In this document: one piece after another, positions 1-64,000 of the stretch
How positions within the stretch are numbered: the stretch's first letter is position 1
How the letters are laid out: each line of letters opens with the position of its first letter
Assembly (NCBI RefSeq): GCF_006345805.1
Contig: NC_043008.1
Coordinates: 69,626,001 to 69,690,000, forward strand
Reading direction: 5' to 3'
DNA from: Octopus sinensis
Taxonomy: Eukaryota
DNA length: 64,000 nucleotides
Notes under the pieces: model-generated
Database searches by the model: none
What the model was told of the DNA's origin: nothing
What the model saw: the letters and a program-made list of their open reading frames with translations, nothing else
Program-made: the position numbers and the translations under genes

Positions 1-135
1 ATTATCATCGTCATCATCATCATCATTATTATTATTGTTGTTGTTGTTGTTGTTGTGTTACTATTATATAAGAAATGATAATAATAATAATTCTTCCTAA
101 TTTTGGCACAACGTCAGTAATTTTGAGGGTAGCGG

Positions 136-308
136 GAAGTCGATTACATCAATCCCATTGCTCAACTAGTACTTAATTTGGCGACCCCGAAAGGATGAAT
201 AACAAATTTGACATCGGCGTCATTTGAACTCAGGATGTAAAAAACCGAAAAGAAATGCTGCTGCGCTTTTTCTTCGACGCCGCAGCAATTCTTCCAGCCC
301 ACCACCTT
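136..308 (-). mobile_element. SINE family A, diverged
   Basis: Reverse-strand core GACCCCGAAAGGATGAA...ATTTGAACTCAG. Confidence 0.75.
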
Positions 309-378
309 AATAATAATAATGATGATGATGATGATCACAACAACAACAACAGCAGTAATAATAATAATAGTGATAATG

Positions 379-429
<51 letters not shown>

Positions 430-456
430 GTAATAATAAAAATAATAATAATAATG

Positions 457-509
<53 letters not shown>
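309..509. repeat. (AAT)n compound microsatellite
   Basis: Direct reading. Confidence 0.95.
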
Positions 510-510
<1 letters not shown>

Positions 511-960
511 TCCCTGATGCAGTACCAGACAGTGGCTCTCATGGCTTCTGATCTTAACTGATTGGAAGTGTTATCATGTACATTGTTTTGTCTTAGTATA
601 AAAGATGGGCTACAGGAAATATTCTGCTCAATACCACAGATTTGCTTGTCAGTTGTTTGGCCTTAACCAGTTGAGCATGTCCCTTGGTGGCTGACGATAT
701 GTGCATCTCTGATCACGAGCAGAAGTAGTGGGGGAGCATCATAGCCGTGTGTTGAAAGGAATTCTTGGAGGTTTGGATAATTCACCTCTGGAAATATGGG
801 TGGTTCGTTCAACATCCTTAAGCAATCCTTATTCAGATGGGCTACTCGACCAGAAGAAAATTCTAACTGGGCCCCACCTGCTTGATCATGTGCTGTTTAT
901 CTTGATATGTGATCACCATGTCGCGCACATGGTTGTGATGCATGTCCTAGTGTACCCTTA
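510..960. mobile_element. Interspersed repeat abutting (AAT)n, probably a LINE 3' UTR or SINE-like
   Basis: Non-low-complexity block CCCTGATGCAGTACCAG...TGTACCCTTA that I recognise as a frequent octopus repeat. No ORF. Confidence 0.4.
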
Positions 961-965
961 CATAG

Positions 966-1098
966 CTGGTACTTATTTAATCGATTCCGAAAGGATGAAA
1001 GGCAAAGTCGACCTCAGCGAGATTTGAACTAAGAACGTAGAGACAGACGTCTAAGCATTTCGTCTGGCGCACTAATGATTTTGCCAGCTCACCGCCTT
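966..1098 (-). mobile_element. SINE family A
   Basis: GAAAGGATGAAAGGCAAAGTCGACCTC...GCCAGCTCACCGCC. Confidence 0.85.
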
Positions 1099-1206
1099 AA
1101 TAATACTACTAACAATAAGGGTTGTAGATTGGCAGACTCGATAGATCGGCGTGCATTATACTTTGCGGTTTTTTGTTCCGGCTTTTTTGTCTTGTCCTCA
1201 AATCCC

Positions 1207-1540
1207 TCTGAGTTGAGGTTAACTTCGCCTTTTATCTCTCCGAAATTGATAGAAAATAAAGTACCAGTGAAATACTGAGGTCTATGTAATCCTCATCCTC
1301 CTAAAATTACTGGCTTTGCGCCAAAACATGTAATAATTACATAATTCGGTGAGCGGAATCGTTAGCGTACCGGACAAAATGCAGCTTAGCTCTTTACATT
1401 CTGAGTTCAAATAACGCTGAAGTCTACTTTGCCTTTTATTCGTCCGAGGTTGATATCATGAATCCCAGTCAAGAACTAGGGTTGATAGTAGCGACTTACT
1501 TCTTTCCTCCGAAAACTGCTGAACTTGTGCCAATATTTGA
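1207..1540 (+). mobile_element. Two diverged SINE family A copies (1207-1330, 1348-1540)
   Basis: Degenerate B-box, core and AAGTACCAG segments. Confidence 0.6.
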
Positions 1541-1564
1541 ATATGATCATCATTATTATTTTTC

Positions 1565-2117
<553 letters not shown>

Positions 2118-3639
2118 TATCATTATTACTTTTATTTTAGTGGGTATATCTTTATTGGAGTTATTCAAAGTGTGCTACTGGTATTGTGCCAACTCCAGAG
2201 AATTTCATCATTTCTATGAGTATTTGAGTAACTGGCCAAATTATTTGAGTGTTGAACAATAAGTCGAGTCGTATGGTTAGCTGTTTCTAAGCCATTACGG
2301 GAAATGCATCGTGGTCAAGATACCTACTTCCGAAATGTTACACGTCCTACTTACCTAAGCAGCGGCAGCACTGTGATAACAGTGAGTGTCTAATTTTGCT
2401 TATAGGAACTGAATACAAGCCCTCTTTTCGTTGTGACCATAGAAGTGGCAAGGCCTTAATAGCTTTTCCCAAATTTCAAACTGATTAATAATTCATTGAA
2501 GAATATGGCTGAGGGAGATGTACTACGTAATAACTAACCCTCTGAACGAGAGGCTGGTCTACCAAAGACATAAAGGAAGAGTCTTGTTTATTAATTGTGC
2601 CAATGGACTGTCTATGTCTGCATATGTGTAAATATATGTATATACGTGTGTGAGTGTGTGTTTATCTGTGTGCATGTGTGTGCGTATTTATGCGTGTGTT
2701 AGAGTTGAAAATATCACACTGTAAAATCCTCGGAAATAGACCAAAATTAACGTATTTTAAATAGCAAGCTGAACTATGAAAATGATTCCATTAAAAAAGA
2801 AAGATGATTATCTCTCTTTCACTGTTGGTGAATGTAGCCTTGGCCAGGAGTAAATGATGACGTCAGACATTATTTAACGATCATTGGGCAAACTATAAAA
2901 CCTTCTCGTTGTCAGGTCGGCCAATGGTGGCTAAATTACTGCTCATTTACATTTCCTGGCTTTCATCATAGCTCCTTTCTCTTACGCTATTACAAGCAAA
3001 AGGCTTATGTTGTTTCTGTTGCTTCCCATAATTCTTAGTAGAATCGGCGAGACTATTATATCTGATTATCTGATTCCTTGGCAATAAGTGATAGCAAATA
3101 CAGCACTTCGTGGTATATATATAAAAATAAAAAAACAAAAACAAATTGCAGTTTTTGGTTTTAGTGGAAATTTGTTATATTTTCATAGAATCCACATTTC
3201 TATCGAAATACTATCATCTCACAAGGTTTTGAGTTCAACTCCAAAGCGAACGTTACGGTGAGTTGTGTATTTTAACCAAACACTGATTCCAAATTCTGAT
3301 TTCTGTTTTGTCTCAATCAATTTTGCTGTCTAGATCATCTGACAAATAGAGATGTTACCTATACTAACCAAACCGGCGCCATATCAAGTGAAAGTATAGC
3401 GGGAAGGTTTATCTCTTATTTACTAAACGCCATAAAAACACAGGAGGTAAAAATCGACCACATAAAAGGTCTACGGATCTTTACTAGTTGTTTACATTTT
3501 TCTTATATTTCATTGGTTAAATATTGGCTTACACAGCATTCATATCGCTAGTATTATTGTAGCGATTTTCATTCGTTTTCGTTTTCTTAAACATACGTAT
3601 ATACATACATAATACATGCGTACATATGTTCATATGCAT

Positions 3640-3750
3640 ACACACGCATATTAATGTGTGTGCACATATATATATATATATGTGTGTGTGTGTGAATGTA
3701 TGTTTATATGCGTATATATATGTATGTATCTATATCTATATGTATATATA

Positions 3751-3835
<85 letters not shown>

Positions 3836-3854
3836 GTATGTATATGTATATATG

Positions 3855-3922
<68 letters not shown>

Positions 3923-3990
3923 TCTGTTCATATTTGTATATGTATATGTATGTGTGTATGTATTTACGTATGTATCTCTGTGTTTGTGTA
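3640..3990. repeat. (TA)n/(TG)n/(TATG)n compound microsatellite (representative of dozens in the window)
   Basis: Direct reading. Confidence 0.95.
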
Positions 3991-4863
3991 TATATTTTCA
4001 TACCACCGTATAGCAGAGTGTAGAGTTTCGAAACAGATATTAGATTCCATACTGTTTATACAAATATTTCTTAATCCCTGACATACAAAAACCCTTCAAT
4101 CACATTGTTATTTTATACAAAAGAATCAACTTGTCGGCTGCAACGCACAGAGTACATATTGCAGCCGACAACTTGATATAATCTGAATAATTGTACAAAC
4201 TAATACGTTTAGATGGAGTTTGTACAAAACAAAAAAAAACACAATGGAAACATAAGATAAACATCACATAGCATGTAAGATAAATATTTCTGCCACAATG
4301 GAACACTTCTCAATGAAACCAATTCAAGAAATTTTATTTACAGAAAGTCTGTTAGTCTCTTACAATATATATACACATTACATAGTTTCTACAGACTATG
4401 TCCGGTATCTAGCCGTAATGTTGCCGAATTATTGGAATCAATTAATGGAATATTATATTCGCAAACTGTAAACTAATGCTCTTTAAAACTGTTCTCTGCA
4501 GTCGGATGAAGGAAGGAAGGAAGAAGAGAAGGGAGGAAGGAAGAAAATAGCATTCTTAAAATAGGAATAAACACACATACACACACACACACTCACTAAC
4601 ACAAACACACACACATACAGACAAACGTGTTGTACATATATATAACAGTATATATGTAACAGAAGAGAAATACAAAGTGGAGAAAACACGAAATATTTCT
4701 GCATGCTGTGTGACCTTCAGACTGTCAGGAAATTGTACAATAGCTGTGTTGCCTTTAACCAATATCGTAAGCGAAGTAGGCAAGCAACAGTTATATATAC
4801 AATAATCTTTGTGAGTATGTGTATGTGCGTCTGCACACAGACACCCAGACACACAGACACACA

Positions 4864-4912
<49 letters not shown>

Positions 4913-5305
4913 TACACAAAAACATTTGTGTGTGTATGTACATATATATATATATACATATCTAACATGTAAGATATATATGTAAATATATATATATATA
5001 TGTATATATGTATATATATAAATATCTATATATATTTATATAAATATCTCTATCTATCTATCTATATATATATATTTACACACACATATACACATACATA
5101 TATACATAGACATACAGACATATATGAACACACCTGTGTATAAAGAAGGAAAATATTTGATTTTAAAAGCAAAGTCAAATGACATGTGTATGTATGTACG
5201 TATGTATGTATATATAGGCATGCATATATATATATCTATTCCTATTTTAAGAATCCTATACATAGATATGGGCGTAGGCGTATATGTATAAAGTCTATCA
5301 ACATC

Positions 5306-5338
<33 letters not shown>

Positions 5339-6350
5339 ATATGTCTATGTCTAAACTCTTAGTTTACCATTTGAACACTTTAATATTTCCGTTCCGTACG
5401 GAAAAAAAGACATACAACACGCATCCTTTATCGCTTTCTCTGTCACCTGCACCACACTTCCTCTGTCTACATGTGTCTGCGTACATGTGCGCGCGCGCGC
5501 GTGTGTGTGCGTGCGTGTGTGTGTGTTTGTGTGTTACTGTATATGTGCGTTATTCTAACTGAGATTTATGAAATATCGTAATATCTATCCATTCCCTACA
5601 ACTCCCAGTTGCCTTAACCAAGATCAAAAATGTGTCATATCTCTTATTCTATCATTCTCCTCCCACACTCCCACCACCACCACCTCATAAACCTCCTCTT
5701 GTAGTCACAACATTCTTTTTCCTCATCAGTATGTGGACCACGGTTTTAGAAAGTCGTCCGCCATGTTTCTTCTCTCACGACTTAGTTTTCTAGATGACGA
5801 TTAGTCTCAGTAGAAACTAATTTTCGTATTCTTATCATTAACACAGTTAACCCCTTCCAATGACATCACGTGGGGATATAAATCTTTCAATATAAAGCAT
5901 AGATGTATTTGTAGGGAGTATGGATATTTTTATGCAAATTCCAAGTGTCTTAAGACGTATGTCAACTAGAGATGCATGCAAGATCAAAGTAGTAGCTTCA
6001 CCCTAATCGGATAGGCTTATGGCAAAAGACGCTTCTGTCGTTATATTTTCCAAACGGTGTATCTGGTTGCACATTATCTAATATGTTCTACCTTAGTGGT
6101 GTGTTTGTGTGTGTGTGTGAAATGATAAGGGTTTCGCTGATATTTCTCGTAAATCGAGGTTACATGTGATGTACACGATCTCTTGGTGACTTGGTATATA
6201 TCTGGTTTGGATAAAAAAACAAATTCTTGATGCAGTGGTGGCGGCGGTGGTGGTGTTGGCGGTAGCGGTGGTGGTGTTGGCGGTGGCGGTAGCGGTAGTG
6301 GTGGCAAAAGTACATCGGCAGAATAATTGTACAAGTGTTCCTTAATGAAG

Positions 6351-6558
6351 TCTACGCTAGTGAACCCAGTATACTACAGTGAGTTGAATGTACTCTAGAG
6401 AACAAAGTGTACTCCAGTGAATAGTATGTACTCTATGGAACCCTGTAAACTCCAGGGAACCCAGTACATTTCATGGAATTTAGTGTACTCCAGCGAAATG
6501 AATGTACTCTAGGGAACCCATATACTTCAGGGAACCCAGTATGCTTCAGTGAGTCCAT
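6351..6558. repeat. Degenerate 19-bp minisatellite, about 11 units (TGTACTCYAG.GAA.CCAG)
   Basis: Units start at 6351, 6370, 6389, 6408, 6427, 6446, 6465, 6484, 6503. Confidence 0.85.
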
Positions 6559-7807
6559 TCTACATCATTGAATGCAATGGAATACAGTGATTCCACGCAA
6601 ACCGTGAGCAAAAACAGAAATAAAGAATAAAAATAAGCAAGTAGGGTACAAGATTTCTACTAAGAAACAGATACTAAATAGCTAATAACTGATTTTGTCT
6701 TCCCCCCACCTCCACCACTATCACTAGTACAACTAGTAGCACCTCCACCAACACTAGTATCAACATCCCCGCCGCCTCCACTATCACTATCACCACTAAT
6801 GACGAGTTACTTTGACTAATCACTGAAATTAACAGCATCTCCATCACAACCATTTACTAATACCAACATCCGCCCTCGCCTACACCCATCTCCTCCCACC
6901 CCAACTCTTTCCCCCTTTCCCACCCACGCTCTTCCCCCACACCACCCCCACAGGTTTTTCTGACATTCGAACATTTTGTATGATCCTATCATTTACAGCT
7001 CTCACGGAAATTTGCTGTAATGGAGAGATGCATTACTATGGAAGAAATTCAGAAATCGCTGTTATCCGAAATCAACTGACCCAGATGTTCAATGATGTGG
7101 TCACCATTAAAACCAATACATTGACCAACGTGATATCAGAGATATGAGAGGAGGAAAAAGAAGAAAAAAGAGAAAACGAAGAACAGGATCAATGACAAGC
7201 TTCTGTTAGAGACGGACGAACAAAGCAAGATGGCCGGCTGTATTCAGTAACAATGCTTCATTGGTCAAAGTCATTTTCTATAAAAACTGTTCGGTGTACA
7301 GTGTTCAGTTAACAACGTTGAATATCTTAACGGCCACTTTGATCGCTACGATTGGTCTGCTTAATATTTAATGAGCTAGAAGTCAATATTGTCTGACCAG
7401 AGGCATTAAAACTTCATTTAATCGCCCAACAAACATTTGGCCTCGCTTCTCATGCTTCACAAAGTCCATTAGTACACCTATATCGAGCTCTGTTAGAATA
7501 ATTCGTTTTATTTTCAGAAAACAACCGAGGCTTCTGTCGATGCGCTTAACAAAAACCTCTTTCTCATTCACTAGTGTCTTAAATACTTCACATCTTCAAT
7601 GTCCAAAGTTCCTAAGGATTCGAAATAAGGACCTTTAAGATGCAGCGTTAATTGTTAAATGGGATATTGCACAGTTTATTTTCAATACACAGGTAAATAA
7701 TACACACATGCATACATACATGAATAAATACATACATACATACATACATACATACATACATACATACATACGCATACATGTATGTATGTATATTTTCTCG
7801 CCCACTT

Positions 7808-7990
7808 GTTTCAGGTATTGAACTGTGGCCATTTTGAGCCACCGACTTAGTCGAACGATTTAACCCTCAGTGCATTTTTACTTTCTAAGTCTGGTAGTTA
7901 TTCTATCGACCTATTTTGCCGAACCGTTTAGTTACAGACACAGAAGCACAACAACGATTATCAAGCTGTGGTGATGGCACCAACAAACAC
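7808..7990 (-). mobile_element. SINE family B 3' half
   Basis: ACTTGTTTCAG..TTGAACTGTGGCCAT...TTTTGCCGAACCG. Confidence 0.7.
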
Positions 7991-8636
7991 ACACGTATAC
8001 TAACACACGCACACATATATATTGAGAGAGAGTGGGGGAAGAGAGACAGACACACAGACAGATCCGAGTGTAAGGTAAACTTATGATCTTGTTTCTCGCC
8101 GAAACACATTTTTAGCTGCGATGTAAAAGGTTGATATTTCGACTGCTTATTTTCATAACGAAGCAAAAAGTTTTGTGCTTACACAAAATAGAAATTGTTA
8201 GTTTACACTGCAACACATTATTTCTAAAAAAGCGAACGTTTTGGAAATGCAAGACGCAAATCATAAATAAAAGACACGAAACTTTATATTTGTATCAGGC
8301 GTTGAGTACTAAATCTGTACTTCGATTGAACCAAATTTAAAGTTTTGCCAACAGAGGAAGAGCCGGTTTCTACCCTAGATCCAAGGCTCCATCATTTCAA
8401 CATCAACAAGTATGTATATATACATGCATGTATGTATGTATGTATTGTATTGTATGTATGTTTGTATGTATGTATGTATATATATATATAAGCAAGCTTA
8501 CATTTGTTTTTATTAGAAGCGTTCAAATACTAGATTAATTTTATATTTTATGGACCCCGAAAGGATCAAAAGTAAAGTCGGTGTACAGCCGGAAGAAATG
8601 CAGCTGGGGACTTTGTTCGGCGATATATATACATAC

Positions 8637-8679
<43 letters not shown>

Positions 8680-8872
8680 CATACACACACACACACATAT
8701 ATATGTATCTATATGCGTGTTTATATATATATATGCATGTAGTGTATATGTGTATACATATGCATATATCGACACTCACACATCTGTGTGTGTATATATG
8801 TATATATGTATATATATACATGCATGTATGTATGTATGTATTGTATTGTATGTATGTTTGTATGTATGTATG

Positions 8873-8929
<57 letters not shown>

Positions 8930-9556
8930 CACACATACTGACATTCGCACACTACTATTGTGAAAGGTGGGGATGTTTATACATAAACACCAAGAGATAC
9001 TTGCTTATCATCCCATAAATGCTATCGTTATCATCATTAAAGTCGATATCACATAAAAATGATATCGCCATCATCATCAGCAGCAGTAGTAGCAGCAACA
9101 TCATCATAATCCTTATGACCATCTTCGTAAACAAAGTCAATGTTTATAGACGTTATCACATAAATGCCAGCCTTATCACCACACCTGCCAGTCGGTGTGT
9201 GTGCGTGTGTGATTGTGTACGTTTGTGTGTGAGTGTGAGTGTGTGTGTGTGAGTGTGTGTATGTGTGTGTGTGTGTGTGTGTGTGACAATCCTGAAATTG
9301 CTATTAAATTTAGACCGGCGGCAGTCGTGATGGCGGCATCGACTTTGGGACTGGTATTGGTGGTCATGGTAGTTGTGGTGCTGACGGTGAAAGTGATGGT
9401 GGTGGTGGTAGTGGTGGTGGTGATGGTGGTGGGGGTGGGGGTGTTGGAGTTGGTGGTGGGAGTGTATTATGTATTTTCTGTTGTTGTTGTTGTTGGTGGT
9501 ATTGCTATTGTTGTTTAACCCCAGGTCAAACGCAATAAAAAAAAAGGTTTCAGATT

Positions 9557-9686
9557 TCGGCACAAGGCCAGCAATTTTGGTGAAAGAAATGTGTCGATTT
9601 GATCGATGCCAGTGTTCAACTGGTACTTATTTTATCGACCCCGAAAAGATGAAAGGCAAAGTTGACCTCGGCGGAATTTGAACGAT
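9557..9686 (-). mobile_element. SINE family A fragment
   Basis: CTGGTACTTATTTTATCGACCCCGAAAAGATGAAAGGCAAAGTTGACCTCGGCGGAATTTGAAC. Confidence 0.85.
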
Positions 9687-10085
9687 GTGTACAGGCTCAA
9701 CGTATTAATAACATCAACAACAACCACGACGACGACGATGATGATGATTATGATGAAGATTTATTCGTTTCAGAAGCATGAACTGAGAGAAGCATTAGAA
9801 AGACAGTTTACAATTCATTTTTTTTTGGGGGGGGGGGTTACATTAAAAAAAAATGAGATGAAGGAAAAGAAAACAAGAAAAAGTGAGACGAAACTTAAGC
9901 ATAAAATAGAAACTATGAGAACGCTTGACAGATGCAGTTCTTCTGATACACGAGCACAAGTTCTCCAAGGGCAGGGGTCCTCGCTTTGCTCTAAGCACAC
10001 GCATGCAGACATAAGAACAAATCCATTCACCCTAGCATTATTTGCCTTCGTCACACACCTTTAGACTAATAACGCTGTGTAACAA

Positions 10086-10138
<53 letters not shown>

Positions 10139-10146
10139 ATTATTAA

Positions 10147-10186
<40 letters not shown>

Positions 10187-10277
10187 TTATTATTATTATT
10201 ATTATTATTATTAATATTATTATTATATTATTATTATTATTATTATTATTATTGTCTTTGTTATTTCCTATTTGCTT

Positions 10278-10690
10278 CTCTTTTTTACTCTTTTTACTTG
10301 TTTCAGTCATTTGACTGCGGCCATGCTGGAGCACCGCCTTTAATCGAGCAACTCGACCCCGGGACTTATTCTTTGTAAGCCCAGTACTTATTCTATCAGT
10401 CTCTTTTTGCCGAACCGCTAAGTGACGGGGACGTAAACACACTAGCATCGGTTGTCAAGCAATGCTAGGGGGACAAACACAGACACACAAACACACACAC
10501 ATACATATATATATATATACATATATACGACGGGCTTCTTTCAGTTTCCGTCTACCAAATCCACTCACAAGGCTTTGGTCGGCCCGAGGCTATAGTAGAA
10601 GACACTTGCCTAAGGTGCCACGCAGTGGGACTGAACCCGTAACCATGTGGTTGGTAAACAAGCTACTTACCACACAGCCACTCCTACGCT
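10278..10690 (-). mobile_element. SINE family B, full length, young-looking
   Basis: Near-consensus head, body and tail. Confidence 0.9.
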
Positions 10691-10822
10691 TCTATTTAGA
10701 AATCAAAGGAAATAACTAATATTGCCTTCAAACTTTGATTTTGTGACCTGGACATTAATGTTTTGAAACTTACGTATCTTCCATTGCTTTTCAGACAGAT
10801 TCAGCGCTGAGTTTCTAAAGCA

Positions 10823-10899
10823 GAATTTTCTAGAATTTTCTAGAAGTTTCAAGAACTTTCGAGAAGTTTCTAAAATTTTCAAGAATTTCTAGAACGTTC
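10823..10899. promoter_or_regulatory. Heat-shock-element-like array (alternating nGAAn/nTTCn)
   Basis: GAA-nn-TTC-nn with a strict 10-bp period: 13 phased pentamers (one AAA mismatch) plus 3 more after a 1-bp slip. Confidence 0.6.
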
Positions 10900-11139
10900 T
10901 GGCAATATATATTAGCAATACGAATACAGGGACCGTAAGCTCAAACATTTCAGTTTAATTCTAGCTGTCCAAGTGGAGACAATTTCGGGGAAAGCAAAGT
11001 TTGATGGAATAGCTATCTTTTAAATTTTTTCTAAGGGTAGGCAAAGAGAAAATAACAGCAGCTCGAACGCATTGAGAAGGACAAAAATTGTGTTACACAG
11101 TGTAATTGTTCTACTTTATGGTCAAGGACAGCAATTTTA

Positions 11140-11310
11140 AGGGAAAGGGCTTTGCCGATACCATCAACTTCAGTAAGTACTTGATTGGTACTTTATTTTA
11201 TCGACCTCAAAAGGAGGAACAGCAAAGATGAACTAGGTAGGTTTTGAACTCAGAGTAGGTTTTGAACTCAGAGCCAAAATTCAAATATCGCAAAGTATAT
11301 TTAGCAGTTC
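11140..11310 (-). mobile_element. SINE family A, diverged
   Basis: GGTACTTTATTTTATCGACCTC...TTTGAACTCAGA (duplicated). Confidence 0.65.
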
Positions 11311-11589
11311 TCTCAAGCCACAAAGAAAATAAACGTCTAATGTATCACTCAGGTACAAATTTATTTTGTTTTCCTCATAGGCAGGGAAGAGTTGTGAGTG
11401 ATTAATTAATTCGGTCTCGGTATATTACTGACGCTTTGTCCTACCACCTCAGAAACGAACAATCTCACCAGGTAGGATTTATACCAAGAGCTTAGATAGG
11501 TAAATCAAGGCACTAGTTAAATTTACTAAATCAATATAAAATGTTATCTGTCGGTTATTGGGTGTAAAAGAATATTCAATGAAGGGCTA

Positions 11590-12071
11590 TGATATATGAT
11601 ATCGCTGTTTCTAGCTATAGCAAGAATGATATCATACCAATAGAGATTACTATCTATAGCAAGAATGATATAAAGTACTATACATCAACATTCATAGCAA
11701 GTACGATATCACAGAAATATATATGAATACCCATAGCAAGAATATCATTGCAATATATATTGGAATTTATATCACTGCAGTAGATGTTACTATCCCTTGG
11801 TATGAATGATATAACAACAATAATCATAGAGAGGCCGATGGGAAGATGTATACGATAGTGTTTATAGTAAAACTGATAACAAATGATAGTATACGTCATT
11901 ATGCATAAGTAAAAGGAAACTATATACCAAGCGATATGCATGTTTGTATATATATATAATTATATACATGTACACTCATACACAATATATACCCATGTAT
12001 ATAAATGTTTATATATATATATGAGTTTATATACACTATTGTCCACATCAAATCTGATATCAAACATATTA

Positions 12072-12115
<44 letters not shown>

Positions 12116-12780
12116 TTTATGTAAGTATATATGTGTATGTGTATATACATACATACATACATACATACATACACACATTCATACATATGAGTATATACAT
12201 GCACACACACATATTATATATATATATACATGCGCACGCCTTATCTGTAGCAATACTGATATCAAACATAATGTGTGTGTGTGAGTAAGCGCGCGCATTA
12301 TCATCCATAACAAAGCTGATATCAAACAATGAATGTAACACATATCAAATAGCAATGCAGCAAACATTGGTGTTCATAGCAAAAATGCTATCAGTCCATG
12401 AGACATCAGTCTTCCTTAGCAAAGCGATATCAGTAATATCTGTAGTGCTTCCATTAAAGAAACGATATCAACGCAATCAGAACTGGTGCCAAGAGCCAAA
12501 ATATATTATCAGAGCCATCTACATTGATATGCAAACAACAAAGAGATATCAATGCAGCGTTCCTCGTCATACACAAGCAGAGCAGAATCTATTTCTTTGC
12601 ATTCTGCACTGTTATTCATGGAACTAAGCACAAACCAAAAAAATGATATCAGTTGAATCTGAATTGGTAGAAGAACATGGCGAATATGTGTGCCACAATA
12701 TTTTCACAGACTTCTATAGTGATATACGCTATCTTTAGAATCTGCTCTGGTGTCTAAAGTAAAAATGATATCTGTGGCAA
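11590..12780. repeat. Ancient degenerate array of ATAGCAARAATGATATCA-like motifs, interrupted by a microsatellite block (11940-12240)
   Basis: More than 12 recurrences of (A)TAGCAA..(A)TGATATC at irregular 30-45-bp spacing. Confidence 0.6.
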
Positions 12781-12954
12781 TGTGTGTTAATATTGACAGC
12801 AATTAATTAGTAACGCAAAAAAAGGATGATAATAAAAATAAAAATAAATAAATAAAATCTACATTTTGATTGGGCAGAAAAACACTCAACATGATCATTA
12901 GTAACTCTAGTTGATGTTGATATCGTTATGTTGATGTTTTTGTTGTTGTTGTTG

Positions 12955-13022
<68 letters not shown>

Positions 13023-13023
13023 G

Positions 13024-13058
<35 letters not shown>

Positions 13059-13093
13059 GTTATCATTGTTATTATTATTTTATTATTATTATT

Positions 13094-13453
13094 TTCTTTT
13101 ATTCTTTTTCTTTTACATGCTTCAGTCATTTGACTGCGGCCATGCTGGAGCACCACCTTTAGTCGAGCAAATCGACTCCAGGACTTATTCTTTGTAAGCC
13201 TAGTACTTATTTTATCGGTCTCTTTTGCCGAACCGCTAAGTTACGGGGATTTAAACACACCAGCATCTGCTGTCAAGTGATGTTGGGGAGAACAAACAAA
13301 CACACACACACATATATATATATATATACGACGGGGTTCTTTCAGTTTTCGTCTACCAAATCCACTCATAAAGGCTTTGGTCAGCCTGAGGCTATAGTAG
13401 AAGACACTTGCCCAAGGTGGTGGCACCGAGTGGGACTGAACCCAGAACCATGT
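13094..13453 (-). mobile_element. SINE family B, slightly 5'-truncated
   Basis: Same body as 10278-10690. Confidence 0.88.
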
Positions 13454-13494
13454 GCCTATTATTATCGTTATTATTAGGAACACGGAACTTCTGT

Positions 13495-13515
13495 GCCTAT
13501 TATTATTATTATTGT

Positions 13516-13598
<83 letters not shown>

Positions 13599-13637
13599 CT
13601 GTTGATGTTGTTGTTGTTGTTGTTGCTGTTGATGTTG

Positions 13638-13703
<66 letters not shown>

Positions 13704-13763
13704 TAACTTATTAAATGTTTCATATCGTAAAATAGAGTTATTATTATACTAAATATTGCAAGA

Positions 13764-13807
<44 letters not shown>

Positions 13808-13845
13808 ACACACACACAAATAGATAGATAGATAGATAGATAGAT

Positions 13846-13912
<67 letters not shown>
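13495..13912. repeat. (TTG)n/(TTA)n then (CA)n/(GATA)n microsatellites
   Basis: Direct reading. Confidence 0.95.
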
Positions 13913-14664
13913 GACATCGCAGCTGTAAACTCACACACAGCAAACGTTCCAAGCAGCATGATACAATTTATTAATTGAAAAGGACATTCTTAAAACCGAT
14001 TAGCAGGATGGTGTTTCGGCTTTAGAACTTCCTGTTTAAATATATGTGATACGAAGAAATAAGTTTCATTAAGTAATTATTATAATACCGTAACAAACCC
14101 TTTTTTTCTGTAATCTCACTTAAAATCTGGCTTTGCTTTGGTATTTCAGTTCACGGAGTTCTAAGAACAAATTAAATACAATTGCAATAATTGTTGCCCC
14201 AAAACTCTGCAGAATCATTTGCACTAAGTGAGGGAGAGGAAACAGGAAAGATTCGGAGAGAATGTCATGACATTGGATTCAGTCAGCTTGTCGCCAAGTT
14301 GACATTTGCCAACCAGAAATCTTGACTAGTTTAGACGAACTCCAATTAGTGACGAGAAAATGTGTGTTCTTGGATGACGAACCACCTTGATTTAGGTTGC
14401 AGGAGGGAAATTAAATTCCATTCAGAACATCACTCACCCATATACAGATATACACACGTTCACATGTACATCCGTATATGTGTGTATTATATGACATGGT
14501 GTTCGTACTCATATGTTCCTTCCACTATTGATAGAATATTTCTAACCACTAGTTTTGAACATTCTCTATGTAATCGTTAACTAAGTTGTAGTCTATTAAT
14601 ATATTCACCTGTCTGTCTGTCTGAATGCATGCTTGTATGTCTGCCCGTCCGTCTGTCTGTCTGT

Positions 14665-14755
<91 letters not shown>

Positions 14756-14866
14756 CCTATCTATCTATCTATCTATCTTCTTGTCTCCCAATCTAACAAT
14801 CTCTCAGTATATACATATATACATATACATAATGTAGATGTATACTATATATTTAATATATATGTA

Positions 14867-14925
<59 letters not shown>

Positions 14926-15307
14926 GTACATATACATATATTCATATATGTATGTGTGTATATATATATATATATATGTATATGTGCATATACATATATT
15001 CATGTATATATATATAATATATACATATATATATGTACATATACATATGTTCATGTATGTATATATATGTATGTGTGTGTGTGTATGTATGCATATATAC
15101 GTATATATACACATAAATATGTGTATATATAGATTAACGTGTAACATGTCTGTATGAAAGACTTAACCTCGAAGGCGCTTACACACAATATGAAAATTTC
15201 TTTCCAAAACGTTTGCGTCATTTTGTTTTTCTTCCCGATTTTCTTTTATATGATTAATATTTTTTTTATTTTAAGAAAATTTTTTTTAAAATATGTCTGC
15301 GTATATA

Positions 15308-16103
15308 TACGAGATGCATTCAAAACGCGTCCGACTTTACTTTTTCCCGCCAAAACTAAAGCCGCATGGGCAAAATCCTTTGGATGAAAGGAGATGCTAT
15401 CCTTCTTGTGCACGCGCGAAAATTTTTGCGCCACTAGGCCACGTCAGTTCCCGGATGTTGGGCCAAGAATACAGACGTGTAGTGTACACTGGATGGATTT
15501 TTCGTTTTCCTCGAACGCATTGAGAAGAAATATAGCACTAAGTTTTTGCCGAAAGTTTGGTGATACACAAATTCAATCTACGCAGAAGATTCAGCAGACT
15601 TTTGGCGATGATTACAAAAGATCAAGGAGTAGTACAACTGCTTCAGACATGCTTGCACATAAGTGGAGAGTGAAATGCTCTCAGGCATGCCGTCCGCAAG
15701 ACGAAACGAGGATCCGATTGAGAAGGTTCGGCGAATAGTTATGGAAGAATGTCGTGTGACAATCTAGAAAAGTGCTCACAAAAGGAGAATAAGCATAGGA
15801 TCAGTGCATTCCAGTTTAACGGAGAATTTCTGCATGGGAAAAGTGTGGGCGAAATTCGTCCCAAATGTGCGGGGACATGGAAATCACTCAGGACATGCAA
15901 ACCATAGGACAGCTGCACTGAAGTAACCACGACTCAAACTTTATAAAGACCATCATCACTGGTGAAGAGACATGGCTTTATGGTTTCTCCTCAATGCACT
16001 CGACCATCTTGCATGAAAACGGAGGAAGGGAGGCATCATCTCCTAATTACGTGGTATTAATTTTGGCGGGAAAAAGTCAGATACTTTTCGAACGTACCTC
16101 GTA
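15308..16103 (+). mobile_element. Internally deleted mariner element with both TIRs and TA target duplication
   Basis: TA-CGAGATGCATTCAAAA...TTTTTCCCGCCAAAA at left and TTTTGGCGGGAAAAA...CGAACGTACCTCG-TA at right. Broken transposase motifs IALSFCRKFGDT, SGMPS..EKVRRIV, KVWAKFVPK, FIKTIITGEETW. Confidence 0.88.
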
Positions 16104-16180
16104 TATATGTGTAAATATGAGTATATATATATATAGTGTGTGTGTGCGTGTGTGTGTGTGTCTGTGTGTAAACATAAACG

Positions 16181-16236
<56 letters not shown>

Positions 16237-16477
16237 CATATGTAATGTATATTTTTGTATATACAAATATATATACACACAGACATATATATATATGCAT
16301 TGAGGCACACATGTGTGAGTGGTGTGTGTTTGTATAAGTGTATGTGTGTATTTGTCAATAAATTAAAGTACACGTCATGTACTGGTTGGAGGGTATAGAC
16401 TAACCTCCTCACCTTAATGTTGTTGGCCTTGTGTCAAAAATTGAAACTATTATTATTAATAATATTATTATCATTAT

Positions 16478-16670
16478 TTAGCAGAATCGTTGGCACGGCT
16501 AGCAAAGTGCTTAGCGGTATTTCGCCCGTCTCGACGTCCTGAGTTCAAATCCGCCGAGGTCGACTTTGCTTTTCAACCTTTCAGGGTCGATAAATTAAGC
16601 ACCAGTGAAACACTGTGGTCGATATAATCGACTAGTCCCCACCCCACAAGTTGTGCCTCCAATAGAAAAG

Positions 16671-16747
<77 letters not shown>

Positions 16748-16990
16748 GTCATTATTCAGCAGAAAAGGGTAGTGGGTTGGATTAGCAGAATCGTTAGAAT
16801 GTCAGGTGAAATACTTTCGTGCTACATATTCCGGTTCTTTAGGATCGAGGTTCAAATTCATCTGAAGTTGTATTTGTCTTTTATCCTTCATAGTCAATAA
16901 AATAAAAAGACTGAATCAAGTGCGGGGGGTCGATGCATCGACTTAACTCCTCGCCATGAAACAATGATGGTCACGTGGCTGAAATCAGAA
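16478..16990 (+). mobile_element. Two SINE family A copies (16478-16668, 16781-16990) separated by (ATT)n
   Basis: GCAGAATCGTT heads, GAGTTCAAATCCGCCGAGGTCGACTTTGC core. Confidence 0.8.
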
Positions 16991-17757
16991 ACAATTATTA
17001 TTAAATATGTACACCCCCAAAATGTTAGTCTTTGCGGTGTAATTAACTGTTTTTTTCCCATTTTTTATTTATGTGGACCATGTGGTTAATAAAGTAATAA
17101 CAAAAACAACACTATTAATAATAATAATAATAATTTTAATAATCAACATCCTCATCAGCATCATCATCGTTGTCATCATCATCATCGTCTTCGTCATCGT
17201 TACCGTCGTTTTGGTTGTAGTCTTTGTCATCGTCATCAACAAAATCATCATCATTATTAATAAATGTATTAATAAACCCAGCTTAGTAAAACCAATTAAT
17301 GCATTCTTAATTATAAACTGAGACATACATTTTATTCTAATGAGTTATTAATGGTCACTAATGAGTTGTCAATATGTTGCGGTGTTCTTTGATGTTGTTG
17401 TTGTTGTGAGGTTATCGATAGTGGCTCGATAATTTGGTTAAGCAAAGCATGATAACAAAATAAAATAAAATAGCACAAAATAACATAAAATAAACTAACA
17501 AAATTCCTGGTTAATATATAAATCGTTTATGATTTTCTCCAATGTTCATATGTAGATTTATAAATAAGCGCCTGGAGTGAATGATGATTATGCGCGCACA
17601 CATATGCACACGCATATATATGTACACACATACACGCACACACAAGTATACATACGTACATATACACACACTTTTCCAGCCATTGTCACAGGGTACTTGT
17701 AATCAGAACCAGCCTGGATCCAATATCGTGAAGTTCAATGTATGTACATTGCAATAT

Positions 17758-17890
17758 ACATAGGTTGCTCCTAAATCATATGGTTCCGGGTTCAGTCCTA
17801 TTACGTGGTACCTAGGGCATGTGTCTTCCACTATAGCTTGTGAGTGGGTTTGGTGCACCGAAACTGAAAGAAGCCCTTCGTGTATGTATG

Positions 17891-17924
<34 letters not shown>

Positions 17925-17934
17925 TGTTTGTATG

Positions 17935-17966
<32 letters not shown>

Positions 17967-18290
17967 CATATATGCATGTATGTATGCATGTATGTATGTG
18001 TATGTATGTATATATGTACGTATGTGCGTATGCATGTGAATATGTATGTATAGGTATATCTATATGTGTGTGTTTGTGTCTGTGTTAGTTCACCACAACC
18101 GCTAAAGCGGTGTTGATTTGTTTACGTTCTGTAACTTTAGCGGTTCGAGAAAAGAGACGATAGAATAAATAGGAGGCATGAAGAGATTAAGTAGTCAGTC
18201 GATTCGTTCCACTAAAACCTCCAAGATGTTGCCCCCGTATGGCCTCAGCCCGATGACTTAAAGGAATACAAGATAAAAGAAAAAGATAAA
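17758..18290 (+). mobile_element. SINE family B with ~200-bp internal (TATG)n
   Basis: TGGTTCCGGGTTCAGTCC head, GAAACTGAAAGAAGCCC, AGCGGTTCG, GATAAAAGA tail. Confidence 0.82.
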
Positions 18291-18299
18291 ATGTAACAG

Positions 18300-19715
18300 C
18301 GTCCTTCTCAGCGTGGTAGAAATGACAGACACCCATTAGTGTGATCGTTAACACCATTGTTGAGAATACGCTGGATATAAGCTCTTTCCTCGTAGAAAAG
18401 CTTCTATATTAGTGTAAAACGAGAGAGAACTATTAGCAAGTCTCGTAACATCTCTACGAATGAGCCGAATATTTCTCCAATATCTAATGAAGTATGCTAC
18501 AAGAAACTTGGGATGGATGGAAATCTATCTTGTGATGGGACTTGTAACAGATAACATGTAAGCAGTGAATATATTAAAATGTATGTCTCTCAGAAACATT
18601 GGACTCCCATGTGCCTGCTATACCAGAATTCATACCAACATTTAGGCTAATCGATGGGATACTAAGTGAGAACCGGACTATTGATGATAAAACACGAGAA
18701 CTATTAAGCAACACCAAAAACCTCTGTATGTAGGCCACCAACAGAGAAGTCGAAAACAGGGATGCAGAGATATGACAATTGATTCAAGCAGCATTGGTAT
18801 GTTGCTTCATCAACATCCAGTAACCACCAAGACTTGAAAATTATCCATGGATCAAGACAATATGTATAATGTTGATAGAACCAAGAGAGGCACAAAGGAG
18901 ATCCTCGGAAGCTTTTCTTTGACTGATGACCAATGATATACATCCAGAACAATAGCACATTCCTACCGTAACAAAAAACATCGGAAAATTGCTCTTTGTT
19001 TACCAGTAAAAGACCTTGCGTCGTTTTGTTGCCAAAATGTTTCACATGACATTATAGTAAATAACCAAAAAGTCTATCTTGCACCAGAACTTGAAGAACA
19101 GGCTTTGCAACACTAGAAATTTAAAAAATACCTGATTCACAGAAAAGGATAGTGGTACAAATAAAGCACCATGACGTGACAACTGATGCAGATTGTAGAG
19201 AACAAACATCGAAGATGTTAACCGCATCTATCTGAAAATGTCATCACGATTCGGTTAGTTAATGAAGTATATGGTAGTCAAAACTCTGTACAGGGGAATC
19301 TGCAGATTGGATAATCTTAGGGTATCGTCAACTATAATATAAATGAATTTTGGTAGAATATTTCTGTCAAACTGGAAGCATGACAAACCAGGCATAATGA
19401 TCTGAGACAGAAAATGAAGTATGTTCAGTAGTGGAAATCAGTCGTCTTGCAGATGTTAACACAGCATTAAAGATAAAAGAAAAATGTAAACAACTGTGCC
19501 AAAACTAATTAGAACTCCGCAGATACCCCAACTGGGTTATAGCTTTAGATTTAAACTGGTGATTATTGGGGTACTTCGTTACATAACTGAACTGTCTCAG
19601 CAACAATGCTTAGGAGCTGGGTTTCACAAAACCAGAACAGATACGGCTAATTAGAAGATTAGAGCCAGAAACCATTAAAGGCACCGTGAAAATATGTAAA
19701 ACATTTTAGAAGTTT
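18300..19715 (+). mobile_element. Degraded R4/Dong-like (restriction-like endonuclease) non-LTR retrotransposon 3' part
   Basis: Frameshifted C-terminal motifs: zinc-finger region NIEDVNRI..KMSSR, HDKPGIMI, SVVEISRLADVN, ELGFTKPEQIRLIRRL, TIKGTVKICKTF. The 5' boundary is approximate. Confidence 0.7.
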
Positions 19716-19739
19716 AGCCTGTAATAAGTGTATAAACAC

Positions 19740-20081
19740 ATGTGGAGACACACAAACATACGTATGTGTGTGTGCGTGTATATATGTATGTATGTATGTA
19801 TGTATGTAGTATGTATGTATGTATGTATGTATGTATGTATGTATGTATGTATGTATGTATATACGCCCACATACCCTCTCGCACTCACACACATACATAT
19901 ACACACATATACAAACGTATATACATACGTACATCATTACCTAATTGATACTGTCGAAATTCCAATGAAAGGGCCCCGTTTTTGAGACACTTTCGTGATT
20001 GTCAATTTTCAAAAGTAAAATAAGAACACACAGCCATACATATACATTCATATTTACATGCACCCACATACATCTCTTATA

Positions 20082-20121
<40 letters not shown>

Positions 20122-20818
20122 TATAGATAGATAGATAGATAAATAGATAATAGATAGAGAGACAGATAATAAGACAGATAGATAGAAAGAGAGAGAGATA
20201 CATACATACATAGACAGACAGACAAAAGATCACGTGCGCATTCTTATATACTCACGTCCATACCCAAACATGTTGCATCCATCTATCTATCCATCCATCT
20301 ATGCTACATACATATATCCATCTAAACATACAGCTATACATGCTTGAATACATACAAACAAATAGACATACATACATGCATACATACAAACATATATTCA
20401 TACATACATACACCCGTACATACATTCAAACATATATCTACAAACATACATTCAAGCACATCAAAGTATATGAACCAACACACCAATAAACTAAAATGGA
20501 GTTAGTAGGTTAAAATTTCTAGCGAGATGCAGATGCGGTGCTTTTAGTGGTTTTCTGCTGTCTCAGAATAACAGAATAACAGATTAGGGAGTATGTGGTG
20601 CAGGGAAGCCGTAGAGTAAAAGTTTATATATTGCGTGTTTATATGTTTTGAATGGCAGCACGGCGATAATTAACCACATAACAAAGACTTAAAAACCATT
20701 AGCGTTTACCTACCGAATTTTTTTCAACTTTCTGTGTGCAAATTTGTCTATGAGTTTGTCTATGAATTGTGTATTTATGCGTGTGGGTGCGAGTATGAGT
20801 GTACGTGCATACATACAT

Positions 20819-20914
<96 letters not shown>

Positions 20915-21270
20915 GTGTGCATATATATATATATATATGTGCATATATATATATATGTATGTATCTGTGTACGTATGTACGTATGGGCGGTTGTAATAGA
21001 TAGATAGATACATACATACATACATATATACATACATACACACGTACATGCATATGTATATAGATATATGTATACACACACATATATGAATACATATACA
21101 TATACAAATGTACAGATGTATGTACATATATATATATATATATATGTCTATGTGAGTGTGTACGTGCATATATGCCTGCTATGTATGTATGTATGTAGTA
21201 TGTATGTATGTATGTATGTATGTATGTATGTATGTATGTATGTATGTACGTGCGTATGTATGTACCCTCT
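19740..21270. repeat. Large compound microsatellite field (TATG, TA, GATA, CA)
   Basis: Direct reading. Confidence 0.9.
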
Positions 21271-21888
21271 CTCAGTCCGTTTTCCCAGCCCCCGACACGC
21301 TCGTTAAAAAGTTTCCGCCAACTCCGACACCACAGGTAGATTACCTTTAGTGATACTTTTATCATTAAACTCGTCATTTCAAAGTCATTTCTACTTTTAC
21401 AACAACTCACAAGGCGTCTACTTTTTCCATCTCTTCCTTTTCTTCTAGTTCTTGTAGTTGCTGCTAATGATTTTGTGGCTGTTCTTGTAGCTGTTGTTGT
21501 TTCCGCTTGTTTTAAAAAGTAACAACAACCAGTTTACTGCTCGCAGTGGGGAGTAAGTACTCTTAGACAGACTCTTGCTGGTTTCTCCTCATAAACTAAT
21601 CATCATAGACAGAAGAATAAGTCAAAACTCTTTTAGAAAGATAACTGACGTTCGAGAATGGTGGAGAAGAAAATGAGGGTCAGGTAAGGTGGCAGGAATT
21701 CTTTTTTTAACCCGTTGTCTCTTTTGTCTTCATTTAGTAGTTTTGGAATTTTTAGATAAAATTTTATTTAAAAAAATAAAAGGAGATAACTAAGGAACAA
21801 ACGATTATCTTCTGAACTTCGTTAGCTTACGACTGTTTCTACTATAATCTGTGGTGGACACATAGTTGAGTGCCTGAGTAACACTTGT

Positions 21889-22106
21889 AAGCGGCGAGCT
21901 GGCAGACTCGTTAGCACGCCGGGCGAAATGCGTAGCCTTATTTCGTCTGCTGTTACGTTCTGAGTTCAAATTCCGCCGAGGTCGACTTTGTTTTTCATGC
22001 TTTCGGGGTCGATAAATTAAGTACCAGTTACGCCCTGGGGTCGATGTAATCGACATAATCCGTTTGTCCCCTCTGTGTTTAGCCCCTTGTGGGCAGTAGT
22101 GAAATA
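21889..22106 (+). mobile_element. SINE family A, near full length
   Basis: High similarity to 55277-55504. Confidence 0.9.
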
Positions 22107-22264
22107 CTTATAAGCTTCATCGGAGCTGCAAATATGTACATTGCAACCAAGTATATTGGATTCTTATTTAATTAATCATAAATAGATGATCATCCTCTAA
22201 TTACAACCAATCAAAAATCAGTGTGCAATGTACTACTACTAATGAGTCAACAGGGCTCTCTACA

Positions 22265-22880
22265 ACAGCGTCTCTCAGCCATTTTTTGTTCGTTTATGGA
22301 CCTCTGATTAATATATTATTCTGGTAGACCCCCATATGCATTCGATCTTTAAAAGCTAGTTATATCGATACCTCTTTCAAAATTTCTATTTTGTTTATGA
22401 CACGTTAGCTTATGTGGACTGAACTATATAAAACATTTGAGAAAGAAAACTAGCCGTTTCATGCAATAAATACATCTAAATTTTCATGTACCCTTAAAAT
22501 ACTACAGGCTACACCAGGGATTCTCAACCATTTTTCTTTTTTATCTATGGGCCCCTTTGATTACTATTTTATTCTGGTGGACCACCATAGCCATTCGATG
22601 TTTAAAAACTAGTTTTCTAAATATCTCTTTCAAAATTCTTATTTTATTTTTCACATGCGAACATATGCACATTTGCAATAGTACTCACCGAAAGAACATG
22701 TTTCAGTGTATCCGAAAATGTGTCTCTAAAATAAGTGACATACCAAGTGACGTCTACTTTATTTAGTGAGATTGGTAGAGACAAAACAGTTCTGTACTTC
22801 AGTACTATGTAAATTGTTAGAGAAAGAAATGTTACTGTTACTTGCAATAAATACATCTTTAAATTTTTTCATGGACACTA
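22265..22880 (+). mobile_element. Two adjacent related copies of a hAT-like non-autonomous DNA element (22265-22500, 22515-22880)
   Basis: Both start CAG(G/C)G.TTCTCA.CCATTTTT..TATGG.CC and share ..TTCTGGT.GACC.CCAT..CATTCGAT, GAGAAAGAAA..TGCAATAAATACATCT. The superfamily is inferred from the CAGGG start only. Confidence 0.5.
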
Positions 22881-23279
22881 CTGGCTCTATTTCTCCGGAC
22901 GAGTTGCTAATGTCAATGTAACACAATCATCGAGTTTCTAATCCAGAAGACGTAGGTTTCAGCGCTACAAGAAATAAAGTGATTGTTATGTGTCAATGAA
23001 GGAGCGTCTACGTGTTCATTCGTCCAATAAGAAATGATAGCTAGATCTCCCTCAAACTGTACTGGGTAGTCTTAGATAATGGCGACTTAGATGTAGTGTG
23101 TCTGCATCAAGAGGAAATGGTCATATCGGAAGTATCTTCGAGCATAGATCTGCTCATTGGAAACTAAGCTAAACTACTACATGGACATATGTGTTATAAC
23201 TCTGAACATAGGTCTTATCGATTTATAACCAGCCTTGGCTTAAAGAACAAATTGCTCTATCGTCCCTTATTTTTGCACA

Positions 23280-23290
23280 AGACTGAAGAG

Positions 23291-23322
<32 letters not shown>

Positions 23323-23900
23323 GGTGATAGAGGTAATAAATCGCATTAGTGTTTGTGGTCGAGACATCATTGGGAGTTTTAGCAGCGTGGTAAGAACATT
23401 GATAAGAACATTGGAGTTAGTACTGGAGGTGATGGTGGTGGTGGTAGTGGTGGTGATGGTAGCGTTGTTGGTGCTGGTACTGGTGCTGGTGTCGGTGGTA
23501 GTGTTGGTGTTATTTCCAATACTGGTGATGACGATTGTGGTTGTAGGTGGTGGTAGCAATGGTGGTGATGATGGCGGTGCTGCTGCTGGTGATGGTGGTG
23601 GTAGCGTTAATGTAAGCGTTTGTAAAGATGAAGTACGGTCGGCATTAATGTTATGAAAGAGCAGCAACAGGTTTGTTTATTAGATATATACAGGGTGAAC
23701 GCACCTTTAATGGAAGGTCTTAAACGGGTGGACAACGTAAAAACCAAAATACATCCATATAATCCTATACAATAGGATTCACTCGAACGGTTATCGATTA
23801 CCATTACCATAATTATTATTATAACAATTATTATTATCAGTATTATTATTATTGTTGTTGTAGTTGTTGTTGTTGCTGTTGTTGTTATTAGTATCATTTT
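23280..23900. repeat. Degenerate (GGT)n/(TTG)n/(TTA)n low-complexity tract
   Basis: Direct reading. Confidence 0.85.
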
Positions 23901-24561
23901 TTATTATTGTTATTCATCCATTTTTATGATTGTTCTGTTTTTTTTTTCTTTTTTTGTCTTTTTTTGTTCGGCATACTGATGTTCCTTCTGTTGGTACCAA
24001 TTATGGGAATGCACAGAATTCGCAAGTGCTGTATTGAAAGTGGAACTATTTTGGAAATGTTGGCATCAGAGATATCAATCTCGCTAGCCCTTCACTCCCT
24101 CCTCCTGAACCGCCCACCACCCCCATCTCTCCTCCTCATGCTCCTCATGATCCTCCTCCTCCCTCCGTATTCCTTTGAAATCGGTTTTAAATGTGTCCCG
24201 TTTACTTGTATTCTGCCAACAGATTCACAAAAGAAATCAAGAAAAAACATGAAACAATGCAAGAATATCAACATAAATCAAAACCGAAGCAAAACTCCCT
24301 CAACAACATATATAACATATAATGCATGCACACACACACACACACACACATATGTAGAAGAAGTAACAGAATGACTCAAGGTCCGAGGGTTTCGTGCGTG
24401 TGTTGGCACTTATGAAACTAGTCACAGATTGAAGGCCTGAGTTTATATAGTTGTTACTTCTGATAAATATACATATACTCATATCTTGAGTTCTACCTTT
24501 TCGTGTTTGCCGCAGTCAAATAACTAAAACAAGTAAAAACAATAGAAAGAAAAAAGAATAA

Positions 24562-24619
<58 letters not shown>

Positions 24620-24700
24620 CAATAGAAACATAAAATCAGTGTGATAAGAGCATCAGCAACATTATATGACATCGGTGAGAATACAAAAGCAGCCACAACT

Positions 24701-24765
<65 letters not shown>

Positions 24766-25012
24766 TGTGGTGGTGGTGATGCAAGGAAAACACGGATATA
24801 TCAAGAAACGGTTAAAGGTAATGTATGTCTGTATATGTGTATATATATATATATATATGTGTGTATGTGTAAATTATACGTAATGCGTATGTTTATGTGT
24901 ATATTATATATATAGGTGTAATATATGTATATTTGTTTATGCGCGTGTATATACTTATACTACATACACATATATGTATGTGTATGTGTGAATGCGGACA
25001 TATATGCTTTTA

Positions 25013-25043
<31 letters not shown>

Positions 25044-25568
25044 GTATATCACTCTGATTCTTCGTACACTTTTGACTAATTGGAAAGTGCTAATATCCTC
25101 GAATGGGGATATTTCTTCCTTTTTATATTTTTCTAACTTCTCCTGTCCAATGACGGAATACCTAGTTTATGGAATCCTTTAAGGTATACTTTAAGGATTC
25201 CACATGCTTCGCTATTCTAGAAACAGCTGTTAAAGATTCTATCTGTTTATATTCTCTATCTAAATTAAATGACAAAAAAATAAAGAGAAAATAGAAAGCT
25301 TCCGAAAATGCGGAAATTACCAGTTATGTAGGTTCCATTAAAGGTTTTATAAAACTTTTTGCATTGCTATAAGCTTACTATTTTAACTATTTTAACCTTC
25401 TTCGATATTATAACGCTTCAAGCGAACTACAACACTCTTAATTTAAATTGGGTTTTTTCTTGTAGTGATACCGAATATTTTTCCTTTTACATTTTTCATT
25501 CTAATTTGTGTATGCCTGAGTATAAATCAAATACCAGTGAAATACTAGAGTCAATCAGATCAACTGCA

Positions 25569-25682
25569 CTCTGAAGGCAAAGTCGACCTCAGCAGCATTT
25601 GAACTCAGAACGTAGCAACGGGCGAAATGCCGCTAAGCATTTCGTCCAGTGTACTAACGATTCTGCCAACTCGCAGCCTTAA
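25569..25682 (-). mobile_element. SINE family A 5' half
   Basis: GGCAAAGTCGACCTCAGCAGCATTTGAACTCAGAACGTAGC...CTGCCAACTCGC. Confidence 0.85.
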
Positions 25683-25772
25683 GAAAATGTCGAAGGCTGA
25701 ACCGTAGAACTCGAACTCACTTTTTCTACAAGCATGTCAGGCGTTCTACTATTGTGCCAAAGCAATCCTTCT

Positions 25773-25848
<76 letters not shown>

Positions 25849-25855
25849 CAACAAA

Positions 25856-26238
25856 ACATCAATGATTTCATTTATTTGCCACATGGGTGAAGGATGAGGG
25901 GGACAATACAGAGGCAGGCATAAAGTGTGGGGGTTTACATATAATACACTGGAAAAGAAGGGACATATGCATAGCATACAAAGGTAAACAAAAAGGTGGG
26001 AAGGATGATAGAGATGTGGCCTTCCTGATACAGGAACGCCTCAAGAGATAATCGAGGAACCCCACTGTCCGAGATTTCCCTAAAACCCTAGGAGCAAGTG
26101 CCCTCTTCAATTCCTTCTCTCCGACTCACAGGTCTACACTTAGAGAGGTACCATCCACTCTTGCTATTTTTGCAACTTTCACCCATCTTTCAATAAGTTC
26201 ACTCGAGGATAGCACTTCCCTCTCCACTCTGTTTCCTT
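25856..26238 (-). mobile_element. 3' end of an L1/Tx1-like LINE (ORF2 C-terminus, 3' UTR, AATAAA, (TTA)n tail)
   Basis: Minus frame NRVEREVLSSSELIERWVKVAKIARVDGTSLSVDL*, T-rich UTR, AATAAA, microsatellite tail. Clade assignment is from memory. Confidence 0.5.
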
Positions 26239-26269
26239 AATAATAATAAATGTGCCTAATTTAAGACAC

Positions 26270-26950
26270 AAGGCCAACAACCCACAGAGTAGAGGGACAG
26301 TCGGTACCATCGACGCCAATACTTGGCTGGTACAATACTTTACCCGGCTCGGATAGATGAAATCCAAAGTTGGTCCCGGCAAGTATTGATCTCTGAACGA
26401 AAAGGTCAGAAGTAATTCTGCTTGGCATTTTGTTCGACGTTCTAACAATTATTCTAACCCACAAATGATAATCCTTTCTATGTCGGTACAAGGCCTGAAA
26501 GCTTGAGGAAGGAGGTTAGTTGATTTCATCGACTCCAGTATTTAAATGGTATTTTATTTTATCGACCCCGGAATGGTGAAAAGCAAAGTCGACTTCGGCG
26601 AAAGTTGAACTCAGAAAATAACGATACAGGAGAAATACTGCTAAACATTTTATCTGGCAATTGTGGTAGCCCGCTGCTTTCAAAAAAAAAAAAAGAAAAA
26701 AAAAAGAAAAAAGCAAAGGCACAGCATGGGACATTTTAAGGAAGTCGATTTCGTTTAGACCGACCTTCCTGCTTTTGATCGATAGTTTTTACCAATTTTG
26801 GTACTGTAAAATTTGAACTGACGCATTTGTGCTCAAATCCTGGAGAATTCAGTTTTTCCTTTCATCCTTTTGAGATCGATAAAAATAAAGTAGCAGTTAA
26901 ATACCAATTGATGTTGATGCCTCAAGAATTGCTTGCATTGTGCCAAAATT
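26270..26950. mobile_element. Cluster of three SINE family A copies (26270-26460 -, 26500-26680 -, 26800-26950 +)
   Basis: Core and tail motifs recognisable in each. Confidence 0.7.
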
Positions 26951-27008
26951 TGAAACTTTTGCTGCTACGATAGCAACAGCTACAACAACAACAAAAACAA
27001 CAACAAAA

Positions 27009-27051
<43 letters not shown>

Positions 27052-27052
27052 T

Positions 27053-27084
<32 letters not shown>

Positions 27085-29129
27085 ATAATAATAATAATAA
27101 TAATAACCCTACTAGTTGTAGTGGTGGTGGTGGTGGTGGTCATGGTGTTTGCGTTGATGATAATGATGATGTTCCTTTGGCACAAGGCCACAAGCCATTA
27201 AACTCCAAGCCAGCCAATGCAGGGAAAGAAGTCACGTTATGTTCCATCGTATTATCTGTCCCCTACCTCCATTACAGAGCTGTGTTGTGTTGTATTCTAC
27301 AAGTCGTTAACTAATCTACAGGCTCCAGTAACACAGGGATTCTTTAAATAACATGATCAGCAAACCGAACGAGAGGGTCATACGATCTAATTGTTAATTA
27401 GGCGCCGTGCGGTTTCAGATTGTTTAGATAACAGTATTCACATCTGTTATTTTCGTTAGAATCATTTCCTGTTCGCCGTAACAGCAGTAGCAGCATTTAC
27501 TGTGGCAGCGTGTTGCGAATAGCGAATGTCCTGCTTTGCTAAACAAACTCTTCGCATCGAATCGACATCCATGACCTGCAACCCATGACCTGCAACCCGT
27601 GACCTGTGACCCGTGACACATGACTTGTATCTCGTGATAAAAACTTCGTTCGTCAGCTGCTTTACCGCATCATTCCTGTTCATAGCAACACTGAGAAACT
27701 GATGAAAGCCACACATTTCTTGCTTTTTTATATTTATTCTTTTCGTTGTTTTTTTTTTTACGTTGTTAACCCAAGGACGGACCTGATCGAGCAGACCTAT
27801 GATGAAGACGCTCCAGCAGTAACCATCCTGTCTTTTTGTTTATCTGTAACTACTATAAGCCATGCTATAAAAAGGAGGTGAGTTTGTATTTGAGAGAGTT
27901 CTGCTTCCTAGTTTTGATATATCGAACGTCTTCATATAGGCACTGGTCGATAATGTTTACAACACTGGAGCCGCTTCTATTTTATATTTGAATTTATACT
28001 TACGTATCCATTGTCCGGACATACTAACACATAGTTTTCACACTATATGAATTAAAGCCGTGGATTGTTGGTTCTATTCGCCTCCGATTCGGTTCGGGAA
28101 CGTGATGTTAATAAGCCACAGAAATGGCGAAACATCACTCCTGAATGCGATTTGGGGTGAGTTGTCTCGCCTGTCCATAACTTCCACGCGTTTTAACAAC
28201 CGGCGCTTTGAGAGAGTAATCTCCACCGAGCCAAATCACAGCCTACTGGCAAATACACAGTCCATGTTGGTTAAGTGTGTACGGTCGATAATGCTAGTGT
28301 TGAGAGTTTGATTGCTAGTTATGGCTATTTCACTTAAATGAGATAATTTCAGTGGGAAAGGCATGAACATTATAATAACTTAACCTTCTATCTTACCGAA
28401 ATGCACACAATTGTTCATCCGTTGAAGGATGTCTCTGATCATGGGTGCCCGAGCAATTAACTCACTGCCGTAGTTGAAACCGTAACAAAGCTCTTGACAA
28501 AAATGTGTCCCAGATTCGTTTTTCATTCGTAGCTAGTTCACTTAATACCTTGATTATGTTTAGTGAAAAGTCATAAGTCTTACAAACTCTAATTCTCAGG
28601 TATCAAACCAATAACTCATTTATATGCTCAACACATTAGGAAAAATGACCACAATTCAAGTAAGTGAATAATTAATAATTAATGATTTAATGATCATCTT
28701 TTCCTTCGTTAGGTGCGTCTAGAAAAGTGTGAATCGAAACAATAGTAAATCGGGCGTGTTGCAAACATACAAATTGCTGAAAGGGAGATGATGTTCTCTG
28801 ATGACGAAAGACAACAGTGATCAAATATTCACGTTCAAATCTGCTAGAACGTTATAAGAATAAATAGATTTCGCAAAACTGTTTGCATTTTTCCTTTTAG
28901 CTTGGATATAGAAGTAATTATTATTGCTTAATGTAACCATAGTGTGGAAAGAGGAATAAAATTGAAGTTTATGAATCCTGAATAAATTCATATACTTATC
29001 TAATAACCGAGTATCATAGAGTTTAAGTACAGGGTTTTGTAACTCAACGAGGCAAAGCGTATGTCAGCATATAGTCACGTAACCCTACACGCTAAGTTAG
29101 ACTCCACTCGATGTAGAAATCATTATATT

Positions 29130-29310
29130 AGAGACAGCACGTCGGACAGAATGTTTAGCGCCATTTCTTCCGGCTTTACGATCTGACTTCAACCTCTTCC
29201 GAATCGGCTTTGCCTTTCATCCATTTGGGGTCAGTGAAATAAATACCAGTCGATATAAGCGACTAACCTCTCCTCGCAAAAGTTCAGGTGTTGGTGCCTA
29301 TAGCAGAAAG
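29130..29310 (+). mobile_element. SINE family A, diverged
   Basis: GGCTTTGCCTTTCATCCATTTGGGGTC..AAATAAATACCAG. Confidence 0.7.
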
Positions 29311-29805
29311 GTTTATACTAAGGACAGCAGAATCAGTGAAGTGACAGACTATTGAGATAGTTTTACCGTTTTTACATTGCGTGTTCAAATCACGGTGGAG
29401 GTTGATTTTGCTTGTGGCTGACGGTGAGGAGGGGGGCGAAGAAGAACTAAACGTGGCAAAATGAGACAGAAATATTAAGACAAAGACAGGACAAGGAAAA
29501 GCAGAGAGAATAGAAACGCGGACAAAGCAATAAATGAGAAACATCTGCTATGGAGTGTTGGTGAGCGAGGTACTACCATATGTGATTACAAATCTAAATT
29601 TTTCTTTACAGCTGATTGTCTAATTGGTTATATAAGTGAAGACAATGTTTAACGCCAGTATTGTTGTTATTCGTAACCACGTAGCGATGTCTATTTTATA
29701 GAATATTAAATATCTATAGATATGTAATTACTGAACGTGGTATGCTTCAGACTGCAAACCATTGTACCAATGAAATAAAACAACGCTATAAGAAATTTAT
29801 TACCA

Positions 29806-29854
<49 letters not shown>

Positions 29855-30016
29855 TATTATTATTATTATTATCATCGTTATCATAACTAGTGGTGTTTTG
29901 TACTTGTTGTTGTTGTTGCAACAGTCTCGAGTATAATTGTTTTCATAACTTTGTATGTGTTTCCTTCGCACTCTAATATACATACATACATACATATATT
30001 ATATATAATATATATA

Positions 30017-30076
<60 letters not shown>

Positions 30077-30596
30077 TGTGTATGTTTGTATATGTATGTA
30101 TATATACATACATATACGTATGTATTTATATATATGTAGCCACACACATCTATATATAATGATTCGTAGTCGTCTTCGTGAGACAAAGTAGTAATGTTAA
30201 ATGTTGCATTCATAATAATTATTGATTTCCCCAACAATAGAAAAACAATAATACATATCTATATACATGCATACTTTACATAAATATATATATATATATA
30301 AATATATATCTAATTGTATAGTTTTATACGTATATAAATATGTGTATGTAACTACTCATATACATAAGTACATATATGATTAGTGTGACGGTGTGCCTCT
30401 GTGTGCGTGTGTGTGTTGTGTGTGTGTGTGTATGTGATTATTCTTTCATAAAATATAATCAAACTCAATCACATTTGTTATAAAAGAACAATTGTTAAAG
30501 CAATTTATTCATATCTAAGAGAGAAGAGTCTTGTCAGCATTTGAGATATCAGCAGGTACCAAAGTCGAAATACGCGCGTACATACAAACACACACA

Positions 30597-30653
<57 letters not shown>

Positions 30654-30690
30654 GTAAGTACGTATTTACATATGTGCATCCACACACATC

Positions 30691-31056
30691 TATAGGTGCA
30701 GGAGTGGCTGCGTGGTAAGTAGCTTGCTCACCAACCACATGGTTCCAAGTTCAGTCCGACTGCTTGGCACCTTGGGCAGGTATCTTCTACTATAGCCTCG
30801 GGCCGACCAAAGCATTGTTAGTGGATTTGGTAGACGGAAACTGAAAGAAGCCCGTCGTATATATATATACATATATGTTTGCGTTTCTGTGTTTCCCCAA
30901 CCATCACTTGTCAACCGATGTTGGTGTGTTTACGTCCCCATAAACTAGCGGTTCGGCAAAAGAGACCGATAGAATAACAAGTCCTGTGGTCGATTTCTTC
31001 GACTAAATACGGTGCTCCAGCCTGGCCGCAGTCAAATAACTGAAACAAATAAAAGG
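30691..31056 (+). mobile_element. SINE family B, full length
   Basis: TATAGGTGCAGGAGTGGCTGCGTGGTAAGTAGC ... ACTGAAACAAATAAAAG. Confidence 0.9.
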
Positions 31057-31458
31057 ATATATATATATATGTTAATTCACTTGGTGTATACATAGAAATA
31101 TTTATATCTACATTATATGTACACACACACATATATATATAGATATGTACATACACACATACATATTTACATGTATGTATGTGTGAATGTGCGTGAACGT
31201 TAGCAGCAATAGAGTGCTGCATATTCTGGTTTCCGGTACATCTTATCAAATGAGTTTAGAAAGTTCCACGTTGTACGAGAACACTACTTTGACGCGGGGT
31301 TAACACCTCCTTCTCCCTATCTATCAATGATACTTATTTACGGTCCAGTGGATTTAAGTAATGGGAAATTAATTGCCTTGCACAAGTAAACAATGAATTG
31401 TCTGGTCCGAGAACTGAACCCACGTCTTACATTGTGGAACCCAGTACCTAAACCACTA

Positions 31459-31552
<94 letters not shown>

Positions 31553-32637
31553 CCTACCTACCTACCTATATATATATATATATATATATAGGTAGATAGA
31601 TAGATAGGTAGAAAGGTAGATAGATAAATAGATAGAGAGATGGAGAGAGAGAGAGAATGGAAAACAACAATAAGATACGATACGTTTGCAATGAAAGCTA
31701 TAAGTTTGACGCTCAAAGAAATACAGAGTAAATTATGACGTTTCAGATATTTGTACTTCTTCACAATATCGTGTATGACATTTGATCTTGTTTAGACTCG
31801 AACTTACAATACACTGGGCCAGAAGCCAAAGAACTTACTATCGTGGCTATCTTGAGGCGACGTTTATATTTTGCTATTAATTTCGACAGGAAGCTTTCGT
31901 CTTTATGTCTTAAAATATAAAACTAAAATTAAAGCTCACACATAGCACTGGTAAACTCTGTAAAATAAAACAGTAACGTCAACAGTAAGAAGAAAAATTG
32001 CGTCAACAACAGCTAGCTACAATAACAACGACAACAATAACAACAACACTAGACACTACAGCAAGAATAGCTACAACAAGAATAAACGATATTAAAGTGT
32101 AAATACACGAAAATAAGACATACACAAAATGTCCACTTCATCTTCTGCTAATGCGAACATTTCCTTCATTCCATGAGACAGATCGATCTAGAAATCTTTT
32201 AATATTTTCCATTATAAATTTTATGTAAGAAACGGGACAAAGACTGTTTGCAAAGATATGGCAGTGCTACCAATGAATTACTAAGTTCATGTCCAAGATT
32301 GGTTCTTCAAATGACGCAATTTAGATCAAGTGCTGATTTATTTTGCTTTCAAATTCGGAAATTTAAAAGCATTAAAATTTACTAAACCGTATCGCAATGA
32401 ATTTGCGGGTGGTTTATTTTTTTTTTACTATGTATTTATTATATTTTATTACAAGCATGTTTTACTATCTGTTGCTTATGTTTTCTGGTTTTGCTTTTGT
32501 TTCTGTAAACCATTTGGGGGTGTTTTGTTGATTTGTTTTACGTTTTGATTATTTCCTTATATGTTTTTGCCTTATATTTATTCTTTGTAAACTTACGAGA
32601 ATATTAAGTCGGTCTCTGTTGTTTGTGGCTGTATATA

Positions 32638-32714
<77 letters not shown>

Positions 32715-33355
32715 CTCACGCATATGCTACCGATACGTGAACATATAAAGACAGACACACATACAAGCGCGTACAGTTATATACTAACATATAAATATTT
32801 GTGTGTATGTATCTGTGTGGAAACTAAGTCAAATATATGCTATTCTAGGTAAATATTTTCTCCCATATATCGAAACACACATACAAATATGCGTATGTGA
32901 GTGTGTGTATGTATATATATATATATATACACATACATACACTTGCACATTCCACTATGTACACCTTATACACACTCGCATACATTCAGACATGAATACA
33001 TGTTCGCAATACTGATATACCTTTGTATCATTCATATTTTGTATAAATAATTGTAGTCATACCAACATAGAACATACAAACATACACACGTATTCATAAA
33101 GACTTAAATATAATTAAATACATGACGCTACGACTTTCTATAGAGGAATTTTATTGATATTTTGTCAACACTGTGTGTATAGACAGATGCATACAGTGTT
33201 TGCTTTATTCCACATCTTCGTGAACAGAAAAATAGATATCAACCGTGCCAGTTTCAATCCTTCCATTCGGATCTCATCAGTTATCGAGTATCCTTTTTAA
33301 CAGTTTAAACATTGTCTGTCTACGTATATAATAATCATAGCAACAGTTATATATA

Positions 33356-33775
33356 TACGAGGGGAAGTCAAAAATTATCCGCACTTTCACCATAAAATGT
33401 CTTTATTTTTGTAACACTGACTTCTGCTTATGCGTGCTTGTAGTTGGAACTATTCTGGTCACGTGATTGAAGTTTGAGTCCCATCGCACCATTTTACTTT
33501 CTGGCTTTACAGTGTAAGCATGGCTGCTCCACTAGCAATGCGCACCAAAGAAGAACAAAGAATAGTGATCCGATTTCTCTAGTCGGAAGTTGTGTCAGGT
33601 GCTGAAATTCATTAACACATTGCAGAGACAGTGTACTACAGAGTAGAAGTGTGTATGAGTGAATCAAGAAGTTTAAAAGTGGCTGGACAAACGTGATGCA
33701 CGGAGAGGGAGCAGGGTGCCCGTCAACTTCCACCACTGACAAGAAGATCCAGCAACTCGAGAGATGTTAATGCTT
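33356..33775 (+). mobile_element. Mariner 5' fragment (TIR plus N-terminal transposase pseudogene)
   Basis: TA-CGAGGGGAAGTCAAAAATTATCCGCAC TIR; MAAPLAMRTKEEQRIVIRFL*SEVVSGAEIH, SVYE*IKKFKSG, GAGCPSTSTTD. Confidence 0.85.
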
Positions 33776-34645
33776 AACCGGTTCACTATTACCATCTCTC
33801 GGATCCCTGCTCTTAGTTCTTCTTTTTACCCTTTGGCAAGGAAGAGAGGGTAGTCTTCTTTTACCTCGTGGTTATGAATGGCATGATGTACAAAACTGAA
33901 AACTTCGAGAGTAGAGATTTAAAAAAATTTCTCTTGTCTTTCAGACTGATCTGTTATTAGCTCCTTCAAGTACTTCTTATAGGGGGAAAGGAGTAGTGCG
34001 GGTGGTACTGTCCACGAATAAATGTTTTAAAAGGTAAGTGCGGGAGGAAAAATAAACCAGTTAATTTTCGATTGTATGTAGGCGGTAAGAAACAGAAGGT
34101 CATTGGTTTTGGTCAGTGAGTGAGGAGTCTCGGATCAACGTATGTCAATACGCCTCCAATTTGAAGAACTGTTTGGTGCGCTATTGTTTTTTATTTTTAT
34201 TCTATTATAACTTTTTAGTTATTTATTCAGAAATCTGTTTTTCTTTTTATTGCTGATTTCATTTAATCACTCAATGTAAATGAATGAAATCTCGTTTGCT
34301 TCACTTATTTACTTGAATTGATAGAGTTGGCAGACTATTGGATAGAAAATCTCGGTGAATTCCTTTGAATTATGTGCGGTTTGTGTCCAGTAGTGTCGAA
34401 ACCACCAATTTTGACTTTCATCTTCGCAGAGTCTTTTCCCCAAGTAGTTTTCCGTCGGAATTTTAAAAAGTATTAAATTTGTTATCTAACAATATCTAAT
34501 TCTGATCCGTGTATTCTGAGTTCCCATTCTACTCCATCACCGAAATCTAGTAACAGTTTGATCAAGAGTTGTGGCCGTCAGATAGAATCAACAACTTCAA
34601 GAAAACAACGAATAGTAGAAAAGACTATTATTATTATTATTATTA

Positions 34646-34684
<39 letters not shown>

Positions 34685-34755
34685 TCTTCTTCTTCTTCTT
34701 CTTCTTCTTCTTCTCTTCTTCTTCTTTCTTCTTCTTCTTCTTATTATTATTATTA

Positions 34756-34789
<34 letters not shown>

Positions 34790-35201
34790 GTCTTTGCACT
34801 CCTTCTAACGCTGGAGATGAGCTGCGGTGTCAGCTGTTCACTACCAGTGAACTAAGGTAACACCTCTTATTTTTCGAGCACCTTCCGGAGAATTCGAGCG
34901 GTTCCAAGCAGTGCTGTTTTCTGCAAGTGCTCCACTCTTATTGCAACCCATATTTGTTCTACGTACTTCTAGAGATTTTTGCTCACTGTTCCCAGGCCCC
35001 GATAATTATTGGTACTGCCACTACCCGTTTCATGGACCACAACTGCTTGACTACCCAAGCTAACCTCTCATATCTCTCAACTTTTCTTTCTTCCTTATCG
35101 CGTACCTTGTTGTCAGCTGGGCATGCTATTTTTGTGATCCTGGATAATTTGTTTTCTTTCTCAATTAAGACCATGTCTGGCTTCCTGGTCTCTATCACAT
35201 G

Positions 35202-35202
<1 letters not shown>
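34790..35202 (-). mobile_element. 5'-truncated R4/Dong-like non-LTR element inserted in (TAA)n
   Basis: ORF 34983-35198 IETRKPDMVLIEKENK...IACPADNKV...VPIIIGA continues after a frameshift to HLQKTALLGTARILRKVLEK*, then a short 3' UTR. (TAA)n on both sides. Confidence 0.85.
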
Positions 35203-35284
<82 letters not shown>

Positions 35285-35298
35285 TTATTATTATCAAG

Positions 35299-35426
35299 TA
35301 GGTGAGCTGGCAGAATCGTTAGCACTCATTTCGTCCGTCAGTACGTTCTGAGTTCAAATTCCGCCGAAATCGACTTTATCTCTCATCTTTTCAAGGTGCT
35401 TTTAGTAGAAATTATTATTATTATTA

Positions 35427-35474
<48 letters not shown>

Positions 35475-35760
35475 TGCTACTACTATTTCATCCTTCGGTG
35501 TTGATAAACTAAAGTACTAGTTAAGTCGACGTGATCGAGTAATTTCCTCGTTCTAGAATTGCCGATCTTATGACAAGGCTGACAGAATGGTTAGAGCAAT
35601 GGAGAAAGAAAAAAAAAATGCTTCACCGGATTTGTTCCGACTCATCACATTCTGATCTCACCAAGCTCAACTTTGCCCTCAATAAGAGCAACAGTCGATC
35701 GTATCGACTAAGCTTTTCACTCTAAATTGCAGTCTTTATACCTAAATCAGAAACCGGTAT
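35299..35760 (+). mobile_element. Three partial SINE family A copies interleaved with (ATT)n
   Basis: GGTGAGCTGGCAGAATCGTTAGCAC head at 35301; core fragments at 35485 and 35640. Confidence 0.65.
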
Positions 35761-36279
35761 TGTTAATTTTTTTTACTGCCGCTACCACCACCACCACCAC
35801 TACTCTACTACTACTACTAAAACTATTTCTGCCATTTTGGAGTGTGTTTCACTTAAAGGGTTTTGACAACATAAGTAACAAGAAAGCAGTTTTAGAACTG
35901 CAATAATTTCACTAGAAGCTTCTGTGTTTCTGGCCGAGTGTTTAGATGTATGTGTGTGTCTACGTGAGTGTGTGTGGGGTCTGTGTGTGTGCTTATAGAT
36001 ATGTATGTGTATGTTGTATGTTGTTGTTGTCAAATTTCTTCTCGATTTATTTATTTATTTTCCAGTTTCCTCTCTTGACTCAATGTTTCACCAAGCGGTA
36101 AATTTGTTTCGTAATACATCAACTGTTTGTTTGACAGATAGTATGTATGTTCATATGTGTATTTATATATGTATATATATATGTGCGTGTGTGTGCATGT
36201 GTGTGTGTAAATATGTATATATATGTAAATATGTATGTAAACATATATATTTATATATATATTTATATATATATACGTA

Positions 36280-36324
<45 letters not shown>

Positions 36325-36325
36325 C

Positions 36326-36357
<32 letters not shown>

Positions 36358-38254
36358 TGAATGTATGTATGTATGTATGTATGTATGTATGTATGTATGT
36401 ATGTATGTATGTATGTATGTATAGGCATATATATAACAAACCATACACGTATGCATACGTGGGTATATGTATATGTGTACGGGTATGGTAGTAAATGGAT
36501 AGATGTCAACGTGTGCCTGATTATATGTATGGACGTGTTTGTGTATAATTTTTTTTTAAATTTTCACTTTATGCCAGAGTGTTTTACTGTATGATTATAT
36601 TTCGTGTGTTTTTATACATCTAGTACCATCTTTAACTAAGTGCGAAGCTGAATACGAAAATTCGGCGTCAGAAACTAGTTTATAACTCAGTAGCAGTCTG
36701 CTTTCTTCTCTATTGATTTAATCAAATAAATTATTTTACTAATTGTCAGCCGTCAATATCAATATGGTACCGAGACTCTTATTGGATGGCTATCAAGGCA
36801 GTGTTCTTGCCTGTTTCTTTCCAAAATTGTTTATTTATTTATTCCAAGCGGTTGCGTAATGACCCGGATGGATGGGATAGACATCGTGAACAATTTGCCT
36901 TTTAAATATCAGGTCAATTGTATCCTTCTAAGATGGTAGGATGGAATATCTAATCAGTCTGCTGACTACGTAGACGTGTTTGCGATGGCAGCCATCTTGT
37001 AACGTAGCCCCAAGCTAGGTCTATAACTTTTGTTTTGGAACAAAGTACTTCAGAGTACATTTTACAACATATCTTCTTTCAGGACGATAGGGTTTGATTT
37101 GAGGTCTGTTTGATTGCTCTTTCTACCAGGTGTAATAATGAGGAGCCCTCATTTACTCATAGCGTTCTCAGTTTCCGCGAAGACTGACAGCATAATAAAG
37201 AAATTGAGGAAATGACAACGAAAGAATATAACAAAAATATTTTAAACATTGTGGCTAAATTTTAAGGGATAATTCCCAAGTCGATATTCAATAAAAAGGA
37301 ACATTATACGAATTAATGGATATTGGTTCTATAGTCAACATTAAAGACCCCACTTTTGCCAAAGTTGTATGTACTTGTACAACTACAATGATAAACAACG
37401 ATTTCTCCGAAGACAGGGCCAGTGGCACGGGAACGTAATTTGTGTTGGTGGTGCAACTCTGGTCCAATATATAAACAAACACAGGTATAGTACTATTTTC
37501 TATTATTATACATGGAAAAATAAAGTTTCAAAACCGTCCAAAAATTTTTCTATACTCGCTCGTTTTGGCAATGAAGTTTTCCAAAGTGTTTCTATTGCAT
37601 AAGTTTATGCACATGCATTACAGCAAAGTGTATCAGACGATGTTGCGTCATCGTGGTACGGAAACAGCAAAGTGTTTGAACATTATCTTGCTTGCAATAT
37701 GATGACATTCTCATCACAAAGTCTTGTCCATGGCGCTTTCAGAAGAATGGTGATTTGGTGAACAAATTTCAATGCATCAGTGACCATGGCAACCGTAGAT
37801 CCAATTTCGTGCGTACAAGGTCCAGAGAGTGGTTTCTACAGTGTAAAAAAATATGTACAGAGAGACATGTCTTTTAATCTCTTTTGTATGCCTGAAATGG
37901 TTCTGTTCATGGTAGATGCACCATCAAAGGCAAAAACAGCATAATTTTAAGCTCAGCTCAATGCTGAGACAACAAAATGCATCTAGAATAACTTTAGTGC
38001 TTCGTAAGTATAGTCAGGAGGAGTATAGAAGCTGAGAAAGCTTTCGTGGATATCCTGGTTTATAGAACCATAACGACAATAATTGATTCTTGTTCTATGT
38101 CAGAGCTATCACATATAATATCAATAAACGTGGAATCTTCAACCATTTCCTTATCTCATGTAAAGTGTTATGGTCGTCTGCCTTTAACATTTCAGTCGTA
38201 GGACTGCAGCTATGCTGGAGCGCCACTTTAATTTATTTTCTATAAGTTTTGTTT

Positions 38255-39350
38255 TCACTTTATGCCTGGAAGTTGGTCTGTGATTGAATTGGTAGCAGCT
38301 GATCTCTCATGAGTGCATCCTGGAATGGTTAACTGGTCCGATATTACTGATAGGTGTTCATCCAATGTGTTTTTTTAATGTTTCAGTTGAGGTTCCTTTT
38401 ATATTTATGATTAACTAGCAGTATCGCCCGGCGTTGCTCGGGTTTGTAAGTGAAATAACTATATAAGCATTTTTAGAGAGTTATAGCCAAAAAAATAGCA
38501 AAAAAATGCATTAAAAATGGAAAAAAAAATATGGTAATTTTTTTTTAAATCGTTGACTCATCGTAAAAATTTTTAGAGAGTTACTTCCCTTATATGATAG
38601 CGAAAAAATGCATTAAAATGGAAAAAAAATGATGGTAAATTTTTTTAAAACCGTAGACTCATCGTAGACGCGCGCTAATACCCAGAAGGGCTCGATATGA
38701 ATCACCACTATAAAATACCCGCTTTTGGTTAAACTGCAAAGCAAAATGTGGGAGTAGTTAGGAATCTAAATCGGAGTAGACAGACACACAACTTCACTTT
38801 TATATATAAAGATTTAGACTCGCAGTTAAACAGTTGAGGTCCTCTTAATATCAGACCGGCACAATGAAGTGCTTGTGCTCGTGATTTCGGAGGTATTATA
38901 TTTGGAAGCTGACAGTATCTAATAGTTCATGCATTAAAATTCTCTCTAATACTGAAGTTTGGAATAGGATTTTTCGTTCGTATGTGATAGGATATCTTTA
39001 TATTCAGCATTCAAGATAGTAGAGACACAATGCTTTCAAATATTCCCAGTAGTTAAGGCTTTTAACCAAAGGTATTTTATTCGTAAACGTTCTTTGTAAC
39101 CCTTAAATTTCTTCTATGAGACTGGATGAGTTCGGAGACGAAAGCTGTAGCAGTAATCAAACCTACTCAGCACTCAAGATTTCTATAGTGTCAGCGTAAC
39201 TATTGATTGTCTTGTCACTGTGTTGCTTAATAGATCATCAATTGCATATAATATTGAAAAATGATTTCCAATGCCGTTCTTGTCGTTCCTTTGATTAGTT
39301 GTGGTAGGGTAGTAGCAATAGAACCTGATGACAATGATGATGATGGGCAT
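38255..39350 (-). mobile_element. Degraded CR1/L2-group LINE ORF2 C-terminus, interrupted by a Helitron
   Basis: Minus-strand motifs KS*VLSRFDYC, TFTNKIPLVKSLNYWEYLKALCLYYLE, GPQLFN, TLDEHLSVISDQLTIPG..RSAATNSITDQ. Confidence 0.78.
38415..38812 (-). mobile_element. Non-autonomous Helitron (398 bp)
   Basis: Minus strand: A|TCTTTATATATAAAAG ... CCCGAGCAACGCCGGG hairpin ... CTAG|T. This gives 5' TC, 3' CTAG, a subterminal hairpin, an AT target and no TSD. Internal ~100-bp duplication. Confidence 0.9.
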
Positions 39351-39845
39351 TCCGAGGAAATGAGGAAGCGGATACCTGAGCTGTTAAAGGCTCTTGATCG
39401 TGGAATAATTTAATGGTTCATTAATTGTGCTTGCATTGAGGAGTGTTGTTGTTATATATATATATTATTATATATACACATAATTTTAATTTTAATGTGG
39501 AGAATGTTTTAGTTCAGAAATGTATCTCTCTAGGGATTTTGTGGGTGGTGGGTTCTTTTTATCTATTTTAGTTCTTGATTTTTTGAAGAAACCTAACTTC
39601 AAGCAACATTTTACTGTAAACTTTTTAAAAACTATTTTCTAAACCTCAGAAAGGTAAGTCGTGAGGTGTAATATTGAATTTTGCACCACAACAAAATTTT
39701 AGGTGATGAAAGTGTTCCCCTTGCATCCCTTGTTCCTAGGCTCTTAGACAAAAGCCTAATGTGTCTGAAGATGGACATACGCACGTTTCACAAAATAGCA
39801 TACTAAAGAAGTAAAACTATGAGACGGAAATAAGAATGGTAAGTA

Positions 39846-39883
<38 letters not shown>

Positions 39884-39915
39884 CTATCTATCTATTATTA
39901 TCTACCTATCTAGTC

Positions 39916-39963
<48 letters not shown>

Positions 39964-40000
39964 GCTTACACACACATATGCACACACAAAATATACGCAC

Positions 40001-40032
<32 letters not shown>

Positions 40033-40457
40033 CATGTATATATATACACACACACATATATATATATATATTCATGCACACACACAAGCATTTACAGACA
40101 GACAGACAGATACATGTATTTGATACAGCAGTGCACTCGATGGCATTTGTCTTGTATAGAAATAACTATTTTTCTGTGTTAACAACTGAAGAAAAATAGA
40201 TGAAGAGAGATATTTCGTTTCGGAATATGCTGTCTATGGGTGTATGGATGTCAGATGGAACACAGAAAGAACACAAGAAAGAGATGGCACAACAAGTGAA
40301 CTGCATCACTCGCAAACACTTTATTTATTTCTACATTTATCTCTATATCTCTGTTTATTTAGCACCCTTTGATTAATTCAGAGTGCGTGCGCGTGAGTAT
40401 AATCTTTTTTAAGTATGTGTTTGTTACTTTACTTGTCATATTTATATTCTGCTATGT

Positions 40458-40504
<47 letters not shown>

Positions 40505-40754
40505 TAAAAATAATAATAATAATGATAAAAATAATAATAATGGTGGTGGTGGTGCGTCTTATTTATTTCGATGGAGATAAAGCTGATATATAATTCAGCA
40601 TCGTAATAAAGAAAGTGGGGATAAAGAGATTCTCCGCGATGTGTTGATGTAAACACGCATAATCACGCACGCACACATACACGCAGACACACACACACGC
40701 ACGCACTCATGCACACACACAACGCACGTACGTTCGTACACACATATGTATGTG

Positions 40755-40799
<45 letters not shown>

Positions 40800-40923
40800 A
40801 TGAACACAGATACATATACGTATAGGAACGTATAATACATAAAAATTATGCATAAGAATATGCATAATATATATATATAATAGATATATATGTGTATATA
40901 TCTATATATGCTATCTATCTAAT

Positions 40924-40955
<32 letters not shown>

Positions 40956-41094
40956 ATAATATATATATAATAATATTTTTATATAATAGATATATAATTT
41001 CAACAATGAGGGTAAAATTAATTAATTATTAATCAATTTCACCAAGTATTCAGTATGCAAGGGACCATTAAGGCGATTCAAATTATTTACGTTA

Positions 41095-41321
41095 TATAAA
41101 AGGGCTTAGTAAAATAAATTACTTTGCCGCATACTGAACTCATTAGAAATAGTAGCTAAAAAAAACTTTTTAAAACTATTTCTAATACTTAAAGAAAACC
41201 TCTCTCATATAGTGTTGCCAATTCAACTCACGAAAGTGAAATAGTATTAAAAAAGTTTTTTGCTACTAGTCTAATGAGTTCAGTATGCGCAAAGTAATTT
41301 ATTTTACTAAGCCCTTTTATA
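41095..41321. mobile_element. MITE-like fold-back element, ~87-bp inverted arms
   Basis: TATAAAAGGGCTTAGTAAAATAAATTACTTTG...AACTATTTC (41095-41182) mirrors 41238-41321. Confidence 0.75.
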
Positions 41322-41341
41322 GTAATATTATATATTATCTA

Positions 41342-41398
<57 letters not shown>

Positions 41399-41542
41399 GT
41401 CGATATATATTATATATATATATTATATAATATGTGTGATATATATATATATAGATATATGATATTTTTTTTTTTTATAGATATAATATGCTTTCATATG
41501 TATAGATAGAGTTATCATATCGGACTACAGAATATATATATA

Positions 41543-41611
<69 letters not shown>

Positions 41612-42161
41612 ATCAGCAGATGTGTATGTAGAGATGAAAGATAAGATATAAAAGCATCGATATACAAATTATAACAATACCTTGTATATACGGTACATAC
41701 ACACACATAACTACATACGTAAGAACACATACCCGGCCATATGTATATGTACGTCAATAAATACAAATATATTTACATGATGTATACATATGTTTGTGTG
41801 TATGTGCGGACGCGTGTGTGCGTGCGTGCGTGCGTGCGTGTGGTGTGGTGCGTCGGTCTGCGAATTCATAAACAAAGATATGGAAAATATAAATTAAAAC
41901 TATATATATTTTTAAGAATGAGATGGAAATATATAATAATTGTATAGAGATACATGTGTGTATACAAATATGTATTTACGTACATATGCGTATATGTACG
42001 ACAATAAAGAACAGCAGTTTTTATGCACATCTTGATGCACACATGCTTTATATTCATGTATGCACATTATTTGTGCATATATATAATATGCATATAATAC
42101 ATATATATACATATATATGGTGTGTATATAAATATATATAAATAATATATATATATATATA

Positions 42162-42200
<39 letters not shown>

Positions 42201-42492
42201 TATAATATATATATTATTATATATATAATATATATATATAGATATATATATATTATATATGTAAAGCGGTGTAGATTATGTACATACACACACATACACG
42301 TGCACAGATTTAGTGAGAGAGATAGGGGGAGATGCGATATGGTAGCCATGTTCCAATAAGAATCGGTATATTTACAAAGCAAATCAAATGAGTCGATTGA
42401 TTAGGAGACCTGAATCCTTTCCGAGTGAAGGTCATATTTTGTTTAACCAGTAACTGGAAAGCTGTTACCGAGACAAAATGGTAATAATAATA

Positions 42493-42565
<73 letters not shown>

Positions 42566-42751
42566 TAATAATAATAACAACAACAACATCAATAATAATA
42601 ACAATAATAACCACCGTATTGCTGACCCGCTGAGATCGAGATCGAAGAAATCAATGAATACTAGTCATGGTCTTTGATGAATTCAGTCATAAAATTTCAA
42701 GAGATTGATTGTAAAATGTACTGAAAAACATTATAAACACCATACGCACAC

Positions 42752-42794
<43 letters not shown>

Positions 42795-43141
42795 ACACAC
42801 GCGCACGCACGCACGCACACCACACACACCACACCACACACACAGCATGCATGCACGCACGCACACACACACACACACGCATGCATGCACGCACGCACAC
42901 ACACACACACACGCATGCAGGCACGCACACACACACACACACACACACTCACACTCACACACATTAACACACATTAACACACACATGACGCTTGCAACGG
43001 CTGAAGTAAGCTGTCAGCTTTGCAGAGATTTTTTTCTGGTTACTAAATAAATAGCATTCATTTTAATGAATCGATATTTCAGACCCATGACCCATTGACA
43101 TCTATATATACATACATACATACATACATACATACATACAT

Positions 43142-43195
<54 letters not shown>

Positions 43196-43689
43196 TAAAT
43201 ATATATATATATATACATAAGTATATATATAATATATATATACATCTCATACATACTATATGTATGTATGTATATGCGTAAAAAGGAACACAGAACAAAG
43301 ATTAAGTCAGAGTTGAAACGTTCTTTGAATCCACTTTGGTGGGAGTTCGAACGCATGACGACACTTTTGAGTTAATTTAAATCCACCGACCGAGAACTGC
43401 ATCCGATATATTCATAGGTCGCTACTTATCAGCGAGACAGTATGGCTACCATGCTAAGTGCTTATCGAGTGATCATCTGCAGCCACTACTCGGAACAAAC
43501 AATTCTTCTGACGACTATTGTGACTGTGTGATTTGTGAATATTTCGATAGTGTGTTATAGAACTGAAAGATGGCTGATTCATATGCATTCCATTCCTAAC
43601 ATTATTATATCTATAGCCAAGGCATTCGACTCAGAAACGACACTGTTTTAGCGAAATACCAATAACCACTATTACAATGCTGGGTTTTG

Positions 43690-43890
43690 AGTTGGTGAAC
43701 TGGCAAAATCTTTAGCATGCAAGACAAAATGCTTAGCGGTACTTTTTTTTGGCCTTACGTTCTGAGTTCAATTTCCAACGAGCTCGACTTTGTTTTTCTT
43801 CCTTTCAAGGTCGATAAAAAAAGTACCAGTTGAGCACTGTGGTCGATGTAATCGACTATTTCCACAAAAAGTTTAGACCTTAAGCCTATA
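43690..43890 (+). mobile_element. SINE family A
   Basis: GGTGAACTGGCAAAATC...CCTTTCAAGGTCGATAAAAAAAGTACCAGTTGAGCACTG. Confidence 0.8.
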
Positions 43891-44310
43891 TGAGGAAGAA
43901 TTATAACACTGGTCTCTTTCTTATCAGGTTCATCACCTTCATCACACTTTCAGGGGGACATCTTTTTTTTCAATCTAGGAAGGTTTTTTCGCAATAGTTT
44001 GTGTTTTATAAATGGCTTAATCTTACTAGACTATATAAGACAAAATGGTCAACTTTTCGCATTCCGGCAGCATCATTGAAACATTTATGAGATTGATCGA
44101 GTCATTTAACGACGAAATGAAAGTCTAGAACGAATTTAGACGATGTCTCCTGGGGCTCAATTACAGCAACATTCGTCCTAAACCAGGACTGCCATGTTAT
44201 GTTGGCAGACAATCTTTACTACAAAGTACTATTGCTGAATATCTCACGTTGTGAGATTTAAAAATAGTAATTTTAAAAATTCATATTGTTTTGATGTATT
44301 GGCGTATTTT

Positions 44311-44735
44311 CTGTATCTTGGTATAAAGTAGTCTTTGTATGAAGTAGCTTTATATTGCTGTCTTGGTATCAAGAAATAGTCTATTCTTCCGCTGTCTTGG
44401 TATAATGTAGTTTTCTTTCATTCTATAGTCTTGGTATAAAGTGGATTTATATTCTGATGTTATGGTTTTATTCTTTCTCTTTCTTGGTATAAATAGTTAA
44501 TATTCTTCTGATGTCTCGGTATAAAATAGTTTTGTGTATTAGTCTTTTGCTATAAAGAAGCCTTACCTTCTGTTGTTCTGTTATAGAGTAGTTTTGCATT
44601 TTTATGCTCTGGTATAAAGAAGTTTTCTCTACTGATATCTTGATATAAAGTATTCTTATATTCTTCGCTTATATTGGCATAAAGCGGTTACATTTTCTGA
44701 TGTCATAGTATGAAGTAGCTTTATATTCTTGAAAT
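44311..44735. repeat. Degenerate ~32-bp minisatellite (GTCTTGGTATAAAGTAG...)
   Basis: About 12 recurrences of TCTTGGTATAAA-like anchors. Confidence 0.8.
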
Positions 44736-45540
44736 GTCTCGATCTATTGTAATTGAGGAGAATTAAGAAACGACGCTGATATGATAACGCCACAATCTTA
44801 TATGAAAATGCCAAAGATCCAGTTTTCGGTGATACGATAGTTTAAATAACAATGTTTTCTAATACAGGCACCACATTGACAATCATATGAAGTGGTAGTT
44901 GAACAGTTGAAGCGATCGATCTCAGTAGCCGATTGGCACGGGTTTTATCGATCTCTAAATGATAAACAAAAAGGCAAAATGATAAACTCCACACATAAAG
45001 GAACGTGACTAAATACCGCAAGGTATTAAGTCTCACAACTAAACACATTTCTTTTCATCTATTCTACTTCTCTTCCTCTTTGCCACAATTCAAAACTAAA
45101 TAAATATCTTACTACACAAATATAGACCGCCATTTCCACGATAAAGAAAGAAAAGAAAAAAACTAAAAATCAACAGCGAAGTCTTACAGTCTTTGCCAAC
45201 CTCCTAGTGAGGTATATCTCAACAAGCTATGGGCATTACCTATCCCCGTTATGGGTAATTAAAAGGCAATAGAGATGTTGTATATTGTGCAAAACAGCAA
45301 TGTTTAAAGACATCAGGAAGACTGTCTTATTGTTATTGTAAGAGAATCTAATACTATGTATATATTATCTAGTATTGTGTATATAATCTAGTACTGTCTA
45401 TATAATCTACTAATGTGTATATAGAGAGCGAATATAATCGACATTTTCTCTCTAAGTCAATAAATTCGAGCGATATTTTTATTTCCCACCCTCTTAAGAA
45501 GTAGGCTACTTCAACAATAAGAGATTTATACATACATACA

Positions 45541-45571
<31 letters not shown>

Positions 45572-45807
45572 AAAATATGTGTGTGTGTATAAATGTATAT
45601 ATGCATCATATATGTATCTATGAAGCACACACATAAACACACACACGTATATATATGTATCTGTGTGTAAGTATATGTGTATAATTAGATACATTTATAT
45701 ATTAATGTACACATACATATACATACATAGATACACAAATGTATATCACACATACGCAGATATACACAGACATAAGAAAATACGTATATATCGAATATGT
45801 ATGTATA

Positions 45808-45861
<54 letters not shown>

Positions 45862-45910
45862 ATATATATATATGCATTATCGATATATGTGTATATAGGG
45901 ATATATAAAG

Positions 45911-45992
<82 letters not shown>

Positions 45993-46054
45993 TACTAGCA
46001 TAGCTTTCATTCTATCATCTATCATCTATCTATCTATCTATCTCTATACGTGCG

Positions 46055-46093
<39 letters not shown>

Positions 46094-46117
46094 ATATATA
46101 TATATGTATGTATGATG

Positions 46118-46149
<32 letters not shown>

Positions 46150-47093
46150 TGCATGTATGTGTGTGAGTGTATTACGTATACTTACACGAACACATACATA
46201 TATATGTATATATATATATGTAGTATCTCTCTATCTGCCTGTCTGATCTCTGTCTTGTCTCTCTGTCTCTCTCTCTCTCTTGTATATATATATATATATA
46301 TTATATATATATATATATATTATGTGTGTGTGTGTGTGTGTGGTATATATTATATATATATATATACATACATACACACACGCACGTACGCACTCTCTCT
46401 CTTCTCTCTCTCTCACACACACACATAGTGCGTGGCGGTATGCTACCAATTTAATAGTCTCCCAAATAGCAAATAAATATGATGATACGCATCAGAAATG
46501 TAGGTTCACTTTTACCGACATACGAATCGGATAGGGTAGAGTGGAGTGGAGTGTATCAACAGATTAGTATTTATCAGAGACAATCTTTGAGTGCATTTCT
46601 CTACACCATCCTCTCCTTCCTTGCCCCTCCCTTCTTACTGTCACTGCAGTATGTTTATCTCACTTTCTCTCTCGTTGCCTCCCTCTCACACGCACACACA
46701 GAAATATAGAAAGACATAATCATAAAGCGTATATACGTTCACACACGCAGGTACATACGCACGCCATTTCGCAGGCTTATCTGCTTTAAAAACAAATTAT
46801 GTTACTCTGTTTTCAATCTTATCGCATTGCCCTATCTTATTCTGAGTTCGAACCCGTAACAAGGTGTTCACATGCTCCTTTGATTCTGCATTTATTTATT
46901 ATTTATTTATTTATTTATTATTTCTTAATTTGTTTCTCATTAAAAGCTTAGTGCAAATCATACGCAGCTATACGTGCACACACGCACGTTCACATACACG
47001 ACGGTTTATTCACCGCACCCTGTATGTATGTATATATATACACACACACACACATTCACACACACGGGACGAGGAAAAAGGGAGAGAGCGAGT

Positions 47094-47136
<43 letters not shown>

Positions 47137-47207
47137 AGATAGAGAGAGACGGTGGGATTAGAAAGTCGCATGATATCAAGAAGTTATAACAATATTGTTT
47201 TTTTCTC

Positions 47208-47293
47208 AAGGCGGCGAGTCGCCAGAAACGTTAGCACGCCGGACGAAATGCTTAGTGGTATTTCGTCTGCCGCTACGTTCTGAGTTCAAATTC
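47208..47293 (+). mobile_element. SINE family A 5' head only
   Basis: AAGGCGGCGAGTCGCCAGAAACGTTAGCACGCCGG...GAGTTCAAATT. Confidence 0.85.
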
Positions 47294-48094
47294 TATAGAA
47301 GGCTCTAATGAAGTCAGTAGTGGAAGCACTGTAGAACTCACGAATGAATTCATTTTCTTTAGAGTTCTGTAATGAATTTGACTGGTGGGATAATTGGGAA
47401 AATTATCCGGTAATAATTTCTACTTGAGTGGACTGTAGAGATTTTAGACTGTCAACGGTTATTCTTGTATATTTTGTGGCGAGTATGTAGTTTGCAGATA
47501 GGTAGCTAAGGTTCTACATTTTAAGGCTACGATTTAAATATGTTGCTGTGAGCTTCATACATTTCTTAATCATATTAATGGGATAAATGAATGACATAAT
47601 TTCGGCAGAGACTTTGTCATCCTTCATCGATCACTAAAATATATATTGATCGTCTATTAATCGAAGGAATCGTTTACCACATAGCTGTGACTCTCCTTTA
47701 AAATGTTTGATCTCTTGTTATATTGAAATATATGAAAATTCACCCGCGCCCTCTCTTTCTTTCTCCCCTTGTCTCTCTCTTACTCTCACTCTCTTTCTGT
47801 GCATGTGTGATGGTTTAAGCGAAAATTTTAAAGCCATCTCTAAGTTCCACCTTCAGGACTGAGGACAGTCCAGTTAATAGCGCAACCCAGACAAGGATGT
47901 TAGCTTTTGGTGTAATGAAAATATGTATCAAATTTACCCAGCGTATTTAGTTTTATATCATACGTTTACAAAATGTAATATATGTTTTAATATACTTAAT
48001 TTATACCACTGACATTGCACTCTCTCGCTCTCTCGTGCTCTCTCTCTCATTCGCTCACTTTCACTCACTCTTTTTCTCTGTATATAAATATATT

Positions 48095-48126
<32 letters not shown>

Positions 48127-49118
48127 CATATGTGTGTGTGTGTGTCTCTGTGTGTGTGTATTGACACACGAATATATGATCTGTTGAGATAGTTGATACC
48201 TCTCAGTTGTAATTTCTCTGGTCGAGTCTGGCTTAATTAATAAACCTATAAAGCAAACTCTATCTTTATTGATATCCTACTTCCACCTCCAAGCCCATCT
48301 CCCCCTGACACTGGGCGTTTGAGATGATGGAGCATGGGGACGCGAGGATGCTGGAAAAGGGTATTGATTAAACGAGGTCTCATTACGGTCAAAGGAACAT
48401 TTTGGAAGAGAATTAGTAGAAGTTATTGACTAAATCAAGAAATGTAGCACCAGCGAATCCAAAGAGCCAGTCTTCGGAGACGTAAGAGCGATAACACCAA
48501 AGCGTATATATCTATTCCAGAAAATTATTTGCTGCAACAAAAACAACAACAACAACAACAACAGCAATAATTAAAAAAAAGGAGAGAACAACAACGACGG
48601 CAACAGACAGCAATAACAAAGATGGCGTCGATAAATGAGATGGCAGCGAATTTTCTCTTGTTTCGAAATATTAACTCATTATCACGATATTTTCCCCACA
48701 CGGTAAAGATGGCGCCATCATTAAACACACAGGAACCATCATGGTTTCACGAGAAAATGACCAAAAATAACCAGAAGTAACCAGAAATAGCCGGAAGTAG
48801 AGACATATGAGAATATGGTTAGATATATTGAACTAGATTGATTAAACTTTCGCTGTTGTACTTTATTTGACACGTGACTTCATCTGTGATTAAGTGTGGA
48901 AACTAAGAGACTAGCGACATTGCAGAATCATATTAACCAATTAAAACTTATAGAGCGTTGTGTGGATAAGCTGCTCCATTATATTCCCGCGCTAGAAGCA
49001 CGCACGCACGCACGCACGCACACTCACACACATTTATACTATAATATATAATATACATATAGATATTTCTGTATGTATATGTATGTAATGTGTATATATA
49101 TATGCATATATATACGCA

Positions 49119-49196
<78 letters not shown>

Positions 49197-49332
49197 GCTA
49201 GCTAGCTAGCTAGCTATCCATCTATCTGTATGTCTGTCTGTCTCTCTAATTATCAGTATATGTATGTATGTGTATGTATGTATGTATGTATGTATGTATG
49301 TATGTATGTATGTATGTATGTACGTATGTACG

Positions 49333-49408
<76 letters not shown>

Positions 49409-49500
49409 GGAGTAAGCACATAAATGTGAAACGAGGTGGAAAAAAGAGTACTCAAATACCAGAGGTAGAGTAATATGCTTTATTAAAAGCAGCAGAATGT

Positions 49501-49552
49501 AACAAATGCTGTTACTCAGAGTTTCCGTTCCCGTTCGTCGGACAGTTTTGTT
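49501..49552 (-). ncRNA. Minimal type I hammerhead-like motif (left arm)
   Basis: Minus strand: AACAAAACTGT-CCGACGA-ACGGGAACG-GAAA-CTCTGAG-TA-ACAGCATTTGTT. The core is a U4C variant, stem III is palindromic, and one stem II base is deleted. Confidence 0.6.
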
Positions 49553-49561
49553 AAAATTTTT

Positions 49562-49613
49562 AACAAAACTGTCCGACGAACGGGAACGTAAAACTCCGAG
49601 TAAAAGCTTTTGC
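49562..49613 (+). ncRNA. Minimal type I hammerhead-like motif (right arm, probably inactive)
   Basis: AACAAAACTGT-CCGACGA-ACGGGAACGT-AAAA-CTCCGAG-TA-AAAGCTTTTG. The catalytic G12 position is A. Confidence 0.5.
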
Positions 49614-49689
49614 TACATTTCTGCTGCTTTTAAATAAAGTATATATATATATATATACGCATATCTATCTATCTATCTATCTATCTATC

Positions 49690-49720
<31 letters not shown>

Positions 49721-49746
49721 CATCTATCTGTCTAATTATCAGTATA

Positions 49747-49825
<79 letters not shown>

Positions 49826-49841
49826 TATCCATACATACACA

Positions 49842-50857
49842 CAGGGGCTGGACAAAATAATGGAAACACCTAGCATCATAAAATCATGATTTTGAAATAT
49901 CTATAAAACCGTCAAAAGCTTGTTTGTTTTGATGCTTTTTGATTTATTATTAGTGTTACTTAATATGTTTTGCTATCCATCTATCTGTCTGTTCTTTTCA
50001 GATATCATCAAAAAATCTATCGGGCTTTCAAAGAAATCAAATTGTTGGTGCTTATATGGCAGGCGCAAGAATAAAGAAAACAGCCGAAATGTTTGGTGTA
50101 TCAAGAAGTACAGCCTCGAAAATAATGACAGCTTTTGAGAAAGAGGGAAAAACCTCCTCGTCGAAACAAAAATCTGGAAGGAAACCAAAACTTTCAGATA
50201 TGAACCGTCGGACTCTTACACGAATTGTTAGAAAGGATCACAAAAGTACAGCAGAGCTTAATGACCAACTCCAGAACCCATTTTCCACAAAACTGTTCGC
50301 CAGGAGCTGCACAAAGCCGGATTTCACGGGAGGGCTGCAATCAGAAAACCACTACTTTCAAAAACACCTTTCGATTCCCAGACCGGGCGTTGTGAGTGTT
50401 TATTGAGCGAAAACACCTAAAGCTCCACGAGGCTCCGGTAGGGGATGGTGGTGATCCCTGCTGTACTCTTTTATCACAACCTTCTCTCACTCTTACTTCC
50501 TGTTTCTGTTGTACCTGTATTTCAAAGGGCCGGCCTTGTCACTCTCTGTGTCACGCTGAATATCCCTGAGAACTGCGTTAAGGGTACACGTGTCTGTGGA
50601 GTGCTCAGCCACTTACACGTTAATTTCACGAGCAGGCTGTTCCGTTGATTCGGATCAACCGGAACCCTCGTCGTCGTAACCGACGGAGTGCTTCCACTTT
50701 CAAAAACAATCATTGCAAAGCGTTTTGAGTGGAGCAAAACCCTACAGAATTGGTCCCCAGAGCAGTGGGAAAATGTTATTTTCACGGACGAGTCATCCTT
50801 TACCCTATTTCCGACCGCCGGCCGAGTATACGTGTGGAGAAAACCAAAAGAAGCAGT
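49842..50857 (+). mobile_element. Tc1-like transposon, 3'-truncated, transposase pseudogene split by a SINE
   Basis: TIR CAGGGGCTGGACAAAATAATGGAAACACC. Translation FQRNQIVGAYMAG...FGVSRSTAS...SGRKPKL...RKPLLSKT | IIAKRFEWSK...NWSPEQWENVIFTDES...RVYVWRKPKEA. Confidence 0.92.
50367..50695 (+). mobile_element. 5'-truncated tRNA-derived SINE (third family) with 13-bp TSD
   Basis: Flanked by ACTTTCAAAAACA at 50354-66 and 50696-708. Begins with B-box-like TTCGATTCCC. Confidence 0.75.
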
Positions 50858-51188
50858 GGGATTGAACATGGAACTATGCGACTGGATGGCAAGCTCCTTA
50901 CCACAGAGTCACGCGATAGAACACGAAGGTGAAAAAGAGTGATAGAACGTTAGAAAAACAGACACCCAGTCTGATAGCTAGTTGTATACATATACTCACG
51001 TATTGTTTACACTTTGCTATAGAAATCCACTTTTCATATACCGCCTCATTCATTTTACATCCTACCTTGTTATTTTCGTTTGCATCATAACGTCTGTAAG
51101 TCTGAAAGTGTTGTAATGTCTGTTAACCTTGTTCCCACTTAGATGTCATTACTAGCGTCGTCGTCGTCATCCTCATCATCATCATGGT

Positions 51189-51244
<56 letters not shown>

Positions 51245-51292
51245 TCACCACCACCACCACCACCACTACTAATAATGATGATGATGATGATG

Positions 51293-51325
<33 letters not shown>

Positions 51326-51832
51326 TAATAATAATAATAATAATAACAATAATAACTGTTGTTGTTGCTGTTATCGTCGTTGTTGTGTTTGAAATCCGTC
51401 GTCACCAAGTCTGTTTAAACTGTCGCAGACTTCACTCGTAGAATAAAAGAGGACAGTTTAAAAACATTCTTTTTTTTTCATATTATTATTCTGTACACGA
51501 AACAATTGTCATCATAATTCCACTGTCTGTAAAGATCTGGAACAGCTGCTTCGGTATTCTTCCATAGATTGCAACGTTTTGGTGTTGTTTTACACAGACA
51601 TTATACATTTCTCATATACGTTAAGGCAATATTAGACATGTAAGTACGACTATGATTAACAATGCTTATACCTATTTTATGCTTGTTACGGTGTGAAGGT
51701 GTACAATATTCAATTAGGTCTAGACATACCGATGTGCTAAAGAAAATAGCTATGGTCTAGGTAGTCTGCGTAATTTAAAGAAAATTGAGAAATCAACAAT
51801 TTTGTTGTATGATATATGATATACTGGAATTT

Positions 51833-52213
51833 GTAGGCGTGGCTGTGTGGTAAGAAGCTTGCTTTCCAACCAAATGGTTCTGGCTTCAGTCCCACTGCGC
51901 GGCAGCTTGGGCAAATGCCTTCTACTATAATCTCGGGCCGACCAAAGCTTTGTGAGTGGATTTGGTAGACGGAAACTGGAAGAAGCCGGTCGTATGTGTG
52001 TGTCTTTATGTCTGTGTTTGGTCCCCCCCCCTCATCAACACTTAACAGCTGATGCAGGTGTGTTTATGTATTCGTAACCTAGCGGTTCGACCGATGGAAT
52101 AAGTACATTTGAAAAATAAGTCCTGAGGTCGATTTGTTCGACTGAAAGTGGGGTGCTCTAGCATGGCCGCAGTCACATGACTGAAAGAAGTAAAAGAATA
52201 AAAGAATAAAAGA
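51833..52213 (+). mobile_element. SINE family B, full length
   Basis: GTAGGCGTGGCTGTGTGGTAAG ... AGTAAAAGAATAAAAGAATAAAAGA tail. Confidence 0.9.
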
Positions 52214-52823
52214 ATCACATAGGTTGTAATTGTTTTCCAGTTTGTATTTTTACAAGCCCAAATCTAAGTCGTACTGACGAAACCTAACGAGCTAGAAACA
52301 AGTGACTATGTGTTTCTAGATGTTAAGCTCGTCATTTTCCTTAGTAGTATGTCAGGTTTGGAGAAATCTTGATTCTTGGAATTATCTTTTCAAGTTGGGA
52401 CAATTAAAATTAACATTTGTTCGTTATGATGTATCTTCTAGTGGGAGAGACAGTTTTAGTAAATCCAAAACTTTTATTGTTTAGTATCGGACATACCAGT
52501 ATTTGTCTGTGTGCATGTGTGTCTGCGTATATTTGTACATGTATGTACATATCTATATATGCATACACACGCGTATAATATATATATATATATATATAAT
52601 TAATCAATATAGGGTGGCAAAAAATTTTGTAGAATTTTTTTGCCACCAGCGGCCTAGTGGGAAAAAATTAAATAGTCATAGACCATTTTTAAGTTCAACA
52701 TAAACAATCAAGGAACGGCCATAATAGGCCATTCACCCACTAGAAATAACAGCCAAAGCTTCAACCGCAAATAAAAATCAATTCCGTAAACCAGGAGAAA
52801 ATTTAAAAAACATTTACCCTGTA

Positions 52824-52930
52824 ATTTCTTATACGATGCACCGTTTCATCTGCTGTTTAATGGTAAACTAACCTGATTAAATTAAATCAAGCCAATCTTC
52901 CATAGGCCCTCAGATTCTTCAGTAAGAAAT
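52824..52930 (-). ncRNA. Type I hammerhead ribozyme in the inverted partial unit
   Basis: Reverse complement of the same motif, intact. Confidence 0.85.
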
Positions 52931-53020
52931 AGCGAGTGCGATGATTTGAAAATTTTTAGGTCAGATATTGCCTTGGCAGGGTCGGAAATGCCTCGTGAAA
53001 ATATCTGTTCCGACCTGGCT

Positions 53021-53126
53021 ATTTCTTACTGAAGAATCTGAGGGCCTATGGAAGATTGGCTTGATTTAATTTAATCAGGTTAGTTTACCATTAACAGCAG
53101 ATGAAACGGTGCATCGTATAAGAAAT
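53021..53126 (+). ncRNA. Type I hammerhead ribozyme, unit 1 (predicted cleavage after 53118)
   Basis: Stem I ATTTCTTA (53021-28)/TAAGAAAT (53119-26); core CTGAAGA (53029-35); stem II ATCTG/CAGAT; GAAA (53103-06); stem III CG-GTGCAT-CG; GTA triplet. Confidence 0.88.
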
Positions 53127-53508
53127 TACAGGGTAAATGTTTTTTAAATTTTCTCCTGTTTACGGAATTGATTTTTATTTGCGGTTGAAGCTTTGGCTGT
53201 TATTTCTAGTGGGTGAATGGCCTATTATTGCCGTTCCTTGATTGTTGATGTTGAACTTAAAAATGGTCTATGACTATTTAATTTTTTCCCACTAGGCCGC
53301 TAGTGGCAAAAAAATTCTACAAAATTTTTTGCCACCCTATATTGATTAATTATGAATTTTCTGGTTAATTCCGTAATGGAATCGACGGCTTATATTTATT
53401 TGCTGCCGATAAATTTGGCGCGAGTGCGATGATTTGAAAATTTTTAGGTCAGATATTGCCTTGGCAGGGTCGGAAATGCCTCGTGAAAATATCTGTTCCG
53501 ACCTGGCT

Positions 53509-53614
53509 ATTTCTTACTGAAGAATCTGAGGGCCTATGGAAGATTGGCTTGATTTAATTTAATCAGGTTAGTTTACCATTAAACAGCAGATGAAACGTGC
53601 ATCGTATAAGAAAT
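53509..53614 (+). ncRNA. Type I hammerhead ribozyme, unit 2 (cleavage after 53606)
   Basis: Same elements as unit 1. One G is missing in stem III/loop (CGTGCATCG), but ACG/CGT pairing is retained. Confidence 0.85.
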
Positions 53615-53996
53615 TACAGGTAAATGTTTTTTAAATTTTCTCCTGGTTTACGGAATTGATTTTTATTTGCGGTTGAAGCTTTGGCTGTTATTTCTAGTGG
53701 GTGAATGGCCTATTATTGCCGTTCCTTGATTGTTGATGTTGAACTTAAAAATGGTCTATGACTATTTAATTTTTTCCCACTAGGCCGCTGGTGGCAAAAA
53801 AATTCTACAAAATTTTTTGCCACCCTATATTGATTAATTATGAATTTTCTGGTTAATTCCGTAATGGAATCGACGGCTTATATTTATTTGCTGCCGATAA
53901 ATTTGGCGCGAGTGCGATGATTTGAAAATTTTTAGGTCAGATATTGCCTTGGCAGGGTCGGAAATGCCTCGTGAAAATATCTGTTCCGACCTGGCT

Positions 53997-54103
53997 ATTT
54001 CTTACTGAAGAATCTGAGGGCCTATGGAAGATTGGCTTGATTTAATTTAATCAGGTTAGTTTACCATTAAACAGCAGATGAAACGGTGCATCGTATAAGA
54101 AAT
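53997..54103 (+). ncRNA. Type I hammerhead ribozyme, unit 3 (cleavage after 54095)
   Basis: ATTTCTTA-CTGAAGA-ATCTG...CAGAT-GAAA-CGGTGCATCG-TA-TAAGAAAT intact. Confidence 0.88.
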
Positions 54104-54486
54104 TACAGGGTAAATGTTTTTTAAATTTTCTCCTGGTTTACGGAATTGATTTTTATTTGCGGTTGAAGCTTTGGCTGTTATTTCTAGTGGGTGAATGGCC
54201 TATTATTGCCGTTCCTTGATTGTTGATGTTGAACTTAAAAATGGTCTATGACTATTTAATTTTTTCCCACTAGGCCGCTAGTGGCAAAAAAATTCTACAA
54301 AATTTTTTGCCACCCTATATTGATTAATTATGAATTTTCTGGTTAATTCCGTAATGGAATCGACGGCTTATATTTATTTGCTGCCGATAAATTTGGCGCG
54401 AGTGCGATGATTTGAAAATTTTTAGGTCAGATATTGCCTTGGCAGGGTCGGAAATGCCTCGTGAAAATATCTGTTCCGACCTGGCT

Positions 54487-54592
54487 ATTTCTTACTGAAG
54501 AATCTGAGGGCCTATGGAAGATTGGCTTGATTTAATTTAATCAGGTTAGTTTACCATTAACAGCAGATGAAACGGTGCATCGTATAAGAAAT
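54487..54592 (+). ncRNA. Type I hammerhead ribozyme, unit 4 (cleavage after 54584)
   Basis: All core nucleotides and three stems intact. Confidence 0.88.
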
Positions 54593-54971
54593 TACAGGGT
54601 AAATGTTTTTTAAATTTTCTCCTGTTTACGGAATTGATTTTTATTGCGGTTGAAGCTTTGGCTGTTATTTCTAGTGGTGAATGGCCTATTATTGCCGTTC
54701 CTTGATTGTTGATGTTGAACTTAAAAATGGTCTATGACTATTTAATTTTTTCCCACTAGGCCGCTGGTGGCAAAAAAATTCTACAAAATTTTTTGCCACC
54801 CTATATGATTAATTATGAATTTTCTGGTTAATTCCGTAATGGAATCGACGGCTTATATTTATTTGCTGCCGATAAATTTGGCGCGAGTGCGATGATTTGA
54901 AAATTTTTAGGTCAGATATTGCCTTGGCAGGGTCGGAAATGCCTCGTGAAAATATCTGTTCCGACCTGGCT

Positions 54972-55078
54972 ATTTCTTACTGAAGAATCTGAGGGCCTAT
55001 GGAAGATTGGCTTGATTTAATTTAATCAGGTTAGTTTACCATTAAACAGCAGATGAAACGGTGCATCGTATAAGAAAT
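54972..55078 (+). ncRNA. Type I hammerhead ribozyme, unit 5 (cleavage after 55070)
   Basis: All core nucleotides and three stems intact. Confidence 0.88.
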
Positions 55079-55198
55079 TACAGGGTAAATGTTTTTTAAA
55101 TTTTCTCCTGGTTTACGGAATTGATTTTTATTTGCGGTTGAAGCTTTGGCTGTTATTTCTAGTGGGTGAATGGCCTATTATGGCCGTTCCTTGATTGT

Positions 55199-55234
<36 letters not shown>

Positions 55235-55276
55235 GCGTGTGTATGCATATATAGATATGTACATATATATATATAT

Positions 55277-55499
55277 AGGCGGCGAGCTGGCAGAAACGTT
55301 AGCATGCCGGGCGAAATGCTTAGCGGTATTTTGTCTGCCGCTACGTTCTGAGTTCAAATTCCGCCGAGGTCGACTTTGCCTTTCATCCTTTCGGGGTCGA
55401 TAAATTAAGTACCAGTTCACTGGGGTCGATGTAATCGACTTAATCCGTTGTCTGTCCTTATTTGTCCCGTCTGTGTTTAGCCCCTTGTGGGTAGTAAAG

Positions 55500-55504
<5 letters not shown>
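55277..55504 (+). mobile_element. SINE family A (tRNA-like head, MetaSINE-like core), best-preserved copy
   Basis: AGGCGGCGAGCTGGCAGAAACGTTAGC head, B-box GAGTTCAAATTCC, core GCCTTTCATCCTTTCGGGGTCGATAAATTAAGTACC. More than 15 diverged copies in the window. Confidence 0.9.
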
Positions 55505-55542
<38 letters not shown>

Positions 55543-55811
55543 CATACATGGGTGGCTAAAAGTCAGCTGACAGTAAATCAAAACCATTAAATTCCAAGAT
55601 TTATTCCTGTTTAACAAGTGAATGAATATAATAAAGGCATCTAAATATGAAGCATCCTGAAAATTGTTCAAACTAAAGTCTTTCTTGGGCGACACATTTT
55701 TCCATTCGAATCAATACAGAATTACAGATAGTATTTATGGAATTTTGATTTACTGTCGCCTGACTTTTGGCCAACCTGTATATGTGTATATATATATATA
55801 TTGTTAGTTCA

Positions 55812-56986
55812 TGTTGTAGCGAGAGTCACGACACCCACTACGAGAATAGACTGACAGAACTAATAACGGTCTGAGTGAGCTGACAGAGAATATGCTTTAA
55901 TCGCAGGAAGTCGCAAGGTGTCATTTTGGTAGTTTGTCGTTTATGGGTTCGTGTATAGTTGTGGAGAGTTTGTTGGATTGTTACGTTCTTGTTACCCTGC
56001 TTCGTTATATATTTTATTGTTACTGCATGGTTATAGTGTGAAAAAGTATTGTCATGACAATTAGCGATGCAACAATATTGGCGACGAAGATTCGAAGCTC
56101 ACGCAAGTTATTTAACACATTTTTGTGATACAAAGTTGTTAATTATGGAAGAACTATTAGCTTCTATAATTTATTTGCAAATGCAACAACAAGAACAGCC
56201 ACTGGAGTTGCAGAAACAACTACTACAGCAATAAGAAACCCATGTTACGGATGTGGAGGCCTACATTTCAAGAAGGACCGTCCTTTCAAAACGCAGGAAT
56301 GTTACAGTTGCCCCCAAAATAGGACACAAGAGCTCACATTGCAGAGTAAAGTTAGGAAGATTGAAGATGAAAAATTCTAAAGTGTTCTCAACTGAAAGTA
56401 GAAACGACACCAAAAAGAGGGAATTTGTACATGTAAAAGTAAACGAAGTGAATGTGATATTACAACTAGGTACTGGAAGCGACATTTCGATTATTGATAC
56501 CGACACGTGGGAAATAATTGGGAAATCTACGCTAAGAAAAACAGTGAAAATTGAGCGAGGCGTAACAGGTAAAAAACTACACTTCGTAAGCGAAATGTGG
56601 AGTGATATTACATTCCGTGGTAAAACCTGTAGAGCAAAAGTTTTCGTATTAAGAAATGCAACTAATCTGTTCGGTACGGACTGGATGAAGTTGTTTGACT
56701 TATGGGACCTCCCCATAAGTCTGTACTGTGAAAAAAATAAACGTCTGCCTCACCAGTAAAATAAGCGTCTGGCCACACCAGTAGAAAAGGGAGTGTAGGT
56801 GTAAATCGCAGGAAGTCGTAAGGTATCCTTTTGGTAGTTTGTCGGAATGTCGTTTGTTAGTTCGTGTATAGTTCGTGGAGAGTTTGTTGGATTGTTATGT
56901 TGTTATTTGCTTCGTTATATACTTAATTGTTACTTCACGGTTATGGTGTAAAAAAAAGCATCGTCATAACAATTGGCGATACAACA
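55812..56986 (+). mobile_element. Internally deleted Gypsy (Mag-like) LTR retrotransposon
   Basis: Termini TGTTG...CAACA, AGTTCA on both flanks, 5' LTR 55812-56074, PBS TGGCGACGA (56079-87), PPT AGAAAAGGGAG, 3' LTR 56794-56986. Gag start MEELLAS, knuckles CYGCGGLH / CYSCPKIGHKSSHC, protease. No RT or IN. Confidence 0.88.
56253..56759 (+). pseudogene. Retrotransposon gag zinc knuckle / aspartic protease fragment
   Basis: VHVKVNEVNVILQLGTGSDISII ... LFGTDW. The catalytic D of D(T/S)G is replaced by G. Confidence 0.8.
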
Positions 56987-57400
56987 AGTTCACAGATAAG
57001 ATCCAAAGATTCTCCGTTTGGAAGACACTTAGTAGTGCTCAAAAGCTTCAAGCACTTAGATCCCGATGTCTTTATAGGCCATCATTCCACATGGTAAAGA
57101 AAGGCTATAAGGGGGATCGAGCTGATAAATATATACATTGTTACCACTTTAACTCTCCGCAAAAAATCCCAAGTTTTACTTATTTGCTTTGTGGGAAGGA
57201 CTGTTTTAACGAAGTCGCATCTTGTCCCTACCTTCGAACGCAGAGTAGATAAAACAAGAGACAACTGATGAAGGGAATGTTCTTTATGTTACCTGTCTCG
57301 TTTCTCTATTTGTTTCTTTCATTTTTCATGTTCTCGATTCTCATTTTGTTGAGGTTTTTTTTATGTCCTGTACACATATATGCATGTATATATATATACA
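56987..57400 (+). mobile_element. Probable Penelope-like 3' remnant (related copy at 63480-63640, minus strand)
   Basis: Shares GACAA(C/T)TGATGAAGGG..TTCTTTATGTTAC(C/T)TGTC..TTTCT..TTTGTTTCT with 63540-63600 (reverse). Weak GIY-YIG-like remnant. Family call is tentative. Confidence 0.35.
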
Positions 57401-58203
57401 CATATATATGTAGGTATGTACATATATGTATGTATATACGCATAAATTTATATATTATTTATATATATATATATATGTATATATCAACACACAGACATAC
57501 ACTCACCCAAACACATATATAGACAAACACACAAACATTCTATGTCCATAATCGATAACAAGAGAGCACAAAATCCAATACAGTAGGCTGTTTTAACCAA
57601 ATATAAAAATTTTAATTGAATAAAACCACCAAAGTTTGTTATATCTAAAAAAAAATATTTAAAATGTTACCGATCTACTGCCAAGCAGCTATGCAATATT
57701 TGAGATACCGAATGACAATTATGATAACGAATTCATCAATGGTAGCAGCTCATAATTCTTGAATATTACTAAAATTGCATTGGTACACTTTATTTAGGAG
57801 ATATTGCACGAGTAGCTAAGTCAAGATATTCTACAAGTGTTTCTTCTTATTCTGTCTAGAGGTTATTTGAATGCTTGTCTAAATAATCTCTTGTGATATC
57901 AAGTCAGTCCTGTCTTGCTGAAGTACGTGAATCATTATGAAACTATATAAGAAGAAAAGCTAACCGTTATGTGTATTATCTTATCGGGACAAGGGTCAGG
58001 ATGGTATATCTCGACTAAATATAAAAAGGCCCAATTACATGAGAACTGTAAATTGAAGCCTAAACGCATAATCAAGATCTAGATGTATATTTCATTTAGC
58101 TTCACGACTGTTATCTGCAGCACAATGCATACGATTGTGTCGGTTGGTGACTCCATTTACATGAAATGTTGCCTTATCTGACCGATTTCTGCGATGGACA
58201 GGA

Positions 58204-58430
58204 CAAGAATTACTACGGAAGATCACCGATTTTGCCTCATTAGATTCAGCCTGACCAAATTCAAAGATGAGTAAGGCAAGAATTGTTACGTAAGATCATC
58301 AATATTTTCTCATTGAATTCAAAGTTATCAAATCATATGATGAATAAGGCGAGAAGAGTTACATAAAATCGTGCGATGTTCCCTGAGGCAAAATTCAATG
58401 ACAAATAAGGCAAGTATTGTTACCTAACAG
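58204..58430. repeat. Degenerate 73-bp tandem repeat, about 3.3 units
   Basis: CAAGAATT.TTAC..AAGATC anchors at 58204, 58277, 58350 and 58411. Confidence 0.7.
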
Positions 58431-59038
58431 GGGCAACAGTTTCCTATCAAAATCACCTCCGTTCAGGCTTTGTAACGTTTAAAGATAAAATAACGCAAAT
58501 TTTAATTCCTTCAGAATTTATCGCAATAATGTTTTACTGATATTCAACTGATACGAACAAATATAAGAGATGCCAAATAATATTTTTCATATTGTTAGAA
58601 GATTAACTAAACATTCTCTTCTGTCCAGACTGATACTAGGCAACCAGAACGAAGCTCAAATTTTAGTGTGCCTCTACTAACCCAAGAAATATCAATTATT
58701 CTGTAGATCAAACTAGCAGTCCTCCCGTTGTCGTCCAATTGAAATTGGATTTTAAGAATATATTCTTCTGAACAAGCCTCATCTAATCTTCTGTGCTGCC
58801 ACATAAGTGACTCATAGTTCCGAAATGGAAATGTGTGAAGATAAACTTCGTTTATTTGGCGTGTTTATTTTAAAGCAGATTTGATTACCTATTTCAATTC
58901 AACTCCATAATTATTTGGCAATGTTGCCGTATAACGACTTATAGCAGAAACCTGTTAATATATGTGCGTGTGTCTGTCTGTGTGTATGTATGTATGTATG
59001 TATGTATGTATGTATGTATGTATGTATGTGTGTGTGTG

Positions 59039-59069
<31 letters not shown>

Positions 59070-59185
59070 TATATATATATATATATTATATATATACAAA
59101 CCTCTGCCAAATATATATGTATGTTTATATGTACATACGATCTTCTCCAATATTACCATAGCAAACTCTCTCCCACTCTCTTCAA

Positions 59186-59252
<67 letters not shown>

Positions 59253-61386
59253 TTACAGCCATTTTATGATGCTAAAATATCCATTATATCTTTTTACTTC
59301 AATATTATAGCGTGGAAAGTAAAAAAAAGAAGCCTAAAAAAAAAGAATTCTAACGGCAGATTGGGTGCGTTGCTGTTTACAAGTTGCATTACTACAAAAC
59401 CATAGCAGTAAAAGACTGAATTGATTTTGCAGACAAAGCATACACGCAGCGTTCTCTGCAATGTTAATTCTCAACAGTGGAATTAATCATAAAAACAGCA
59501 AACTGACTTCTGATGCCAACCAACAAGAGTATTAGTTTGTCAACAAACTTGTTAGCTTAGTTATTTGTTGGTAAAATGTGCAGTTGTAATTAAAGTGGAG
59601 TAACGAGTTAAAATTCAATGCAGGGGCTGGACGGACGGCGATACCAAATTAAATAACAAAAAATGGCGTACATGACGATAACAGAATTTTGAATGAATAA
59701 ATAAGCGAATGAATGAGACTTTTGTAGAATTTGGCGTTGGAAATAGTGCAAAGTGTTTGCATGTGTGTCTGTGTGGAGGGAAAACTGGGGGAGTGAAATA
59801 ATTGTGTTTATGGAGATATATTTCGTATTGAAGGAATATATAGGCTGTTAATTCAATATAACAATGTATTTCTTGCTTTGCTAAAATATATTCCGTTCCC
59901 ATATTACACGAAAACAAAATGGCACGTCACGCTTTGATGGATAATCTGGATCACAAAAGATCAAGCGATTCCCTTTATTGCAACAGTGAGTTGAATAAGT
60001 AAATATTTAACAAAGAAACTGTAATATGAGGAAGCTGGAAATGGTCCATCCGCCCCACCCACAAAAATACTTTATAAAATTCTTACAGTGTGAAATAAGT
60101 TCTAGAAAGAAACTATGAAATTAGGATTATTTTAATAATAAAACATTTAAAAATAAAAGCACAGCATTTACCAGCAGAGAGACTCGATACTCAAGTTAAA
60201 GCAAGCATAAAATTCGTTTCCACTGACATTTCAAGTTTCGCCTGATGGCTAATTCACTGACGAAGTAAGCCGTCAGACGAAACATACGGTCCCAGAATTT
60301 CATGATAAATTTTGATTTGTTCTTCCTTCAATGAACGTCTCAGTACCAAATGATCAAATTCCCGCAGCGCAATGACTTATCGTATTTCACCAATTTCCTT
60401 AAATATTTATTTCAGTACATTTAGGTATCAGTAATATGCTGGTGAACATGTTATCTTTTAATCACATTTCTTGCGAAACTGGGAACCTCTGCGCGCTGGA
60501 AATAGCAGGCAAAATCTCGTTTAAATCAAACCACACTGTCTTGAAAGAATTTTCTAGATAACATAGTTTACGGTTCCATGCACATGGGAAAAATACCAGA
60601 TGGTCATGACTGAAATGGGAATGCTGGGACGGAGCTGAACTGGTTAAAAAATATTTACTTATAAAAAGAAAATATTCACATATACAAGAAAATAAAGAAT
60701 TAAGTATTTCATATTTTGAAAATGTCACAAGATTACAATGTGTTTTAGTCCAGAAGTTCTGATTATATTTCCTAACATTTGAATTGTGGCACACAATGTC
60801 TACTTCTTGCGGTGACATGGAAGTTATTTTTTGTGACATACTACCATTTACTACTCTACCAAGCAAACAACTTTTAGAAATTACATTTTTTTTTTATTTA
60901 TACTGTATTTTATTTTGCAAAGATTTAAGAATAAATCTATTTACTAAAATACTGGAGAAGAATCTACATAGAAAACACAAAAGTATAAAAAGAAAGAGAG
61001 ACAGATGGATGGATGGTTGGAATGAATGATTAATGAATAGCTAGTTAGACAGAAGGTAGATAAAGAGATAGATTATATACAAAGATAGGTGGTTAGCTAG
61101 TTAGCTAGATAGATCATAGTTAAGATATATAGATGGATAAACAGGTAGATAGATAGATACATACATACATACATACATACATACATTCATACATATATAC
61201 ATACATGCATGCATGCATACATACATATATAAGTAGATGACAAAGCAGATAGATATATGCAAGAATAGATAGGCGGTAGATAGGTGCAGCATTAGATAGA
61301 AAAATATATAGATGGATAAGCAAACAGATACATAATGAAAGGAAGAAAGAAGGAAAAAAGCGAGAGAGATGGAGATAAACAGATGA

Positions 61387-61417
<31 letters not shown>

Positions 61418-61418
61418 T

Positions 61419-61501
<83 letters not shown>

Positions 61502-62170
61502 TTGAGATAGACTGATAGATTAAAGAGACAATTAAAGAAATATAGAAAGAGTGTGGAGCACATTCCTCTTGTTTCATATAACGAAGGACAGACCTTTTCA
61601 AAATTACATTTGACAAGCAGTTTGAATAGACAGTTTCTACAGCTTTAATGTCAATTCGCCTGTTGCAACCTCAGCAGTTGTTTAGGAAGATTTTTCATGT
61701 CACTTCACACATCTATCTAATTACTTAGCCAACCGTAATAATATATGCACTATGTTTTCCCATTGAATAATACACACATTCGCAGAAATGCATTGTTTGC
61801 AAGAAGAACAAAACAAACAGAAAAAGGAAGACAACATAAAATAAAACAAGACAAATTTAGTTAATTTCCCTCTGGGATTTTAGAAAATGTAGTGCGTCTT
61901 TCTACAGTTAGATTTTGTTACAACAAAGAGACGAATTAATACACATGTAAAGATATATGCGCACAATCGCAAAAGTACAACACTTATACAAATATGTACA
62001 CACGTACAAATATACATAATGATATATGTATAGGTGTATGTATCTATGTATTTACGTATCTGTCTATTTCTATCAATAATGCATATAAAGTGGTTGAAGA
62101 TACATGTGTATGTGTACACATAAACACACTTAATTTCTTTCTCTCTTTCTCTTTCTCTCTCTCTCTCACT

Positions 62171-62206
<36 letters not shown>

Positions 62207-62298
62207 ACACACGCGCGCACACATATATATGTATGTATGTGTATGCGTGTGTGTGTGTGGATAGATTGATACAAATATGCATTTATAAAAGTATATAT

Positions 62299-62378
62299 GT
62301 ATGGCTGTGTGGTAAGGAGCTTGCTTCCCAACCACATGGTCCCGGGTTCAGTCCCACTGAGTGAAACAAGTAAAAGAG
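62299..62378 (+). mobile_element. SINE family B head only
   Basis: GGCTGTGTGGTAAGGAGCTTGCTTCCCAACCACATGGTCCCGGGTTCAGTCCCACTG. Confidence 0.8.
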
Positions 62379-62458
62379 TATACATACACACACACACACA
62401 GAGACATATACATACAGAAACACACTCACACACAAGCACACTCAAACACACACACACA

Positions 62459-62514
<56 letters not shown>

Positions 62515-62934
62515 CAGAGATACACTCATATACAAGCACACAAGCACACGCAAACGCACACACGTTCGCGCTCACGCACACATGGATCACTCTAAGTCGG
62601 TTTCGACGAGTAGGATTCAGCTTATTCACTCAAATGTGTGAGCTCTCGAGTATTCCGCAGACACCGGTAACCTTAACTTAATTCACAGGCTGAATGGACA
62701 TTCCACTGTGTGTGATAAGGTTGTACCTTTTGAATAATTGACAGAATCCATCCAAGTAGTTCCTATGCAACTTCTCTCTAGCCCTGTACCTATATTTACT
62801 CACAACAGAAGCTGTTGACAGTTGCCAAAATGCCAAATAGCAGCATCAAAACGCCGGACCTCGTACTTACGTGGATTCGTAACCAATCGGCCATGCTGTA
62901 CTGATATATAGATATAAAATGCACATTCGTTTAT

Positions 62935-63330
62935 TTTTTTACTTGCTTCAGTCGTTTGACTGTGGACATGCTGGATCATCACCTTAATGGGTTTTTAGTC
63001 GAAGAAATTGACTCCAGAACTTATTCTTTGTAAGGCTAGTACTTATTCTATCGGTATCGTTCGCCGAACGCCTAAGTTACGGGGGCGTAAACACACCAAC
63101 ATCGGTTGTCAAGCAATGGTGGCGGGAGACAGAGACACAAAGACACACAAATAAATATATATATACGACGAGCTTCTTTCAGTTTCCGTCAATTAAATCT
63201 ACTCACAGGGCTTTGATCAGTCCGAGGCTATAGCATAAGGTACTTGCCCAAAGTACCGTACGACGTAGTGGGACTGAACCCGGAAATATGTGGTTGAGAA
63301 GCGAGCTTCTTACCACAAAGCCTCGCCTGC
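62935..63330 (-). mobile_element. SINE family B, full length
   Basis: Reverse-strand head, body and tail. Confidence 0.85.
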
Positions 63331-63349
63331 TCCCCACTCTCTCTCTTTC

Positions 63350-63380
<31 letters not shown>

Positions 63381-63438
63381 CACATACATATATACATTCA
63401 TATATATACATATATATGTACATACTGACATATATATG

Positions 63439-63476
<38 letters not shown>

Positions 63477-63639
63477 TATATGGGTACAGGATGTCACAAA
63501 ACGTAAGCGTGAAATACGAAGACAAACTTTTTATGCGAACGAGAGAAACAAATAGAAAACATGACAAGTAACATAAAGAAGGACCCTTCATCAATTGTCG
63601 GCTGCTTATCTACTCCACATCTCGAGCAATATATATATA

Positions 63640-63672
<33 letters not shown>

Positions 63673-63720
63673 CATACATATACATATATATATATATAAT
63701 ATATATATACATACATATAC

Positions 63721-63770
<50 letters not shown>

Positions 63771-63789
63771 ATATATATATATATCATTT

Positions 63790-64000
63790 ACTGTTTTCAG
63801 TAATTAGACTGTGGCCATTCTGGGGCACCACTTTAAAGACTTTTTAGTTAAATGAGTCGACGCCAGCAGGTTTTTCATAAAGCCTGGTACTTGCTCTACT
63901 GGGCACTTTTGTCGAACCGCTAGGTTACGAGGACATAGACACACCAACACCGGTTGTCATCAGCGACAAGGGACAAAGACAGACGCTAAGACATACTCAC
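63790..64000 (-). mobile_element. SINE family B 3' half, runs off the window
   Basis: TTTCAGTAATTAGACTGTGGCCAT...GAACCGCTAGGTTACG...ACACCAACACCGGTTGTC. Confidence 0.75.

What the first reader, a model, noticed from the sequence alone, without database searches (positions are those of the whole stretch)
52596..55200. Tandem ~488-bp array with a complete type I hammerhead ribozyme in every unit: candidate cephalopod retrozyme / circular-RNA element
Seen in sequence: five direct copies and one inverted copy of ATTTCTTA-CTGAAGA-ATCTG(~57 nt)CAGAT-GAAA-CGGTGCATCG-TA-TAAGAAAT. It has all conserved hammerhead core positions, a perfect 8-bp stem I, a 5-bp stem II and a GUA cleavage triplet. Predicted cleavage at 53118, 53606, 54095, 54584 and 55070 would release monomers of 488, 489, 489 and 486 nt. 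No ORF. Established: non-LTR retrozymes in metazoans are non-coding tandem repeats with type I hammerheads that are processed into circular RNAs and are thought to use Penelope-like RT. Inference: this is such an element. Its monomer is longer than the roughly 170-400 nt I recall for animal retrozymes, and I do not recall a description in octopus (not searched). Near-identity of the units suggests recent amplification.
Basis: partly seen in the sequence, partly recalled or inferred. Interest (0 to 1): 0.93.

Follow-up and report, generated by a model that had tools for sequence, protein, structure and literature searches.

The report
Hammerhead-ribozyme tandem repeat (retrozyme-like element)
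A non-coding 490-bp DNA repeat, present as about five head-to-tail copies plus one inverted partial copy, carries in every copy a complete self-cleaving hammerhead ribozyme motif, so it is most likely an undescribed member of the known animal "retrozyme" family of mobile elements that spread through small circular RNAs.

Summary
Window 52596-55202 holds a direct array of 4.6 units (consensus 490 nt, 36% GC, no ORF above 36 aa) preceded by a 341-nt inverted partial unit. All six copies carry a complete type I hammerhead: core CUGAAGA...GAAA, A15.1-U16.1, GUA cut site, helices of 8, 5 and 3-4 bp.

Limits on the ribozyme call:
- No Rfam hammerhead model matches it, even at E<=10 on 151 nt.
- All copies are about 99% identical, so conservation or covariation cannot be tested.
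- No related copy was found in any collection I could reach.
- Cleavage, circles and mobility are inferred, not shown.

The best reading is a non-LTR retrozyme-type element, a known kind described in mussels, corals and amphibians. No paper in the held library reports one in a cephalopod, and the host species could not be verified. The 490-nt size is not unusual, since published consensus lengths span 51-972 bp.

New here: helix II carries a 56-57-nt structured extension. The locus also shows the insertion pattern of Penelope-like elements: head-to-tail copies, an inverted 5'-truncated copy joined head-to-head, and (TA)n on both sides. A 36-nt perfect inverted repeat outside the TA tracts is unexplained.

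The parts
52542..52577 (.). Left copy (F) of a 36-nt perfect inverted repeat lying outside the TA tract
   Evidence: Exact reverse complement of 55230-55265. Beyond it the two flanks are unrelated.
52578..52598 (.). (TA)n tract at the left edge of the element
   Evidence: Sequence; listed as a pure TA tract.
52596..52933 (-). Inverted, 5'-truncated partial unit (consensus 386-490 followed by 1-236; 341 nt)
   Evidence: 99% complementary to the direct units (I1-I10). Identical over 237 nt to the right-terminal copy, including the shared variant TATGGCC.
52824..52930 (-). Hammerhead copy on the minus strand (helix I 5' strand to helix I 3' strand); predicted cut between 52832 and 52831
52932..55202 (+). 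Direct head-to-tail array: consensus 303-490, then four full units (53119-53606, 53607-54095, 54096-54584, 54585-55070), then consensus 1-132
   Evidence: The head-to-head junction with the inverted arm shares 2 nt (GC) at 52932-52933.
53021..53126 (+). Hammerhead copy 1; cut after A53118
53509..53614 (+). Hammerhead copy 2 (helix III shortened by a 1-nt deletion); cut after A53606
53997..54103 (+). Hammerhead copy 3; cut after A54095. Helix I is extended by CCUG (53990-53993) pairing with CAGG (54106-54109) across a 3x2 internal loop
54487..54592 (+). Hammerhead copy 4; cut after A54584
54972..55078 (+). Hammerhead copy 5; cut after A55070
55201..55229 (.). (TA)n tract at the right edge of the element
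   Evidence: Sequence.
55230..55265 (.). Right copy (F') of the 36-nt perfect inverted repeat
   Evidence: It is followed directly by a SINE-like repeat starting near 55278.

Best explanation
This is a non-autonomous, non-coding retroelement of the metazoan non-LTR retrozyme type.

Shown here:
- A head-to-tail array of a 490-nt AT-rich unit with no ORF.
- A complete type I hammerhead motif in every unit, on one strand only.
- A strongly structured RNA on that strand.
- An insertion architecture of Penelope-like element (PLE) type.

Inferred from the published family:
- The array is transcribed as a multimer.
- Each hammerhead cuts after GUA (A17), leaving U1.1 with a 5'-OH and a 2',3'-cyclic phosphate on the upstream end. 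This releases 490-nt monomers.
- Helix III is short (3-4 bp) and CGGUGCAUCG is self-complementary. Two hammerheads of one multimer can therefore pair into a double hammerhead with a continuous 12-bp helix III, as in newt and axolotl repeats.
- A host RtcB-type tRNA ligase closes the monomer into a circle.
- The circle or multimer is copied by the reverse transcriptase of a PLE and inserted at an AT-rich or (TA)n target. Both DNA strands are primed, which leaves several head-to-tail copies plus an inverted 5'-truncated copy joined head-to-head.
For: Motif:
- All core positions are present: C3 U4 G5 A6 A7 G8 A9, G12 A13 A14, A15.1-U16.1, C15.2-G16.2 and H17=A.
- Helix I is a perfect 8 bp, extended by 4 more bp across an internal loop. 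Helix II has 5 bp next to the core.
- All six motifs in the 64 kb lie in the array. Shuffles gave 0.005 hits per window at much weaker helices.

Folding:
- The catalytically competent fold is only 1.5 kcal/mol above the minimum free energy fold.
- Two copies co-fold into a double hammerhead at -91.3 kcal/mol, against 2 x -38.5.
- CGGUGCAUCG pairs with itself at -14.1 kcal/mol on this strand, against -5.9 for the complement.

Strand asymmetry:
- The unit folds at -141.7 kcal/mol (z -4.6) on the + strand and -101.8 (z -3.6) on the - strand.
- Helix II folds at -24.4 with 5 G.U pairs, against -10.4 for its complement.
- The circular fold has 24 G.U pairs among 143 pairs on + and 6 among 126 on -.

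Family features:
- Unit 490 nt, GC 36%, no ORF above 36 aa. This matches PMC7229834 (tandem repeats with type I hammerheads, low GC, no LTR, PBS or PPT; molluscs included) and 10.64898/2026.07.22.740005 (consensus 51-972 bp; derived from PLE pseudo-LTRs).

Architecture:
- Inverted 5'-truncated copy at the 5' end, joined head-to-head with 2-nt microhomology; (TA)n on both sides.
- This matches the PLE insertion pattern in PMC3846280 and PMC8557442.
- It also matches the in vitro finding that a PLE protein cleaves and extends both strands at AT-rich DNA (PMC11167929).
Against: - No Rfam hammerhead family matches at gathering score, at E<=10 on 3 kb, or at E<=10 on 151 nt. The likely causes are the 56-57-nt insert in helix II and A10.1-U11.1 in place of the usual G-C, but I could not verify this.
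- The copies are about 99% identical, and two of the eight indels fall in the hammerhead. There is no evidence that the ribozyme is conserved better than the rest.
- No other copy exists in the window.
- No related sequence was found in metagenome contigs or in the protein collection.
- No RT or GIY-YIG ORF was found in the window ORFs I scanned.
- By extrapolation, a motif of this quality is expected about once per 2.5-Gb genome by chance.
- The canonical loop-loop contact of type I hammerheads cannot be recognised here, because helix II is a long rod.
- There are no expression data.
Confidence: 0.75

Rival explanations
1. This is an ordinary minisatellite or satellite repeat that contains a hammerhead-like motif by chance. 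The array grew by unequal crossing-over, and no ribozyme activity or RNA intermediate is involved.
For: All Rfam hammerhead models fail to match. The base of helix II is A-U rather than G-C. The copies show no differential conservation. Extrapolation gives about one chance motif of this quality per 2.5-Gb genome, and the first-stage scan may have looked at many windows.
Against: A chance motif would also have to fall inside a tandem repeat of retrozyme-like size and composition. It would further need a 4-bp extension of helix I, a self-complementary helix III and loop, and a stable G.U-rich helix II that exists only on the same strand. It would also have to sit in a PLE-like insertion architecture. 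Taken together these are far less likely than the core motif alone.
Confidence: 0.1
2. The repeat is not an independent retrozyme family. It is an array of solo pseudo-LTRs of an autonomous hammerhead-bearing Penelope-like element whose coding part lies elsewhere or was lost.
For: PLE pseudo-LTRs carry type I hammerheads and form tandem and inverted structures (PMC3846280, PMC8557442). In Xenopus, retrozymes are sister to PLE pseudo-LTRs (10.64898/2026.07.22.740005). The locus architecture is PLE-like.
Against: No RT or GIY-YIG ORF was found in the window ORFs scanned. According to PMC7761336, PLE hammerheads are usually minimal variants that lack helix III, whereas this one has 3-4 bp plus a loop and long helices I and II. 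Four and a half consecutive non-coding units fit a retrozyme better. The two readings overlap if retrozymes derive from pseudo-LTRs.
Confidence: 0.12
3. The inverted arm and the inverted 36-nt flank do not come from retrotransposition. They come from a DNA-level inverted duplication (replication template switch) or a local misassembly of long reads. Only the direct array is original.
For: The 36-nt repeat F lies outside the TA tracts, which simple target-primed insertion does not predict. The arms are identical over 237 + 36 nt. Eight of the nine unit differences are 1-nt deletions in runs of a repeated base, typical of uncorrected long reads. PMC8557442 notes that such structures cause assembly problems.
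Against: The inverted segment is bounded. Beyond F the two flanks are unrelated, which is unlike a palindromic chimeric read. The two arms end at different unit positions, consensus 236 and 132. An inverted 5'-truncated copy joined head-to-head is the published norm for PLE-type insertions (PMC3846280).
Confidence: 0.3

Closest known systems
Metazoan non-LTR retrozymes (Cervera and de la Pena 2020, PMC7229834; mussel Mytilus galloprovincialis, coral Acropora millepora, axolotl)
   Same: Head-to-tail repeats of a few hundred bp with low GC. No ORF, LTR, PBS or PPT. One type I hammerhead per unit on one strand only. Highly self-paired unit RNA. Weak helix III that allows dimeric action.
   Different: Helix II carries a 56-57-nt structured extension instead of a short stem and loop. 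The pair 10.1-11.1 is A-U. No Rfam model matches. Expression and circles are untested. The host is presumably a cephalopod, for which the held literature reports none.
[quoted passage not shown]
   Same: Type I hammerhead. Partial tandems. An adjacent inverted 5'-truncated copy joined head-to-head. An AT-rich or (TA)n target. No clear target-site duplication.
   Different: No RT-EN ORF is present. PLE hammerheads are mostly minimal, with no helix III. The published 30-40-bp tail is element sequence at one end, whereas here a 36-nt sequence sits at both ends, inverted and outside the TA tracts. The two arms end 104 nt apart in the unit, not 30-40 nt.
Classical satellite hammerheads: newt satellite 2, Schistosoma Sm-alpha, cave-cricket pDo500 (from my own knowledge; cited within PMC7229834 and PMC7761336)
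   Same: Tandem genomic repeats transcribed into self-cleaving multimers. Short helix III with a palindromic loop, active as double hammerheads.
   Different: Unrelated sequence, a longer unit than newt satellite 2, and a long helix II.
Plant LTR retrozymes (PMC4918200)
   Same: Non-autonomous elements whose hammerheads release a unit RNA that circularises and serves as the retrotransposition intermediate.
   Different: The plant elements have type III hammerheads inside LTRs, a PBS and PPT, GC above 55%, 4-bp target-site duplications, and are mobilised by Ty3/Gypsy elements.

Membership tests
Hammerhead ribozyme, type I | Conserved catalytic core CUGANGA ... GAAA with A15.1-U16.1 and H17 not G | tested here: met
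   CUGAAGA, GAAA, A15.1-U16.1, C15.2-G16.2 and A17 are present in all six copies.
Hammerhead ribozyme, type I | Three helices around the core, with helices II and III closed and helix I open | tested here: met
   Helices of 8/5/4 bp. The minimum free energy fold recovers helices I and II. The full active fold is +1.5 kcal/mol above it.
Hammerhead ribozyme, type I | Purine-pyrimidine pair at 10.1-11.1, nearly always G-C | tested here: inconclusive
   The pair is A10.1-U11.1 in all copies. It is purine-pyrimidine but not the usual G-C. The effect on rate is unknown.
Hammerhead ribozyme, type I | Match to the curated covariance models (Rfam Hammerhead_1 and relatives) | tested here: not met
   No hammerhead family was reported at gathering score on the window, at E<=10 on 3 kb, or at E<=10 on 151 nt.
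Hammerhead ribozyme, type I | Tertiary contact between helix I and helix II loops | not testable with these tools
   The internal loops lie at equal distance from the core: 8 stacked pairs on helix I (GCU/UA) and on helix II (GCCU/UAAA). This is suggestive only.
Hammerhead ribozyme, type I | Conservation or covariation of core and helices among diverged copies | tested here: inconclusive
   Only copies about 99% identical are available. There are none elsewhere in the window or in the reachable collections.
Hammerhead ribozyme, type I | Mg2+-dependent self-cleavage at the predicted site | not testable with these tools
   Needs in vitro transcription.
Metazoan non-LTR retrozyme | Head-to-tail tandem repeats of tens to hundreds of bp, each with one type I hammerhead | tested here: met
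   4.6 direct units of 486-489 nt (consensus 490), each with one motif. Published ranges are 150-450 bp (PMC7229834) and 51-972 bp (10.64898/2026.07.22.740005).
Metazoan non-LTR retrozyme | Low GC, non-coding, no LTR, PBS or PPT | tested here: met
   GC is 36%. The longest ORF inside a unit is 36 aa. No LTR structure was seen. PBS and PPT were not searched for specifically.
Metazoan non-LTR retrozyme | Unit RNA predicted to be highly self-paired | tested here: met
   Linear fold -141.7 kcal/mol, z -4.6. Circular fold -136.1 kcal/mol with 58% of bases paired.
Metazoan non-LTR retrozyme | Expressed as unit-length linear and circular RNA | not testable with these tools
   No transcriptome of the host is available here.
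Metazoan non-LTR retrozyme | Many dispersed genomic loci (mobility) | not testable with these tools
PLE-mediated insertion | Partial or multiple tandem copies plus an adjacent inverted 5'-truncated copy joined head-to-head | tested here: met
   A 341-nt inverted arm abuts the 5' end of the direct array with 2-nt microhomology.
PLE-mediated insertion | AT-rich or (TA)n target site | tested here: met
   (TA)n lies directly at both outer ends, at 52578-52598 and 55201-55229.
PLE-mediated insertion | Optional 30-40-bp tail at one end; short target-site duplication | tested here: inconclusive
   A 36-nt sequence sits at both ends, inverted and outside the TA tracts. No target-site duplication can be discerned in the low-complexity flanks.

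The most novel reading that the evidence does not exclude
This would be the first cephalopod retrozyme lineage. It would carry a hammerhead variant with a long structured helix II and an A10.1-U11.1 pair, which current covariance models cannot see. Its insertion scars are an inverted head-to-head arm, (TA)n targets, and outer ends at two similar 12-mers (UUGAUUNNUNAU). These scars would directly record dual-strand, internally initiated reverse transcription of a ribozyme-processed RNA by a Penelope-like enzyme. That would make the open question of which enzyme mobilises animal retrozymes testable from the junctions of this family alone.
Probability: 0.3. Interest if true: 0.55.

Novelty: new member of a known kind. 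Interest (0 to 1): 0.4.

Why it matters
Animal retrozymes are abundant sources of small circular RNAs. Their mobilising enzyme is still only inferred, from co-occurrence with Penelope-like elements and from sequence similarity to their pseudo-LTRs.

A family in a new host clade that shows Penelope-type insertion scars would add independent structural support for that link.

The failure of every Rfam hammerhead model also matters. Hammerheads with long helix II inserts are missed by standard annotation, so retrozyme surveys that rely on covariance models may undercount them.

If the element is active, its 490-nt unit would be a natural scaffold for circular RNA expression.

Tried and rejected
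- **Rfam.** I ran it at gathering score on the whole window and at E<=10 on 3 kb and on 151 nt. No hammerhead or other ribozyme family matched on either strand. The sub-threshold miRNA hits (MIR1031, mir-297, mir-466) only reflect the long inverted repeat and the low-complexity TA/TG flanks.
- **Metagenome contigs.** I scanned for the family-specific hammerhead pattern. The 26 hits are all unrelated, apparently coding, DNA with no similarity to the unit and no helices I or III. They are chance matches.
- **Exact look-up.** I looked up the three unit ORFs (33-36 aa) in the assembly collection. None was found.
- **Six-frame protein search.** I searched a composite six-frame translation of the unit against 5.8 billion proteins. 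There were no hits.
- **Other copies in the window.** blastn and nhmmer with the consensus found none outside the array.
- **PLE genes nearby.** Pfam scans of window ORFs found no RT or GIY-YIG domain, only a Tc1/mariner-type HTH.
- **Host identification.** The Tc1-like ORF gave only 54-70% identical, unnamed ENA proteins. One source contig shares no other repeat with the window. Ten window ORFs are not in the protein collection. ARAGORN finds no tRNA. The cephalopod origin remains unverified.
- **Palindromic TA sites.** I tested whether TA tracts in this window usually sit in non-trivial palindromes. Palindromic compound microsatellites are common, but they consist of simple motifs, unlike the 36-nt repeat F.
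- **Two-polarity viroid-like RNA.** Rejected, because there is no ribozyme motif on the complementary strand of the units.
Full report
**What is there**

Window 52596-55202 contains a direct head-to-tail array at 52932-55202. It consists of consensus positions 303-490, four full units, and then consensus 1-132. A 341-nt inverted partial unit at 52596-52933 precedes it.

The majority consensus of the unit is 490 nt with 36% GC. The four full units measure 488, 489, 489 and 486 nt. They differ from the consensus by eight 1-nt deletions in runs of a repeated base and one G/A polymorphism. This looks like long-read assembly noise, so the real monomer is probably a uniform 490 nt. No ORF inside a unit exceeds 36 aa.

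**The hammerhead**

Each of the five direct copies and the inverted copy reads AUUUCUUA-CUGAAGA-AUCUG[56-57 nt]CAGAU-GAAA-CGGUGCAUCG-UA-UAAGAAAU.

In standard numbering this gives:
- C3 U4 G5 A6 A7 G8 A9
- A10.1-U11.1 at the base of a 5-bp helix II
- G12 A13 A14
- A15.1-U16.1, C15.2-G16.2 and G15.3-C16.3, plus a G.U pair, in helix III
- A17 as the cleavage nucleotide
- a perfect 8-bp helix I

Helix I continues for 4 more bp (CCUG/CAGG) after a 3x2 internal loop. The helix II insert folds into a long irregular hairpin.

My own descriptor (core, helices >=5/4/3, helix II insert up to 100 nt) finds exactly these six sites in the 64 kb. They score 8/5/4, and 8/5/3 in copy 2, which lacks one G. It found 1 hit in 200 dinucleotide shuffles of the window, and 7 hits at >=4/3/2. 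Scaling to 8/5/4 gives about 1e-5 to 4e-5 per window, or roughly one chance motif per 2.5-Gb genome. The motif is strong evidence but not proof on its own.

**Additional features that point the same way**

- The catalytically competent fold lies only 1.5 kcal/mol above the minimum free energy structure of the 128-nt region.
- CGGUGCAUCG is self-complementary when G.U pairs are allowed. Two hammerhead regions co-fold into a double hammerhead with a continuous 12-bp helix III, at -91.3 kcal/mol against 2 x -38.5. This is the arrangement through which newt and axolotl repeats cleave (PMC7229834).
- The structure is specific to one strand. The self-duplex of the helix III segment is -14.1 kcal/mol on this strand and -5.9 on the complement. 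Helix II is -24.4 with 5 G.U pairs, against -10.4. The whole unit is -141.7 (z -4.6) against -101.8 (z -3.6). The circular fold uses 24 G.U pairs on + and 6 on -.
- No ribozyme motif exists on the complementary strand of the units. This fits retrozymes and not viroid-like RNAs with two polarities.

**What argues for caution**

- Rfam reports no hammerhead family at gathering score, at E<=10 on 3 kb, or at E<=10 on a 151-nt slice. I attribute this to the 56-57-nt helix II insert and the A-U pair at 10.1-11.1. I could not verify this, because custom sequences cannot be submitted to that tool.
- The copies are about 99% identical, and two of the eight indels lie in the hammerhead.
- I found no related sequence anywhere else. 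This covers the rest of the window, metagenome contigs (26 chance hits), exact ORF look-ups and a six-frame protein search.
- Cleavage, circularisation, expression and copy number remain untested.

**The locus architecture**

The reverse complement of the inverted arm is identical to the right-terminal copy over 237 nt. The identity includes a variant, TATGGCC, that the internal units lack. The arm meets the direct array head-to-head with 2 nt of microhomology at 52932-52933.

Both outer ends run straight into (TA)n. The left arm ends at ...TTGATTAATTAT (consensus ~236). The right arm ends at ...TTGATTGTTGAT (consensus ~132). These two similar 12-mers lie 104 nt apart in the unit.

The published signature of Penelope-like element insertions is:
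- partial or multicopy tandems
- an adjacent inverted 5'-truncated copy joined head-to-head
- a microsatellite or (TA)n target
- often no discernible target-site duplication (PMC3846280, PMC8557442)

A purified PLE protein cleaves and extends both strands of AT-rich DNA and starts reverse transcription at internal RNA sites (PMC11167929). The locus fits this signature. That gives structural support to the proposal that PLE enzymes mobilise retrozymes (PMC7229834, PMC7761336, bioRxiv 10.64898/2026.07.22.740005).

I found no RT or GIY-YIG ORF in the window ORFs I scanned, as expected for a non-autonomous element. PMC8557442 notes that the Naiad PLEs of cephalopods are old remnants, so the partner would have to be another clade.

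**What stays unexplained**

A 36-nt perfect inverted repeat, TATACGCGTGTGTATGCATATATAGATATGTACATA, lies outside the two TA tracts at 52542-52577 and 55230-55265. Beyond it the flanks are unrelated. It could be one of three things:
- A pre-existing palindromic site. Palindromic compound microsatellites are common in this window, but F is not a simple repeat.
- 3' read-through sequence of a donor array, copied from the same start on both strands. In that case the right arm later lost consensus 133-236.
- A DNA-level inverted duplication or a local misassembly.

One locus cannot decide among these.

**Comparison with what is known**

The element works like, and structurally qualifies as, a metazoan non-LTR retrozyme. 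That family is described for corals, mussels, amphibians and many other invertebrates (PMC7229834).

Its size is within published ranges: 150-450 bp, and 51-972 bp in the 2026 preprint.

No paper in the held library links hammerheads or retrozymes with octopus or cephalopods. I could not confirm the host.

**Verdict**

This is a new member of a known kind. It has two points of modest interest: a hammerhead with a long helix II that covariance models miss, and a PLE-type insertion scar.

Confidence that it is a genuine hammerhead-bearing retrozyme-type element is 0.75. Interest is 0.4.

Noticed in passing
52542-52577 and 55230-55265: A 36-nt perfect inverted repeat lies outside the (TA)n tracts that bracket the array. 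Beyond it the flanks are unrelated. Simple target-primed insertion does not predict this.
   Followed up: partly
52596-52933 with 53021-53353: The inverted arm and the first direct copy form a 341-nt near-perfect inverted repeat with a spacer of about 85 nt. Read-through transcription would give a long double-stranded RNA hairpin, a possible small-RNA source. The sub-threshold Rfam MIR1031 hit (49 bits, gathering score 100) only reflects this hairpin.
   Followed up: no
53119-55070: Eight of the nine differences among the four full units are 1-nt deletions in runs of a repeated base. This suggests residual long-read assembly errors. The true unit is probably 490 nt throughout.
   Followed up: yes
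52596-52612 and 55189-55202: The two outer ends of the element fall at similar 12-mers of the unit, TTGATTAATTAT and TTGATTGTTGAT, 104 nt apart. They could be alternative reverse-transcription start sites or the end points of a later deletion.
   Followed up: partly
55278-55480; also near 21893, 35301 and 47213: Four copies of a SINE-like repeat starting GGCGAGCTGGCAGAAACGTTAGCA. One directly abuts the right flank of the element. ARAGORN calls no tRNA in the window.
   Followed up: partly
49954-50403 (+), perhaps continuing to 50939: A decayed Tc1/mariner-type transposase. It matches Pfam HTH_23 and HTH_28, and Sleeping Beauty HTH below its cut-off. The closest database proteins are 54-70% identical.
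   Followed up: partly
whole window, e.g. 31453-31660, 45917-46102, 3666-3917: Microsatellite density is very high, with at least 169 tandem-repeat rows (the tool's count of overlapping rows). Several are palindromic compound microsatellites such as (TATC)n next to (GATA)n.
   Followed up: partly
52507-52591 and 55201-55283: Sub-threshold Rfam hits to mir-297, mir-466 and mir-1277 lie on the TA/TG-rich flanks. They are low-complexity hairpins, not credible miRNA genes.
   Followed up: no
56129-56377 (+): An ORF fragment reads CYGCGGLHFKKD, which resembles a degenerate CCHC zinc knuckle of a retroelement Gag. Pfam gives no support.
   Followed up: partly
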